In this document: positions 1 to 64,000 of the stretch, one piece after another
How the letters are laid out: the number at the start of each line of letters is the position of its first letter
How positions within the stretch are numbered: the stretch's first letter is position 1
Origin: a virus
Virus record (IMG/VR): IMGVR_UViG_3300032284_001133
Coordinates: 1 to 64,000 of that record
DNA length: 64,000 nt
Reading direction: 5' to 3' (one strand)
Notes under the pieces: generated by a model
Seen by the model: the letters and a program-made list of their open reading frames with translations, nothing else
Told to the model about the DNA's origin: nothing
The model's database searches: none
Program-made: the position numbers and the translations under genes

Positions 1-1374
1 GCCTTGAACATTACCTTGAACATTACCTTGAACATTACCAATTAATGCTCCAGTAAAAGTACTAGCAAAGATTCCACCATTTGGATCACGCAATACAACC
101 GTAGTAGCATTTGGATTTACATCAGGAGCTTGTATGTTACCACCGCTATCTAAAACTGCGGTAGCGTGTAATGAACTTCCAGGGCCAGCGGCCCATTGTC
201 CCACTAATGTACCTGTGGTAGTCGGAGACCCTGCTGTTAATGTAGGAGTTTGAACTATAGGACTAGTAATTTGACTATTGTCAGTTAACGTCCATTGTCC
301 TTCTAATGTTGCTGTAGAACTTGTAGAGCCTGCAGAAATATTTTGTATATACGCTGTTCCCCAACGAGCATTACTTAATCCTAAATTGTTTGATAAATCA
401 GTTGCTGGATGAAATTTGCTGGTATTAGATAAATTCCAGTCGCCGACTAAAATTCCTGTTGAACCGGCAGTACCTGCATTAATATTTGAAACATATAATG
501 TAGTAAATTTAGCATTAGATGCTCCTAAATTTATAGATGTTCCACTAGGCAATATACTAGTGTTTGTTATAACAGATGCGCTTGCATTATTAGATATTAA
601 TAAATTTCCAGAAACGTCTATGTTCAAAGTTGCTTGGTTTGCAGGGCCAATATTAACACCACCTGCATTAGTAAAACTCCAAAGCCCGCTTACTATTTCT
701 GTTGATGTTGTTTTAGTATATCTAGAATCTTCAACATTTCCGTATAGTGCTACACTAGAATCAGAAAAAGTTAAACCTTTATGTATAGTTGTAAAACCTA
801 ACGAATAAAACGGATCGGAAGGATCTACATTAAATGTATTATTTGATGCGGCAATCAAAATATGTCCATCAACTGCGACAGAAACTACAGGGTGGCTAGT
901 ATTATTGGTGCCTAACACGGAAGTTGATGTCCACTTTGTATCATTAAAACCTACCACTAATTCTGGGCCAATTAAACTAAAATTGCTACCTGTATTTGTT
1001 TGTACCCATAATTGATGTAGACTGCTGTCAAACCATAAATCACCAGGTTGTAAGGTTGTTGGAGCCGACGAGCTAATTTCAGTAATACCTAGAGATCTCC
1101 AATTACCTCCATCATATACTCTTGGTCTTAGAATTGCTGTAGAAGTAGTTCCATGTGTAGAATCAAACCAAAACTGACCTTGAATAGGATTAACAGGTTG
1201 AGTAGTTGCGGCAAAATTTTCTAACAACCATAAAAAGTTGTCATTTTGACTAGTACCATAATCTGTAACATTTTTTCCTATAAAATTTATACTAGTGGTT
1301 ACTTGATTATCTATTGCACCATCTGCGATAGTAGTTAAAGGTGTTCCGTCAAATTTTATTAAATTATATGGCAT
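1..1374 (-). CDS. Tail fibre/baseplate-associated structural protein, truncated by window edge
   Basis: Not in the ORF track because it runs off the window. ATG at 1374 with GGGGA upstream; reads MPYNLIKFDGTPLTTIADG...FIGKNVTDYGTSQNDNFLWLLENFAATTQPVNPIQGQFWFDS, the same N-terminal module as the next two ORFs. Confidence 0.8.
   Translation of the reverse strand, partial: MPYNLIKFDGTPLTTIADGAIDNQVTTSINFIGKNVTDYGTSQNDNFLWLLENFAATTQPVNPIQGQFWFDSTHGTTSTAILRPRVYDGGNWRSLGITEISSSAPTTLQPGDLWFDSSLHQLWVQTNTGSNFSLIGPELVVGFNDTKWTSTSVLGTNNTSHPVVSVAVDGHILIAASNNTFNVDPSDPFYSLGFTTIHKGLTFSDSSVALYGNVEDSRYTKTTSTEIVSGLWSFTNAGGVNIGPANQATLNIDVSGNLLISNNASASVITNTSILPSGTSINLGASNAKFTTLYVSNINAGTAGSTGILVGDWNLSNTSKFHPATDLSNNLGLSNARWGTAYIQNISAGSTSSTATLEGQWTLTDNSQITSPIVQTPTLTAGSPTTTGTLVGQWAAGPGSSLHATAVLDSGGNIQAPDVNPNATTVVLRDPNGGIFASTFTGALIGNVQGNVQGNVQG
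2..39. repeat. 12-bp tandem repeat (CCTTGAACATTA x3) encoding GNVQ repeats
   Basis: Three exact copies at the window start; reads GNVQGNVQGNVQG on the minus strand. Confidence 0.85.
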
Positions 1375-1387
1375 TCATTTTCCCCAA

Positions 1388-3265
1388 TTATGTAATATCT
1401 CGTATATAGGTCCATGTGCCTGTAGATACCTGATATAATTTTGTTACATAAGTAGGCACAGGAGGAGGAACAGTTACTGAAACTGAACCTGCCACATCTT
1501 CAAGAACGTTTGTACCTGTACTCAATTGTATGTATGATTTATTTAAAGTAATAACGCTAGTAGCAGTACTAGGAGAATATGTTATTGCTAAAACTGTACA
1601 TATAGCACCATCATATTGTCTGTATAAAGACCCCGACAATCCTCCATCAATGGGCAATACTTTATCTAAATAGCTCTTAATATCTTGATTTGGATTTAAG
1701 AAGTATGTAGTATCTATTGACAATGTATAAGGTTTTCTACCTAGTAATCCACCAGCGTTTAATGCGATTTCGCCATCAACGTAACCTTTAGTTGCCGCTA
1801 CTGTTGATGTATCAATAGCGGTTGTCGGTTTCATATTTGTGATTTGTGTACCTTGAAGATCTGTTAATCCTGTACTAGGACTTATGATTAAATTAGTAAA
1901 CGGTACTGTTGTAATTGTATTTTGATATAATGTCAATCCACTAAACTCTATACTTGTCATTGGTGTTGTTACACCTAATGTTAATAGATTTGGCGCCGCG
2001 GCAGAATAAACTGTAGATTCATCAATAACTTTAGTAACATTAACAAAATATGCTTTACCTGCATGAACTTGAATATGGTCACTTGAATCCCAAGAAGCGC
2101 CTGTTGCATTATACAAGAATGTATGATCAGTAGTTCCGTGTAAAATTATACCACCACTATTAACAAATGCATCAGATGATGTTGTTTGGAAAGAACCAAG
2201 TTCAATATTTTTATCAGCTACTTGTAACAACTGAGTTTCGATTATAGTCTGTGTTCCTAGAACTTGAATATTGCCGTTAATTCGAACATCACCTACAATG
2301 TCTAAAGGATATACTGGATTACTATTAAGTATGCCTACTCGATGATTACCGGCAGAATCATTAACCATTGTAACCATACTAACTTGCCCCGGATTTCCTA
2401 ATCCATCAGCATCAGTACTGTGTACTCTTAGATCTAAAGTAGATTTTGATTGTATACTATATGCACTATATACCACTGTTGCGGTAGTTATACTATCAAC
2501 GTATAGTTGTAAATTATTGTTAGTACCAATAATTGTACCTGTATTATTGCTAACAAACAACGGACCACGCATTACGTTGTTTAAAGGATCGTATGTATTC
2601 TTTTGAATAAATGAAGTAGCATCAAACCCTGCAACAGAATCTGCACTGGTAGCCGTACCATTAAATCTAATACCGCCAAAATTAGTGTTTAGTGTAAGAC
2701 CTGTTTTTAAGGTTGATGTATTATATACAGATGTATAATTAGAATTAAGTATAATCGGTTGTTCTGTTAAAGACGCTAGTAAAACTCCGTTATTATATAA
2801 ATTTGATACTATATAAGTTTTAAGATTTACATCTTGTACTGTTTCAACTAACCAACCTGCTTTACCTACGCTATCTGCATAGCTTTTAGAACTACTTATT
2901 AACTTGGCTCCATTCCAATACCATAGTTGATTATTAGCCGAGTCTATCCAAAAATCACCTGCAACCAGGTTACCGGGTACAGTTGTAGAAATTGTTGCTC
3001 CACCAACAGGTTTAAATGTGCTGGTAGAATAAACAAACATTCTTCCTTCTAGTGTATTAAACCATAATTGTCCAGTAACTGGACTCCTAGGGGCGGTTAC
3101 ATTAGCAAAATTTTCTAGCAACGAAACAAAATTTTGATTAAGAGACTGTCCATACGCATTAGAATTTTTACCTACAAGAGTTAGACTTGTGGTAATATTA
3201 TCATATGATTGATCTGCTAATGTAAGTAGGGTGGTCCCATCGGAATTTAATATTGTATATGACAT
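1388..3265 (-). CDS. Tail fibre-like structural protein (625 aa)
   Basis: N-terminal TSLTLVGKN..YG..NFVSLLENFA..P..GQLWF module shared with neighbours; beta-rich Thr/Ser/Asn composition; ATKGYVD fibre motif. Confidence 0.75.
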   Translation of the reverse strand: MSYTILNSDGTTLLTLADQSYDNITTSLTLVGKNSNAYGQSLNQNFVSLLENFANVTAPRSPVTGQLWFNTLEGRMFVYSTSTFKPVGGATISTTVPGNLVAGDFWIDSANNQLWYWNGAKLISSSKSYADSVGKAGWLVETVQDVNLKTYIVSNLYNNGVLLASLTEQPIILNSNYTSVYNTSTLKTGLTLNTNFGGIRFNGTATSADSVAGFDATSFIQKNTYDPLNNVMRGPLFVSNNTGTIIGTNNNLQLYVDSITTATVVYSAYSIQSKSTLDLRVHSTDADGLGNPGQVSMVTMVNDSAGNHRVGILNSNPVYPLDIVGDVRINGNIQVLGTQTIIETQLLQVADKNIELGSFQTTSSDAFVNSGGIILHGTTDHTFLYNATGASWDSSDHIQVHAGKAYFVNVTKVIDESTVYSAAAPNLLTLGVTTPMTSIEFSGLTLYQNTITTVPFTNLIISPSTGLTDLQGTQITNMKPTTAIDTSTVAATKGYVDGEIALNAGGLLGRKPYTLSIDTTYFLNPNQDIKSYLDKVLPIDGGLSGSLYRQYDGAICTVLAITYSPSTATSVITLNKSYIQLSTGTNVLEDVAGSVSVTVPPPVPTYVTKLYQVSTGTWTYIRDIT

Positions 3266-3269
3266 AGTA

Positions 3270-5312
3270 TTAGGTCTTTATGATGTAGTTAAATGCATGG
3301 TATGGGTTCATTACGCTGGTAATTTGTGTTGCAGTAGATGTTGATACCCCGTCAGGACCAGAGACATTGGCGGTAATAGTTGCAGTATTAGAACCTCCAA
3401 CTACTAAAGGTGCTAGGCCTTGATTAGCAATATCATAATTAGGTACATTTGCTCCAGGAACTCGACCAGCAGATCCACTAGGACTACCAATAAAGTTATT
3501 ACTAAAATTGTCATAACCGATTGCCATTCGACCTCTCATATCAGGAAGCTGAAATGCTGCCACACTTGGATCTCCTCCATATGTGTATCCAATGGCAGCA
3601 AATAATGATGGATAATCTTTAGCGTAAAAGAATGAACCGTCGCATAATAACCAGTTGTATGTTCCATCAGATTTTTTATTTGCAACACCAGCCGATGTTA
3701 AATTTTGTAACGGTAATAAACCAGCCCATGGAAGAATAGTACCAGCAGGAACTAAACTATTATATAAATCTTGTAAAAAATTTGCTTTTGTAATTTGTAT
3801 TAATTCATTGGTAGATGTTTGAGCCGCTATTACTAAATCATTAAGTGCAACACTTGTAGCCGTAACTTGATCAGTAATTGCGGTAACACCAAGTTGTGAG
3901 TTAAAAGCATAAGTCCCAGGTGATCCGTTCCATGTGAAAGGTGTTTTGTTTGGATCAGTCGAAATATATAACGAACCACTTAATTGCCCGCCAAGTTGGA
4001 AAATACTGCCTGTTGAAAGAGAATTAGCACTTGACGCATTTCCTATAAAAGTAGCGGCTGTTCCATTTAGTCCAGAATATATTCTAGAATAAACATTAGC
4101 AAAAGCTAATCCAGGTTTTCCAAGATTATATGTACTAGAAGATAGAGGATATATACCATCATTACCTAACGTACTAGTAGGTTGACCCGATAATCCAACT
4201 TGTATAGGCTGTGTGAATATAGTAGTTGCAGTAAAAGTAGCAGTTCCGCCTACATTTAGTGTAGAATCTAATCGGGCAGGGCCTTTAATTTCAAAATTTG
4301 TATTTGTTAATGTTGATAGCGCAACAGATAAAGTTCCATTAATAGTAAGATTGCCATTAAGTTGCATATCAGTTGCATGACTATTTCCTACTGTAATTTT
4401 AAAATTATCCCCATCAACAGTTAATAATTCGTTGTTTACTCCGTTACCTGAAGGATCAGATACCTGAAAAGAAAATTCACCACCATTAACAGAATTTAAA
4501 AGTAAATTTTGTCGTGTTCCTACTTTTTTCATTACAAATGTAGGAACAGTTCCAAGACCTAAATTAGTAGTAATATTAAGACTTGCTGATATAGTATTGT
4601 CTATGTCATTTCTAACAAAATTATTTCCTGTTACATATTCTGTATACGGGCTCGATACTAATATATTTTCTGCCGCGTATGCAGTAGCGTTTAATTTTGA
4701 ATTGTAATTTGCATTTAAATTAACACCCGGTTGTAATGTACCAAAACCATTGATAACCTGTTGTGGAACAAAGGTATCTGAACTAATAATTTCTACGACA
4801 TTATTGTTAATATATTGTTTGATGACAGTGTGCGATGCACCAAATTTGTCAGTTACTGTTTCTGGGTATGAACCAGTCTTAAGTGTACTACTGAAATTAG
4901 GACCAACTAATGTCCAGTTGGTCCCATCAATTGTTAGAAATAGTTGACCTAAATCTTCATTTACCCACAAATCTCCAGGAAGTCCGCTAGGAGAAACAGA
5001 TGTACCCGAAGTTCTCCATACACCATCTGATGGTTTCCAGTTTCCTGTTCCTGCTGTTCCGTCATTTACGTATAATCTATTGTTTCCATTATCAAACCAT
5101 AGTTGTCCTTGTATAGGATTATTAGGAGGAGTAGCACTTGCAAAATTTTCTAGCATCTGAACAAAATCAGTTGCTATAGCCGACGAGAATCCTGAAACAT
5201 TTTTACCTATTAAAGATAAACTAGTATCAACAGTATTAATAACCCCGTCTTCAACTACAATCGGTGTAGCAATTTTATTTGGATCTGAGAAATAAACGTT
5301 AAAGCTACCCAT
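3270..5312 (-). CDS. Short tail fibre-like protein with C-terminal phage tail-collar domain (680 aa)
   Basis: C-terminal VPAGTILPWAG...WLLCDGS...YPSLFAAIGYTYGG...FQLPDMRGR...MNPYHAFNYIIKT is the tail collar signature; shared N-terminal module. Confidence 0.85.
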   Translation of the reverse strand: MGSFNVYFSDPNKIATPIVVEDGVINTVDTSLSLIGKNVSGFSSAIATDFVQMLENFASATPPNNPIQGQLWFDNGNNRLYVNDGTAGTGNWKPSDGVWRTSGTSVSPSGLPGDLWVNEDLGQLFLTIDGTNWTLVGPNFSSTLKTGSYPETVTDKFGASHTVIKQYINNNVVEIISSDTFVPQQVINGFGTLQPGVNLNANYNSKLNATAYAAENILVSSPYTEYVTGNNFVRNDIDNTISASLNITTNLGLGTVPTFVMKKVGTRQNLLLNSVNGGEFSFQVSDPSGNGVNNELLTVDGDNFKITVGNSHATDMQLNGNLTINGTLSVALSTLTNTNFEIKGPARLDSTLNVGGTATFTATTIFTQPIQVGLSGQPTSTLGNDGIYPLSSSTYNLGKPGLAFANVYSRIYSGLNGTAATFIGNASSANSLSTGSIFQLGGQLSGSLYISTDPNKTPFTWNGSPGTYAFNSQLGVTAITDQVTATSVALNDLVIAAQTSTNELIQITKANFLQDLYNSLVPAGTILPWAGLLPLQNLTSAGVANKKSDGTYNWLLCDGSFFYAKDYPSLFAAIGYTYGGDPSVAAFQLPDMRGRMAIGYDNFSNNFIGSPSGSAGRVPGANVPNYDIANQGLAPLVVGGSNTATITANVSGPDGVSTSTATQITSVMNPYHAFNYIIKT

Positions 5313-5314
5313 GA

Positions 5315-5986
5315 TTAAGCTCCAGTTCCGCTAAGACTTTGAACTCGAATTGTATAATCAATTTGAATTAATCGATTTAACGATTTTTGCACAGGGTGGA
5401 ATATAACATGAGTTAATAGATTACCCATTCCAATTCCATCTAGACTATTTGATCGTAGTCCTAACTCGTCAAACACATAACTTCCGTTAAAATTTGTACT
5501 ATTATCAAAAGCATTTTGTCCGCTAGGTTCACCGAAGTCTAATAAACAACTAACTAACAAATCAGTATAAGTTGCCCCAGAAGTATGTCTGTATTCCATA
5601 AAGTTTCTAGTAGGATCTAGATTATATGTACTTTGTTGATCAACAACTTTACTATATGTTTTGTTATATAGAGAACTATTTACACCAACAGTATTAGGTG
5701 TTAGATATGTAATGATGCCCGTAGGATCAACTCGACTTCCGCCGTTGCCAAATTCCATCTCTGAAACCCAACCAAATCCTTGATTACCTATACTTTGAAC
5801 TAATGCTAAACTGAAATTTTCGTAATGAATAGCATTACGCTTGTTTACGTAAACTTCATTTGTTTCAGGATCAAATATTTTAATATGACCCTGTAATTTA
5901 ACTCCGCCAAGATCTGTCATGTTAGACTCGTTTAATGGCTGATTAGACTGTTGATTTGGCATGTTTTTGTTCTCATTGTTGTCCAT
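5315..5986 (-). CDS. Conserved baseplate/tail-region protein of unknown function (223 aa)
   Basis: Lies between the giant wedge gene and the fibre genes; TAAATA 5 nt upstream of the ATG; ends FHPVQKSLNRLIQIDYTIRVQ. Confidence 0.65.
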   Translation of the reverse strand: MDNNENKNMPNQQSNQPLNESNMTDLGGVKLQGHIKIFDPETNEVYVNKRNAIHYENFSLALVQSIGNQGFGWVSEMEFGNGGSRVDPTGIITYLTPNTVGVNSSLYNKTYSKVVDQQSTYNLDPTRNFMEYRHTSGATYTDLLVSCLLDFGEPSGQNAFDNSTNFNGSYVFDELGLRSNSLDGIGMGNLLTHVIFHPVQKSLNRLIQIDYTIRVQSLSGTGA

Positions 5987-8900
5987 AGTAATATTTATCT
6001 GGCAGCGCGGCCGGCCTTTCTAATAAAAATTTAACCTGTTCTGTACTGTTATCGTGCATAGGTACAGTATGATCTATCCATAGTGCAGTTACATTACGCA
6101 CAACTTCAATTTGAGATCCTATGCTCGTTGCTGTACTTAATATTAGCTGATGTGTATTGGTATCAATATAATATCCTGCAGGTTGTATAATATCGCTGTT
6201 GTATTCTCCGCTATCATAGGCAATATTTGGATCATGTAAGGTCAACGGATCTTCAGGACGAGTCAACTGTTTGCCTTGATAAAATACCTGTATCTGCGAA
6301 TCTAATAAAGCACTACTTGATGTACTTATTCCATGTATCAAATTACCACTAGCGGTATTTAATGCTGTTGTAAAATTAATATTATTCAGATCAAATGTAG
6401 CTGTCGAAACGCTGGTAATAATTCTTTCAGTTTGAGTATAATCTAAAACTGGAATATTTTGTTGCGGACTTTGATCGATAACTGCTGTTCCTGCAGGATA
6501 TAATGATCTTACACCAGTGGCAAAAGTTCCACGCTTGATTTGTGATAAAACATTGCCTGTTTTAACATAATATTCGATTCTTTCTCCGAAAATTAATAAG
6601 ATTCCAGGCTGATTTCTACTAATATTTGGATGACCTAGAACAGATGCATCTACTACTGTAATGGTAGTATCTGTAGAAGTTAAAGGTTGAGCAAGTTGAG
6701 TTGTATTTTGAAGACTCAGGCGTTTATAACTTGTTCTTCCTAGGCTATCTTTAAACATTCTATAACCTAGAATAGACTGAGATGTTATATCAGAAATGCT
6801 CATCACTACAACATTATCAGTAGGTTTCAATATAAAACTATCGCTTAATATTAAAGTTTGTCCATCGGCATCAATTTTATAATCATAATTGTTTGTTAAA
6901 TTAGATCCATTTACTTCTACCCAAAGGTAGTTACTATTAAGAACAGTTCTACTTAAAAGATAACGACCACTGATATTTCCAGCAAATCTTTCTTTTCTGA
7001 TTCCCATAGTATCGCCATCAGTAAATGTTACAATTCTTATCGTATTTGAAGAAGACGATGTATCAACAGCCGATGTTAACACCAATTGATTATTCTGTAT
7101 TTCATATTGATGACCGATAAGGTTAACGATAGCAATAGCGTCACCATTTTTAACGGATACTGAATTAAAACGAACTGTATTATCTGTTTGCATTAATTCG
7201 TATTGATCACCTAGATTAGCCAGTAGCCCATTAATATACACCTCAAGGCTCGATGCATCTATTGCACCAGTTTGATAGTTATAATGGGCATTTAAAGGAT
7301 ATGTTAATTGATTGTTTTCAATTACAAAATATAGTGTATCAGGAGGAAGCAATTTTACACCATTGTATTCTACAATAACCTGGCTGTGGAACGGTCCAAG
7401 TTTGCCCGGCGGCTGAACTAAGTCGAATACACTTACTCCAGTTGTACCTGTTGTAATAACCTGATCGTAAACTTGACTAAAGGCCTTGTAGGGCGAATTA
7501 AACAACCAAACTTGTACGACATCTTCTTGATTAAAATTAGAATTAAATTTTAAAGAAGATCTGTTAATATCATATCCATTTGTGGTGCTCAATATTTGAT
7601 ACGAAGATGTAGTAACGCCATTAACTGTAACGTAAGAACTTTCAACATCATTAAATGCAGAAGCAAACGTTAAAATATTTGTTGTGGTATTTGATATGTT
7701 AAACACATCATATTCTAGAATATCTCCGCTACTAACTCCGATAGTGGTTATCGATAATAGGCCGGAACCTAAAGTATTAAAAGTTGTAAGAGTATTATTA
7801 GAAAAATCAATTGTGAAATCTTGATTTACATACAATGGGTTATCATTCCATAATACCATAACACTATCATTGTTAGGTGGTGTAGTACCTAAGGCAAAGG
7901 TACTTTGTGTTCCTGCTGTAAAATATTTTTTATTAATAATTAAAGGATTAAATGCCTGTGGTCTAGTGAACACACTGATGCCGACACTTTCTAATATATT
8001 TCCAGGAAGATTTTCTTCTGGTCCGTAACTATTCCAAGGACTAATAAATCCGTCACCGTCTAGGTTAATATCTGTGTATTCATCTGATTCACTTATCGTA
8101 GTACCATTAATTGTACCACCATATATTAATGTATCAAGATCTACATCTGTAGGTATTGTTGTACCATCACTAACCCAAGGACGGAAGATAACGATATCAT
8201 TTGGTCCAACAATTTGTCCTATACTAATAGTATTAACACCTACAGTACCAGTAAAACTCTGCATTGTAGCATTAGGATTTGTAATTGTATTATCTGTTCC
8301 GTAATTAGGATCATCTATTCTCACAGCATTTACAATAGATCCCGTACTTACATAAACTGTTATTGTTGTTCCTACAACAGGTGTGTAAGGTAATGTATAA
8401 ACTTCTGGATTTGGATTTGTAAATGTTATATTTGTATTTGTTGTAAGAGTAGGTGTTAATAAATTAAATCCAATTTCCCAATATCCTCTATATTGCGTAT
8501 CTGATGTAGAAGTAGTAACTGTAAAAACAGTAGTAGTATTAGTTAGAGTAGCTATTGCACCCACCTGTACATTTCTAATAGACAAATTATTAGCTACATT
8601 GAAAGAATGGAGCCCATTGTCTGTGTTTATATGGTCAAATTTTGCAACTATTACAGGACTGGTTGCTTGGTAAACACCAGGTTCAGACACATAGTCATCC
8701 CATGTACTACCACCCCACGGCGCTGTATCCCATCCTAAAGAAGAATGAAATGGCAATGTATCAATTGTAACTCCTGGATATTCTAATCCACTCATTAACA
8801 GCGTAGCAGTATTACCTGGCATACCGCTAGTTGGAGAGTAATAATTTTGTATTCTATCTACAGCACGATATAACGAAACATTTTTAGTATATGTAACAAC

Positions 8901-11900
8901 AACCGGTGAACCAAAAGTAGGAGTTGTATTCAATGTAATTGTTGCATATTGTTTTGTATAGCCGTTAAATTTTCCAGTTGAATAGTTAATTGTATAATCC
9001 GAATCTAATTTTAATAAGCCTCCAACGGTAACTTCAAAATCTCGTTTATTAGGTTCTGGATACCAAGTTAATGGGAATATATGTGTATAACCATCTCCTG
9101 TGAATTCATCAACTGCCGTAGGTGTTGTTATTTCATTGTATCCTGCAACTCTATCAAATTTAATTTTTGTTAATGTTGACCTAATCTGATCATTTGCTAA
9201 TTTAGCTCCAACTTTGGCAGAAGTTAACGTAGTAGGACCCCCGCCTTCTAAAATAATTTTAGGATTTGATGTATAACCAGCACCCGGATTAGTAACTACA
9301 ATCTGTGACACTTTTCCTAATGCTATATATGCTACTGCTGTTGCTGTAGTAGTTACTACATCGCCGTTGGTTGCTTGTACAACAACTTGCGGAGGATATT
9401 GATATCCGCTACCACCATCGAATACATCAATGCTTTTAACATAATATGTATAATTTTCAAACCATGATTTATAAGGTTGTTGATTTAGTAAAGGTGATCC
9501 AAATGTAACAGGAGTAAATTGTTTTAATGCTGTATCATAATAAGAAGGAAGATCAAAATCTGTTGTCATAGATAACGACACTTCTGTAGATGTATAGGCA
9601 TCTGTAAAAGTTCTTACCTTTGTTCTGTAAGGTTTTGCTTCTTCAATAAAACTTTCATAATAACTTGTATCGTCAAGTTTATAGGTTGCTGGTTGATTTA
9701 GTTCTCCAGCATTATTTGTAACTCCTATAAACGATGTTTTAAATGCCCAATCTAAGAATTTTTGCTCTGTCAGGGCATATCGAACCAATTTAAAGAATAA
9801 TTTGTTAAGATGTATTTGTAGATCTCTTACAAATACATTATTATTAAGTGTGTTAAAAATAATTTGAGATTCTACATCCGGTGTTGAATCAAATTCTGTT
9901 TGATCCCAAGCAGTATCTGTTCCATCGAACCCTCTGGTACTAGATGTGAAATTCCATAAAGAATCTAAAAGTTTTATTGTTCCGTTTTGTTCGTACACTA
10001 AATCATATTCTCGATTGTAAGTCCCTGGCTGAGCTGTTGTTGATAATTTTTTAAGAACAATCGAGCGACCATTACCGTTGTTATTAATCTTAATATAATT
10101 TCCTGCAGGAACATTAGTTAATACCGCAAGTTCGTACGGAGCATCAATAGTTAATAAAAATTCTTGATTAGGATTAAATGTAGGACTTACCCAATCAATA
10201 TATGACCAGTAATTTGTAGTATCGTAACTTTGTACATGAACAGGAATACCCCAAGTTAAATTAGAATAGTTCCATTCATATTTGCTCCACTTGTTATTAA
10301 CACTAGAATCAACATTTACAATCACTGTAAATGGACGTACTGTTAATGTTGGAGCAAAGGTGTAATTCTTTCCTGGATCAATGATTGATACACCAATAAC
10401 CGATCCTGCGGTATTAATCGTTGTTCTAATTTCACCATTTATTCCTGAACCGGTTACGGTAACGGTAGGAGCTACCTTATAGCCAAATCCCGGATCAATA
10501 ATTGATATATCAATAATTTTTCCGTACTGTATTCTGCAAGTTAACACAGCTTGTTTTGTATATCTAGGTGAAAGTGCATCTCTCTCTACTAGATCTTCTA
10601 CTAGTACATCATATGTGCCCATATCAATGTTAGGAATAGGTTCTTTAGAATCCAAAGGAGAAATATCGTAATTGTCAACTATTAGATTTTTTTCAAGAAC
10701 GCTGTTTGAATATTCAACTAACGTTCTAATAGCGCCTAATCTATCAACAAACACACTCTGTCTTGGACGGATTTGTACACCATATTTTAATCTGTTAGGC
10801 AATGTAGGATCCGGTACTGGATTACCTTGAGAATCGTGTCCTAATGCACTATCTAATATTTTTTGTACAAGAGCATCACTAGGCAAACTATTAATATTGT
10901 TTTCTTGTAATAACAACCATTCTGTATGAATAGGAATGTTATTGTTAATAGTATCCATTTCAATAGCTAAATGAATATTATTTTCATTTAGAGAAGGTTT
11001 ACTATTGGCTAGCATAACTGCGTTGTTTGCTAGGAAAGAAATATATTTTAATCCTACCGATCTTGGATTTGCAATAGTATTTGCAACATCAAATGCGCTC
11101 ATCCTACGAGTTGTATTGTTAGGAATAACAACTTTATTTTTGACCCAGTAATAATATACATTTGTAAAACCTTGAGTTGTTGAACTAAAAATTTGTTTTA
11201 CTGATATCACACTATTATCTGGATATTTAGGTTGTCCACTAATTCCTGCAATTAGACCGTCTGTTGTATCTGCTAACGCACTCCACTGGCTAGGTAGATA
11301 TGTTGACCTTACCCATTCATATACATCTATAGTGCATCCGGGGAAAATTCCTCCCCAATTATTTCTACGGAATTCTAATTCACCTTGCTCATACCAAACA
11401 AATTTAACTGTGCTTAAATCCCACCATAATTCACCGACATGATCATCTATCCAGTTGGCGCTGGTATTATTATTTGTGCCTGCATTACCTATAGAATATA
11501 TTGCAGGATCATTTATCATTTTATATTTTAATTCTTGATTTGCAATTCCAGGAATACGTCCTTTTACTGGGTCAACCACATCAAGATAATCTTGAACTTG
11601 AGAATTATAATCGTCTATAGTATAAATTTTTTGTACCGCTGAAAGATCAACAAGGTCAACTTCTTCTCTTAATAAATTCCAACTGTTGGTATAGTTAACA
11701 TTTTTGTCAAATATGTATACTGAACCAGTTTGTGATTTAGTAGATTGTAACCCTGGAGCACCTACCATAATAACACTATCGGTAGCAAATATAGATTCAC
11801 CAAATAAATCTGTAGTTCCTACTGTTGTATCAAAAATTTCTTGTCCAAAAACAAACATATCTGAATAACGATTAAACACAAATGCCGACCCTGAAGATTT

Positions 11901-14900
11901 ATCAGAACCTGTAAATGTTGTTGATTTAGAATCAAACGTTGTTGGATTTGCTGTCAATTGCGATGCAGGGTCATTAGTATATTTGGATCCCGATAAGACT
12001 GTTGAATATTTGTCAAAGGTTGCTTGTTTTAACGAACCAATAGATGATACTGTTAGTACATCACCTGAAGGAGTTACACCAATATCGGTTCCGAATGCTA
12101 CACCTAAATTGCTATAAGGACTTGTTATTACTTGATTAAACTCGTAAAGATTAGTTGAAGTATTCAACTCCATTACAATAACTTTACCTTTTTTATCTGA
12201 GCCTTCAGAAGAATTCGGTGCTGTAATAAACAAATAAGTTCCATCATCTGTCATTTGTAATTTATTTGCAAATCCATCACCTGGTAATATTCTATCGTAT
12301 GCTGATAAACCTTGAGTCGTAATTGCTGATCGTGTTCCGTTATTATAAACGTAAACAGTTCCAGTGCTTTGAGAACCTACACCGGGAGCCGCTACCGCAA
12401 TTATAGATCCATCCTTGCTAGCCGCAATTGAATATCCAAATTGTATACCAGAAACTGGACTAGTTATTGTAGTAGGTGTTCCTAATGTAATAGAACCACT
12501 TGCTATATTGTAACTGTAAACATGCACAGTATCAGCACCGGGACTTGAGATAACGATTGTATTATCTGTTTGAGCAATATCATACCCAAAATGTGCATAA
12601 TTAGATGGGCTAGGATTAGCTAACGTTAAATTGCTAGTAATATATGTTGTAGTAAAATTTATGCCTAAAAATTTAACATATCCCGATTCTGGAGTGGTCT
12701 GAAGTGACACATTTTTATTATGTGCATACGGAGCACCTGCTATAATAAAATTGTTTTCTCCATCAACAATTAATTTTTGACCTAGCCCGGTCGGAGTGGT
12801 ACTTGTATAAGAAGTACCGTCAATATCGTTTAATGTTGCTTGAGTTATATTGACTAATGTATTCCCATATCCGTCTTTTCTATAAACGTAGATTATTCCA
12901 TATCCAGAGAAATAATTATAATAAGTCGGAGATGCGATAGCCCATTTCTTACCATCTCGCGACCCTGCTATTCTGTAACCATATTGTTCATTTTGTCTAA
13001 TAGGTGATTGATATGCAGGACTCGATATACTGCTAGTATCATAGGCATTAACTTTTTCAAACACACCCCAGCGGTTATTGCCGTCATTATCTACCCAAAT
13101 TTTTTCTCCTTCTTTTAAATCATTTAAGAATTCAAAATTATTTAGATCATCAAACGATGATAAACGAACACTGGCAAACTTAAACAATAAACCAATACCC
13201 GGAGTTAGTGTTGGGCTTATTAAAGTTAAAGTTGATGCTACTATAAATTGGTTTAACTCAGGAATTTCTGTAATCTGATAGACACCATCGATGTTAGAAT
13301 CTAATTGGCTTATAGAAATTAAATCGCCTACGTTTAATTTATGAGGTAAGTTAGTTGTTAATAAAATACTACTTCCAGGGAAATTAATTTTTGCCCCAAC
13401 AATGTTAGTAGGAATCTTAGAATATCGTAATACATCCCAATCTCCATCGTCTCTAATACCTAACCAAATTGTATCACCGTCATTTAAATTTCTGTTGTTA
13501 GCAATGTCTAATAAACTGTATTTGTTAAATGCAGTTGATGTTACATCATCTATACGGGGATATCCTGCCATAGGCAACATAGTTGTGAAATCTAAATTAC
13601 TAGCCTGTGTAGTAGAGAAAGGTTCGCTGGTATAATTGTTAGGTTTAACAATTACATCAGATGGAGTTTTATAGATTATTTGACTATTTGATGTTACACC
13701 TGCAACATCAACAAATTCTATAATTTGAGGATTTTCTTTGAATTGTAATTCGTCTAGGCTAATCTCGATATCTTCTTTGGTGTTGAGAGAACCATATTCA
13801 CCAATTCTGAATGCCCATTCTTCATTGTAATTAATTTCGCCGTGTAGTACCGCTTCGCTTGCCTTACTTAATTTATCAAAAACATTTTGAGTACCTTTTT
13901 CTCTAATAAACCCTTGATAAAATTTGTATTGACTGATAGGGTCAATAAAAATATTACTCATGTAAGTTCTAGGTTGATAAGCAGTTAGATGCTGTGCCAT
14001 CTTTTGTTGACCGGCATCAAAATTATCTATATTAAGATTGTAAAAATCTCTAAATTGGTTGATCTTATAATCAAAGTTAGGTAATAATTGTGGTGTTGGT
14101 TTTGATGATAATATTTGCCAGCTAGTAAAATCAAAAGTACTTGCCCCATCGATTCGTTTATTTGCTGTGTAGTAATTTCCTACATAACGAACTACATCAC
14201 CTATACCATAATCAGTATATTCTACCCAATCGTTAACTATAGCTTCATCATATATAAATCCAGGACTTGTTAACCCGCCGTCCCAACCTCCTGTAATAAA
14301 TCCTATTAATTTTATTCTTGCTTGTCTATACCCCGATTCTACGTCATAGATAATATCACCGAATATAGATTTGTTGTTCAACACAATAACATGCTCTTGT
14401 TGAACAAAATTTAATCTAACAAAATATATACCTTCGTTAGTGTTGAGTGTACTAATAGAAAATTGTCCACTTGTTCTGTTTGTATTAACATATTCAAGAG
14501 GAAGAGGATTGCCGTCGGCCTTTAAAACACTATACTCTGTAAAAGGATTAATTAAACTGTCAACTACGGCAGTAGAATTATTAAATTTTAGACTACTAGA
14601 AAAAGGACTTAGTGTTATTATGCTTCCGCTAGTCCAATTTTGAGTCGTCCAAAATAATAATTCTTTTGCTGTAAAGTTCCAGTCAATTACTTCTTCAAAG
14701 TCACTGTTATATTGATCTAATACTAATCCCTGTTGTAATAACCACTGTCCATAGCCCATTACAGCATAGTAAAGGTCTTGTAGATTAGTATATTCTGTTC
14801 CGTATGGTATTTGAGTCACCGTATCAGAATATCTAACTGCCTTCAATACCGATACTCCGCCTATTCTTGGTAAGGAAGGAATTTGAGTAAAATACAAAGG

Positions 14901-17900
14901 ATTAAAAGTTGTGCCAGATTCGTGGCTAACCTTCACACGATACCAAAGGTTATTATAACTTACAACCTGTCCGGCTTGATAAAAATTTGTGTGGGTAGGG
15001 TTGACCGCAGTCGGTCCTATTGCAACATCAACAGGTGTTGAGCTTGCTGTCCAAATAACATAAGGTTCTGATTTTCCGCCTACGACAAATGCAGGATCTG
15101 TAGATCCTGACACAGGATAATAACAATTAAAATAAGGATGTAATTTATCGTATCCTCTTAAAACAAATCCACTGTCTGTCCTTTCTACTATTATCCCCGA
15201 TACCCCAATAGATTCTACAGGATTACTTTGATTTAAGAAGACATTGTAATCTTCGTTAGGTAATGCAACTCCAGGATTTTTAGTTGCAGGATTAACAGAA
15301 TCAATAATGATGTCTATTTTATCTTTATTAACAAATCCACCAACTTTGTACATTAAATTTAATGAAGTATTTGATAGATCTGTTTTTAATTCTTGCACAT
15401 ACGAACTACTACGTTGACGATTAATTTCAACAAGAATAGGACTATAACCTGCAGATTGAACCAATGTTCCACTAGAAATATCGCTGTAGATTTCTAAATT
15501 AGTCAAATCAATAAAAGTTTTATTATATATAATTTGACCTGCACTATTAATAGACATTCTACTAGTGTCAAACATCAATGAGCAATATTTTGCAGGGCGG
15601 GCCAATGCCATCATAATTTGAACAGCGAAAGGCCATAAACTTGATCTTCTCCATGCTGTCTCTACAGGACCAATATCTCCAAAATTCCAAGATACATTAA
15701 CTTGGTTTGGATCTAGTCCGCTTGCTATACCTGAAGATACAGGATCTAATAACATTCCACTATTATCAACAGGAATAACAGAAGTTAAACCAGGTCGAGC
15801 ATATAAAGAATTAACTGAAATTCCAGACGGGTCTCTGATTGTTCCTGTTTCTAGATCTTGCCACAGTAATAAATTTCCAGCTGTATAAGGAGCCGGACCG
15901 TATACCTGTGTCCACCACATAGGCATTGTTGGAAAGCCTAACATTTCCCAAGGACAAGTATGAGGTCTATCAGTGTCATAAAAGAATTTAAAAATTCCTC
16001 TCCAGCCGCCTGGAAGAGGTAATAAATTTAAATTATCTTTAGCTGTTGAATAATTAAAAGTTTTTGGATCGTCTGTTGCGGTGGTATTATTTTCATAATC
16101 TAACCCATAAAATCCAGCCCAGTTTAAAAATTCTGGTTTTAAAATATCTGATATTTGACCGTAAGAATAATCATTAGGTCTAAATGCACCCGGCATTATT
16201 TCATTAATATCAAGTAATTCTGTATTATAAAACGTTTTTATGTTGTTATAAATCCTACATTCAAATTCAAGAATTATATCGTCTCGATAATCTCCGTAGG
16301 CAACCATAATACTTCCATCGTGCCCTTCTATTACCCAGGTAGGAGTTGAATATGTATCATCAAGATATATACTTGGTACTGATGCGGGATATAATCCTAA
16401 TTTAGTAGGAGTAAAAGGAACAAAACATCCAGTGGTTGATGTATAATCTCTTATAGAAATTATATCTCCTTTAGACAAAGGTCTAATTATATCAACTGCT
16501 GGATCGATAGTATCAAATGTATAATCAACACCGTTTATTAATTGTAATATTGCACCAGTATCAATGCTAGTATAGTAAACCAGCACCGATCGTAAAGATA
16601 ATGTCGATGTTGAAAATACATTGTTTAATGAGTATTTTGTATTTCTAGAATCAGTTACAGTCCATGAATTAGAAGTATAATCTTTTCCATAAGCTAACAT
16701 ATCAGAATTTATGTAAGGGAAATTTATATCTTTGTTTACATTCATGTTATGTAAAACAATATCTAAAGCAGTCATAGGATCATAACTACCACTGACTTCT
16801 TTTATTCGTTTTAAGAAACTTAATTTAAACTGTGAATATTGAATTGCAGACTTTCTTAAAGCAGAAATAACACTATTTTCTTTATCGCTAATAAAATATC
16901 CTGCAAATGCCGCAGGTGTTTTATTGCTAATTAATCGAGTGCCGTATTGATTAAAATCACCGATGTCTCTAATATTATTATTTCCAAAAAACGTTCCTGT
17001 AAAATTGGGGTGTGCATTTGCCATGGTTTCAGCATGGTCAGATAATTCTGCTAATGTAAATTGAGATATAGGTCCATTAAAAGGATTATTAGAATAGTTA
17101 ACGGCTACTTCATAATAACCATTGTTGTTTGGTAAGGCATTTGTATATAATTTAAATAATAATCTGTCATTTGTAGATAATTGATTAACAAATGTTACAA
17201 AATATCTATTTTTATCAGCAAATAAATTATAATCAGTAGATTCAAATAAACGAACATCGTTTAAGAAAACACCAACTGAAATATTTTGATAACCGGGATT
17301 ATCAACAGCGATAATTTCTACGCTACTTGTTGCAGTTGTAATAACCCGACTTTGAATAATAGGAATAGCATACGTTTTTCCTTCAGTCCAAACGTTTTCG
17401 TATTTTGATCCGTTAATATTATTAACTTTTAAAAATCCTTGTTTAATTGGAACAGTAGTTGTTCCGTTTGCCTCGGTTATCAAAATAATGTCTGTCATAA
17501 AATAATTATTGAACAGATAATAACCTTGGTCTGCAATAGTTTTGTATAACAAAGGAAATCCCAATACAGAATCATTGGCTCCATTTCCTACAGCATAGTT
17601 AAACAAATATGTACCATTAAATGTATTATTAGTATATGAGGTATAATTGCTGTAGCTTACTCCTTGTTCATCAAATACATCAAACTTAGGAAATTGATTT
17701 AAAGAGGTCTTTTCTTGTGCCTCTGTCCATACTGTTCCGTCAAACCACCATATAGATCCTTGATGTGTATTGCCTGTCAATACTGATACATTATCTCCTG
17801 CATTAGGAATAGAATCGTCAGCAGGATCTAGACTTATAACAAAATTTCCATTTAGTTTTACAAAATTAACTATAAAAGTTATACCATAAACTAATGGATC

Positions 17901-19304
17901 CTTATCGGCCAAGAAAATAATTCTATCACCTTGACCTAGTAATACTCCGTCAACATAATATCCGATTTGTCCCTCAACGGCATTAAACGCATCTACTGTA
18001 GTAGTATCTATATGTTGAATGTTAGGTTTTGCTTGACTACCAAAATTATAAAGTTGTATATCTGGTTTAAATTCGACGATAGGCCTTGTTGCTCTTGCTG
18101 TTTGATCATAGCTAGGTGACGTACCGTTATATAATGCCGATTGAGCAATAACATCTTTATGAAACCATCTGTTATATCGAGACCAAGGATTTAGATCTCG
18201 AGATGATCTATTGATAGTTATATATTCCGGTAGTAGCGGTAAGCTGTTGTAATTATCAAACGGATAATCATCAAAATTAGTACCATCATAATTTTCATTA
18301 TATGTAGACGCATAGGATTCTGGAGTCTGTAATGAATCTACAGAAATTAATCGTATAGCGGTACCTACACCTTCTACAATAAAATCTGTTCCTTGGTAAC
18401 TCTCAGGGGTTACACTTCCTGCAAAATTAACTTTAAGTCCATTGGTAAACACAATACCGTTTCCAGATGTGTATGTTTTTTTTCCTAAAATTTCTTTTGT
18501 AATATCAATTACTGAATTTTCTATTATAGATTTAACAATAATTTGTCCGCCTACTAACTCATCATCCTCAGCTACATAATATAAAGTAGCAGGTGTATTA
18601 TCGTCGACTGTAAGTGTTATTGTTCCATTTGACGTACCATTGTTAGTAATAGTAGTTTGAAATGCCTGACTTGCGCCTGCAATTCGTCTTACCTTAATCC
18701 ATACTTTATGTTTTGAATTTACATCAAAATTATAGGTAATTCCTTTGTACAATGTTAATGTAACGTCGGGTGTAAGTCCGTCGGGTGTTATAATAAAGTT
18801 TTCACCGTTTTGTGCATCAGTAATTGTATAGGTACTAACTGTACTTTTTTGTAAACCTTCTACAGTAACCGAATCGGGCCCAACTGGTAACCAATAGTAT
18901 TGGTCAAAATTAATAAACTTATCCCAATCGATATGAGGATCGTAAGAATAGTATTCAGGTTTAAAGAGGTTAGCAAGATTATCAGTTTTTCCGCCTTCAA
19001 AAGAAATTTGATTTATTAAATCATCATACCCAAAAGATTTTTTAATGTTATCAAAAGAATCCTTTACAACTACCGCAGGCTCTAATTGATAATTTTTTCT
19101 TAGAGGCAAAGATTCGGGTATATAGTAATCTGTTAAAGGATTATAAGTTTTTGTATTAGTTGTACCTGCCCATGCATTTACACGACTAAGTTGAGGTGTC
19201 TGAATTAACTGATCAAGAGTGGCAGATAAAAATTTAGAGTTTTTATCCGTTCTGAAGATAGAAGGAAGTAAATTTACTGATTTTTTGCTGTTAGAATCTG
19301 ACAT
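5973..19304 (-). CDS. Giant baseplate wedge/structural protein (4443 aa), gp7-position
   Basis: Uninterrupted 13.3-kb ORF directly after gp6-like gene; FG-GAP-like propeller repeats (FGYSIA..GAP), GxGYxxxPxVxV repeats, many Ig-like beta segments. Confidence 0.75.
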   Translation of the reverse strand: MSDSNSKKSVNLLPSIFRTDKNSKFLSATLDQLIQTPQLSRVNAWAGTTNTKTYNPLTDYYIPESLPLRKNYQLEPAVVVKDSFDNIKKSFGYDDLINQISFEGGKTDNLANLFKPEYYSYDPHIDWDKFINFDQYYWLPVGPDSVTVEGLQKSTVSTYTITDAQNGENFIITPDGLTPDVTLTLYKGITYNFDVNSKHKVWIKVRRIAGASQAFQTTITNNGTSNGTITLTVDDNTPATLYYVAEDDELVGGQIIVKSIIENSVIDITKEILGKKTYTSGNGIVFTNGLKVNFAGSVTPESYQGTDFIVEGVGTAIRLISVDSLQTPESYASTYNENYDGTNFDDYPFDNYNSLPLLPEYITINRSSRDLNPWSRYNRWFHKDVIAQSALYNGTSPSYDQTARATRPIVEFKPDIQLYNFGSQAKPNIQHIDTTTVDAFNAVEGQIGYYVDGVLLGQGDRIIFLADKDPLVYGITFIVNFVKLNGNFVISLDPADDSIPNAGDNVSVLTGNTHQGSIWWFDGTVWTEAQEKTSLNQFPKFDVFDEQGVSYSNYTSYTNNTFNGTYLFNYAVGNGANDSVLGFPLLYKTIADQGYYLFNNYFMTDIILITEANGTTTVPIKQGFLKVNNINGSKYENVWTEGKTYAIPIIQSRVITTATSSVEIIAVDNPGYQNISVGVFLNDVRLFESTDYNLFADKNRYFVTFVNQLSTNDRLLFKLYTNALPNNNGYYEVAVNYSNNPFNGPISQFTLAELSDHAETMANAHPNFTGTFFGNNNIRDIGDFNQYGTRLISNKTPAAFAGYFISDKENSVISALRKSAIQYSQFKLSFLKRIKEVSGSYDPMTALDIVLHNMNVNKDINFPYINSDMLAYGKDYTSNSWTVTDSRNTKYSLNNVFSTSTLSLRSVLVYYTSIDTGAILQLINGVDYTFDTIDPAVDIIRPLSKGDIISIRDYTSTTGCFVPFTPTKLGLYPASVPSIYLDDTYSTPTWVIEGHDGSIMVAYGDYRDDIILEFECRIYNNIKTFYNTELLDINEIMPGAFRPNDYSYGQISDILKPEFLNWAGFYGLDYENNTTATDDPKTFNYSTAKDNLNLLPLPGGWRGIFKFFYDTDRPHTCPWEMLGFPTMPMWWTQVYGPAPYTAGNLLLWQDLETGTIRDPSGISVNSLYARPGLTSVIPVDNSGMLLDPVSSGIASGLDPNQVNVSWNFGDIGPVETAWRRSSLWPFAVQIMMALARPAKYCSLMFDTSRMSINSAGQIIYNKTFIDLTNLEIYSDISSGTLVQSAGYSPILVEINRQRSSSYVQELKTDLSNTSLNLMYKVGGFVNKDKIDIIIDSVNPATKNPGVALPNEDYNVFLNQSNPVESIGVSGIIVERTDSGFVLRGYDKLHPYFNCYYPVSGSTDPAFVVGGKSEPYVIWTASSTPVDVAIGPTAVNPTHTNFYQAGQVVSYNNLWYRVKVSHESGTTFNPLYFTQIPSLPRIGGVSVLKAVRYSDTVTQIPYGTEYTNLQDLYYAVMGYGQWLLQQGLVLDQYNSDFEEVIDWNFTAKELLFWTTQNWTSGSIITLSPFSSSLKFNNSTAVVDSLINPFTEYSVLKADGNPLPLEYVNTNRTSGQFSISTLNTNEGIYFVRLNFVQQEHVIVLNNKSIFGDIIYDVESGYRQARIKLIGFITGGWDGGLTSPGFIYDEAIVNDWVEYTDYGIGDVVRYVGNYYTANKRIDGASTFDFTSWQILSSKPTPQLLPNFDYKINQFRDFYNLNIDNFDAGQQKMAQHLTAYQPRTYMSNIFIDPISQYKFYQGFIREKGTQNVFDKLSKASEAVLHGEINYNEEWAFRIGEYGSLNTKEDIEISLDELQFKENPQIIEFVDVAGVTSNSQIIYKTPSDVIVKPNNYTSEPFSTTQASNLDFTTMLPMAGYPRIDDVTSTAFNKYSLLDIANNRNLNDGDTIWLGIRDDGDWDVLRYSKIPTNIVGAKINFPGSSILLTTNLPHKLNVGDLISISQLDSNIDGVYQITEIPELNQFIVASTLTLISPTLTPGIGLLFKFASVRLSSFDDLNNFEFLNDLKEGEKIWVDNDGNNRWGVFEKVNAYDTSSISSPAYQSPIRQNEQYGYRIAGSRDGKKWAIASPTYYNYFSGYGIIYVYRKDGYGNTLVNITQATLNDIDGTSYTSTTPTGLGQKLIVDGENNFIIAGAPYAHNKNVSLQTTPESGYVKFLGINFTTTYITSNLTLANPSPSNYAHFGYDIAQTDNTIVISSPGADTVHVYSYNIASGSITLGTPTTITSPVSGIQFGYSIAASKDGSIIAVAAPGVGSQSTGTVYVYNNGTRSAITTQGLSAYDRILPGDGFANKLQMTDDGTYLFITAPNSSEGSDKKGKVIVMELNTSTNLYEFNQVITSPYSNLGVAFGTDIGVTPSGDVLTVSSIGSLKQATFDKYSTVLSGSKYTNDPASQLTANPTTFDSKSTTFTGSDKSSGSAFVFNRYSDMFVFGQEIFDTTVGTTDLFGESIFATDSVIMVGAPGLQSTKSQTGSVYIFDKNVNYTNSWNLLREEVDLVDLSAVQKIYTIDDYNSQVQDYLDVVDPVKGRIPGIANQELKYKMINDPAIYSIGNAGTNNNTSANWIDDHVGELWWDLSTVKFVWYEQGELEFRRNNWGGIFPGCTIDVYEWVRSTYLPSQWSALADTTDGLIAGISGQPKYPDNSVISVKQIFSSTTQGFTNVYYYWVKNKVVIPNNTTRRMSAFDVANTIANPRSVGLKYISFLANNAVMLANSKPSLNENNIHLAIEMDTINNNIPIHTEWLLLQENNINSLPSDALVQKILDSALGHDSQGNPVPDPTLPNRLKYGVQIRPRQSVFVDRLGAIRTLVEYSNSVLEKNLIVDNYDISPLDSKEPIPNIDMGTYDVLVEDLVERDALSPRYTKQAVLTCRIQYGKIIDISIIDPGFGYKVAPTVTVTGSGINGEIRTTINTAGSVIGVSIIDPGKNYTFAPTLTVRPFTVIVNVDSSVNNKWSKYEWNYSNLTWGIPVHVQSYDTTNYWSYIDWVSPTFNPNQEFLLTIDAPYELAVLTNVPAGNYIKINNNGNGRSIVLKKLSTTAQPGTYNREYDLVYEQNGTIKLLDSLWNFTSSTRGFDGTDTAWDQTEFDSTPDVESQIIFNTLNNNVFVRDLQIHLNKLFFKLVRYALTEQKFLDWAFKTSFIGVTNNAGELNQPATYKLDDTSYYESFIEEAKPYRTKVRTFTDAYTSTEVSLSMTTDFDLPSYYDTALKQFTPVTFGSPLLNQQPYKSWFENYTYYVKSIDVFDGGSGYQYPPQVVVQATNGDVVTTTATAVAYIALGKVSQIVVTNPGAGYTSNPKIILEGGGPTTLTSAKVGAKLANDQIRSTLTKIKFDRVAGYNEITTPTAVDEFTGDGYTHIFPLTWYPEPNKRDFEVTVGGLLKLDSDYTINYSTGKFNGYTKQYATITLNTTPTFGSPVVVTYTKNVSLYRAVDRIQNYYSPTSGMPGNTATLLMSGLEYPGVTIDTLPFHSSLGWDTAPWGGSTWDDYVSEPGVYQATSPVIVAKFDHINTDNGLHSFNVANNLSIRNVQVGAIATLTNTTTVFTVTTSTSDTQYRGYWEIGFNLLTPTLTTNTNITFTNPNPEVYTLPYTPVVGTTITVYVSTGSIVNAVRIDDPNYGTDNTITNPNATMQSFTGTVGVNTISIGQIVGPNDIVIFRPWVSDGTTIPTDVDLDTLIYGGTINGTTISESDEYTDINLDGDGFISPWNSYGPEENLPGNILESVGISVFTRPQAFNPLIINKKYFTAGTQSTFALGTTPPNNDSVMVLWNDNPLYVNQDFTIDFSNNTLTTFNTLGSGLLSITTIGVSSGDILEYDVFNISNTTTNILTFASAFNDVESSYVTVNGVTTSSYQILSTTNGYDINRSSLKFNSNFNQEDVVQVWLFNSPYKAFSQVYDQVITTGTTGVSVFDLVQPPGKLGPFHSQVIVEYNGVKLLPPDTLYFVIENNQLTYPLNAHYNYQTGAIDASSLEVYINGLLANLGDQYELMQTDNTVRFNSVSVKNGDAIAIVNLIGHQYEIQNNQLVLTSAVDTSSSSNTIRIVTFTDGDTMGIRKERFAGNISGRYLLSRTVLNSNYLWVEVNGSNLTNNYDYKIDADGQTLILSDSFILKPTDNVVVMSISDITSQSILGYRMFKDSLGRTSYKRLSLQNTTQLAQPLTSTDTTITVVDASVLGHPNISRNQPGILLIFGERIEYYVKTGNVLSQIKRGTFATGVRSLYPAGTAVIDQSPQQNIPVLDYTQTERIITSVSTATFDLNNINFTTALNTASGNLIHGISTSSSALLDSQIQVFYQGKQLTRPEDPLTLHDPNIAYDSGEYNSDIIQPAGYYIDTNTHQLILSTATSIGSQIEVVRNVTALWIDHTVPMHDNSTEQVKFLLERPAALPDKYYYGQQ

Positions 19305-19316
19305 TCGCTACTATCC

Positions 19317-22300
19317 TTAAACGCTTGTTATTACTGTTGAAGTGGTCTTTAATTCAGTAGAAGTAATAGCACTAATTATTTGAATATTATCTACTGTGGC
19401 CGCATTAATAAAAATTTCATTAGATTGACATGCTATTTCATAAAGACTACCAAATGCTACATCTGCTGTAGGAACTATAACAAAATTTGTGATGTTCGGT
19501 GTTAATAAATTCATCACGTATGTTGATAATTCACTAAAATAAAAACTTTGACCAAAGTCCCAATTATCTAGAGAAAAGAATGTATTAATTGCAGTTATTA
19601 TAGAATTTTTAATTTCATTATCGCTTATGGTAACAGCAGAATTTTTTACAGCCTTAAATGTTGCTTGTAAATTTGATTCCGCGGCTGAACCAAAAAGTGG
19701 TTTGTAGGTTACTGGTTGATAAACTATTTCATCACTGATTGCTTTAATAGGTTCTAATACACTGGCATAATTTTCTTCTAGGCTTGAGCTAGTAGGAGTC
19801 ATAGGTTCTGCTCCGCTACCACCTGCTAACCATGCTCTATATGCTGTGTCATATGATGCATTTAAAATATAAACATCCATAATATTTGTTTTGCCCGGGT
19901 CTAACCTTCTATCATCACCACTATTGTGTTGATAATGAAATTTTAATCCTGTTCTTCCAGGTCTAGCATAATATAACGGCATTATGTTATAGGTATAGGT
20001 AATAGGATCATATTGCGTAACAACATCTGCATCTGTATCGTATAGATAATACAAGGTAGAAGTATTAGGAGATGCAATATATGTTTCATTAGGGTATGCT
20101 TCGATCGGAGTGATCGACGTATCAACTATTAAATAAGTTGATCCGTCTGAGTTTATTTGAAAATAAACAAAATTATCTAAGTATCCTGTCTGTGCTGAAA
20201 CATGTGTCGGATTCGTAATAATAGTAAATGCATCTGGATCTTGAATTTGACCTGTTACAAGATTAGAATAAAAAGATACTTTTACCTTTTTAGGTTCTAT
20301 ATAACCATCAGCTTCGACTACACTACTATCTATTTGCCAATTATAATCTTCACCTAAAGAAGCAGTTGAGTTAGGCGCATTATTAATGCCTAGTACAGAA
20401 ATATTATCCTTGATAACTGTATTAGTTACAAAATCATAGTTAACATTAGTAGGATCAAAGAAAAATGCAGTTTCTTGTTTGCTTTCAAATATATATTGAG
20501 TTGATCTATAATATACTTTATAATTAATTCCTGTCCATTGAAAACTAATGACCCAGCTTGCATCTAAATTTGAATTAGTTGTATCTTCTTGAAATAATAA
20601 ACTAAAAGGACTAACTAAATCTAAGTTTGTATCTGTAATAATGTACCAAGATCTAGTTGTAGACGAAAAACTTAAACCAAAATTTCTATTGGCTAAACAT
20701 AGGTTCACAATTGAAGTTTGTATACTCGGTATCAAAATGCTTCCGAATTCTGGAATTATTTCCGTAAAATAACACCCTGTTGGGACATTTCCCGTAACAA
20801 TAATTGGACCAGATCCGTTTGTTAATGCGCCTTTTCCGCCGTTCGCTCCGTCTCCTACAACATTAGTAATTTGTATCCATCTATAAGATACTGTTGTATC
20901 GTCTTGAGTAGTTGTTAAATTACCATTAGGTAAAAAATAATTACCTGCCGGAGGAAGTATCTTAACTAACGCACCTGTATAGGCGTATTGCAAGGTGTTA
21001 GATGAAAAATATCCTACCTGTACAGGTACAGTTTTTGATGGCTGACCAAGATAAGATGTTTTGTCAGCAAGATAACCTGTAGATTGGTTAGTACCCGATG
21101 TTACTTTAATCCAGACTGCTCCAGGATCACTAACGTCTGGTCTAGGCCAGTTGTCGTAATAAAATGCTTTGACAGAATTTGAATTAACTATGTCTGCTAG
21201 TTGATTAGTAACTACAGAATAAATGTCTGTATTACTAGTAAATGAAAATTCAAAATTTGATTGAGAATACTCTTTATAAAGCGCACCGTCTGTTGCAAAT
21301 ATATTTGTGCTGGAATATTTTCCTGACACATCAGATAAATCAAAAAATTTACTAATACCGCTACTGGTTCTATTAACGCTTTTAACTTTAAGAATATCAG
21401 TTCCTGCATTTAAAGGAGCAATATTATAGTCTTCGCCGGTGATCATTCTATTTTGAGTATAATATATCTGTGGCGCTTTCTTTTTAATATTATCAACACT
21501 TTCAGATGCTGTACTATTTGTAATAGTATATTGTAAAGATAAAGTTAACGACAATGTTTGACTTTGACCGCTCTTATTATAGTAAGGAATCTGTACTTGA
21601 ATTCCTCTCATTTGATCAGGGGTGATAGAATAAGTTAGGCCATTACTTTGTCTATAAAATAAGTTAAAGTTTCCTACAGGTAAATTACCAAATGCACCGT
21701 CAGCAAAATTTAAATCAATTTGATCGTTTGTTCTAGAAGTTACAGCATAGATATTTCTATTAGAATTGCTAATACTATTATAAATCACATTGTTACCTGT
21801 AACCGAATCTACCTTTGTCCATAAATTTGCATAATTGTTGTTTGAGTCCATTTGCCATAGCCAAACATCAGAATCATTAATATCAGGTGCATCTACTCCC
21901 ACAATTTCATTTGTTACAGGATTGCTAATCGAAAAACTAGTTACTCGTAAATCACCTTGTTTAAGTAAAACAAAAAATCCTGTGTTATTTGAACCTGCAC
22001 CTTTTCCATCATTTTGATAAATGTAAGAAAAATTACTTCCGGGTTGTGGAGTGTTTTCGTAGATATATGTTTGTCCAGAGAATGTAGATGGAACGATTTC
22101 AAAAGCTATTGTTGTTCCATCTATAGGTCTACTAAAAGAATAAACAGGAACATCAATGTTAGCCGAATTAATTTTATATTGTTCGCTAGGAACATTTGAA
22201 ATTGTACTTCTAGCATAAGGAGTACCAAATGTAAAATTGCCAGGCATTGCAGAATTTAATATGCTTATAAACTGCTGATACCAATTAGAATTTGTAGGAT

Positions 22301-22733
22301 CATTCCAGCCAACTGGTTGGTTAGCTAAATTAATACCACTAGCATCAATCACGTTATCTGTAGTTTTTATAGCAGTAATTTTAATCAGGCCCGATGCAGG
22401 ACTATTACGTGTTGCACTATAATTAATTAACTGTGCAAGTTGAATAACGCTGTCTTTGCGTTGTGCGGTCTCTAAAAAGTTTTCTCGAGCATTTAAATCA
22501 ATTCTAAAACTTAAATTTTGTGCAATGAAGGCAATTAATTCAATGAGGGCAACATATTCGCTAGAATCAACATAATCATTAAAATCTTCAGGATACTTTT
22601 GATTAAGATAGTTAATCATTGTTCTACGAATTGTTTCAAAATCGTAGCTGGTAAAGTCTGAGTTTTGGAAAGACTGATATATCTTAGTCCAATCTTCAGC
22701 GACAAGTAATTTTGAGTTGGTTGCTGGAATCAT
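19317..22733 (-). CDS. Baseplate wedge subunit, T4 gp6-like (1138 aa)
   Basis: DFTSYDFETIR, NARENFLETAQRKDSV..LA..INY, ESVDNIKKKAPQIYYTQNRMITGEDY motifs typical of gp6/baseplate J family; follows gp25-like gene. Confidence 0.9.
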   Translation of the reverse strand: MIPATNSKLLVAEDWTKIYQSFQNSDFTSYDFETIRRTMINYLNQKYPEDFNDYVDSSEYVALIELIAFIAQNLSFRIDLNARENFLETAQRKDSVIQLAQLINYSATRNSPASGLIKITAIKTTDNVIDASGINLANQPVGWNDPTNSNWYQQFISILNSAMPGNFTFGTPYARSTISNVPSEQYKINSANIDVPVYSFSRPIDGTTIAFEIVPSTFSGQTYIYENTPQPGSNFSYIYQNDGKGAGSNNTGFFVLLKQGDLRVTSFSISNPVTNEIVGVDAPDINDSDVWLWQMDSNNNYANLWTKVDSVTGNNVIYNSISNSNRNIYAVTSRTNDQIDLNFADGAFGNLPVGNFNLFYRQSNGLTYSITPDQMRGIQVQIPYYNKSGQSQTLSLTLSLQYTITNSTASESVDNIKKKAPQIYYTQNRMITGEDYNIAPLNAGTDILKVKSVNRTSSGISKFFDLSDVSGKYSSTNIFATDGALYKEYSQSNFEFSFTSNTDIYSVVTNQLADIVNSNSVKAFYYDNWPRPDVSDPGAVWIKVTSGTNQSTGYLADKTSYLGQPSKTVPVQVGYFSSNTLQYAYTGALVKILPPAGNYFLPNGNLTTTQDDTTVSYRWIQITNVVGDGANGGKGALTNGSGPIIVTGNVPTGCYFTEIIPEFGSILIPSIQTSIVNLCLANRNFGLSFSSTTRSWYIITDTNLDLVSPFSLLFQEDTTNSNLDASWVISFQWTGINYKVYYRSTQYIFESKQETAFFFDPTNVNYDFVTNTVIKDNISVLGINNAPNSTASLGEDYNWQIDSSVVEADGYIEPKKVKVSFYSNLVTGQIQDPDAFTIITNPTHVSAQTGYLDNFVYFQINSDGSTYLIVDTSITPIEAYPNETYIASPNTSTLYYLYDTDADVVTQYDPITYTYNIMPLYYARPGRTGLKFHYQHNSGDDRRLDPGKTNIMDVYILNASYDTAYRAWLAGGSGAEPMTPTSSSLEENYASVLEPIKAISDEIVYQPVTYKPLFGSAAESNLQATFKAVKNSAVTISDNEIKNSIITAINTFFSLDNWDFGQSFYFSELSTYVMNLLTPNITNFVIVPTADVAFGSLYEIACQSNEIFINAATVDNIQIISAITSTELKTTSTVITSV

Positions 22734-22789
22734 ACGTTATCTTAACCTAAGTAATAACGTATTTATGGCGAAAATAAAGTTGGTATATA

Positions 22790-23227
22790 TTAAGCAGACG
22801 CTAGTCCTACAGCAGAATCAAAATTAAATCTTAATGTTTGGCTAACATCTGTTCCATTAAGTAATAGAGTTACTTCGATTAAAAATCCTGCATCTGCCTG
22901 TACAATATTAATTTGTGTCGGGCTGGCTCTCAAATCAGCATTTAATATTGCATTTAGGTCATCAGTAATTTGTTGTTTGACTGCCGGTGTTAATGGCTCA
23001 TAAATTAAATCCCATATTATGGTACCAAAATTAGGATTCATAACACGCTCACCCCTGCGAGTATTAAACCTATTCAAGAGATCTTGTTTAATTAGATCAA
23101 AATCATACATCTTAACACTTTTTGTAGTAGTGTCTTGAGTATTGAACCCTACATAAAATTGATTAGTTTTATTAGTATGTTGGCTCGAATATTTTGTAGG
23201 AGTAACAGTGATGTTTTTATATGGCAT
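22790..23227 (-). CDS. Baseplate wedge subunit, gp25/GPW family (145 aa)
   Basis: DLIKQDLLNRFNTRRGERVMNPNFGTIIWDLIYEP is the gp25 signature. Confidence 0.92.
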   Translation of the reverse strand: MPYKNITVTPTKYSSQHTNKTNQFYVGFNTQDTTTKSVKMYDFDLIKQDLLNRFNTRRGERVMNPNFGTIIWDLIYEPLTPAVKQQITDDLNAILNADLRASPTQINIVQADAGFLIEVTLLLNGTDVSQTLRFNFDSAVGLASA

Positions 23228-23237
23228 AGTCTACTAT

Positions 23238-25652
23238 TTATTGAGTCGCTGAACCAGTCTTTACCGTATTACCTTGACTGTCTGTTAATGGTATTCCAGA
23301 TCCAGTAGTTACTGTTGTACCTTGTAACTGTGTTAAGAAGCATTGATAATAATCCATCTTTCTAGCATGAATGTCTGGGCTATTAACACCAACAGCGGCA
23401 ATTGCGGCATTTATGTAATTAGGATCATTTTGATTAGCATGGCAACGTGCTTTAAAATAAGCTACAGTTACTTCTGCACCTAAAGTGATATCATTAACTA
23501 GATCAGGGTTGTTGATTAAATCAAGGCCTGTGGCAGTTGCGTATTGCTGATAGTTTCCTCTACCTGTTAATTGAATGTATCCCCTACCATAGTATTTTCC
23601 GCCGTCTGCATCAGTTTGATTGCCTAAGAAATTTGCACCTCGGAAAGTAGGACCGTAGAAGAAAGAGAAGAAATCTTCTCTTGAACCAGTCCATCTAGCA
23701 TACTTGTTAATAACATCCTGCGACGCACTACGGAATATTTGTTGTAAACGTTCTGGAGTATAGTAATACAATTCTTTTTGTGGTACCCACATACTTTCTC
23801 CACCCGCAATACCAAGTATTGCGGCAACTGCATAAGGACTTGTAATTTTAGCTTTTTCACATGCGGCTTTAAGTGCGGCAATACCTGCCTGAGCATTAGG
23901 ATTGCTAATTGCTTGTTTAGCGGCGGTGCTACAAGTTCCTGGTATAGCACTCGATAAGTTTGCAGGAGGCGCAGTATTTCCAGAAGAAACAACATCAGGT
24001 CGACTTGCTGCCGCTGTGTCTGTGTTAGCAGGTGTAAATGCACTTGAATTAATATTTTCGTGTTGATCCCAAGGTTCATGCATAGGAACACGTTGCATAA
24101 TTGTAGTCATCGGACTAGCTTTATAGAAATTACCATTGCTCCATCCAGAATCTACACTTCTAACAGGAACGTTATATGTCGGTATAGGACTAGGTAAATC
24201 TGCTGTACTTGCAGGAGTAGCAGGAGTAGCAGGATCAGCGGCTGCGGCGGCCGGACCGTTTTGATGTATTTCACTTGCAGATGCTAGGTATAAACCAGCG
24301 GCACCAACATTAAAGTTGCCACCTGTGCTTTGTTTCATATCTCCTTCTGACGCTAAATTCATAGCACCAACTGACGATACACATATTTTTCCATTGGCAT
24401 CGACCTGTATGTCAGACGTTGCTGACTCATACAAACTTCCGCTAGTAGATATATGCATATCTGAGCCAGATGTTTGATACATGGTATCAGCCACCGCAAT
24501 GTGCATATCTGCACCGACAGTTATTCTATAATTGTTATTAACAGTAAAATGTAAGTCTTGTGCAAAATCTATTTTTCCTTCGTTGTATACAATCATATAA
24601 AAATGATCAAATACATTAATATCCATTGCTTGGTTAGATTTAATGTTGAAGTTTCTTCCCGACTCAATATTAATATCTCGATCAGCACGAATGTTTAAAT
24701 CATTTTCAGAATGTATACTTATAGAATCTTTTGCATATATATCTATCTTACCATTTGATGTAAGTTCAACCCATGCTGTTCCTTTACTATTAGCAATATA
24801 AATTAAATCTTGACTGTTATGTAACAATATTTGATGTCCAGTTCTTGTACGCAATCTAACAAGTTCATTTTGACCATCTTTGTCGCCATCGTCCATTACA
24901 AATGTTGTTCCGCCTAATCTACTTATAGGAACTTTTGTAGTTGCAGGATATCCTATTAACCCTTCTTTATAATTTGTATTAGTTGCAGAAGAATCAAGAT
25001 CAACTGGTCCAGGAGTACTTATACCAAAAACCATACTTGGTACTTCGCGTCTAGCACTACTTGATGTTACTCCACGAACTGTGTCTAATAGAAGACCTTG
25101 TGCTAGTAATCTATCTGCAAAAGGATGAACAGCTTTGGTAAAGTTGTTAATGGCCTGAGGAGTGGTCTGATCTCCTAATTTTTTTGTTTTCTTATTAAAT
25201 TCTGTTACTGGTAAATTTTTTGTACCGTACTTTGTTTCTTGGTCTTGAGACAACTCAACATTTTGACTTGCGGCCAATCCAGGAATTTCATAATTTTGAT
25301 ATTTGTCTGCAACACATCCAATCCAATAACCGGAATTAGGGTCTCCGTCTATAAAGATACACATAACTGTTGTACCAATATCAGGAGGTATTGCCCACCA
25401 CCCGTAAGACTTTTGAGCATCACCTGGCCTAGCAGAATCATTTCCTTCAAACGAAATATTCGTCGCTCCATAGAACGGACTTAGATACTGCACCGGAAAT
25501 GTTTCTTCTTGGAATTCTAAAGAATTTGTAACACCTCTCATTAAAGCCACTTCAATCCCGCCCATACGAGTAGGATCAAGGTGATTTGTTACTATTCCTA
25601 AGTAAGGTCCCGGATGTGGTAATTTACTTCTAATTCTTTTATATTCGCTCAT
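23238..25652 (-). CDS. Baseplate central spike, gp5/VgrG-like, with C-terminal GH19 glycoside hydrolase domain (804 aa)
   Basis: N-terminal OB-fold motifs (DPTRMG; PPDIGTTVMCIFIDGDPNSGYWIGC), beta-helix repeats, then YYGRGYIQLTGRGNY GH19 signature. Confidence 0.88.
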   Translation of the reverse strand: MSEYKRIRSKLPHPGPYLGIVTNHLDPTRMGGIEVALMRGVTNSLEFQEETFPVQYLSPFYGATNISFEGNDSARPGDAQKSYGWWAIPPDIGTTVMCIFIDGDPNSGYWIGCVADKYQNYEIPGLAASQNVELSQDQETKYGTKNLPVTEFNKKTKKLGDQTTPQAINNFTKAVHPFADRLLAQGLLLDTVRGVTSSSARREVPSMVFGISTPGPVDLDSSATNTNYKEGLIGYPATTKVPISRLGGTTFVMDDGDKDGQNELVRLRTRTGHQILLHNSQDLIYIANSKGTAWVELTSNGKIDIYAKDSISIHSENDLNIRADRDINIESGRNFNIKSNQAMDINVFDHFYMIVYNEGKIDFAQDLHFTVNNNYRITVGADMHIAVADTMYQTSGSDMHISTSGSLYESATSDIQVDANGKICVSSVGAMNLASEGDMKQSTGGNFNVGAAGLYLASASEIHQNGPAAAAADPATPATPASTADLPSPIPTYNVPVRSVDSGWSNGNFYKASPMTTIMQRVPMHEPWDQHENINSSAFTPANTDTAAASRPDVVSSGNTAPPANLSSAIPGTCSTAAKQAISNPNAQAGIAALKAACEKAKITSPYAVAAILGIAGGESMWVPQKELYYYTPERLQQIFRSASQDVINKYARWTGSREDFFSFFYGPTFRGANFLGNQTDADGGKYYGRGYIQLTGRGNYQQYATATGLDLINNPDLVNDITLGAEVTVAYFKARCHANQNDPNYINAAIAAVGVNSPDIHARKMDYYQCFLTQLQGTTVTTGSGIPLTDSQGNTVKTGSATQ

Positions 25653-25668
25653 ATTCTTCCATTAGTGG

Positions 25669-28600
25669 TTAACTAAAAAATGTTCCGCTTTTAACTCCGG
25701 CCAATGCTCTTGCTTTTGCATCTGCTAATGTTTGTTTTATTGCGGCAGTATCTAGGCCGCTAGTTAATCCGGTAGTGTCTAGCGAGGACCCAGGGCTTGT
25801 TAAATTATTTGATATACCGGCAAGAGCATTAGCCGGATTGGGTAGATTATTTAACGACCCGCCCATTAACGATTGTAAAGGACTGACTGCTGAGCTTAAA
25901 CTAGATGCGGCAATAGACGCAGGATCTAACGAACTCGCTACGCTTTGTTTAATAGAATTTAAATCAATATTTCCGCTAGAGTCATAAAAATTAGAAGTAT
26001 CAATTCCAGAAACACTAGCAAAAGAATCAAGTTTTGATTTAAGATCACTAGCTGATAAATTTTTCAATGCGGCCGCTTGAGATTTTAAATCATCAACATT
26101 TAAATTAGCAATTGATGTAGCCGCTTGTGCTGCCGCAGATGAAATTCCAGACATAGGATTTGTTAATATACTAGATTTTAAACCTGCTAAATTACCTGAT
26201 AATGCACCGCTAACATCCGATGCTGATGCAGTTAATGATGCTACCTGACCTACTAGATTACCTGGAGCAGTTGCGGCCGCGGTAGCTAATGATCCAAATT
26301 GTACGCCGACTGATTTTACCTGAGATGCTACTGAACTTAAATTTAAAGGTCCTTGTAAAGCACCGCTTAGAGCACCAGTTGCATTGCCAGCAAGACTTGA
26401 TAATTTACTCATTGCTCCTGATAAAGAAGAAGGTACCGCAGAATCTGCAGATGTAGTTACATCCGGTGTAGTGTCTCCGCCTTGTGCAGTTTTAATTTGA
26501 GCGGCAAGTGTGTTCACATACTCTGTAGGTCCCAAAGAATCTGCTAAATTTAAATCAGGAATAGGAGCAACTGTTTTTGGCATAGTTGCAGGCAAGTTTG
26601 CTATGGCATTACTTTTTAGTTTAGCCAATAATAATCCTGCAGAGGCCGAAGCAGTTAAATCAACTCCCGCAGGCAATTTTTTAGCTATATCTGCTACTTG
26701 ATTAACAATATTACTATCTAAACTGCCGCCTAATCCGGCCAACTGACTAGTATCTATTCCTAATTTAGCGGTTATTGCAGATGCATTTCCTGCCAGTGCG
26801 GCTGAAATTTTATCTTTTGCATTAGCTACATCAATAGACGATGCGGCTCCTAATATATTAGATGCTCCAGCAATACTACCTATATTGTTTATTGCGCCAG
26901 TTGCATTATTTAGAGCGCCTTGAACTGCCGCGGCTGAACCAATGGCATTATTAACAGCACCAGATGCAAAATTAGTTAAGCCCGCAGTTAGAGATAACCC
27001 ATTAGTAGCCAAACGCACACCCGAACTTATAGCACTAATAGCCGAACTTGCCGCTGGACTTACTAATGCAAAATTTGTTATTTGATTTACTTTGCTAATA
27101 GCATTAATACCTTGTTGTACAACACCACCAACTTGATTTAATAATCCGGACGCAGATCCGACTGCATTTGAAAAATTTGAAAGTACTCCAGGCAAACCTG
27201 CACTAGGTAAACCTCTTTTGACCATGTTAGTTAAACTTATTTCATTTGGTCTAGTGCCGGCCTGCACAACGTCATCAGGTGCTGTATCTTTAACAGGCTG
27301 ATCACCTGATTTAGGTTGTTCAATTAACGAATACGCTTTATCTGATGCACCTGCTTGTTGTCCAGCTAATCTTAACATCTTAAGATGAGATTTAAACATT
27401 CCATCTTTAAACGTATTAACCGATTGTATTACCCTATAAACACCGCTATAGTCTGCAATAGTGTCAAACTTCATAAGACCTGTTTGAGAACTAATATCTG
27501 AAGGATTTCTAAATGTAAAATTCACTAAGGCCTGCGCACCTTGCACATTTGCTTCTCCAGAATTAGTTATTGCTGGATCGCTTGCTGGCGGAATATAATT
27601 TCCAGCGCCTCCTGTTACTACATAATAAGGATCACCTAATATGTCTAATTCTGCTTTAATTTGATCAACACTTTTTAATATTGCTTCATGCGCGGCATTT
27701 TGTCCCATCCAATAGGGATCAGTCTTTTTTGTACCAGCACGTAAATTTTGACTGCTTGCACTTGAATCTTGTTGCATCACAGGAGGTGCAACTTTTTGAT
27801 CTGCCGGTGCTATTGCCGCACCTTTTGCTAATTGTGCTTTTTGATCACTCGAGGCGGCTGGAGTGTTGGCTGTTCCAGAATTATCTGTATTACCTGTGTT
27901 AGGATTTGCCTGTTGAAAATATAAAGTATTAAAATCTATTTTAAAACTTGTTATATCAAGATTTTTACCTGTATAGATATAATTATAATCTCTTTTGATC
28001 AAAGGTTTTAAACTTGCAGGGTCAAATTGTGTTAATGCCTGTCCAGGAAGTATACTATAGTGTACCTTGTAAGGAGTTACCACATATTGATAAACAGTAT
28101 TGTGTCTACCGGTAGATGAATTTAAATCTTTGGTTATGGTATTAATATGTACCTTAAAGTATTTTATCATACCTTGAGCATCTTTAGCTTTATCAACATC
28201 TACTAAAATATCTCTTAGGTATTCGCTATCTCTAATCACTGCCGCAATAATATCATGTATCTGAGCATCATTAGAAAACATAATTGCAACTTCTGAAGGA
28301 TTGTGTGCATCTTCTTCTTGCTTTTTTTGTTGTTGCGCGGCAATTTCTGCTTTTTGTGCATCTGTTAATCTGGGGTCACTTGCGGCGGCTTCAGCTGATC
28401 CTTGCCCTGCTCCTGCACTTTTTTTGTCCGATAAGTATCCTGTTCCTGGATTTGGAAATTTAAAAATATTATTGTCAGTTAGTATTTTATTAATTTTAGA
28501 CGATGCAATAGCATTTCGAGTAGCCTTAGTTTCATTTTTTAAAGTGGCAGGGGTAATTTCTTTACCGTCTTCTATATTAGGAAAATATATTTCATATGTG

Positions 28601-29493
28601 TCTATACTTTTTGCTTTTTCAGGATCCTGTTCATTTTGTGATTGTTTTTTTAATTTTGTATTCAGTCCTGTTATCATATTATCTAAAATTTCGCCAACAG
28701 TTGTTCCTGAAATTTGTATTTCTCCCACAAGGGTGTTTGGTTTAGAAAAACCTATTTCGTTAAAAGGTACTGCGGAACATGCATAGCGTGTGCCTGATTC
28801 AGTAACTGATACCTGCACTCCAGTTAACCTAATAGGAAAATATCGAGTAGCATTAGGAACTGATTCAGGTTTGTCACTAGGGCCTTGAGATTTATCTGAA
28901 TAACCTTTAAATTCTAATTTTAATAAAAATAATGCAGATAGATACGTTGGCCAGCCAGCGGCTCTAGATGAAACTCGTAAAGCTTCAATGAATCCATTCA
29001 TACTGTAGGGTTCAATAACATCAAATTTTATTTTGGTGGCCAACGCACTGCCTGTTTCTTTTGAAGGTGTCATTATTGTATCAATTTCAACATTGTCTAT
29101 AAACATGTCAAATCGACCAGGAGATAATGCATTAAATCCAGAAACTAAATCTTGGGCATATTGAGCTGTCTGCTCTGAAGCAGGAGGAATTGGATTACCG
29201 TCGCTATCTTTTGTTTCTGAACCAGGATTGTCTGTAGTAATTGCCGAAGCCGCAGACGCATTCATGCCGTTGGCTTTTCCTCCAGATTTAAGAATAATAA
29301 AGTCTGAAGAACTAGTTGGAAGAGAAGAAGGATCCTGTAATGCTGATGCTTTTAACGCCGCTAATGTAAAATTATAAGTAACTGACCTATAATTATATAA
29401 AACATTTTTGTTATTTGTACTAATTGTTGTTGCAGAAGGAGTCGTAGAAGAACTATTACCCGTATTGATAACATTGGTGTGTTGTACTGCCAT
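25669..29493 (-). CDS. Baseplate hub protein (gp27-like position) with long Ala/Ser-rich C-terminal extension (1274 aa)
   Basis: Between gp53-like and gp5-like genes; AELDILGDPYY and YSGVYRVIQSVNTFKDGMFKSHLKMLR resemble hub-protein C-terminal motifs, followed by a low-complexity tail. Confidence 0.65.
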   Translation of the reverse strand: MAVQHTNVINTGNSSSTTPSATTISTNNKNVLYNYRSVTYNFTLAALKASALQDPSSLPTSSSDFIILKSGGKANGMNASAASAITTDNPGSETKDSDGNPIPPASEQTAQYAQDLVSGFNALSPGRFDMFIDNVEIDTIMTPSKETGSALATKIKFDVIEPYSMNGFIEALRVSSRAAGWPTYLSALFLLKLEFKGYSDKSQGPSDKPESVPNATRYFPIRLTGVQVSVTESGTRYACSAVPFNEIGFSKPNTLVGEIQISGTTVGEILDNMITGLNTKLKKQSQNEQDPEKAKSIDTYEIYFPNIEDGKEITPATLKNETKATRNAIASSKINKILTDNNIFKFPNPGTGYLSDKKSAGAGQGSAEAAASDPRLTDAQKAEIAAQQQKKQEEDAHNPSEVAIMFSNDAQIHDIIAAVIRDSEYLRDILVDVDKAKDAQGMIKYFKVHINTITKDLNSSTGRHNTVYQYVVTPYKVHYSILPGQALTQFDPASLKPLIKRDYNYIYTGKNLDITSFKIDFNTLYFQQANPNTGNTDNSGTANTPAASSDQKAQLAKGAAIAPADQKVAPPVMQQDSSASSQNLRAGTKKTDPYWMGQNAAHEAILKSVDQIKAELDILGDPYYVVTGGAGNYIPPASDPAITNSGEANVQGAQALVNFTFRNPSDISSQTGLMKFDTIADYSGVYRVIQSVNTFKDGMFKSHLKMLRLAGQQAGASDKAYSLIEQPKSGDQPVKDTAPDDVVQAGTRPNEISLTNMVKRGLPSAGLPGVLSNFSNAVGSASGLLNQVGGVVQQGINAISKVNQITNFALVSPAASSAISAISSGVRLATNGLSLTAGLTNFASGAVNNAIGSAAAVQGALNNATGAINNIGSIAGASNILGAASSIDVANAKDKISAALAGNASAITAKLGIDTSQLAGLGGSLDSNIVNQVADIAKKLPAGVDLTASASAGLLLAKLKSNAIANLPATMPKTVAPIPDLNLADSLGPTEYVNTLAAQIKTAQGGDTTPDVTTSADSAVPSSLSGAMSKLSSLAGNATGALSGALQGPLNLSSVASQVKSVGVQFGSLATAAATAPGNLVGQVASLTASASDVSGALSGNLAGLKSSILTNPMSGISSAAAQAATSIANLNVDDLKSQAAALKNLSASDLKSKLDSFASVSGIDTSNFYDSSGNIDLNSIKQSVASSLDPASIAASSLSSAVSPLQSLMGGSLNNLPNPANALAGISNNLTSPGSSLDTTGLTSGLDTAAIKQTLADAKARALAGVKSGTFFS

Positions 29494-29494
29494 G

Positions 29495-29794
29495 TTATAT
29501 TCCTAACAATTTATTAAGTGTTGCCTGTTGTGGTAGATATATAGTAGTTCCTGCAACAAAATCATAAACAGAATCTACAATTACTTCAGGATTTCGAACA
29601 GCAAATACCCACCATAAATTAACATCTCCATATAGGTCAAATGCCAAAAGGTCTGGTCTATTATCATAAGTAGGAGTTATTGTCCACAGAATATCAAATG
29701 TATTTGCAGGAATATCTATAGGAGTCCAGGTACTAAGATATTGTCCTGTCACTGAAGTTTGAAAATAGGGACTTGTTTTAGAATAAACAGCCAT
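29495..29794 (-). CDS. Baseplate wedge protein, gp53/LysM-like (99 aa)
   Basis: RPDLLAFDLYGDVNLWWVFAVRNP...GTTIYLP signature. Confidence 0.88.
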   Translation of the reverse strand: MAVYSKTSPYFQTSVTGQYLSTWTPIDIPANTFDILWTITPTYDNRPDLLAFDLYGDVNLWWVFAVRNPEVIVDSVYDFVAGTTIYLPQQATLNKLLGI

Positions 29795-30693
29795 TATAGA
29801 TATCCTTTACCTTTTAAATTGCCTGCAAGCCATCCAGTAACATTAAAATCTTGTATTTCTTGTCTGCTGTACATTACATTTAACGTAACACTGATTGTAG
29901 AAATTGTAGGAACCATACTAAGACCAAATAAAGATTTATATTTTGCAGTACCTACAGAAATATAATCAACTCCGTCGGGCAATTCTATTTTAAATGAAGC
30001 AACTGATACAGGAACGTTAGCTAACATACTATCACCATAGGCATTTAATCTACAAACAGGAGGTGGACTACCTGCATTAGGATCTGAACCCCATAGCATC
30101 TTAGTTAAAGATCTTAATAAATGTACAATACCTAAATATATTGCCCCATCGTCCTCATTTTGATTTGAAAATTTGCCGCTTATTGTGATTGGACCTACCG
30201 AACTCTTTTGATAAAAATACACAGGATAATTTGAATGCATAGCCGCCTGTGCATTATACGATGCTTGGTTATCGTATGATATACTAGGAGTATAAGGGAA
30301 TAATATTCCTCCCATAGATTTTAATACCGATGTTGGACCGGGACCTAAATATGAACTAGGCACAATAATTTGTGTTCTCATATCTTTAGCTCCTGCCCAG
30401 CTTACAGTAGCTCCTGAATTACTAGGGCTAGCTCCTATTGAACGTGTATTAGGAGGAGTAGCTCCCGGAGGTAAATTAGAATTAGATCTACGATTATCTT
30501 GTGGTGAATCTGAGCTAGAAACTTTTCCGTCTGTATCTGTAGCTAATGTAGAACCGTCGTCAAATGTCTGTATAGTACTACCATCGTCAAATGTTTGAAT
30601 GCCAGGTGCTGGAGCATTAATTGTTGACTGATCAACATCTGTTGCTGTTGTGGCTCCTTCATTAACCGGAGATTCTTCTGTAATAGACGCCAT
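29794..30693 (-). CDS. Baseplate tail-tube initiator/cap-like protein (gp48/gp54-like, 299 aa)
   Basis: LFPYTPSI...ITISGKF...GSPPPVCRLNAYG...NVPVSVASF tube-fold motifs; first gene of the baseplate operon. Confidence 0.7.
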   Translation of the reverse strand: MASITEESPVNEGATTATDVDQSTINAPAPGIQTFDDGSTIQTFDDGSTLATDTDGKVSSSDSPQDNRRSNSNLPPGATPPNTRSIGASPSNSGATVSWAGAKDMRTQIIVPSSYLGPGPTSVLKSMGGILFPYTPSISYDNQASYNAQAAMHSNYPVYFYQKSSVGPITISGKFSNQNEDDGAIYLGIVHLLRSLTKMLWGSDPNAGSPPPVCRLNAYGDSMLANVPVSVASFKIELPDGVDYISVGTAKYKSLFGLSMVPTISTISVTLNVMYSRQEIQDFNVTGWLAGNLKGKGYL

Positions 30694-30714
30694 ATCGTTT
30701 TTATCCTTATAGCG

Positions 30715-30720
30715 TATTTA
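30715..30720 (-). promoter_or_regulatory. Late promoter motif TAAATA for the baseplate operon
   Basis: TAAATA 21 nt upstream of ATG 30693, with AAGGA SD between; the same hexamer recurs upstream of most structural genes. Confidence 0.7.
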
Positions 30721-30749
30721 ACCAGATAAATATGTATGCACTTAAATGG

Positions 30750-30778
30750 TTGACATGGTATAACTGCTCTGTTATACT
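30750..30778 (+). promoter_or_regulatory. Sigma70-type promoter of the late sigma factor gene
   Basis: TTGACA (30750-30755), 17-nt spacer, TATACT (30773-30778) with TG extended -10; AAGGAGG SD before ATG 30832. Confidence 0.85.
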
Positions 30779-30831
30779 TACTCGTAAAGGCTATTATTAG
30801 CCAAAAATAACTATAAGGAGGCCACGCTAAG

Positions 30832-31749
30832 ATGGCTACAGCACAAATAATATCCGCACCAGGTAGAAGAGTCCGCTACTTAAACAATAAAGACTTATTA
30901 GCAGAAATACATAAATCAAAAAATTCGTTTTCAAGTTTTACTAAAAAAGAATACGGACAACACGATATAATACTCCCTAATTTAGAAAAAGTAAACATCA
31001 GGACTGTTGCAGAAGCCAAACGCAATAGAGCTAAACGACTAGGATTAGAAATTTTCAATGCCGCTAGGGCCGCAGGTGATAAAAAAATTAAACTAGCAGA
31101 ATGTATTCCAGATTATAAAACCATTGCAAAAACAGATGTCGTTATTCGTATTATGACATTTGATCATATTCCTCTGGCACCAGGTCGTAAAAAGACTACT
31201 AAGACTACAGCAGACGCACATGATAAAGTTAATTTTCCACCATTTCAACATTGGAAATTTGACGAACACGATAATTTAATTTGCGTAGGCAAAAGTCACT
31301 GGAAAGGAACTGTAGAAAAGGGCTACTTTAGTAAGGATCATGGAAGAATTACAGAAGACCTAGGTAAAATGTATATTAAACTCAGCGAGCGATATGCACA
31401 GCGCAGTAACTGGCGCGGTTATACATATATTGATGAAATGAAAGGACAGGCTATTTTACAGTTAAGTCAAATTGGTCTGCAATTTGATGAATCAAAATCA
31501 GAAAATCCGTTTGCCTATTATACTGCCGCAGTAACTAATTCATTTACTCGCATACTTAATCTTGAAAAGAAAAATCAAAATATACGTGATGATATGCTAC
31601 AAGAAAACGGCCTAACACCAAGCATGACTAGACAACATAAAGAAGAATATGCAGAAGAAACTGCTCGACAGGCTGAAATATATAAAAATATGCGTATGCC
31701 TAAGAGCGAAGATATAAGTCCGGACGAAGAAGTTGGAACAGAGGCTTGA
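30832..31749 (+). CDS. Late-transcription sigma factor, T4 gp55-like (305 aa)
   Basis: YLNNKDLL N-terminus; SNWRGYTYIDEM and FDESKSENPFAYYT motifs of gp55; adjacent to gp47/gp46 as in T4-like phages. Confidence 0.88.
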   Translation: MATAQIISAPGRRVRYLNNKDLLAEIHKSKNSFSSFTKKEYGQHDIILPNLEKVNIRTVAEAKRNRAKRLGLEIFNAARAAGDKKIKLAECIPDYKTIAKTDVVIRIMTFDHIPLAPGRKKTTKTTADAHDKVNFPPFQHWKFDEHDNLICVGKSHWKGTVEKGYFSKDHGRITEDLGKMYIKLSERYAQRSNWRGYTYIDEMKGQAILQLSQIGLQFDESKSENPFAYYTAAVTNSFTRILNLEKKNQNIRDDMLQENGLTPSMTRQHKEEYAEETARQAEIYKNMRMPKSEDISPDEEVGTEA

Positions 31750-31775
31750 CTTAAGTGTGTAATATCTGTTACACT
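31746..31775 (+). promoter_or_regulatory. Sigma70-type promoter upstream of gp47-like gene
   Basis: TTGACT (31746-31751), 18-nt spacer, TACACT (31770-31775) preceded by TG; AGGAG SD follows. Confidence 0.65.
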
Positions 31776-31792
31776 CATTAGTAGGAGACTCT

Positions 31793-32806
31793 ATGCAATT
31801 ATTCAAAAAGGTAGCATGCTTTACTGATATACATTTTGGTTTAAAATCTAATAGTGCGGTTCATAATCAAGACTGCGAAGATTTTGTAGACTGGTTTATT
31901 GCCAATGCAAAAGCGCAGAACTGCGAAACTGCTATTTTCTTAGGAGATTGGCACCATAACCGAAATAGTATAAATTTAACAACAATGGATTATAGCATTC
32001 GTTGTTTAGAAAAATTAGGAGCGGCCTTCAAACAGTTCTTCTGGTTTCCTGGTAATCACGATTTGTTTTTTAAAGACAAACGTACTATTCATAGTTCGGC
32101 ATTTGGTCGACATATTCCGGGAGTAACTGTTGTAGATAGCGTGTGGACAAGCGGTAATGTTACACTAGTACCCTGGTTAGTAGGTGAGGAATGGAAAGAT
32201 ATTTCCAGTACTAAAAGCAAATATATGTTTGGTCACTTTGAATTACCTTTGTTCTATATGAACGCTATGGTACAGATGCCGGATACAGGCGAGCTACAAT
32301 CTGCACATTTTGAACATCAAGAATATGTATTCAGCGGGCATTTTCATAAACGTCAAAATCAAGGAAAAATCTGGTACATAGGTAATGCGTTCCCTCATAA
32401 CTTTTCCGATGCAGGTGATGACGAAAGAGGTATGATGGTAATGGAATGGGGCAAAAAACCAGAATTCATCAAATGGGATCATGCTCCTAAATTTCGTACT
32501 CTTAAATTAAGTCAGTTATTAGACGAAGAAGATAGTATTATGAAAGATAAAATGTACCTTAAGGTGCATATCGATCTGCCTATCAGCTACGAAGAAGCAA
32601 ATTTAATTAAAGAAGAGTTTGGTAAAAAATACGATATTAGAGAACTTAGTCTAATACAAGAAAAAGATAATATCGAAACTGTAATCGACGATAGTGTCGA
32701 ATCTAAATTTGAAAGCGTTGATCAGATTGTCACAGAGCAATTGGTCAATATCGATTCTAATTCATACGATCCTAAAGTATTACTGGAAATTTATAACGGT
32801 CTATAA
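31793..32806 (+). CDS. Recombination endonuclease subunit, gp47/SbcD/Mre11-like metallophosphoesterase
   Basis: DIHFG, LGDWHH, GNHD, GHF, SGHFH motifs. Confidence 0.95.
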   Translation: MQLFKKVACFTDIHFGLKSNSAVHNQDCEDFVDWFIANAKAQNCETAIFLGDWHHNRNSINLTTMDYSIRCLEKLGAAFKQFFWFPGNHDLFFKDKRTIHSSAFGRHIPGVTVVDSVWTSGNVTLVPWLVGEEWKDISSTKSKYMFGHFELPLFYMNAMVQMPDTGELQSAHFEHQEYVFSGHFHKRQNQGKIWYIGNAFPHNFSDAGDDERGMMVMEWGKKPEFIKWDHAPKFRTLKLSQLLDEEDSIMKDKMYLKVHIDLPISYEEANLIKEEFGKKYDIRELSLIQEKDNIETVIDDSVESKFESVDQIVTEQLVNIDSNSYDPKVLLEIYNGL

Positions 32807-34587
32807 TGTTTAAAATAAAAAATATAACAGTTAAGAATTTTCTTAGCGTTGGTAATCAAACACAGGCTGTCGATTTTGATAAAGAACATCTAACTTTAGT
32901 ACTAGGTGAAAATTTAGACCTAGGCGGAGATGATAATGGAAGCCGGAACGGTACTGGAAAAACTACAATCATTAACGCATTGAGTTATGCTTTGTATGGT
33001 AACGCACTTACTAACATTCGAAAAGAAAATCTAATTAATAAAACCAACGGTAAAAATATGTTAGTTACTGTTGAATTTGAAGTAAGCGGTACTAAATTTA
33101 AAATTGAAAGAGGTCGCAAACCTAATATATTAAAATTCTTTGTAAACGACCAAGAACAAGAGCACAAAGACGATGACGCTCAGGGAGATAGCCGCGAAAC
33201 ACAAAAATCAATTGAGCAATTATTAGGTATGAGCCATACTATGTTCAAGCATTTGGTCGCTTTAAACACCTATTCTGAACCGTTTCTTAGCTTAAAACCT
33301 AATGATCAACGAGAAGTTATTGAACAATTACTGGGTATTACGCTATTGAGTGAAAAAGCAGAAAACCTAAAAACACAGTTAAAAGAATCTAGAGACGCGA
33401 TTCAAGCTGAAACTGCAAGAATTGAAGCAGTTAAAGCCGCAAACGAGAATGTACAAAAAAGTATTGATAGTTTAATTACTCGGAGTAAAGCATGGAATAC
33501 AAAAAAAGATGAAGATCTAGAACGCCTTGCTCGTGCTATCATGCAATTACAAAATGTAGATATAGAAGCAGAGCTTGTAGCTCATGCACAACTTAAAAAT
33601 TGGAACGATAGTAACAATAAACTAAGAGATCTTACTAAACAAAAAGCTACCTTAGATTCCGCAGTTGGGCAGGCGGAAAAAACGTTGGCCAAATATAAAA
33701 AAGAAACAGAACAATTAGAAAACAAAACATGTCCTGCATGTGCTCAAGAACTACATGATCACAAACATGAAGAAATGACTGCCGTTGCTGAAAAAAATTA
33801 TAAAGATGCTTTTGAGTATTTTCAAAAAATGAGTGCTCAACTTAATCAAATTAAAGATGAAATTATTGGATTAGGAACGCTACCTAAACCTCCAACAACG
33901 TTTTATGATTCTGAATCAGAAGCGTTAGGTCATAAAAGCAACCTTGCTAATTTAGAAAGACAACTTGAAGATAAAGCCATGGAGCATAATCCATACAATG
34001 AACAAGTTGAAGAATTAAGACACACTGCTATACAGGAAATATCTTGGGATATTGTTAATACACTAACCAAATTAAAAGAACACCAAGAATTTTTGTATAA
34101 ACTATTAACCAACAAAGATAGTTTTATTCGTAAAAAGATTATTGATCAAAATTTAACACATTTGAATAAGCGGCTAAGCTACTATATCAATAAATTAGGA
34201 TTACCGCACAAGGTTACTTTCTTAAATGACCTGTCTGTAGAAATTACTCAACTTGGCCAAGATTTAGATTTTGATAATCTAAGCAGAGGAGAAAGAAACA
34301 GATTAATATTAAGTCTAAGTTTTGCATTTCGTGATGTATGGGAAAACTTATATCAAAATATTAATCTATTGTTTATTGACGAGCTCATTGATGCTGGAAT
34401 GGATGCCGCAGGCGTCGAGGCAGGCATTGCTGTTCTAAAGAAGATGGGGCGTGAACGTAATAAAAATATATACTTGATAAGCCATAAAGACGAATTAATC
34501 GGCCGTGTTAATAATGTACTTAAGGTTATTAAAGAAAACGGTTTTACCAGTTATTCAAATGATGTAGACTTTGTTGAAGCCCGATGA
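32806..34587 (+). CDS. Recombination ATPase subunit, gp46/SbcC/Rad50-like
   Basis: Walker A NGTGKTT, coiled coil with CPAC zinc hook, LSRGE signature, LLFIDE Walker B, ISHK. Confidence 0.95.
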   Translation: MFKIKNITVKNFLSVGNQTQAVDFDKEHLTLVLGENLDLGGDDNGSRNGTGKTTIINALSYALYGNALTNIRKENLINKTNGKNMLVTVEFEVSGTKFKIERGRKPNILKFFVNDQEQEHKDDDAQGDSRETQKSIEQLLGMSHTMFKHLVALNTYSEPFLSLKPNDQREVIEQLLGITLLSEKAENLKTQLKESRDAIQAETARIEAVKAANENVQKSIDSLITRSKAWNTKKDEDLERLARAIMQLQNVDIEAELVAHAQLKNWNDSNNKLRDLTKQKATLDSAVGQAEKTLAKYKKETEQLENKTCPACAQELHDHKHEEMTAVAEKNYKDAFEYFQKMSAQLNQIKDEIIGLGTLPKPPTTFYDSESEALGHKSNLANLERQLEDKAMEHNPYNEQVEELRHTAIQEISWDIVNTLTKLKEHQEFLYKLLTNKDSFIRKKIIDQNLTHLNKRLSYYINKLGLPHKVTFLNDLSVEITQLGQDLDFDNLSRGERNRLILSLSFAFRDVWENLYQNINLLFIDELIDAGMDAAGVEAGIAVLKKMGRERNKNIYLISHKDELIGRVNNVLKVIKENGFTSYSNDVDFVEAR

Positions 34588-34904
34588 TAAACAAGTATAA
34601 GAATATCTATAGTGAGTTAATTGTAGCCTTAACTGAGCTACACAATGCTCATCTAGATTATCTTGAAGGACCAAATATAAGAAAATCTAGAGATCTTAAA
34701 AAGAAAATTAAAAGTCTAACACCTAAGTTAAAAAATTTACTCAATATTGTAACAGATGTCAATAAAGAAGTAACCAAGCGAGACAGAGGAATATATCCAA
34801 GAATACCAAATGATCCCAATTTGTTGACTCCGGAATTTCACGAATGGGTAAGTAAAGGACTAGGTAGAGTTAATAAATTTACACCAAAAGGAAAAAAGAA
34901 ATGA
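34584..34904 (+). CDS. Hypothetical basic protein (106 aa)
   Basis: ATGA overlaps with both neighbours; Lys-rich helical composition. Confidence 0.6.
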   Translation: MINKYKNIYSELIVALTELHNAHLDYLEGPNIRKSRDLKKKIKSLTPKLKNLLNIVTDVNKEVTKRDRGIYPRIPNDPNLLTPEFHEWVSKGLGRVNKFTPKGKKK

Positions 34905-35095
34905 ATTCACAAGCAGAACTATTAGCGGCTTATCAATCCTATATGGAAGAAAACGCCAAATTTGAAAAAGGCAACAATGCGGCCGGTACTCGTGCTCGCA
35001 AGGCATTGGCAGACATGGGCAAGGCTGTAAAAGGTCGCCGCAATGAAATTACTGAAACTAAAAATGCCCGTAAAGAAGAAAAGGTCACAAAGTAA
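34901..35095 (+). CDS. Histone H1-like Hc1 family small protein (64 aa)
   Basis: KFEKGNNAAGTRARKAL...RRNEI matches the Hc1 N-terminal domain pattern (KGNKAAAxRxR). Confidence 0.75.
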   Translation: MNSQAELLAAYQSYMEENAKFEKGNNAAGTRARKALADMGKAVKGRRNEITETKNARKEEKVTK

Positions 35096-35250
35096 TGTTC
35101 CATCTAAGAGAAGAAGGCCAGGTAGTACGTAACGGATTTAACTTTTACAAGTTGTCCGATAAAAGTAATGCTGGTTTTATTTTTAGATTAGGAACAAAAT
35201 TTTTTACACTTAGGTATTCTAAAATAAGGAAGACCTGGATTATTGGATGA
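35095..35250 (+). CDS. Small hypothetical protein (51 aa)
   Basis: Below the ORF-track cutoff; MFHLREEGQVVRNGFNFYKLSDKSNAGFIFRLGTKFFTLRYSKIRKTWIIG fills the gap exactly, with TAATG and ATGA overlaps at its ends. Confidence 0.7.
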   Translation: MFHLREEGQVVRNGFNFYKLSDKSNAGFIFRLGTKFFTLRYSKIRKTWIIG

Positions 35251-35672
35251 CTTGGACTTTTCAAGGTACTTTAGTTGAAGAACTCCCCGAAGACTGTGTT
35301 GGGTTTGTGTATCTAATAACCAATACAATCACAGGACGCAAGTATATTGGCAAAAAATTGGCAAAATTTGCAAAAACAACATATAAGACTATAAAATTAA
35401 AAAACGGTAACAAGAAAAAGAAGAAAATTAGAGGCAAAATAGAAAGCGACTGGAAAACATATTACGGTTCAAACATAGAATTAAACAAAGACGTAGAAAC
35501 CTTAGGCACAAATAACTTCACTAGAGAAATATTACATTATTGTAAAAGTAAAGCAGAAACATCTTACATTGAGGCCCGTGAACAATTCGACCGCAAAGTA
35601 TTAGAATCAGATGACTACTATAACGGACATATACAAGTTCGTGTACATGGCTCACACATTATAAAATCTTAG
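35247..35672 (+). CDS. Stand-alone GIY-YIG family nuclease (141 aa)
   Basis: GFVYLITNTITGRKYIGKK motif, basic insertion, ESDWKTYYGS, conserved Glu (YIEAREQF) and YYN. Confidence 0.85.
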   Translation: MTWTFQGTLVEELPEDCVGFVYLITNTITGRKYIGKKLAKFAKTTYKTIKLKNGNKKKKKIRGKIESDWKTYYGSNIELNKDVETLGTNNFTREILHYCKSKAETSYIEAREQFDRKVLESDDYYNGHIQVRVHGSHIIKS

Positions 35673-35689
35673 GCATATAATCGGTAATA

Positions 35690-36115
35690 AGCTCGCACCT
35701 GCTAATTTCGGGTGCCCAAAAATCTGGACTTAGAGTCGCAGGGATGGAAACCTCTTGCCGAAAAGAGTACTCAACTACTATCCTTTACAGGACGTCGATC
35801 GCAAATTGCCGCGGTTTAGTTGTTTGAAAAGAGTTAAAAAGGCCTAATGAAGGGAGAAAAACCCTACGTTTACATTTATGATAGCGTATATTTGTAAACC
35901 GCCGTTGAATGAAGACGGAGCTCGTGGTACCGGTCAACCGCCACTGTAATGCTCTAACGCTGTGTGACTTGTTGAACTCAGATAATGTCATTTTTTCGCC
36001 CGGCAGGGCGAAGTGTGACCATAGAATCTAGATAATATCTTAAACACTTCGTGTTTTCAATGTTAAAAAAATGCTTTGAGCTGAAAGCGAAAAAGCAAAT
36101 GAGCGCAAGCTCATT
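35690..36115 (+). ncRNA. Candidate large structured non-coding RNA (family not recognised; strand inferred)
   Basis: Largest intergenic gap in the window; about 46% G+C by hand count over 35691-36020; about 12 consecutive or nested helices with G-U pairs on the plus strand and a terminal GCAA tetraloop. Confidence 0.6.
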
Positions 36116-36157
36116 ATCAAACATAAATAAATTTAATGTTCTTTTGAGGAATGAAAT

Positions 36158-36850
36158 ATGCGAATTGCTGAAATTATTGTAGAATCTGATTTAAATGAAG
36201 GTCCTGCTTGGGATGCTATTAAACAAGGTGCGGGTGCCGTAGGTAGTGCTGTAAAACAAGGAGCTCAAGCTCTTGGTAAAGGTGCTGTAGCCACAGGTAA
36301 AGCCGTAGGCAAGTATGGCCCTGGTGTAATTCAAGGTGCAGGTAATTTAGCTACTAATGTTGCTCATCAAGCAGGTAACGTTGCTAGTACTTTAGGTACT
36401 GGTGTTGGTAGAACAGCAGGTGGATTATTAGGTGGTATTAAGCAAGGATGGGATCAAGCAAGGGGTAACCCTACAGGTGCTAATCAAGTTCCGTCAGCAG
36501 TTCCTCCACAACAACCAAATAATCCAAACATCGCTAATTCACAAGGTGCAAATCAGACACAAGGCGGTAATCAGTCTCAAGGTGTTACACAACAAGCACC
36601 AAATGCTCAGCAGGCCGCAAGTGGAGCTCAACCAACTCCTCAAAGTATTAAATCTCAAATTTCTGCTAAACAAAAACAGATGAAAGCGTTGCAAAAAGAG
36701 TTAAATGGTCTGCAAAAAATGTTAACTCCTAAACAACCAGCTACAACTACTCAGCCTAATCTTCAGGTTCAACAAGGCGGAATAGCACCTTCGGGAAACC
36801 AAGCCACAGGCGAAGGCTTTGAAAGTAAATTTTTAGGAATGACGATTTAA
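36158..36850 (+). CDS. Hypothetical low-complexity protein, probable head-internal protein (230 aa)
   Basis: TAAATA at 36124-36129 and GAGGA SD; N-terminal MRIAEIIVESDLNEG carries I/L-x-E sites like gp21-cleaved proteins; Gly/Ala/Gln-rich. Confidence 0.65.
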   Translation: MRIAEIIVESDLNEGPAWDAIKQGAGAVGSAVKQGAQALGKGAVATGKAVGKYGPGVIQGAGNLATNVAHQAGNVASTLGTGVGRTAGGLLGGIKQGWDQARGNPTGANQVPSAVPPQQPNNPNIANSQGANQTQGGNQSQGVTQQAPNAQQAASGAQPTPQSIKSQISAKQKQMKALQKELNGLQKMLTPKQPATTTQPNLQVQQGGIAPSGNQATGEGFESKFLGMTI

Positions 36851-37065
36851 AAGAACGGTAATCCGGACTTTTTAGTTGTTTCTAAATTATCTGAAATTAT
36901 TTTTCCGATAATTTCTCTATCTTCAATTGATAACAAATATGCTTCGCTTATGGTCATGCCACCACGCATGTACCAGCAAAACTTAAACAATTCGTCTTTG
37001 ATGGCTTTTGATTCATTTTCCATGGACTTTGACAGCTGGTCAATTTGGTCCATGCTGAGGTTCAA
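36847..37065 (-). CDS. gp51-like assembly chaperone segment, probably the -1 frameshift extension of the upstream gene
   Basis: CWYMRGGMTISEAYLLSIEDREII motif; no SD before TTG/ATG; frame is open back to the slippery heptamer at 37077-37083. Confidence 0.75.
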   Translation of the reverse strand: MNLSMDQIDQLSKSMENESKAIKDELFKFCWYMRGGMTISEAYLLSIEDREIIGKIISDNLETTKKSGLPFF

Positions 37066-37070
37066 AAGCC

Positions 37071-37937
37071 TTAAGCGAAAAAAGTTGATGCATCAAATAT
37101 CAAAGGAATTTCGATAGGTTTATCTTCAACTCCACCTGCTAGCATTGCAGGAGTTGGATTAATAGTCAATGAGCTAATAGTATTTTGCTCTCTCAATACA
37201 TCTAAATGATTTTTAACTTTATCAAAAATTTCTTTATCTGAGTTCTCCATAAACTCTTTTATAAACACAGGATCATCTGTACTTCCTTGACTAGATTCAA
37301 TTTTGTATACACAATCAGTAATAATGCCAACTGCTACTCTGTTGAGTTTATCAAAAGATTCTTTAAACAGTTTTAATTTGTCTTCTTCCTTCATTTCCGA
37401 GCTATTGGCAATTTGCATGATCTTTTGTGTTTCAAAACTTTGTAAAGCACTTTCGGTCATTTTTCTGTAATTGATTGGTTTAACAAAAACTGTAAGATCT
37501 TGATTAATAGCAACTGCATCTTCCCAAGAAACTTTTCCTGCTAGATCAGACATTACTGATCTTAAATCAACATCATATTCGTAATCTGAATCGCCTGTAT
37601 CAATAGGAACAGCCATACGTTCACCATATGTAGCTATACGTATTGCCATTAAGATAGTGTCAACATCTAAATTTGGAGCTTCCCATGCATTTTTAATATT
37701 AGGCATACAACTTTGCATAAGATCAACAATAGCCTGTCCGTTAAGTAATGCATCGGGAATTTTAATTAAAAGTTCATCTTTAGCAGTCATTGAATATACA
37801 GGATACTCGCCTGTTTCACTTACTACTAGACTACCTTCTGGCCAAAAACGTCCTCCGCTAGGCAATTTAATATAAATTTTAGGTTGACGCATTAATCCTG
37901 CTAGTGGATTATTTTTTAATTTTGGTTGTGTAATCAC
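37071..37937 (-). CDS. Baseplate hub/tail assembly chaperone, gp26-like (288 aa)
   Basis: Likely true start GTG 37937 with GGAGA SD and TAAATA at 37983-37978; RQPKIYIKLPSGG, PVYSMTAKDEL, DVDTILMAIRIATYGE motifs; ends STFFA. Confidence 0.85.
   Translation of the reverse strand: MITQPKLKNNPLAGLMRQPKIYIKLPSGGRFWPEGSLVVSETGEYPVYSMTAKDELLIKIPDALLNGQAIVDLMQSCMPNIKNAWEAPNLDVDTILMAIRIATYGERMAVPIDTGDSDYEYDVDLRSVMSDLAGKVSWEDAVAINQDLTVFVKPINYRKMTESALQSFETQKIMQIANSSEMKEEDKLKLFKESFDKLNRVAVGIITDCVYKIESSQGSTDDPVFIKEFMENSDKEIFDKVKNHLDVLREQNTISSLTINPTPAMLAGGVEDKPIEIPLIFDASTFFA
37077..37083 (-). other. Putative programmed -1 ribosomal frameshift site (T TTT TTC)
   Basis: ACT TTT TTC GCT TAA; the -1 frame continues TTT CGC TTA AGG CTT TTG AAC CTC AGC ATG into ORF 36847-37065. 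Confidence 0.75.
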
Positions 37938-38010
37938 GGTTTTATCTCCAATAAATAAGTTGACAAACTTATAGATATATTTATCTACGCATATAACCCC
38001 AGGAAAAACT

Positions 38011-40983
38011 ATGGCAGACGTAACCGGTACAATAGGTAATGAACATGTAGAACTAGATAATGCGGCTACCGAAGCCACGTTAAGAGCATTACTGGCGGCT
38101 ACCAAAGGCCTAAACCAATCTATTATCAAAATGCAACCTAAAACAGGTGGCAAAGGAGGAATAGAAGAACTTGATAAAGCATCTGAAAAAACTGGAAAAA
38201 GTTTTGCATCTCTGGTAAAATCTGTCGGTCCTGCTGGAGTAGCATTTGATACATTAACCAAAGCGGCCAGCGGCTTAGGAGGAGTTCTTGGTTCTTTGAT
38301 GGCAGGCGCTGTTAAGACTGGCGAGAATTTAATAGAGTTAGGTAAGGCGGCCGTTGAAGGCAACGCTCGAATGAGTGGTGTCTATAAGGCGTTTGAAGAT
38401 CTTCCTTTTGGTATAGGTAAAGTTGCTAGCCTGTTTACCATGTTAGCAAAAATACAAGAAGCTAACCTAGATGCTTATAGACAGATGAGCAAGTCTGGTG
38501 TTAATTTTTCAGGTAGCCTAACAGATTTAAGATTAGCGGCCAGTGATGCTTATATGACCTTAGATCAGTTTACAAATTTTGTTGGAAAAAATTCTGAAGC
38601 ATTAGCTATGATGGGAGAAACTGCTGATAAAGGTGCAAAGAATTTTGTTAGACTAAGTCATTCTTTAATTGACAGTAAATTAGGTGATCAATTAATGGCT
38701 ATGGGTATGACTACTGAAGAAATTAATCAAGGCATGGCCAATTATATTAAAATGTCAGGCGGTCGAACTGATAAAGAAATGCAAGATACTGCAAAATTAT
38801 CAAAAGCCGCAGGTGAATATATGATGCAGTTAGATGCTCTTTCACAGATAACAGGTGAAAGCAGAGCCGCTGAAGAAGAAAAATTAAAACAAGCCACGCA
38901 AGACGCACAGTTTGAAGCAATGATGCAAGGGCTAGATGAAGAAGGCAGAAAGAAAGCTATGGCGGCTATGGCCAATGCTTTAGCCACAGGTGGCAAAGGA
39001 GCCGCCGATGCATTAAAAGCTAAAATGTTAGGAATTCCACCTGTTACAGAAGCCGCTCAAAATTTTGTTGCATTGTATCCTAAAGCCGCATCTCATATTG
39101 AAAGAATGGGAGATGCTGTAACTGATCAAAAGAAAGGCATAGATGATGTTAATCACATAAACGGTGAAGCCGCAGTTGCATTAGCAAAAGAAAACAAAGC
39201 CTTAGGTAAAGAAACACGAGCCGCAATAACTGCGGCAGGCGGTTCGTTAGCAAGCACTATTACTGATGCTACTAAAACTCAAAACATGCTTAACGCTAAA
39301 GGAATTAAAACAGCCGACGACTACGATAAGATGATGAAAGACATTGCTAAGAATGAAGAAGATCGTAGAAAAAGTGAAGCAGAAGCCGCAGCCGCGGCAG
39401 AAAAATCTTTAAAAGATTTAGGCAATACTATATTATCTGCTTTAACTCCTGTGTTTAAAGCTATGGCTCCGTTGGTTACTGATATTGTAAGAAATTTTGC
39501 CAGCTGGCTTAAGAGCGTTGACATGGACAAGTTAGGTAAAGATATGGCAGGGCTTGCTAAAGCTGTTACAGAATACATGTCAAATTTATTCAGTCCAGAA
39601 GGTAGACAAAAAATTATTAATGATATCACATACTACATGAAATTAATGTTAATTGAAATTAAAAAAGCTATCATTCCTTGGTATAGTGAAGCCGATGCTG
39701 AAAAAGATAAGAAAAAATTAGATGAACAAAAATCTGCATATGATGCTCAGGCTGAACAAGTTAGACTTGCTACAGGTGCAGAGCAAAGAAAAACAGCATT
39801 AGCTTTAGACGGAGACAAAGCGGCTCAAGAAAGAGTTAAAGCTGAAAACAAAGCATCAGAAGAACGAATTAAAAATGCAAACGAACAATTAAGAGATGGT
39901 AAGATTACTAAAGAACAAGCCGAAGCTATAAGAAAACGCGAACAAGCGGACATTGATAAAAAACAAGCGGCCTTGGACATGTTAGATGCAAAGACTGGTA
40001 AACTTGATGATGCAAAACGTAAAGAATTACAAGCTCAGCAAAAGACACTTGAAGAAGGTGGAGCTGTCGCAAAAGAAAAGATGGACAAAGTCCGAGAACA
40101 AGAAATTAAAGATAAGTCAAAAGAAGGAACACTTACAGGAAAAGCAACTGGCGCTGTAGCTGGAGGTGTTACAGGAGGTGTTGCTGGTTCAGTCGGTGGA
40201 GCAACAGCAGGTGCATGGGTAGGTGGTGCAATAGGAACCTTGCTTGGACCTTTAGGAACTGTAGCCGGAGCGGCCATAGGTTCAAGTGTTGGATCTTGGC
40301 TAGGCGGCGCCGGTGGTGCATTACTCGGTGGTTACATCGGTGAAGAAGTTGGCAATGCTGTAACAGCGCCATCTGAAAAAGCGGTAAGAAAATCTATGGA
40401 TGAGAAAAAGGCCTTAGAAAAACGTGCCGCAGGAGGTCCGGTTAAGAAAGGTGAGCCTTACTGGGTGGGAGAAAGCGGCCCAGAAATTATGAAACCAGAT
40501 ACCGGAGGACAGATTATTCCTAACAGTATGTTACAGATGCCTGGAACTAAAGACATTAATAGCAGTTTTGATGCTATGACTAAAGAGTTAAAATCTCAAA
40601 GTATGGGATTACCTCCTATGTCTAAAGACGCATTAAATTTTAGTTCTTTGATGCCCGATGGATTGTCAACAGCGATGAAGACCGTTGGAGCTAAAACTAG
40701 CCAACTAACTGAAGATACAAAAGAAAAAGACAAAAAATCACCAACCTTTGAAGAAATGGTTGCAGGGTTTGGTAAATCAGTACAAGAAAAAGTACTAGGA
40801 GTTACCAATAATGCAACTACTCCTCACATGACAGCAGAGCAAGGAAAAAATTTAGTATCCGAGCTACAACTGTTAAATAAACAAACAGCAGACATGTTGA
40901 AATACATTCGTGATACAGCAGATCATGCTAAAAACACAGTAGATGCAACAAAAGCTCTTAACGGGAACATATTCGCTAGATAA
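38011..40983 (+). CDS. Tail tape measure protein (990 aa)
   Basis: Ala/Lys/Glu-rich helical protein, glycine-zipper hydrophobic segment, RAAGGPV..G..YWVGESGPE motif typical of tape-measure C-termini; adjacent to chaperone gene. Confidence 0.8.
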   Translation: MADVTGTIGNEHVELDNAATEATLRALLAATKGLNQSIIKMQPKTGGKGGIEELDKASEKTGKSFASLVKSVGPAGVAFDTLTKAASGLGGVLGSLMAGAVKTGENLIELGKAAVEGNARMSGVYKAFEDLPFGIGKVASLFTMLAKIQEANLDAYRQMSKSGVNFSGSLTDLRLAASDAYMTLDQFTNFVGKNSEALAMMGETADKGAKNFVRLSHSLIDSKLGDQLMAMGMTTEEINQGMANYIKMSGGRTDKEMQDTAKLSKAAGEYMMQLDALSQITGESRAAEEEKLKQATQDAQFEAMMQGLDEEGRKKAMAAMANALATGGKGAADALKAKMLGIPPVTEAAQNFVALYPKAASHIERMGDAVTDQKKGIDDVNHINGEAAVALAKENKALGKETRAAITAAGGSLASTITDATKTQNMLNAKGIKTADDYDKMMKDIAKNEEDRRKSEAEAAAAAEKSLKDLGNTILSALTPVFKAMAPLVTDIVRNFASWLKSVDMDKLGKDMAGLAKAVTEYMSNLFSPEGRQKIINDITYYMKLMLIEIKKAIIPWYSEADAEKDKKKLDEQKSAYDAQAEQVRLATGAEQRKTALALDGDKAAQERVKAENKASEERIKNANEQLRDGKITKEQAEAIRKREQADIDKKQAALDMLDAKTGKLDDAKRKELQAQQKTLEEGGAVAKEKMDKVREQEIKDKSKEGTLTGKATGAVAGGVTGGVAGSVGGATAGAWVGGAIGTLLGPLGTVAGAAIGSSVGSWLGGAGGALLGGYIGEEVGNAVTAPSEKAVRKSMDEKKALEKRAAGGPVKKGEPYWVGESGPEIMKPDTGGQIIPNSMLQMPGTKDINSSFDAMTKELKSQSMGLPPMSKDALNFSSLMPDGLSTAMKTVGAKTSQLTEDTKEKDKKSPTFEEMVAGFGKSVQEKVLGVTNNATTPHMTAEQGKNLVSELQLLNKQTADMLKYIRDTADHAKNTVDATKALNGNIFAR

Positions 40984-40985
40984 TT

Positions 40986-42716
40986 ATGAGTTGGAAAAAA
41001 TACTTTACACCAGTTAACATATCTGGATCAATGAGTCCTATATCGGGCTCTACAATGCCTACAGGTAGTAAATCAAACTACAGCTCATACCTTCCAGATG
41101 TTTATTCCGGGCATCCAAACCGACTTGAACGATACAGTCAATACGACACAATGGATACCGATAGTGAAGTTAACGCGGCATTAGATATTCTAGCAGAATT
41201 TTGCACTCAAACAAACGACGAAAATGCTACACCTTTTGAAATTTTCTTTAAGGAACAAGCAACTAGTTCAGAAATTAAAATTATTAAAAAATATCTACAG
41301 CAGTGGACTAAATTAAACAAATTTACTAATCGAATCTTTAAGATAGTAAGAAATGCATTTAAATTTGGAGATGCATTTTTTGTTCGAGATCCAGAAACAC
41401 TAGCATGGATGTATGTAGATCCTAGCAAAGTAGATAAAATTATTGTTAATGAAAGTGATGGTAAGAAACCAGAACAGTATGTTATTCGAGATTTAAACAT
41501 TAATTTTCAAAATTTAACAGTAACTCAAATCAACCCAAGTAATCAAAATGCAACTCCGGGTGGTACAGCTTATGTAACAGGTGGTTCACATCAGCAAGGT
41601 ATGGTTGGTGCGTATCCTCAATCAGCAGGCGGGAGATTTGGAGTTAATCAAAATCAATGGGCAATTGACGCTAAACATGTCATTCATATTAGTATGAGCG
41701 AAGGTTTAGATAATAACTTTCCTTTTGGAAATAGTCTGTTAGAATCAATTTTTAAAGTCTACAAGCAAAAAGAATTGCTTGAAGATGCTATTATCATATA
41801 TCGTGTACAACGTGCTCCTGAGCGCAGAGTATTCTATATCGACGTAGGCAATATGCCATCACATTTAGCAATGAGCTTCGTAGAGCGTGTTAAGAATGAA
41901 GTTAATCAACGCCGTATACCATCTGTTACAGGTGGCGGTCAATCGGTTATTGATGCTTCATATAACCCATTAAGTATCAACGAAGATTATTTCTTTCCAC
42001 AGACAGCAGAAGGTAGAGGATCAAAAGTTGAGATTTTACCCGGCGGTACAAACTTAGGTGAAATTGATGACTTACGCTACTTTACTAATAAATTGTTTAG
42101 AGCTTTACGTATTCCTAGCTCTTATCTACCAACTGGTCCGGATGACGGAGGAAGCTCCTTTAATGATGGACGAGTTGGGACAGCCTATATACAAGAATTG
42201 CGATTCAACAAATACTGTGAACGACTACAAAGTTTAATGAATGAAACATTTGATTCTGAATTTAAACAATATATGTTTAATAAAGGTATTAACTTTGATC
42301 CTAATATCTTTGATTTAAAATTTAATCCTCCGCAAAACTTTGCTTCATATCGTCAAGCAGAAATGGATACTGCTCGCGTTGGTACATTTGGTACGCTAGT
42401 GGCTGTGCCTTTTATGAGCAAACGATTTGCTATGAAACGTTTCTTAGGTATGACTGCTGAAGAAATTAGTGAAAACGAACAAATGTGGAAAGAAGAAAAC
42501 GGTCTTTCTGAAAATAAACTACCTGCACTTTCTGAATTACGATCAGCTGGAATTACTTCTGGTAACATGGAAAGCGATATACAAGATCTATCACAAAGTC
42601 AACCCCCTCCTGAAGGCATGGAGGGAGGATTAGATATGGATACCAGTGGGGCTCCGGCCCCAAGTGCCGCACAAGGCGGTCCTGCAAGCGGTGCTAATCC
42701 TGCACCTCCTATGTAA
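40986..42716 (+). CDS. Portal protein, T4 gp20-like (576 aa)
   Basis: LLEDAIIIYRVQRAPERRVFYIDVGNMP, EDYFFPQTAEGRGSKVEILPGG.NLGEIDDLRYF signatures. Confidence 0.96.
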   Translation: MSWKKYFTPVNISGSMSPISGSTMPTGSKSNYSSYLPDVYSGHPNRLERYSQYDTMDTDSEVNAALDILAEFCTQTNDENATPFEIFFKEQATSSEIKIIKKYLQQWTKLNKFTNRIFKIVRNAFKFGDAFFVRDPETLAWMYVDPSKVDKIIVNESDGKKPEQYVIRDLNINFQNLTVTQINPSNQNATPGGTAYVTGGSHQQGMVGAYPQSAGGRFGVNQNQWAIDAKHVIHISMSEGLDNNFPFGNSLLESIFKVYKQKELLEDAIIIYRVQRAPERRVFYIDVGNMPSHLAMSFVERVKNEVNQRRIPSVTGGGQSVIDASYNPLSINEDYFFPQTAEGRGSKVEILPGGTNLGEIDDLRYFTNKLFRALRIPSSYLPTGPDDGGSSFNDGRVGTAYIQELRFNKYCERLQSLMNETFDSEFKQYMFNKGINFDPNIFDLKFNPPQNFASYRQAEMDTARVGTFGTLVAVPFMSKRFAMKRFLGMTAEEISENEQMWKEENGLSENKLPALSELRSAGITSGNMESDIQDLSQSQPPPEGMEGGLDMDTSGAPAPSAAQGGPASGANPAPPM

Positions 42717-42732
42717 TTTGGTAAATATAGAC

Positions 42733-42972
42733 ATGCTACTTAACGAATTCATTTATTTTAACAAAGATTCTGAAGAGATGTCTTCTAACGATCGTTTTGA
42801 CCCAACACATGACGATTCAGTTATTAATTCTAAAGACCTAAGAAAGACTAGATTAACATTAAAAATGTTAAATGATTTACGCAAAGCTGGTGATTCTAGA
42901 GAACAAGAACAAAAAGAAGATTTAGAATTAGTACAGACAATGTACAAAATCCCTGAAGAACAGCCAGCATAA
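42733..42972 (+). CDS. Small conserved head-region protein (79 aa)
   Basis: Likely start ATG 42733 (MLLNEF...), 5 nt after TAAATA; RKTRLTLKMLNDLRK motif. The longer track ORF overlaps the portal gene. Confidence 0.7.
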   Translation: MLLNEFIYFNKDSEEMSSNDRFDPTHDDSVINSKDLRKTRLTLKMLNDLRKAGDSREQEQKEDLELVQTMYKIPEEQPA

Positions 42973-43164
42973 TAATCTATCCTGATAACTTTTCAGGATA
43001 AATTCTTAAATATTATTAACAAAAGAATCAAAAAACCCAAAAATTTTTGGGTAACTGAGGTCAAAAATGCTCGTTTTTGGCCTATTTCGCATAACTAAAT
43101 CGAAATGGCTGTAAATACAGCATATGACAAGCCTTGCCGCAAAACTAATTTAAGGAGAACCCGC

Positions 43165-44193
43165 ATGTCTAACAAGTTTGAACAACTATTAGATCTTCTT
43201 GTTAACGAAGAACATGAAAAAGCCAATGAACTATTTCATGAAATCGTTGTAGAGAAGTCTAGAAGTATCTATGAAAATTTAATTGCTGAAGAAGCAGATG
43301 AAGAAATGGAAGAAGATTCCGAAGAACAGGAAGATGAAGCCGTTGAAGAAGAAACTACATTTGAAATCGGTGGCGATAGTGCTGACGATTTAGTAGGTGG
43401 AATTGAAGACCACGATGCTATGGATGCCGCAGGCGCTGATGATGAATTTGGCGACGAGGAAGGCGACGATGCATTTGGTGGTGACGAAATGGGTGGTGAA
43501 GAAGACCTAGAAGATAAAGTTATGGATTTAGAAGATGCTTTAGAAGAGTTAAAAGCTGAATTTGAAGCTTTATTAGCTGGCGAAGAACACGAAGAAGAAA
43601 AAGATCCTGATATCCACGGTCATGCTTTAGACGACATCGAAGGTAAAGATGACGAAGATGACGAAGAAGATGACGAAGAAGATGACGAAGAAGATGAAGA
43701 CATGATGCCTACAGAAAGTCGTCAATTTACTCGTGAATATCGCGAAACAGTTGGAAACGACTGGGATAAGGGTAAGCAAAAAGAACAAGGTAAAAACGTA
43801 GGTGGTGGTTCTGGTGAATCATATCCTGCACCTGTAGAAGGTAAGAGCCCTACAAGTTCTGGTAAAGGTAAGCCACAAAGTGGTGCAAACGCAAGTAACA
43901 TCGCACAAGGTGGTACAGGCGTAGGTGAAATGAGTGGTACAAGTCCTAATGCAGACAAAGGTAGCCGCGGTTTAGTTGGCGGTACTAAAGGTGAATTCAC
44001 TAAAGGTGTTGAAAAGAACATCTCTAGCTCATCTAAGTCTAGCATGAAAGATGGCGCAAAACTAGAAAAACAAGGTTCTGGTTATCCTAATAATAACAAA
44101 TCAGCAGGTCCAGTAGGTTCTGGAACAGGCGACAAAGCTGGTCAAACTAGCATTGGTAGCCAAAAGTCAATTGTTGACCACAAGATTGGTTAA
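43165..44193 (+). CDS. Highly acidic prohead core-type protein (342 aa)
   Basis: Start ATG 43165 after AAGGAG; Asp/Glu-rich N-half, Gly/Ser/Lys-rich C-half; position between portal and protease as for T4 gp67/gp68. Confidence 0.75.
   Translation: MSNKFEQLLDLLVNEEHEKANELFHEIVVEKSRSIYENLIAEEADEEMEEDSEEQEDEAVEEETTFEIGGDSADDLVGGIEDHDAMDAAGADDEFGDEEGDDAFGGDEMGGEEDLEDKVMDLEDALEELKAEFEALLAGEEHEEEKDPDIHGHALDDIEGKDDEDDEEDDEEDDEEDEDMMPTESRQFTREYRETVGNDWDKGKQKEQGKNVGGGSGESYPAPVEGKSPTSSGKGKPQSGANASNIAQGGTGVGEMSGTSPNADKGSRGLVGGTKGEFTKGVEKNISSSSKSSMKDGAKLEKQGSGYPNNNKSAGPVGSGTGDKAGQTSIGSQKSIVDHKIG
43657..43692 (+). repeat. 12-bp coding tandem repeat (GATGACGAAGAA x3)
   Basis: Three exact copies encoding DDEE. 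Confidence 0.85.
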
Positions 44194-44205
44194 TAGGAAA
44201 TCTTA

Positions 44206-44835
44206 ATGAAACATTCTTATCTAAGAGAACATCTAAGTTTTGATCAAGCTCGAGTAATACTTGAGTCTCAAGGCGAGGATGGCAAAGACCTTTACTTAAA
44301 AGGAATTGCTATTCAAGGTGGTATTCGTAATGCAAACCAGCGGGTTTATCCAGTAGACGAAATTACCACCGCCGTAAAGACTCTAAACGATCAGATTAAA
44401 AATGGATATTCTGTTTTAGGTGAGGTTGATCATCCAGATGATTTAAAAGTAAATTTAGACCGTGTTAGCCACATGATTACAGATATGTGGATGGACGGTC
44501 CAAATGGTTACGGGAAGATGAAAATTCTTCCTACCCCGATGGGTCAACTAGTTCGTACTATGCTTGAGGCAGGTGTAAAACTTGGCGTCAGTTCACGCGG
44601 TAGCGGAAACGTTAACGAAATGAACGGTGAAGTAGCCGACTTTGAAATTATTACAGTAGATATAGTTGCTCAACCTAGTGCGCCAGGAGCTTATCCTACA
44701 CCAGTATATGAACATCTTATGAATAATAAAGGTGGCTATTATGCATGGAGGGTTGCGCAAGAGGTAAAAGAAGATCCGAAAGCCCAGAAGTATCTTAAGG
44801 AATCAATGCTTAAGATTATTAACGGGTTAAAATAA
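44206..44835 (+). CDS. Prohead protease, T4 gp21-like (209 aa)
   Basis: NANQRVYP, LGEVDHP, LGVSSRGSG, DIVAQPSAPGAY signatures. Confidence 0.96.
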   Translation: MKHSYLREHLSFDQARVILESQGEDGKDLYLKGIAIQGGIRNANQRVYPVDEITTAVKTLNDQIKNGYSVLGEVDHPDDLKVNLDRVSHMITDMWMDGPNGYGKMKILPTPMGQLVRTMLEAGVKLGVSSRGSGNVNEMNGEVADFEIITVDIVAQPSAPGAYPTPVYEHLMNNKGGYYAWRVAQEVKEDPKAQKYLKESMLKIINGLK

Positions 44836-44844
44836 GGAGAAACA

Positions 44845-45954
44845 GTGATGTTGGACGCATTCAAACAACTAGTAGAAAGTGGTATGATGTCAGAAGAAAT
44901 TAAATCTGAAATTGAAACCGCTTTTAATACTAAGATTCAAGAAAATCGCGACCAAGTCACCGCTGAATTAAGAGAAGAGTTTGCTCAAAAATATGCGCAC
45001 GATAAGGCGCAGATTGTTGAAGGACTTGACAAACTAGTCAGCGAGCGATTGGCCGTGGAAATGGCTGAACTTGCAGATGATAAAAAAGCTCTAGCAGAAG
45101 CTAAAGTTGCCTATCATAACAAGATGGATGCAGATGCTAAAGTAATGGAAGCATTTGTTCTAAAACAGCTAACAAAAGAAATGCACGAATTCCAAAGCGA
45201 CCGTCAAAAAGTTGCAGAGAATTTTGGCAAACTAGAACAGTTCATTGTAACTGCTCTAGCAAAAGAAATCCAAGAATTTGCCGTAGACAAGCGTGATCTA
45301 GCTGAAACAAAAGTTAAGTTAGTTCGTGAAGCTAAGACTAAATTCGAAGATATCAAAGCACGTTTCATTCAACGTAGTTCTAAGATTGTTCAAGAAGCAG
45401 TTGCTACACAGTTGAAATCAGAAATCAAGCAATTGAAAGAAGATATCGATTCAGCACGTCAGAACAGCTTTGGACGTAAAATGTTTGAAACGTTTGCACA
45501 AGAGTATAGCACAAGCTACCTAAATGAAAAGTCTGAAACAGCCAAGCTATTAAAAGCTATTGCTAAGAAAGATCAAGAGTTAGCTGAAGCAAAATCAGCA
45601 GTTGCAGAAAAAGCTCAATTAGTTGAATCTAAAGAAAGAGAAATCCGTATTCAGAAAAACCAAGCAGAGCGTAAGGCTGTAATGAGCGAGATGTTAGCAC
45701 CACTAAGTGCTGACAAGAGAGCAATTATGCAAGACCTTTTAGAAAGTGTACAAACTCCTAAACTTGCTACTGCTTTTGAGAAATACCTACCCGCAGTTAT
45801 GGAAGGCGCAACACAGAAAATTGTTAAGGCAGAACAAAAACCTGCTAAAACAATGATTAATGAAGGCACTGAAGTTACTGGTGATCGCGAAGCTAAACCC
45901 GCGGTAGGCTTAGATAACATCTTAGACATCCGCAAGTTAGCGGGCCTAAAATAA
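44845..45954 (+). CDS. Prohead scaffolding protein, T4 gp22-like
   Basis: Coiled-coil, Glu/Lys-rich, between protease and capsid genes; AAGGAG SD; start may be ATG 44848. Confidence 0.88.
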   Translation: MMLDAFKQLVESGMMSEEIKSEIETAFNTKIQENRDQVTAELREEFAQKYAHDKAQIVEGLDKLVSERLAVEMAELADDKKALAEAKVAYHNKMDADAKVMEAFVLKQLTKEMHEFQSDRQKVAENFGKLEQFIVTALAKEIQEFAVDKRDLAETKVKLVREAKTKFEDIKARFIQRSSKIVQEAVATQLKSEIKQLKEDIDSARQNSFGRKMFETFAQEYSTSYLNEKSETAKLLKAIAKKDQELAEAKSAVAEKAQLVESKEREIRIQKNQAERKAVMSEMLAPLSADKRAIMQDLLESVQTPKLATAFEKYLPAVMEGATQKIVKAEQKPAKTMINEGTEVTGDREAKPAVGLDNILDIRKLAGLK

Positions 45955-45974
45955 TTATATTCAAGGAGACATAA

Positions 45975-47150
45975 ATGTCACAATTATTAAATGAAAGATG
46001 GTCAGAGACCAAAGAAGCTCTGCTTGAAGGCCTACAAGGTACCCGTCGTTCTTCTATGCAAATTTGTTTAGAAAACACACGTAAGTATCTAGCAGAAGCC
46101 GCAACAGCAGGTGCAACAAGTTCTGGTAATATCGCAACTTTAAACCGCGTTATTCTTCCAGTAATTCGTCGTGTTATGCCAACAGTTATCGCTAATGAAA
46201 TTATTGGCGTTCAACCTATGACAGGTCCAGTTGGACAAATTCACACTCTACGTGTTCGTTATGCTGATACTAGCACTGAAGTCGTAGCAGGTGAAGAAGC
46301 ATTAAGCCCATTCAAGATTGCTCAGGCTTATTCTGGTAACAACAATGCGACAACTCCAAAAGCTGCCGCAACAAGCCAGCTAGAAGGTCAACCAGGCAAC
46401 AGAATGAGCATCCAAATCTTGAAAGCTAGCGTTGAAGCTAAGTCTCGTAAACTAAGCGCACGTTGGACTTTTGAGGCTGCTCAAGATGCACAAGCACAAC
46501 AAGGTATTGATATCGAAGCAGAAATCATGGCCGCTTTAGCTCAAGAAATTACAGCTGAAATCGACCAAGAAATTCTAGCTTCTCTACGTGCGTTAGCTAG
46601 CGTAGAAGCAACTTATGATCAATCATTAGTTTCTGGTACAGCAACATTCGTTGGTGATGAACACGCCGCATTGGCAATTCTAATCAACCGTACAGCTAAC
46701 TTAATTGCTCAACGTACACGTCGTGGTGCGGCTAACTGGGCAGTTATTTCTAACCAAGCATTGACAATTCTACAATCTGCTACTACAAGCGCATTTGCTC
46801 GTACAACAGAAGGTACATTCGAAGCTCCAACAAACACCAAGTTCGTTGGTACATTGAATGGCGCTATGCGTGTTTATGTTGACGCATACAAAGTTGACAG
46901 CGATGACAACAACCAAGTATTGTTAGGTTATAAGGGTTCTAGCGAGGCTGATGCCGCCGCATTCTATTGCCCATATATTCCTCTAATGAGCTCTGGTGTT
47001 GTTCTAGACCCAGCAACATTTGAACCAGTAGTTGGTTTCTTAACACGTTACGGTTATGTAGAACTTTCTAACACAGCAAGTTCTCTAGGTAACGCTGCCG
47101 ACTACCTAGGTAAGGTTGCTATTACTAGCGCAAACGTAAGTTTCCAATAA
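45975..47150 (+). CDS. Major capsid protein, T4 gp23-like (391 aa)
   Basis: IGVQPMTGPVGQI, SRKLSARWTFEAAQD, EITAEIDQE, FYCPYIPL, TRYG signatures; AAGGAG SD. Confidence 0.97.
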   Translation: MSQLLNERWSETKEALLEGLQGTRRSSMQICLENTRKYLAEAATAGATSSGNIATLNRVILPVIRRVMPTVIANEIIGVQPMTGPVGQIHTLRVRYADTSTEVVAGEEALSPFKIAQAYSGNNNATTPKAAATSQLEGQPGNRMSIQILKASVEAKSRKLSARWTFEAAQDAQAQQGIDIEAEIMAALAQEITAEIDQEILASLRALASVEATYDQSLVSGTATFVGDEHAALAILINRTANLIAQRTRRGAANWAVISNQALTILQSATTSAFARTTEGTFEAPTNTKFVGTLNGAMRVYVDAYKVDSDDNNQVLLGYKGSSEADAAAFYCPYIPLMSSGVVLDPATFEPVVGFLTRYGYVELSNTASSLGNAADYLGKVAITSANVSFQ

Positions 47151-47176
47151 TCTTTTTAAGGTTATTAAACTACACC

Positions 47177-47202
47177 AAAAAAGCACCTTCGGGTGCTTTT
47201 TT
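47177..47202 (+). terminator. Rho-independent terminator after the capsid gene
   Basis: AAAAAAGCACC-TTCG-GGTGCTTTTTT. Confidence 0.9.
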
Positions 47203-47281
47203 GTTAAATACAGTGTCTAGATTATTATGCTGTACCCACAGCGTAGGGCCTAGAACGCTCATAATTCAAAGGAGAAACAAA

Positions 47282-48193
47282 ATGGGACGTCCTCTAAAAA
47301 AGAGATATTTTTTAAAAAATAATACACCTTCTGATGTAGTAAAATACGAAGGTGTTACAGTAAGCATCAATTCTAATGGTACTGGTTACTCAACCGGTGC
47401 TGTAGCAAAATTTTCAGCACCACAAGATGCCGCAGGTGTTACAGCAACATTAGGCTTAACAATTACTCCAGCAGGTGGAATTACTGCCGCTAGTATTACT
47501 AACGTTGGTTCTGGTTATAATGCCGCCCCAACAGTTACAGTAACTCCAGCCGCTACACAAAATAACACAGCAGTAGCAACTTCTTCAAGTTTCACACTTA
47601 CAAACGTTTCTGGTGTAAACGGAATTTATCCAGGTATGTTAGTTAGTGGTTGGAGCGGATTAACAGCTTTCTCGCATGTTGCTAGTGTAGGTACAAATAC
47701 AATTACACTTGATAAAGCTATTACTGCTTCAGGTGGCTCTACTGGAACTAGTGTAACATTTAGCTATTCTGATACAGGTACTGGTGCTACATTTACAGTT
47801 GGACTAACACCAACTGAAATTCTTCCAGGTACTATTGCGGCAACAGCATACTTAACAACAGGTTCAGGTGCTGTAACTTCTGCTATTATTAAACAAGAAG
47901 GCTCACGTAGCTATCTAGTTGAAAATACACAAGGCCGTGGCCGTGTTAAATTGGCTACAACTGATGCTTTAACAGCAGGTACAATGAAAATTATTGCTAC
48001 CGACGGAGCAGGTTCTACGTATTATGTAAAAAAATTAACTGCACGTAAAGTTTCTTTAGTTAGTCGTACAAACACAAGTACAGGAGTAATTACTTTAACC
48101 AGTGATGGTACTTATACTGTTGGTACAGCAAAATGGACTGCAGGTGTAGCAACAGGTACACAACAAGTTACTATTGGTACAAATACAATTTAA
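47282..48193 (+). CDS. Thr/Gly-rich virion structural (decoration-type) protein (303 aa)
   Basis: Start ATG 47282 (MGRPLKK) after AAGGAG; own TAAATA at 47205-47210; GxGY..AP.V repeats. Confidence 0.75.
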   Translation: MGRPLKKRYFLKNNTPSDVVKYEGVTVSINSNGTGYSTGAVAKFSAPQDAAGVTATLGLTITPAGGITAASITNVGSGYNAAPTVTVTPAATQNNTAVATSSSFTLTNVSGVNGIYPGMLVSGWSGLTAFSHVASVGTNTITLDKAITASGGSTGTSVTFSYSDTGTGATFTVGLTPTEILPGTIAATAYLTTGSGAVTSAIIKQEGSRSYLVENTQGRGRVKLATTDALTAGTMKIIATDGAGSTYYVKKLTARKVSLVSRTNTSTGVITLTSDGTYTVGTAKWTAGVATGTQQVTIGTNTI

Positions 48194-48207
48194 ATTTGTG
48201 TTATAAT

Positions 48208-48230
48208 AAGGGGGAGTAATCCCCCTTTTC
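48208..48230 (+). terminator. Rho-independent terminator
   Basis: AAGGGGGA-GTAA-TCCCCCTT followed by TTCTT. Confidence 0.8.
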
Positions 48231-48232
48231 TT

Positions 48233-48502
48233 ATGTTAACTATAGAATCTTCTTTAGACTGGACCAAAGTAGACACTGAGCTACAACGATTAGGCAAAAT
48301 GCTTCCTATGTTTACGCATGATATTAAAAAAATATCAAAACATCTTTCTGAAGAAGTTAAAAAATTGTCTCAATTAGAAGTGGAACATAGAAATAGACAC
48401 AGCGGCAGAACTGAACAACTGTGCAAAGATCAATGTTCTAAAATAAATCAAGAACTTAAAAAAATAGAACAATACCATTTAATGTCCTTGCTTGCTAAGT
48501 AG
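48233..48502 (+). CDS. Hypothetical helical protein (89 aa)
   Basis: ORF fills the gap between terminator and next late promoter. Confidence 0.65.
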   Translation: MLTIESSLDWTKVDTELQRLGKMLPMFTHDIKKISKHLSEEVKKLSQLEVEHRNRHSGRTEQLCKDQCSKINQELKKIEQYHLMSLLAK

Positions 48503-48514
48503 GTAAATATTGGT

Positions 48515-49057
48515 ATGACTACTTCATGGATATATCCTACATCTGTTACTCAATCCGCAGAATTTTTAGAACATATTGAATGGTATAGTTCTAACGGAAA
48601 TTTAAATGTTTTATCTCAGTTAGATACTAATCATATACGCACCGTTAAAAATCTTTTGCATATATCTAATGCTACAGCAGGAGATATTAGACAAAAAACT
48701 TGGTACCTTTTTTGTACAGGTTTTAATTTTGACACATTACCTGATACAATCACCGGTCTTGATATTCAATTAAATGTAGTTAGAGGAAGAGTAGTAGAAG
48801 ACGTAGTGCAGTTAGTTTATCAAGGATCTTTAATAGGTGATAATAAAGTCTATTATTCACAAGACATTGAAAATCATATCAATGTTGTACCAAACCCTAT
48901 GTATAGCGGTGCAAATGATTATTGGAAGACAAATTTAACTTCAGCAATATTATCGGATCCTACATTTGGAGTTTGTTTACGTTTTCAAAGCCACCCATAT
49001 TATCCGCACAGTGAAGTTCCAGTTTTACATACAGTAGCTATGCGAGTTAATGGCTAA
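48515..49057 (+). CDS. Hypothetical beta-rich late protein (180 aa)
   Basis: TAAATA 5 nt upstream of ATG. Confidence 0.7.
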   Translation: MTTSWIYPTSVTQSAEFLEHIEWYSSNGNLNVLSQLDTNHIRTVKNLLHISNATAGDIRQKTWYLFCTGFNFDTLPDTITGLDIQLNVVRGRVVEDVVQLVYQGSLIGDNKVYYSQDIENHINVVPNPMYSGANDYWKTNLTSAILSDPTFGVCLRFQSHPYYPHSEVPVLHTVAMRVNG

Positions 49058-49078
49058 ATATGAATAAAGGAAACCTGC

Positions 49079-50080
49079 ATGAGTACTGAAGTTCTACGAT
49101 TATCTGGTGATTACAAAATTCAAGCCAATCCTGGAGGAACCATTACTATGGATCCTACTGGTCCTTCTGCAACTACAGGTACAGTTTTAATTAATGGTAA
49201 TTTAACAGTATTAGGTCAACAATCATATTTTCAAACTAACGACACGTTAATCAAAGACAATGTTATTGTTTTAAACGACGGTGAAACTAATGGCTATGTT
49301 ACTGCTGGATCTGCAGGGGTTGTTATAGATCGAGGAAATCATTACAGCAACACCTTGTCTGCTGTATTACTATTTGAAGAACAAAATTGGTCGGCTGCAG
49401 GCGTAAAACAAGTTAGAGGTATCTGGGATTTTAAAGTAGCAAATGTACAATCAGCTCTTAGAGCTAACGCAATTTTATTTGACGGGCAGGGTGCAAATTT
49501 AGATGGTCGTTTACTACTATTTGGAAACCAAGTCGGTATGTTAAATGTTGGATCACAAGGCGATCCAACAGGTGTTAGTTATGCTAGTCGAGTAACTCAA
49601 GAAAACGATATTCCTAACAAGTACTATGTTGACCACGTAGTATCTCAATCAACTGAAGTAAATTTTGCAACATCAGCAACTTATATTCAACAAGGTAATA
49701 GTTCTGTAATTATTAATGATTTTACAGTAACTGGTCAGCCTAGTAATATTATTGCCTACATTGATAACGAACAAACAGTTTTTATAGAAACAGATACCGT
49801 AGCACTTGCTGGCATTGCAATCACTAGCAGTACAATTAGAGCAAGTACTACTAACACAGATTTAATTTTATTAACAAATGGTACAGGAAACATTATAGCC
49901 AATGCGGCAGTATCGTTTCAAGTACCTCATATACCTCCTAGTTATACACACAATCAGGTTAAAGTTTACAGCACTTCAACTCCGGGATCAGGCGCATCAG
50001 GCCTATTGTATGTAAATAACTTAGGTAGTGATGAATTAACAGGAGCACGTAGGGCTATGGTTTTTAGCCTTATATTGTAA
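49079..50080 (+). CDS. Virion structural/fibre-like protein (333 aa)
   Basis: TAAATA at 49055-49060, AAGGA SD; INGNLTVLG..IKDNVIVLN and DIPNKYYVD fibre motifs, similar to a segment of 1388-3265. Confidence 0.7.
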   Translation: MSTEVLRLSGDYKIQANPGGTITMDPTGPSATTGTVLINGNLTVLGQQSYFQTNDTLIKDNVIVLNDGETNGYVTAGSAGVVIDRGNHYSNTLSAVLLFEEQNWSAAGVKQVRGIWDFKVANVQSALRANAILFDGQGANLDGRLLLFGNQVGMLNVGSQGDPTGVSYASRVTQENDIPNKYYVDHVVSQSTEVNFATSATYIQQGNSSVIINDFTVTGQPSNIIAYIDNEQTVFIETDTVALAGIAITSSTIRASTTNTDLILLTNGTGNIIANAAVSFQVPHIPPSYTHNQVKVYSTSTPGSGASGLLYVNNLGSDELTGARRAMVFSLIL

Positions 50081-50090
50081 AGGATAAAAA

Positions 50091-50408
50091 ATGGCAATAA
50101 CAAACAATTTATTAATTGCAACAGCACCTACCGTAGTGTTTACTGCAAGCGGCGAACAGGCAATTACTACTATGATATTTTGTAATACTACTCAGACAAC
50201 TGATGATTTAGTTACAGTATGGATTGTTCCTTCAACACAACCTCTTGACATTAGTCGTATGGTAATGAATCAAGTATCTTTACCAAAAGGCGAAACTTTT
50301 GCATTAGATTCTGAAAGATTTGTATTATCAGATGGAGATACAATCCAAGCACAATCTGCACAAAATGGTATTATATCTTGCACTATTAGTAGCATGGCGA
50401 CTCATTAA
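50091..50408 (+). CDS. Small virion structural protein (105 aa)
   Basis: AAGGA SD; E(R/K)FVLxxGDxI pattern shared with 56404-56790. Confidence 0.7.
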   Translation: MAITNNLLIATAPTVVFTASGEQAITTMIFCNTTQTTDDLVTVWIVPSTQPLDISRMVMNQVSLPKGETFALDSERFVLSDGDTIQAQSAQNGIISCTISSMATH

Positions 50409-50410
50409 TT

Positions 50411-51136
50411 ATGAAATTTTATAAACGCAAACCAATTGATCAACATAACCCGATAGATAGTTCATGGGCTGTGAATAGTGACGGGACTATTGTTACAAAT
50501 GCAAATGGTTCAATGGAAGTCCCGTCAGGCAATACAGGGCAAAGACCTACTTCGACAGTAGATGGACAAATGCGTTATAACACTACGTTAAATGAAGACG
50601 AAGCACACATTAACGGCGTATGGGAACGTATTAGAACAGTACGCCCGTCGACTATTATAGTTCAAAATTTAGGAAGCGGAAATTATCTTAATACATATTT
50701 TGGACCTTTAAATCCAGATTATGAACCGTCATATGCAAAAAGTTCTGCAAATATAATGGTGTATGTTGATAATGTTTATCAAATTCCTGAATATAATTAT
50801 TCATTAACGTTAACTTCCCCTGCAGATTTTCAAATATCAACCAGTGACAATGTTGGTATAGGCAGTTCAACAATTCCTCTTTCAACCCTTACTAATGTAC
50901 TAGTAGGAATGACAGTTAGCGGATCTTCAGCATTGCAAGCAAATACTACAGTTGCATCTATTGATTCATCATCAACTTCTATAGTGCTTAGTTTACAAAC
51001 AGTTGATAATATTCCATCATCGACTTCGATAGATTTTACCTATACCACAGGTACATATATTAATTTTTCAGGACCTGTTCCTATGAAACCAGTAATTGCA
51101 TTATTTGGTTTCGACGGCTATTTTCCTCCAGCCTGA
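50411..51136 (+). CDS. Virion structural/fibre-associated protein (241 aa)
   Basis: VPSGNTGQRP....GQMRYNTT....E....G.W motif common in T4-like fibre proteins. Confidence 0.72.
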   Translation: MKFYKRKPIDQHNPIDSSWAVNSDGTIVTNANGSMEVPSGNTGQRPTSTVDGQMRYNTTLNEDEAHINGVWERIRTVRPSTIIVQNLGSGNYLNTYFGPLNPDYEPSYAKSSANIMVYVDNVYQIPEYNYSLTLTSPADFQISTSDNVGIGSSTIPLSTLTNVLVGMTVSGSSALQANTTVASIDSSSTSIVLSLQTVDNIPSSTSIDFTYTTGTYINFSGPVPMKPVIALFGFDGYFPPA

Positions 51137-51268
51137 CCTTTAAAAACCACAAATATCCTAGCGGGAATAAATACATTCGATGCCAGAATTTTTGGCAGTC
51201 GATCATACAGTGGTAAACCCGCTATGTAAGGTGGTTATCCGTGAAACACGGTGTATTGAGGAGCTGAC

Positions 51269-54200
51269 ATGGCCGTAGGTCGTATAACGGGTCCACTCTT
51301 AGCGCAGAATCTTAACCGCGACGGAGTTGACTTATCATTTGAAACAGATTTATTATACCTTGACGTTAATAATGGTCAGATCGGTATTAAAACTGCAAGT
51401 CCTCAATACACGCTAGATGTAAACGGCACACTTCATACTTTAAATTTAATTGCAGATAACACCAGCACTATTGGACTAATGGTGTTTTCTAGTACTACGT
51501 CTAGTAGTACAGTTTCTACATTACACGGTCCTATATCTATTGCTCCATCTGGGCAAGAAAACATCTACTTAGTTGGTAACACATTTGTTACTGGTGATGT
51601 ACGTGCTACTGGTAACTTTTATGCACGTGGTAACATACAATTAGGTGTTTATACAGCTACTGATACTATTTCGTTTGGTGGCGAGGTTAACACAAACATT
51701 ACACCTTTTATTAGTTCAGGAACATACTATTCTACTGTAACTAATGGTACTACGGTCACTACTTTTACAACTAATACTAGTGTATTTTCTGGATTTAATT
51801 TTGGTAGTACTACTAGCTACTGGGCTGGAGGTTATTTCCAAGATTTGTATGCTAATACAATTAGTCCAGCAGATACCGCAACAAATATTACAATGTTTCC
51901 TAACCCTGTCTTAAACAGTAAAGGGTTACCAGGAAATGCATTAACAATCAATGGCGACATAAGAGTATACGGCGGAAGTCCTATTGGTACAGCACCGGTG
52001 GTTAGTAACGTACTTTATGTGACTATGGACGGAAATGATTCTAACGATGGTCGAGCAGAAGATGCTAGTCGTGCTTGTCGTACCATCAGCGGTGCAGTAA
52101 ATAGTCCGTTTTATAAACAAGGAACAGTTATTAAAGTCCGTAGCGGACACTATTACGAAAACAATCCTATTCAATTATTACCTTATACATCAGTAATAGG
52201 AGATGATTTACGTACAACATTTATCGAACCTTTAAACAAAACAGTTGACTTATTTCATGTTAATTCAGGTGTTTACATTGCACAAATGCAATTTAGAAAT
52301 TTACGAAGAGGCCAAGTAACCCGTTACGCCCCAGGCGGAGCAGGTACATATACCACTGGTGCTTATTGCGTAGCATTTCCTCCTAGTTTAACGAATCCTA
52401 TAGATTTATTTTACAGTCCATATATTCAAAATTGTACTAATCAATCCGGTCCTTGGCTACGTGACGGTACTATGTTTGTACCTAATCAAACAGTTCAAGT
52501 TCCTAATGTTGTTGCTACAAGCACATACGTTGCAGGAACTTTAACATTAACAGTTAATGTTGTACCTGGAACAATTGAGATGATTGAAATAGGTAATACT
52601 GTTAACGGTTCTGGAATAGTAACAGATTCATTAAACGAAGTTCCTGTAGTTGTGAGCATACAAAATCCAGATTTTGGATTTAATAATGCCGCTATATTGC
52701 TAACAAAAAATAAAAATTATCTAATAGCCGAAACTATTGGTTACATTAATTATAATAATAGCGGATTTACTTACAATCAAGACACATGCAAAAGAGATTT
52801 AGGATTAATAATTGATGCTATTATTCATGATTCTGTGTTAGGTGGAAATGAAAAATCTGTTGAAGCAGGACTTGCATATTGGACTGGAAATAACAATATT
52901 ATTTCTAATGAAATATCAACAACAACTAATGCTATTTCTTATCTAGGAACCATAGCTCAAAATATTATAGCAAACACACATCCAGGAACAACTTATCAAA
53001 ATACTGTTCAACAATATATTGATACTGATTTAACAGGCGGAAGTGTTGCCGGAACAAATATCACAGCATGTATTAATACAATTAATGATATAATTCAAAA
53101 TTGGGCAGGTGTCGAAAATGCCGCTAGTTTATTAACAGCCAATAGAAGTTTTATTCAATCAGAAGTTGTTGCTTATGTCAATAATACTTTTGGTGCTCCA
53201 TTTAATTATGATCAAACTAAATGTGCTAGAGATACAGGATTAATTGTTGATAGTATTAGTTTAGATTTAATGTATCAAGGAACAAGCCAAAGTAATTTTA
53301 CAGGTTTACAATATTGGAATCACTCAGCAACCACTAATTCTATATTATTAGGCGAACAAACTACAACAACCAATGCTATAAACTACATTAAAAATTTAGC
53401 ATTACAAATTGTAACTAACACACCTATTATAACTCATTATCAAAATACTGTACCTCAAGTAATAAATTCTTTTACTGGTACTACTACAAACATTACATCT
53501 GAGTTTAATTTAATTGTTTCTATTATTAATAGTGGGACACATGGAGTTACTGATTTAATTGTACCAAACGGAATTACAAGTGTTAATACACTTACGGTTA
53601 ATACCTATAATTTATTAGAGGCAAACAAAACATTTTTACAAGCAGAGGCTGTAGCTTTTGTAGAAGCAACTAAAACAGCAGGTTTTCATTATACTACCGC
53701 AACATGTTATCGAGATGTTGGTTATATTATTGATAGTGTAGCATTTGATATTCTACACAGCGGCAATAGACAAGCAATTCAAGCTGGTACCTACTATTAT
53801 GGTTATAGTACAACTGATAGTGCTATTCCAAATGAGTCTATACAAACGATTGCGGCCTATAATTATTTAAAAACTATAGTAGAATATGTAGTCACAGCAA
53901 CACCTATACAGAATCCATATCAAACATATTCTTTACAAAATTATTCTTATCCTCCAGCTACAGGTTTAGAAGTTACAACATTAAAAAATGATATTGATTT
54001 AATTATTAGTATTATTAAAAATGGACCAAGTGCTGCCGGACCTAAAACACCTATTGGATTAACTCCAAGTTCTAATCCTAATGTAGCTAAAGCATATACA
54101 TTGTTAAATGCTAATAGGTCTTTTATTGCTAGTGAAATTGTTTCATTTATTAATGCAACGTTCCCTCAATCAGGATTTAAATACAATCAAGATATATGTT

Positions 54201-56386
54201 ACAGAGATATTGGATATATTATAGATGCAGTACAAAATGACATCTTACATAAATCAAACACTAGTACAATATATGCAGGTTTACAGTATTGGAACGGACA
54301 ATATACTTCTTTAAAGGGAGAAATTCCTCAAACATACTATGCAATAGAATATGCTAAAAATCTAGCAGTTGATGTTATTTCAAATACAACAGTTACTCAA
54401 CTTTTACAAACTGGTACTAATGTTGTCAATCAAGTTATCAACTACGATTTAACAAATGGATCAACAGCTACAACATCTTTGCAAACTGCATTTGATATTG
54501 TAGCAGGTATTGTTCAATATGGTCCCGAAGCGGCACCATTAACTACTAAATCAAATCTAACACAATTTATTGTTACATTAAGCACATCAACTACAGCAGG
54601 AGCATCTAACGATACAATTTATTTTGGTGATACATCAGTATATCCGTTGCAAGATGAATTTATACCTACTGCTTGGTCAACAAGTACCAACGCCGATAGA
54701 AGAATTGATCCGCACGGATCGGGCGGAGGTGCTCTTGTAGACGGTAATGCTCCATCGTTAAGAAGCCCTATTCAATCTTTTGTATTTGATGCGTTTACAC
54801 AGGTTAATCAAGGTGGTAATGGCATACACATTATTAACAAGGGATATGCTCAGTTAGTTTCTGTGTTTACAATTTTCTGTGACGTTGCTGTTCATTGTGA
54901 AAGCGGTGGTATTTGTTCTATTACAAATAGTAATAGCAACTTTGGAGACTTATGTTTAGTATCAGAGGGATTCGGTCCAAGAGAATTCGGAGGAACAATT
55001 TACAATCCTCCTATTGAAAACTATCCATTAGGGTTCTATCCATACAATCAAGAAGTGGCTGTATTTGTTCCTAATCCCCTTAATCGTCCACATATTAGTT
55101 TAGTAATGGAGGTAGTTCCTCCTGACACTTATGTTGACTACGATGGCAATATTGTTCCTTATGTTAACGAACAAGGTTTTCCTGGATTTCTATCAGGTGC
55201 ATCAAGCATGGATGTACTAACCACAGGATCATATGTTATTACAACAAATTCTTCAACTGGTATAGTTTTTGATACAACTGATATTGCAGTTGGACAAAAT
55301 GTTTATATTGTAGATCAATATGGAAGCCAGTACGATTCACATAATAATCTATATCTAAATGCAAATACAGTAGTTACAAAAGTAGAATACCAATCTATCA
55401 CTTTAAGTAATCCTATTAATGCAGGCGGCGGCCAATCTGGAAATGCAAATTATTTTAATATATACACATGCGGCAATGCGTATTATTCTATTTTGTCTAG
55501 CGTAGTTGCTCCAGATCCTATCCCTGCAGGTCAAAGCAAAATTACAGGTCAAGTTACTGAAACTATAGCGGCAATCAATTATGCTAATACCTTGTCTCAG
55601 AAAATTATTTCAAATCAAATTGTTACTAGTTTACAAACAGGAACAACAACATCTACTCAAATTACAAATAATTCGTTAAATGGGGCACCTGCTGGTTCGT
55701 TTATTGCTAACGAATTTAATATTATTAACAGCATCATATTGACGGGTCCAAACAATGCCCCTGTAGTTACAACAACAGGTACAATCGCTACAAATGCACC
55801 CGATGCGGCCAGCTTGTTGTCATTAAACAGATCATTTATTCAAGATGAAGTTATTGCCTATGTAAATTCAGCGTACCCTGGGTTTAATTACAATCAAAGA
55901 AAATGTAGAAGGGACGTTGGATTACTAATAGATGCAGTAGTAGCAGATTTGAATACAGGTGGAAATTTCCGTGCTATAGAAGCAGGAGGAACATACTATT
56001 CTAAATCAGGAACATATCATATTGTAACTCTTGAAGATAACGTAAGAAATCCTTTATTATTTGTCGATGGGGTAACAGTTAACTTCTATCAACGTAGCTA
56101 CATGAGCGCAAGCGGATATTTGTTTGAGTATGTAGGTGCTGGTACGCAATACGGCGCACTACCTCAGGTAGGAAAAGCAGATCCTATACAGAGTAAAGAA
56201 GTAATTCAGTTAAATAATGGTAAGGTGTTCTTTACTTCAACGGATCAAAACGGTGATTTCAGGATCGGCCCAGGGCTCGTTATTAGCCAAGCAACAGGCG
56301 TTTTAAGTGGACGAACTTTCCAAAAGAGCTTGTATGCAGAAATGACACCGTTCATTTTAGCAGTTGAAGCTGGTAGCAGTGAGTAA
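51269..56386 (+). CDS. Large repeat-containing virion/fibre protein (1705 aa)
   Basis: GAGGAG SD; LYVTMDGNDSNDG beta-helix-type start; repeated NxxFIxxE..AY..Y...CxRDxGxIxD units. Confidence 0.8.
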   Translation: MAVGRITGPLLAQNLNRDGVDLSFETDLLYLDVNNGQIGIKTASPQYTLDVNGTLHTLNLIADNTSTIGLMVFSSTTSSSTVSTLHGPISIAPSGQENIYLVGNTFVTGDVRATGNFYARGNIQLGVYTATDTISFGGEVNTNITPFISSGTYYSTVTNGTTVTTFTTNTSVFSGFNFGSTTSYWAGGYFQDLYANTISPADTATNITMFPNPVLNSKGLPGNALTINGDIRVYGGSPIGTAPVVSNVLYVTMDGNDSNDGRAEDASRACRTISGAVNSPFYKQGTVIKVRSGHYYENNPIQLLPYTSVIGDDLRTTFIEPLNKTVDLFHVNSGVYIAQMQFRNLRRGQVTRYAPGGAGTYTTGAYCVAFPPSLTNPIDLFYSPYIQNCTNQSGPWLRDGTMFVPNQTVQVPNVVATSTYVAGTLTLTVNVVPGTIEMIEIGNTVNGSGIVTDSLNEVPVVVSIQNPDFGFNNAAILLTKNKNYLIAETIGYINYNNSGFTYNQDTCKRDLGLIIDAIIHDSVLGGNEKSVEAGLAYWTGNNNIISNEISTTTNAISYLGTIAQNIIANTHPGTTYQNTVQQYIDTDLTGGSVAGTNITACINTINDIIQNWAGVENAASLLTANRSFIQSEVVAYVNNTFGAPFNYDQTKCARDTGLIVDSISLDLMYQGTSQSNFTGLQYWNHSATTNSILLGEQTTTTNAINYIKNLALQIVTNTPIITHYQNTVPQVINSFTGTTTNITSEFNLIVSIINSGTHGVTDLIVPNGITSVNTLTVNTYNLLEANKTFLQAEAVAFVEATKTAGFHYTTATCYRDVGYIIDSVAFDILHSGNRQAIQAGTYYYGYSTTDSAIPNESIQTIAAYNYLKTIVEYVVTATPIQNPYQTYSLQNYSYPPATGLEVTTLKNDIDLIISIIKNGPSAAGPKTPIGLTPSSNPNVAKAYTLLNANRSFIASEIVSFINATFPQSGFKYNQDICYRDIGYIIDAVQNDILHKSNTSTIYAGLQYWNGQYTSLKGEIPQTYYAIEYAKNLAVDVISNTTVTQLLQTGTNVVNQVINYDLTNGSTATTSLQTAFDIVAGIVQYGPEAAPLTTKSNLTQFIVTLSTSTTAGASNDTIYFGDTSVYPLQDEFIPTAWSTSTNADRRIDPHGSGGGALVDGNAPSLRSPIQSFVFDAFTQVNQGGNGIHIINKGYAQLVSVFTIFCDVAVHCESGGICSITNSNSNFGDLCLVSEGFGPREFGGTIYNPPIENYPLGFYPYNQEVAVFVPNPLNRPHISLVMEVVPPDTYVDYDGNIVPYVNEQGFPGFLSGASSMDVLTTGSYVITTNSSTGIVFDTTDIAVGQNVYIVDQYGSQYDSHNNLYLNANTVVTKVEYQSITLSNPINAGGGQSGNANYFNIYTCGNAYYSILSSVVAPDPIPAGQSKITGQVTETIAAINYANTLSQKIISNQIVTSLQTGTTTSTQITNNSLNGAPAGSFIANEFNIINSIILTGPNNAPVVTTTGTIATNAPDAASLLSLNRSFIQDEVIAYVNSAYPGFNYNQRKCRRDVGLLIDAVVADLNTGGNFRAIEAGGTYYSKSGTYHIVTLEDNVRNPLLFVDGVTVNFYQRSYMSASGYLFEYVGAGTQYGALPQVGKADPIQSKEVIQLNNGKVFFTSTDQNGDFRIGPGLVISQATGVLSGRTFQKSLYAEMTPFILAVEAGSSE

Positions 56387-56403
56387 AAATTAAGGAGAAA
56401 TAA

Positions 56404-56790
56404 ATGGCATTAATTCCATTAAACACGTTTAGAACAATGACAGCGGTCTTGAATACCTCTACCACTGCCACTGTTTACGTAGCACCAATTGGTGTTACAA
56501 GTATTATATTGATGGCGCAGGTTGCTAATGTTGATAACAATAACGCACATTATGTAACTATGAGCCACCATAGAAATTTTAGAGTATTACCGAATGCACA
56601 AGGCAATAACGGTCAAGCACCAAATGTTATAACAGAAATTGTCTATGGATTTGGCGTTCCTAACAATGATTCGGCATCGCTGATTTCAGGTAAGATGATT
56701 TTAGAAAGCCAAGATAGCGTTATTGCTTATGCTGATACAACATCGACTATGAAGTTAACATTATCGATTCTTGAGACAGCTAATACATAA
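56404..56790 (+). CDS. Small virion structural protein (128 aa)
   Basis: AAGGAG SD; GKMILESQD...LSILE pattern; sits between the two giant repeat genes. Confidence 0.75.
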   Translation: MALIPLNTFRTMTAVLNTSTTATVYVAPIGVTSIILMAQVANVDNNNAHYVTMSHHRNFRVLPNAQGNNGQAPNVITEIVYGFGVPNNDSASLISGKMILESQDSVIAYADTTSTMKLTLSILETANT

Positions 56791-56804
56791 TAAAGAGATA
56801 GAAC

Positions 56805-59800
56805 ATGCCTAAGTTACTAAGTAATAGAAAACCGGTTTTTCCGCCAAATAAGTTAACCGATGATAGATTTAAATATCTCGGCCTAAGTCAGGCTCAACCT
56901 GCATTAGGAGAAGCTCCTACACAAAATGAGGGCTATACTATTCAGACTGATGGTACCGGTAAAGCTACATTTAGTGACACATTAGGTCAATTAAAATTTG
57001 TTAGTCAAAATATTAGTACAACATTACCTGGTGATATGACCTTTACTAATACCAATGGTAACATTGTTATTAGTCCGTATGTTAAAGCACAAATAAATGG
57101 AAATTTTGAAGTAGAAGGTGATATTCTTGTCAAAGGTAAAAATCCATTAGGTACAGCACCAGTAGTCAGTAACGTACTTTATGTAACCATGGACGGTGAT
57201 GATAAAAATGATGGTCGTGCTATGGATGCTACTCGTGCTTGTCGTACTATTAGTGGAGCTGTTCGTAGTCCTTACTATCAAGAAGGTACAGTCATTAAAG
57301 TATCATCAGGTCATTATTACGAAGAAAATCCTATTCCATTAAAAGGTTATACTTGTGTTATTGGCGATGATTTAAGAACCGTTTTTATTGAACCATTAAA
57401 TAGAGATCAAGATTTATTTCACGTTAACTCAGGTGTATATGTTGCACAAATGCAAATGCGTAATTTACGCAGAGGTAGTGTTGAACGCTATGCCCCAGGC
57501 GGAGCAGGTACATATACCACCGGTGCTTATTGCGTAGCATTTCCTCCTAGCTTAACCGATCCTATTGATCTATATTACAGTCCATATATTCAAAATTGTA
57601 CTAACCAAACAGGTCCTTGGTTAATGGACGGAACAATGTTTGTTCCAAACCAAACTGTTCAAATTCCTTTAGCAGCCGGTACAGCAACTTGGAGTGCAAA
57701 TACCAATACAATTACTGTAGCAGTAAACTTAGGTACAATTTCAGTTGGCATGGCAGTCAATGACGCGGCTAATGAGGGTTACAGAAATGCTCAATTGTTA
57801 TTGCAAGAAAATAAAGTATTTTTACAAACTGAAGTTAATGCGTTCATTAATACAGAATATTCAAGTCTAGTGTATGATACATCATTGAGTTTTAGAGATG
57901 TTGGTACACTAGTTGATGCAGTATCGGGTGATGCAAGATTTGGCGGTAACGGCCGAAGTATTATTGCAGGTTTATCATACTGGAACGGAAACACCAGTGT
58001 ACTAACCACTAATGAATCTCTTGCTTGTGTAGCGGCAATTAATTACCTTGCAACATTGGCTCAGTCAATTATAACTAATACTACTATAGCTTCACCGTAT
58101 CAAAATTCAGTTTCTCAAACAATTGATAATTCTTTATCTGGTGGATCTGTAGTTTCAACTCGTATAACAAATTTATTTTCTATTATAACATCTATAATAA
58201 CTGGAGGTCCTGGTTCGGAACCTGCTAGAGTAGATGATTTATACGGATTAATTTATCCAACCGGTCTAAGTCCCAATCAAGTTAATAATGCAAGTACAGT
58301 TACAAATGTAGTAGACAACGGTGGTGGCTCATTTACCATTACGTTAAGTTCGCCGACCGTGTCTGAAAGCGATGATGCTACATTATATTTTGGTTATACA
58401 ACAGTTTACCCATATTTAGATGCAGACATTCCTGATTACTGGTCAACAAGTACCAACGCCGATAGAAGACTAGATCCTCACGGAGCTGGAGGAGGAGCTT
58501 TAGTTGACGGAAATGCACCTTCTTTAAAATCTCCTATTCAATCATTTGTGTTCGATGCCTTTACTCAAGTTACACAGGGCGGACATGGCATACACATTAT
58601 TAATAACGGATATGCACAGCTAGTTTCTGTGTTTACATTGTTCTGCGATCAGGCGGTTACAACAGAAAACGGCGGTATCGCTTCTATTACTAACTCTAAC
58701 GCCAACTTTGGTGATTTATGTTTAGTGTCTAAAGGTCTAGGAAAATTAGATTTTTCTGGAATTGTTTGGAATCCCCCATACCCAACAAATAGACCTAATG
58801 GGCAATTCTATCCATTGGGTTACTGGCCGCAAAGACAACAAATGGAAGTGTTTATTCCTAACAGCGTAAATCGACCACATATTGGTTTGGTTATGGAAGT
58901 TGTTCCTCCTGATACCTATCTAGATTACAGTAGCAATCGAGTACCGTACGTCAACTCAGAAGGTTATCCCGGTTATCTAGTTGCGGCATCTAATACAGGT
59001 ACAATTACAACCGGTAGTTATACAATTAGTGGAATTGACACTACTGATATTGCAGTAGGACATACTTTATACATTAGAGATATTTACGGACTCGAAGGGC
59101 CGTACGGAAGCACAACTACCTATGTAACAACAGGTACTCAGGTAGTTGACGTAGGGTTCCAAACTGTTACTCTAGATCAACCTATTTTAACAGGCGGCGG
59201 AGATGTTACAAATCCAAATTATCTAAATTTATATTTCTGCGGTAATGCTTACTATACAGTTTTATCAAGCCAAATTGATGAAACTTTATCTCATACCGGA
59301 TCTGTTGCAACATCAGTTATTCCTGGAGAAGTAACTACTACCGCTAATGCTATTGCCTATGCAAGAGATCTAGCGGTACAAATTATTGCAAATCAAACAG
59401 CAACATTATACCAAACAGATGTTGCTCAAATAATAGATCCAACATTTAATACAGGTGGTCCGCAAGGCCCTACTATTATTGATAGATTTAACGATATTAT
59501 TGGTGTTATTACCGGAGGTAATCCTCAATTAGAATATAACATCAACGGACAATTTAAGAAAACAGATCAAAGTGTATTAGATGCGGCTAAATTATTAGAA
59601 AAGAATAGAAATTTTATTCAGGCACAAACTGCGGCATACGCAGATACACTATGGCCAAGCCGTTATAGTTATAATGCAGAAATCTGTGCTCGTGATACAG
59701 GACTGATTGTAGATGCTATTGCACAAGACATGTTGTTTAGTGGAACAAGCCAAAGTACTTTTGCGGCAATTCAATATTGGAATCAAGGCGATTCTAATAT

Positions 59801-62800
59801 TCCTAACGAATCATATCAAACAATTCAAGCAGTTAAGTATCTAAAAACTTTAGCAGAACAAGTTGTTACAAATACAACAGGTACACGTTATCAATCAACC
59901 GTAACTCAAGTATTAACAGCATACACAGCAACTTCTGTCGAACAATCAATTATTGGTACAGATTTTGATGTCATTACTAATATTATGAGTAATGGTATTG
60001 CAGGAGTAACTGATAATATTGTTCCTAACAGTTTAACTTCTAGCACAAATACTGCAACCGTTGCGGCATTTAGAAATTTACAAGCAAATAAATTATTTTT
60101 GCAAAATGAAGTTATTGCTTATGTAAATGCAAATAAAAACTTTACATACAATTCTACTTCATGTGGACGCGATACTGGATTGTTAGTCGATGCTGTAGCA
60201 TTTGATTTATTATACCCAACTCCTACAGATAGCCAATCAACTTTTGCGGCTATTCAATATTATAACCAAAGTGGTTATATTACTAACATTGCAGGAGAAA
60301 TTACAACTACTACAAATGCAGTTAACTATCTAAAATCGTTAGCACAAAAAGTTATTGTAAACGATAAGACTGGTACACGTTATCAAACTGCTATTGCACA
60401 AACAACCGGTACAGCGGCAACAAGTGCTGAACAAACTGCAATCGCAAACGATTTTACAGTTATTACAAATATCTTAACTGGCGGAGTTGCAAATATTACT
60501 GACACTATTGTTCCTAACGGAGCCGCAAGCACCAGCACCAGTATTTTAAACGCTTACAACTTGTTAGAAGCCAACAAGGCATACTTACAAGCAGAAACAA
60601 TTGCCTATATTGATGCAACACGTACAGGAACATTTGTTTATAATGAAAAGAAATGCAAGCGCGATACAGGTATTATTATCGACGATATTTCTCGTGATTT
60701 ATATTTTGGTGGCACTAGTCAAAGTACGTTTGCTGGTTTACAATATTGGAATCAAAACGGTTATACCGGCGCTATTGCTAGTGAAATCACAACAACTACA
60801 AATTCTATTAACTATCTAAGTCAGTTGGCTCAGCAAATTGTTACAAATGATACAAGCGGTACACGTTACAGCGGCGGCACACAGATTACAAATCCAATTG
60901 CCGCAGGTTCGAGTGCAGAAGCCGCAATCCTTGCCGCAGATTTTTCTGTAATTACAGATATTCTAACAAACGGCACAGCAGGAGTAACTGATAAAATTGT
61001 TGCAAACGGAATTGTTGCAAGTTCTACACAAACTGTAATTAATTCTTACAACTTATTGGCGGCTAACCGTGCATACCTACAGGCAGAAGTTGTTGCTTGG
61101 GTAGAAGCACAGTATCCTACATTCGCATTTGACTCTTCTAAGTGCTTCCGTGATGTAGGCTACATGGTAGATAGTGTTAGCTTTGACTTATTGTATGGCG
61201 GTAATCGTCAAGCAATTCAGTCAGGTGTTTATTACTATAGTTTTAATGCTAGCTCATCTGCAATACCAGGTGAACAAACACAGACTATTGCGGCTTACAA
61301 CTTTATGTCAAATTTGATTGGACAAATTGTTACCAACACAACTGCAACAACTTACCAATCTAAAGTTTCTCAAGTAAGAAGCCTACCAGCGGCAACCAGT
61401 TCTGAAGCAACTACACTTCAAGCAAAACTTACAAACATTGTAAACATTATTACAAATGGTCCAAGTGTAGCACCTACTAAGACAGCTATTACAAAAACAC
61501 CAAGTGGTAATGCTAATGTTGCTAAAGCAGTTGCGATTATAGAAGCAAACAAAGCATTTATCCAGGCAGAAGTTACAGCATGGATTAATCAAACATACAA
61601 TATTTTCTCATACGATGAAGATAAATGCTCACGTGATGTTGGTTATATGATCGACTCAGTTGCATTTGACTTGGTACATGGCGGCAATCGTCAGGCAATT
61701 CAGTCAGGTGTAGCATACTATAATTACACTGGAGTAAATTCAGTGGGAACAGAGCTTCCACAAATTAATGCGGCCTATGCTAGATTAAAATCTGTGATTA
61801 ATACTATCGTCACAGGCGGCACAGTTGTTAGAAGTACCAGCAATACTTCTACTCAAGTAACCGGTCTACCATCAGCAACTATTACTGAAGCAAATGCATT
61901 AGGTGCCAAAGTTGATTATATCTTAAGTGTAATTAACGGAGGAACTGGCGTTGCAAATACTCTTACACCTATCAGTTTAACTGCAAGTTCTGATGTAAAT
62001 GTACAACGTGCATTTACAATTCTTGAAGCAAACAGAACATTTATTACAAAAGAAATTGTTGCTTATGTAAACGATAACTTTGCTAACTTTACATACTTGC
62101 CGTCAACCTGTGCTCGCGATGTTGGATACATCGTTGATTCTGTAAGTTTTGACTTGGTATATGGCGGTAACAGACAAGCTACGCAAAGCGGTGTTTATTA
62201 TTTTGGACATAACGGTAGTTCTACTGTTATTCCTGGCGAACAAACACAAACTGTTGCGGCTTATAACTTTATCAAATCATTAATTTCTAATATTGTAGTT
62301 GGTACACAGATTGCTGAGCCACAACAAGATAGAATATTACAAATTGTTTCAACAAGCACAGGCACATCTAGTGAAATTACTCTTGCAGATTCGTTGGTTG
62401 ATAATATTACTAATATTATTACTAATGGTCCAAGCGTTGCTCCTAGCCCAACATCTATTACACTAGCACCTAGTACAGATACCAACGTAGTTAATGCAAC
62501 CAAGTTACTAGAAGCAAATAGAGATTTTATAACAGCCGAAGTTATTGCCTATATTGGAAATACATTCCATACGCAATTTAATTACAACGAAGCAATATGC
62601 GCTCGTGATACAGGATTGATTATAGATGCTCTTGCACAAGATTTAGTATTTGGTGGAACAAGTCAAAGTACGTTTGCTGGAATTCAATATTATACACAAG
62701 GTTCTACGTTTATTCCTGGAGAAATAACAACTACAACAAATGCTATTAACTACGCAAAACAAATAGCACAAAAAATAGTGTTAAATGACACAACGGGCTA

Positions 62801-64000
62801 TAGATATCAAAGTACTGTAACTCAAATTACAACTATAACACAGGCTACAATTAATGAAGTTAATGCAATATCGAATGATTTTGGAATTATTACAACAATT
62901 CTAAACAACGGTATTGCTGGTGTTACAGACACTATTGTTCCTAATAGTTTAACAGCAAGTACAGATGCAAATATTGTCAATGCCTATAACAATTTGCAAG
63001 CAAATAAATCTTATATTCAAAATGAAGTTGTTGCTTATGTAAATGCAACATCTAATTTTCAATACAATAATGCAACCTGTTTTAGAGATGTTGGATTAAT
63101 TGTAGATAGTTTAGCATTTGATTTGTTATATCCTACAACTAATAACAGTCAGTCGACATTTGCGGCTATTCAATACTGGAATCAAAATGGTTACACAGGT
63201 TCAATTGGCAGTGAAATTACAACAACTACCAATTCAATTGTATATCTAAGTCAATTAGCACAAAAAATTGTAGTAGGCGATAAGAGCGGTACACGTTATC
63301 AAAGCATTATATCGCAAACTACAGGAACTAACATTGGCTTGCCACAAGACGCGGCCGCTGTTGGTAACGATTTTGGTATTGTTTTAGATATTTTAAGCAC
63401 AGGTCCTGCAAGTGTAACTGAAGCAATTATATCAAACGGTAGAGCAAGTAATACAACTTCTACAAATAATGCCTACAATTTATTATTAAATAATCTTGCT
63501 TATATGCAAGCAGAAGTTTTAGCCTATATTACAACAACAGCACCTACTTTTGCATATAATACAAGCACATGTATGCGTGATGTAGGGTACATTGTTGATA
63601 GTGTTGCATTTGATTTACTACATGGTGGCAATCGCCAGGCAATTCAAGCTGGTACTTATTACTATGGTTATAGTTCAACAAGTACAGCGGTACCTAATGA
63701 ACTACCTCAAGTAACAGCCGCATACAACTATATGAAGAGCGTAATTGCTTCTATAGTAACAGGTCAAACTATAACTCCTAGTGTAGGTAATACAGTTCCT
63801 CAAGTAACATACATGTTACCTGCAGGTACTACTGAAGTTAGCACACTAAACAGTCTAATTGACAAAATTGTTAATGTTATCAATAATGGTCCTGATACTG
63901 TTACTGCTAAGACACCAATATCATTAGTAGGTAGTACAAGTCAAACCGCAGACAATGCATTTAATTTATTAATAGCAAATAGAGAATTTATACAATCAGA
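56805..64000 (+). CDS. Giant repeat-containing virion/fibre protein (>2398 aa, truncated), paralogue of 51269-56386
   Basis: Not in the ORF track (no stop in window). MPKLLSNRKPVF... start; the same frame reads FNLLIANREFIQSE at the window end; shares YVTMDG.D..DGR domain and many CxRDxG repeats. Confidence 0.85.
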   Translation, partial: MPKLLSNRKPVFPPNKLTDDRFKYLGLSQAQPALGEAPTQNEGYTIQTDGTGKATFSDTLGQLKFVSQNISTTLPGDMTFTNTNGNIVISPYVKAQINGNFEVEGDILVKGKNPLGTAPVVSNVLYVTMDGDDKNDGRAMDATRACRTISGAVRSPYYQEGTVIKVSSGHYYEENPIPLKGYTCVIGDDLRTVFIEPLNRDQDLFHVNSGVYVAQMQMRNLRRGSVERYAPGGAGTYTTGAYCVAFPPSLTDPIDLYYSPYIQNCTNQTGPWLMDGTMFVPNQTVQIPLAAGTATWSANTNTITVAVNLGTISVGMAVNDAANEGYRNAQLLLQENKVFLQTEVNAFINTEYSSLVYDTSLSFRDVGTLVDAVSGDARFGGNGRSIIAGLSYWNGNTSVLTTNESLACVAAINYLATLAQSIITNTTIASPYQNSVSQTIDNSLSGGSVVSTRITNLFSIITSIITGGPGSEPARVDDLYGLIYPTGLSPNQVNNASTVTNVVDNGGGSFTITLSSPTVSESDDATLYFGYTTVYPYLDADIPDYWSTSTNADRRLDPHGAGGGALVDGNAPSLKSPIQSFVFDAFTQVTQGGHGIHIINNGYAQLVSVFTLFCDQAVTTENGGIASITNSNANFGDLCLVSKGLGKLDFSGIVWNPPYPTNRPNGQFYPLGYWPQRQQMEVFIPNSVNRPHIGLVMEVVPPDTYLDYSSNRVPYVNSEGYPGYLVAASNTGTITTGSYTISGIDTTDIAVGHTLYIRDIYGLEGPYGSTTTYVTTGTQVVDVGFQTVTLDQPILTGGGDVTNPNYLNLYFCGNAYYTVLSSQIDETLSHTGSVATSVIPGEVTTTANAIAYARDLAVQIIANQTATLYQTDVAQIIDPTFNTGGPQGPTIIDRFNDIIGVITGGNPQLEYNINGQFKKTDQSVLDAAKLLEKNRNFIQAQTAAYADTLWPSRYSYNAEICARDTGLIVDAIAQDMLFSGTSQSTFAAIQYWNQGDSNIPNESYQTIQAVKYLKTLAEQVVTNTTGTRYQSTVTQVLTAYTATSVEQSIIGTDFDVITNIMSNGIAGVTDNIVPNSLTSSTNTATVAAFRNLQANKLFLQNEVIAYVNANKNFTYNSTSCGRDTGLLVDAVAFDLLYPTPTDSQSTFAAIQYYNQSGYITNIAGEITTTTNAVNYLKSLAQKVIVNDKTGTRYQTAIAQTTGTAATSAEQTAIANDFTVITNILTGGVANITDTIVPNGAASTSTSILNAYNLLEANKAYLQAETIAYIDATRTGTFVYNEKKCKRDTGIIIDDISRDLYFGGTSQSTFAGLQYWNQNGYTGAIASEITTTTNSINYLSQLAQQIVTNDTSGTRYSGGTQITNPIAAGSSAEAAILAADFSVITDILTNGTAGVTDKIVANGIVASSTQTVINSYNLLAANRAYLQAEVVAWVEAQYPTFAFDSSKCFRDVGYMVDSVSFDLLYGGNRQAIQSGVYYYSFNASSSAIPGEQTQTIAAYNFMSNLIGQIVTNTTATTYQSKVSQVRSLPAATSSEATTLQAKLTNIVNIITNGPSVAPTKTAITKTPSGNANVAKAVAIIEANKAFIQAEVTAWINQTYNIFSYDEDKCSRDVGYMIDSVAFDLVHGGNRQAIQSGVAYYNYTGVNSVGTELPQINAAYARLKSVINTIVTGGTVVRSTSNTSTQVTGLPSATITEANALGAKVDYILSVINGGTGVANTLTPISLTASSDVNVQRAFTILEANRTFITKEIVAYVNDNFANFTYLPSTCARDVGYIVDSVSFDLVYGGNRQATQSGVYYFGHNGSSTVIPGEQTQTVAAYNFIKSLISNIVVGTQIAEPQQDRILQIVSTSTGTSSEITLADSLVDNITNIITNGPSVAPSPTSITLAPSTDTNVVNATKLLEANRDFITAEVIAYIGNTFHTQFNYNEAICARDTGLIIDALAQDLVFGGTSQSTFAGIQYYTQGSTFIPGEITTTTNAINYAKQIAQKIVLNDTTGYRYQSTVTQITTITQATINEVNAISNDFGIITTILNNGIAGVTDTIVPNSLTASTDANIVNAYNNLQANKSYIQNEVVAYVNATSNFQYNNATCFRDVGLIVDSLAFDLLYPTTNNSQSTFAAIQYWNQNGYTGSIGSEITTTTNSIVYLSQLAQKIVVGDKSGTRYQSIISQTTGTNIGLPQDAAAVGNDFGIVLDILSTGPASVTEAIISNGRASNTTSTNNAYNLLLNNLAYMQAEVLAYITTTAPTFAYNTSTCMRDVGYIVDSVAFDLLHGGNRQAIQAGTYYYGYSSTSTAVPNELPQVTAAYNYMKSVIASIVTGQTITPSVGNTVPQVTYMLPAGTTEVSTLNSLIDKIVNVINNGPDTVTAKTPISLVGSTSQTADNAFNLLIANREFIQS

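What the first reader, a model, noticed from the sequence alone, without database searches (positions are those of the whole stretch)
35673..36120. ~430-nt helix-dense non-coding element directly after a minimal GIY-YIG nuclease: candidate undescribed large phage RNA
Seen: in a genome whose genes abut or overlap, this is the longest gap, yet it is GC-richer (about 46% over 35691-36020) than its surroundings and pairs almost end to end: GCACCTG/CGGGTGC (35695-35715); GACT/AGTC (35727-35737); CTCTT/AAGAG (35752-35767); a 3-way junction closed by CAACTA/TAGTTG (35772-35822) holding TCCT/AGGA and GATCGC/GCGGTT; AGGG/CCCT (35851-35865); GTTTACA/TGTAAAC (35868-35899); CCGTT/GACGG (35902-35918); nested GAGC/GCTC, GTGG/CCAC, CGGT/ACCG (35918-35954); TTCGCCC-GGCA-GGGCGAA (35995-36012); AAACAC/GTGTTT (36042-36056); TGCTTT/AAAGCA (36072-36097); AATGAGC-GCAA-GCTCATT (36098-36115). 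Mismatches are mostly G-U on the plus strand, which points to an RNA in that sense. A TATAAT at 35676-35681 lies just before the first helix (weak -35). I could not match it to tRNA, tmRNA, RNase P, SRP or group I/II intron signatures. Inference: a structured ncRNA, either the partner of the upstream nuclease or a replication primer/origin RNA.
Basis: partly seen in the sequence, partly recalled or inferred. Interest (0 to 1): 0.88.

Follow-up and report, generated by a model that had tools for sequence, protein, structure and literature searches.

The report
Full-length twin-box (Polynucleobacter-1) phage RNA
The gene-free stretch behind a small nuclease gene of this uncultured T4-like freshwater phage encodes a real, knotted non-coding RNA of about 435 bases; its first third is an orphan motif catalogued in 2010, and the uncatalogued rest carries one 7-letter word twice for a purpose that is still unknown.

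Summary
Window 35681-36115 (+) is one conserved structured RNA. Its first 136 nt (35690-35825) match Rfam RF01718, Polynucleobacter-1, at 111.7 bits (cut-off 37); the other ~300 nt match no Rfam family. I found 190 copies in the 266 viral loci fetched, plus 4 in 151 Burkholderiales genomes. On 111 distinct copies, a 101-pair structure with four pseudoknots has 90.6% of cells paired, against 36-46% when partners are slid, and 83 of 101 pairs show two-sided changes. It is not coding. Two single-stranded boxes (ACUC+AGAUAAU at 35976-35986, AUCU+AGAUAAU at 36026-36036) flank a hairpin. Their 7-mers are identical in 169 of 169 copies, although ten different words occur. No complementary or extra copy of the word turned up in the RNA, the flanks or whole genomes. 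The GIY-YIG gene lies directly upstream in 147 of 151 loci, but it is replaced or displaced in others, is absent next to the bacterial copies (which sit in defence islands beside a DUF6641 gene), and does not co-vary with the word. So this is a self-standing RNA, not shown to be a nuclease guide or origin primer. Its function is unknown. This scan has already found the same RNA family on other DNA. It is a new variant of a known orphan motif.

The parts
35247..35672 (+). 141-aa stand-alone GIY-YIG nuclease gene (catalytic domain only). It is the usual but replaceable upstream neighbour, and its stop codon lies 8 nt before the RNA.
   Evidence: Pfam SegE_GIY-YIG, E 8.9e-34, residues 3-129 on profile 1-123/123. 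PHROG phrog_447, E 8.6e-38. Directly upstream of the RNA in 147 of 151 loci.
35681..36115 (+). Full-length twin-box / extended Polynucleobacter-1 RNA, about 435 nt.
   Evidence: nhmmer found 190 hits in 266 loci, 140 of them full length. On 111 sequences, 101 pairs are 90.6% paired against 35.6-46.2% when slid, and 83 pairs show two-sided changes. No coding signal.
35690..35825 (+). 5' domain, equal to the Rfam RF01718 Polynucleobacter-1 motif (helices P1-P6).
   Evidence: cmscan 111.7 bits, cut-off 37, E 2.6e-25, model positions 1-141 of 141.
35681..35685 (+). 5' strand of pseudoknot P0, pairing with 35757-35761 in the loop of hairpin P3. It lies outside the Rfam model.
   Evidence: Pair 35683/35759 is GC in 68 and AU in 32 sequences; helix 93.4% paired.
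35868..35899 (+). Long hairpin P8/P8b. Its loop 35881-35887 forms pseudoknot PK-A with 35957-35963.
   Evidence: All 7 PK-A pairs covary, 98.7% paired, for example CG 85 / UA 26.
35904..35954 (+). Core of the 3' domain: pseudoknot PK-B (35904-35908 with 35934-35938) threaded through helices P10 (35918-35921/35951-35954) and P11 (35924-35927/35941-35944). It contains the near-invariant GGUACCGG...ACCGCC.
   Evidence: Pair 35906/35936 is UA 63 / CG 48. Pair 35918/35954 is GC 45 / CG 41 / UA 20. Helices are 96-99.8% paired.
35976..35986 (+). Box A: ACUC followed by the 7-letter word AGAUAAU (word at 35980-35986), preceded by GUGAC at 35964-35968.
   Evidence: Word identical to box B in 169 of 169 loci, with ten different words. 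Columns 35980/36030 read AA 48 / GG 63.
35995..36012 (+). GC-rich hairpin P12 (UUCGCCC-GGCA-GGGCGAA) between the two boxes.
   Evidence: Compensatory variants are visible in the alignment, such as UUAGCCCG/CGGGCUAA and UUCUCCCG/CGGGAGAA. MAFFT mis-registers it in the large alignment.
36026..36036 (+). Box B: AUCU followed by the same word AGAUAAU (word at 36030-36036), preceded by GUGUGAC at 36013-36019.
   Evidence: The box starts are 47-60 nt apart across loci.
36045..36115 (+). 3' hairpins P13 (36045-36053), P14/P15 (36072-36097) and the terminal hairpin P16 (36098-36115).
   Evidence: P16 pairs covary, for example AU 49 / GC 48 and AU 52 / GC 45, and are 93-95% paired.
36124..36129 (+). 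TAAATA, the core of a T4-type late promoter just after the RNA. It probably serves the next gene (36158-36850).
   Evidence: TAAATA lies within 260 nt after box B in 112 of 143 distinct tails, mostly directly after P16. That this motif is the T4 late promoter is recalled knowledge.

Best explanation
Window 35681-36115 (+) is a full-length member of the RNA family whose 5' third Rfam lists as Polynucleobacter-1. It is a self-standing, ~435-nt, multiply pseudoknotted non-coding RNA of uncultured T4-like freshwater giant phages. Shown: its homology, its structure, its strand, its non-coding nature, and two identical single-stranded 7-letter boxes on either side of a hairpin. Inferred: it is transcribed as the tail of the nuclease mRNA, because only 8 nt separate the stop codon from the first helix and no promoter is conserved there. 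Inferred: it ends at hairpin P16, upstream of the next gene's own late promoter. Inferred: it acts in trans as a folded scaffold (a ribonucleoprotein or ribozyme-like RNA) that presents the two boxes to one and the same outside reader, or to each other through strand transfer. Because the same RNA sits in bacterial defence islands, the likeliest arena is phage-host conflict. The GIY-YIG gene is best read as a Seg-like endonuclease gene that habitually lodges beside stable-RNA genes, not as the RNA's working partner.
For: Rfam match of 111.7 bits. The 3' 332 nt are 72-82% identical in 43 of 44 true motif loci. There are 190 nhmmer hits, 140 of them full length. Covariation: 90.6% of cells paired against 35.6-46.2% when slid, 83 of 101 pairs with two-sided changes, 0 of 500 shuffles reaching the observed values. 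Not coding: every sense frame has at least 2 stops, and there is no codon periodicity. Boxes are identical in 169 of 169 loci. The word changes at least 45 times on the RNA tree, always in both boxes, while the columns between the boxes are not linked to them (next-best corrected mutual information 0.12). A late-promoter core follows the RNA in 112 of 143 tails. Nuclease replaced or displaced: L085, L248, L170, L093, L021. All four bacterial copies carry the 3' domain and twin boxes with other words. They lie beside Zorya genes plus an integrase, or beside SNF2/methylase/ResIII genes, and a divergent DUF6641 gene is present in 3 of 3 loci with enough flank. A nuclease homologue in cyanophage S-SM2 sits directly upstream of a tRNA cluster.
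Against: No transcript evidence exists: no RNA run holds the stretch, so the ends and the co-transcription are inferred. No reader was found. The nuclease is present in 147 of 151 loci and abuts the RNA, a far tighter link than is usual for a mobile endonuclease gene. The defence-island context rests on only two loci with long flanks. The whole stretch folds only about 2 sd better than shuffles on either strand.
Confidence: 0.55

Rival explanations
1. The RNA is the working partner (guide or cofactor) of the minimal GIY-YIG nuclease, which lacks a DNA-binding domain. This would resemble HEARO/omega RNAs with IscB or TnpB.
For: The nuclease gene lies directly upstream in 147 of 151 loci, 8 nt from the RNA. 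The protein is only the catalytic domain, 141 aa, matching 123 of 123 profile positions.
Against: L085 has a PD-(D/E)XK endonuclease (PF24608, E 2.5e-29) in that place. L248 and L170 have 1.4 kb and 0.8 kb of other genes in between. The 3 bacterial loci with enough flank have no such gene beside the RNA and carry a DUF6641 gene upstream instead. Four cultured phages with the nuclease (39-55% identity) have no RF01718 within 1.5 kb. No nuclease column tracks word position 1: the best mutual information is 0.16 of 1.00 bit over 94 protein/word combinations. All phage loci are syntenic, so no flank-derived guide can be read.
Confidence: 0.1
2. It is a cis-regulatory element, either a 3' UTR controlling the nuclease mRNA or a leader of the downstream gene, as the 2010 catalogue tentatively marked the motif.
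For: Table 1 of Weinberg et al. 2010 marks the motif 'cis-reg? y' (I saw passages only). It directly abuts the upstream ORF.
Against: A late-promoter core lies between the RNA and the next gene in 112 of 143 tails. Downstream genes differ between phage clades and between bacteria, and so do upstream genes. About 435 nt with four pseudoknots is far more than known UTR elements need.
Confidence: 0.1
3. It is an origin of replication or a primer RNA, with the two boxes acting as iteron-like direct repeats.
For: It sits between the recombination nuclease genes (SbcC-like) and the baseplate hub genes. It has direct repeats about 50 nt apart with a hairpin between them.
Against: Compensatory changes preserve RNA pairing throughout, including G-U pairs that would be A-C on the other strand. 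There are only two repeats, with fixed differences (ACUC against AUCU). The family also sits on bacterial chromosomal islands.
Confidence: 0.07
4. It is an antitoxin-like or decoy RNA built of two tandem modules (GUGAC, spacer, box, hairpin), each cut or bound by one sequence-specific endoribonuclease, as in type III toxin-antitoxin pairs.
For: Two roughly 50-nt modules of the same layout. Identical words co-change in both. The bacterial copies lie in defence islands.
Against: The modules are embedded in a much larger conserved fold. The downstream ORFs are unrelated to each other (BLASTP found no alignment) and match no Pfam or PADLOC family. No toxin candidate was found.
Confidence: 0.08

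Closest known systems
Polynucleobacter-1 RNA motif (Rfam RF01718; Weinberg et al. 2010, Genome Biol 11:R31, PMC2864571)
   Same: Window 35690-35825 matches the whole 141-position model at 111.7 bits. The habitat is the same (fresh water, Burkholderiales), and I recovered it in 4 of 151 Burkholderiales genomes.
   Different: The catalogued motif is only the first third. A 5' pseudoknot strand (35681-35685) and about 290 nt of 3' domain, with two more pseudoknots and the twin boxes, are present in the phage copies and in all four bacterial copies examined but are not in the model. The paper's details are in supplementary files that I could not open.
DRT2 defence ncRNA with ACA-1/ACA-2 template-jumping motifs (Tang et al., bioRxiv 10.1101/2024.05.08.593200; passages read)
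   Same: It is a pseudoknotted ncRNA in which two short words must be identical, not complementary, so that a nascent strand copied from one can re-anneal at the other. It belongs to the defence-island setting.
   Different: Here the words are 7 nt or longer rather than 3 nt, and the unit is 47-60 nt with no preference for multiples of three (41 of 150). No reverse transcriptase gene lies next to the RNA. RVT_1 was found in 0 of 5 phage records, 3 of them at least 99% complete.
HEARO / omega RNAs of IscB and TnpB (recalled, not tested by any search)
   Same: A large structured RNA sits next to a small nuclease gene.
   Different: The neighbour is replaceable, no variable guide segment was found, and the nuclease does not co-vary with the boxes.
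T4 SegB, a GIY-YIG homing endonuclease gene lodged in the tRNA gene cluster (recalled)
   Same: A Seg-type GIY-YIG gene sits beside stable-RNA genes. A homologue of this window's nuclease sits directly upstream of five tRNA genes in Synechococcus phage S-SM2.
   Different: Here the gene is nearly universal (147 of 151 loci) and syntenic, not sporadic. No homing was tested.
ToxI-type (type III) antitoxin RNAs (recalled)
   Same: Tandem repeat modules with one recognition word each, in a phage-defence setting.
   Different: There are only two modules, they are not identical, they are embedded in a 435-nt fold, and no toxin gene was identified.

Membership tests
Rfam RF01718 Polynucleobacter-1 | Covariance-model score at or above the curated gathering score (37 bits) over the whole model | tested here: met
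   111.7 bits, model 1-141 of 141, E 2.6e-25
Rfam RF01718 Polynucleobacter-1 | The model's helices (P1-P6) kept by compensatory changes in homologues | tested here: met
   Helices 4, 5, 7, 8, 10 and 11 are 85-99.7% paired and have two-sided changes.
Guide RNA of an RNA-guided nuclease (omega-RNA-like) | Obligate pairing of the RNA with one nuclease family | tested here: not met
   L085 has a PD-(D/E)XK nuclease instead. The 3 bacterial loci with enough flank have a DUF6641 gene upstream instead.
Guide RNA of an RNA-guided nuclease (omega-RNA-like) | A variable guide segment that matches a target | tested here: not met
   The variable word has no complement or extra copy in the flanks (142 against 134.6 expected; 114 against 122.2), in the RNA (115 against 127.4), or in whole genomes.
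DRT2-type template RNA | A reverse transcriptase encoded with the RNA | tested here: not met
   RVT_1 found in 0 of 5 phage records, 3 of them at least 99% complete.
DRT2-type template RNA | Two identical words bounding a template unit | tested here: met
   Identical in 169 of 169 loci, 47-60 nt apart.
DRT2-type template RNA | Unit length a multiple of three, giving a stop-free repeat frame | tested here: not met
   41 of 150 units are multiples of three.
Group I / group II introns, RNase P, tmRNA, tRNA | Match to the family model | tested here: not met
   No Rfam match at E<=10 other than RF01718 and sub-threshold noise. ARAGORN found 0 genes.
Protein-coding gene | Conserved open frame and third-position variation | tested here: not met
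   Median of 9-10 stops per sense frame. Entropy by codon position is flat (0.768/0.759/0.774 and similar).
Type III toxin-antitoxin RNA | An adjacent endoribonuclease toxin gene | tested here: inconclusive
   The downstream ORFs match no Pfam or PADLOC family and are unrelated between phage and bacterium.

The most novel reading that the evidence does not exclude
The two boxes are donor and acceptor sites for programmed strand transfer. A polymerase copies the roughly 50-nt unit between them, and the nascent strand made on one box re-anneals on the other, as with ACA-1/ACA-2 in DRT2. Identity is then demanded without any complementary partner, whatever the word is. On this reading the RNA is a template for tandem-repeat synthesis on bacterial defence islands, and the phage copy is either the same device turned against rivals or a decoy that captures a host defence polymerase.
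Probability: 0.05. Interest if true: 0.9.

Novelty: new variant of a known kind. Interest (0 to 1): 0.6.

Why it matters
Few bacterial or phage RNAs larger than 400 nt and rich in pseudoknots remain unexplained, and those that were solved turned out to be ribozymes or the cores of ribonucleoprotein machines. This one is abundant. The RNA is shared between giant T4-like lake phages and defence islands of small Burkholderiales genomes. It also carries an unusual signal: two words that must be identical rather than complementary. Showing that the catalogued motif is only a third of the RNA corrects the public model. It also gives experimenters defined elements to mutate: box A alone, box B alone, or both together.

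Tried and rejected
Expression. The look-up of sequencing runs listed no RNA holder: 7 runs, all DNA or guessed DNA, and only one held at least half of the sampled words. I did not lay reads.

Cultured relatives. blastn of 35673-36157 found no match in 50,697 phage records.

Promoter motif. The box is not a genome-wide motif: 2 matches against 1.04 expected.

Complement of the word:
- The exact reverse complement in about 1.4 Mb of flanks was seen 114 times, against 122.2 expected from the other word classes. Sense copies were seen 142 times against 134.6.
- A G-U-tolerant complement inside the RNA was seen 115 times against 127.4. The recurrent GUUGUUU is invariant and not word-specific.
- For an extended complement within 3.5 kb downstream, the mean best distance was 4.31 against 4.29 for controls, over 95 loci.
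- A designed wobble 'common reader' of both boxes gave 12 matches in the window against 7.86 expected, none within 2 mismatches apart from the boxes' own antisense.
- Whole-genome counts in five records were at control level. The four extra exact 11-mers lie in unrelated coding regions, and two of them are the same homologous site.
- The freshwater-2 leader at 47207-47284 shares only the palindrome UCUAGAU with box B.

'Sense codon plus UAA/UGA stop' reading of the word, and a gene-60-style ribosome hop. I rejected these. The bacterial words are AGCGAAA, GGCGAAAG and AGCGAUG. No frame is conserved upstream of box A, by my own reading of the alignment. Every sense frame has stops.

tRNA match to the word's first triplet. 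This is not discriminating, because the complete genomes carry 16-27 tRNA genes each.

'Fast-evolving word'. In my data, 0 of 198 RNA pairs at 90% identity or more differ in the word. The changes lie deeper in the tree (a quick tree, so 45 changes is a parsimony count on a weakly tested topology).

It was found in 0 of 5 phage records. Ten further DUF6641 loci (L433-L442), in other genomes or elsewhere in the RNA-bearing ones, have no RF01718 at E<=1.

Scan of genome contigs.

Single-box copy L062. Its deletion end points are not at the boxes, so it says nothing about slippage.

Literature. 'Polynucleobacter-1' is held by 1 paper. 'RF01718' is held by 3 papers, of which I saw two only as listings. 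A four-term search on structured RNA, GIY-YIG, phage and noncoding RNA listed nothing on this RNA among the 20 papers shown out of 210.

Full report
WHAT IS THERE. The window is part of an 84,060-bp IMG/VR virus record that CheckV rates 23% complete. The stretch lies between a 141-aa ORF (35247-35672) and a 230-aa ORF (36158-36850). The 141-aa ORF is a GIY-YIG catalytic domain and nothing more: Pfam SegE_GIY-YIG at E 8.9e-34, covering 123 of 123 profile positions, and PHROG phrog_447. Upstream lie an SbcC/gp46-like ATPase and an Hc1-like protein. Downstream, on the other strand, lies a baseplate-hub-like gene. GC over 35691-36020 is 46.4%, against 35.8% for the window.

A KNOWN MOTIF, BUT ONLY A THIRD OF THE RNA.
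- Cmscan at curated thresholds gives two matches in the window. RF01718 Polynucleobacter-1 lies at 35690-35825 (+) with 111.7 bits (cut-off 37), over the whole model. RF02980 freshwater-2 lies at 47207-47284.
- With permissive filters and E<=10 on 35500-36300, nothing else exceeds 17 bits.
- ARAGORN finds no tRNA or tmRNA.
- The only relevant paper in the library is Weinberg et al. 2010. Its Table 1 lists the motif as a likely RNA, possibly cis-regulatory, from Burkholderiales and fresh water or estuary. Its description is in supplements that I could not open.

HOMOLOGUES.
- A 20-nt pattern from the motif found 58 viral stretches. By sequence, 44 are true motifs and 14 are chance.
- The 332 nt downstream of the Rfam match are 72-82% identical in 43 of these 44. 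The 44th contig ends too early.
- An nhmmer profile found 190 copies in the 266 loci held, 140 of them full length. Nearly all partial hits sit at contig ends.
- After removing near-duplicates (96% identity or more), 110 representatives plus the window were aligned.

STRUCTURE.
- RNAalifold on a first set of 23 sequences predicted 71 pairs, 35 of them with compensatory changes.
- Corrected mutual information on the 111-sequence alignment recovered the local helices and four long-range pairings. These are 35681-35685 with 35757-35761; 35690-35692 with 35701-35703; the loop 35881-35887 with 35957-35963; and 35904-35908 with 35934-35938.
- My 101-pair structure has 90.6% of 11,021 cells paired, against 75.8% in column shuffles (0 of 500 shuffles reach the observed value) and 35.6-46.2% when partners are slid by 1-3 columns.
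- In that structure 83 pairs have two-sided changes, and the covariation score is 0.428 against 0.06-0.08 for the slid versions.
- Frequent G-U pairs fix the plus strand as the RNA strand.
- Single-sequence folding alone is weak evidence, with z between -1.9 and -3.1.
- The region is not coding. Each sense frame has at least 2 stops (median 9-10). The longer antisense open stretches show no codon-position pattern.

ENDS.
- The first covarying strand starts 9 nt after the stop codon.
- The scan tool finds no plus-strand terminator after the last hairpin.
- TAAATA, which I recall as the core of the T4 late promoter, follows the last hairpin in 112 of 143 distinct tails.
- I therefore infer, but have not shown, co-transcription with the nuclease gene and an end at P16.
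- No RNA sequencing run holds the stretch.

THE TWIN BOXES.
- Two modules of the same layout (GUGAC, a short variable spacer, A-YYY, a 7-letter word) flank hairpin P12.
- In the window they read ACUC-AGAUAAU (35976-35986) and AUCU-AGAUAAU (36026-36036).
- The word is identical in both boxes in 169 of 169 loci where both could be found. Ten words occur, and the box starts are 47-60 nt apart.
- The two positions just before A-YYY also tend to agree, whereas CUC against UCU is a fixed difference.
- On a quick tree built without the box columns, the word changes at least 45 times. Position 1 changes 28 times, in both boxes every time.
- The columns that lie physically between the boxes are not linked to them. 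Linkage or gene conversion of a tract is therefore an unlikely cause.
- More distant copies keep the layout with quite different words: AGGAUAAU and AUGAAGAG in two divergent viral loci, and AGCGAAA, GGCGAAAG (twice) and AGCGAUG in bacteria.

WHO READS THE BOXES? I found no reader.
- The word and its complement are not enriched in about 1.4 Mb of flanks: 142 against 134.6 expected, and 114 against 122.2.
- A wobble-tolerant complement is not enriched inside the RNA: 115 against 127.4.
- There is no conserved third site downstream.
- A designed common complement has no good match in the window.
- Counts in five whole records, three of them at least 99% complete, are at control level, and the few extra copies lie in unrelated genes.
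- No column of the nuclease protein tracks the word.
- The idea that the word is a sense codon followed by UAA or UGA fits all ten phage words but fails on the bacterial ones.

THE NUCLEASE.
- It is directly upstream in 147 of 151 loci with enough sequence, at 57-100% identity, and all phage loci share one gene order.
- L085 carries a PD-(D/E)XK endonuclease in its place. L248 and L170 have a radical-SAM gene or other genes inserted between nuclease and RNA. L093 and L021 have other ORFs.
- Homologues (38-55% identity among the 40 records listed) occur in 454 deposited phage records, mostly T4-like cyanophages.
- Four of these were inspected (Melnitz-3, phiM12, S-SM2, ACP17). They have no RF01718 within 1.5 kb, and in S-SM2 the gene sits just upstream of five tRNA genes.
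- This resembles what I recall of T4 segB in the tRNA cluster. It suggests an endonuclease gene that lodges beside stable-RNA genes.

BACTERIAL COPIES.
- RF01718 was found in 4 of 151 sampled Burkholderiales genomes, all 1.7-1.9 Mb and unnamed. All four have the 3' domain and twin boxes.
- Two loci have long flanks. One lies next to ZorB, ZorC and ZorD (PADLOC E values from 2.9e-86 to 0) and a tyrosine recombinase. The other lies next to an SNF2 helicase, a DNA methylase and a ResIII protein.
- A DUF6641 gene lies divergently, right upstream of the RNA, in 3 of 3 loci with enough flank.
- DUF6641 occurs in 8 of the 151 genomes, in 16 copies. Ten further DUF6641 loci have no such RNA, and the phages lack the family altogether.

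READING. The RNA is real, large and elaborately folded. It does not depend on the nuclease, and it is shared by phages and defence islands. The identity rule for the boxes calls either for one outside reader that co-evolves with them or for a process in which a strand copied from one box must anneal at the other. The second has a precedent in the ACA-1/ACA-2 motifs of DRT2 RNA (passages read). However, no reverse transcriptase is encoded in these phages, and the unit length shows no frame. I therefore keep it as the bold reading at about 5%.

EARLIER WORK OF THIS SCAN. The same family has been reported many times on other DNA, as the 'twin-box' or 'full-length Polynucleobacter-1' RNA. I reached the structure, the boxes and the Rfam match before looking. 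The bacterial-island lead came from those notes, and I tested it here.

VERDICT. This is a new variant (the full-length form) of a known orphan motif, and its function is unknown.

Noticed in passing
window 47207-47284 (+): Rfam freshwater-2 RNA (56.8 bits, cut-off 49.9) sits just after a TAAATA and just before an AAGGAG Shine-Dalgarno and ATG. Its first hairpin is degenerate in this copy.
   Followed up: partly
window 34901-35095 (+): A 64-aa ORF matching the chlamydial histone-like Hc1 family (E 6.6e-12) lies two genes upstream of the nuclease.
   Followed up: no
window 37232-37245 (+): A 13-of-14 match to the reverse complement of extended box A lies inside the baseplate-hub-like gene. It is not conserved in other loci, so it is probably chance.
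   Followed up: partly
window 35781 and 35793: Two columns in the P5 region switch together between U...C and C...U (65 against 46 sequences) without forming a standard pair. These are two alternative forms of this small hairpin.
   Followed up: no
L062:8266-8644: One viral copy lacks about 66 model positions: the 3' strand of pseudoknot PK-A, box A and hairpin P12. It keeps only box B. It is either a natural deletion or an assembly fault.
   Followed up: partly
L394 (Synechococcus phage S-SM2, GU071095.1 140298-141819): The homologue of this nuclease is split into two annotated ORFs, one labelled 'sodium:alanine symporter'. It is followed at once by five tRNA genes.
   Followed up: partly
phage records: The 141-aa GIY-YIG family (phrog_447) is widely annotated as 'NAD synthetase' in deposited phage genomes. 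This looks like a propagated mis-annotation.
   Followed up: no
G001-G004 (complete or near-complete relatives, 262-365 kb): These giant phages carry 16-27 tRNA genes each, clustered far from the RNA.
   Followed up: no
L430:8873-9340, L431:8839-9273, L427:1466-1966: DUF6641 genes lie divergently next to each bacterial copy of the RNA. The family is multi-copy (up to 4 per genome) in small Burkholderiales genomes.
   Followed up: partly
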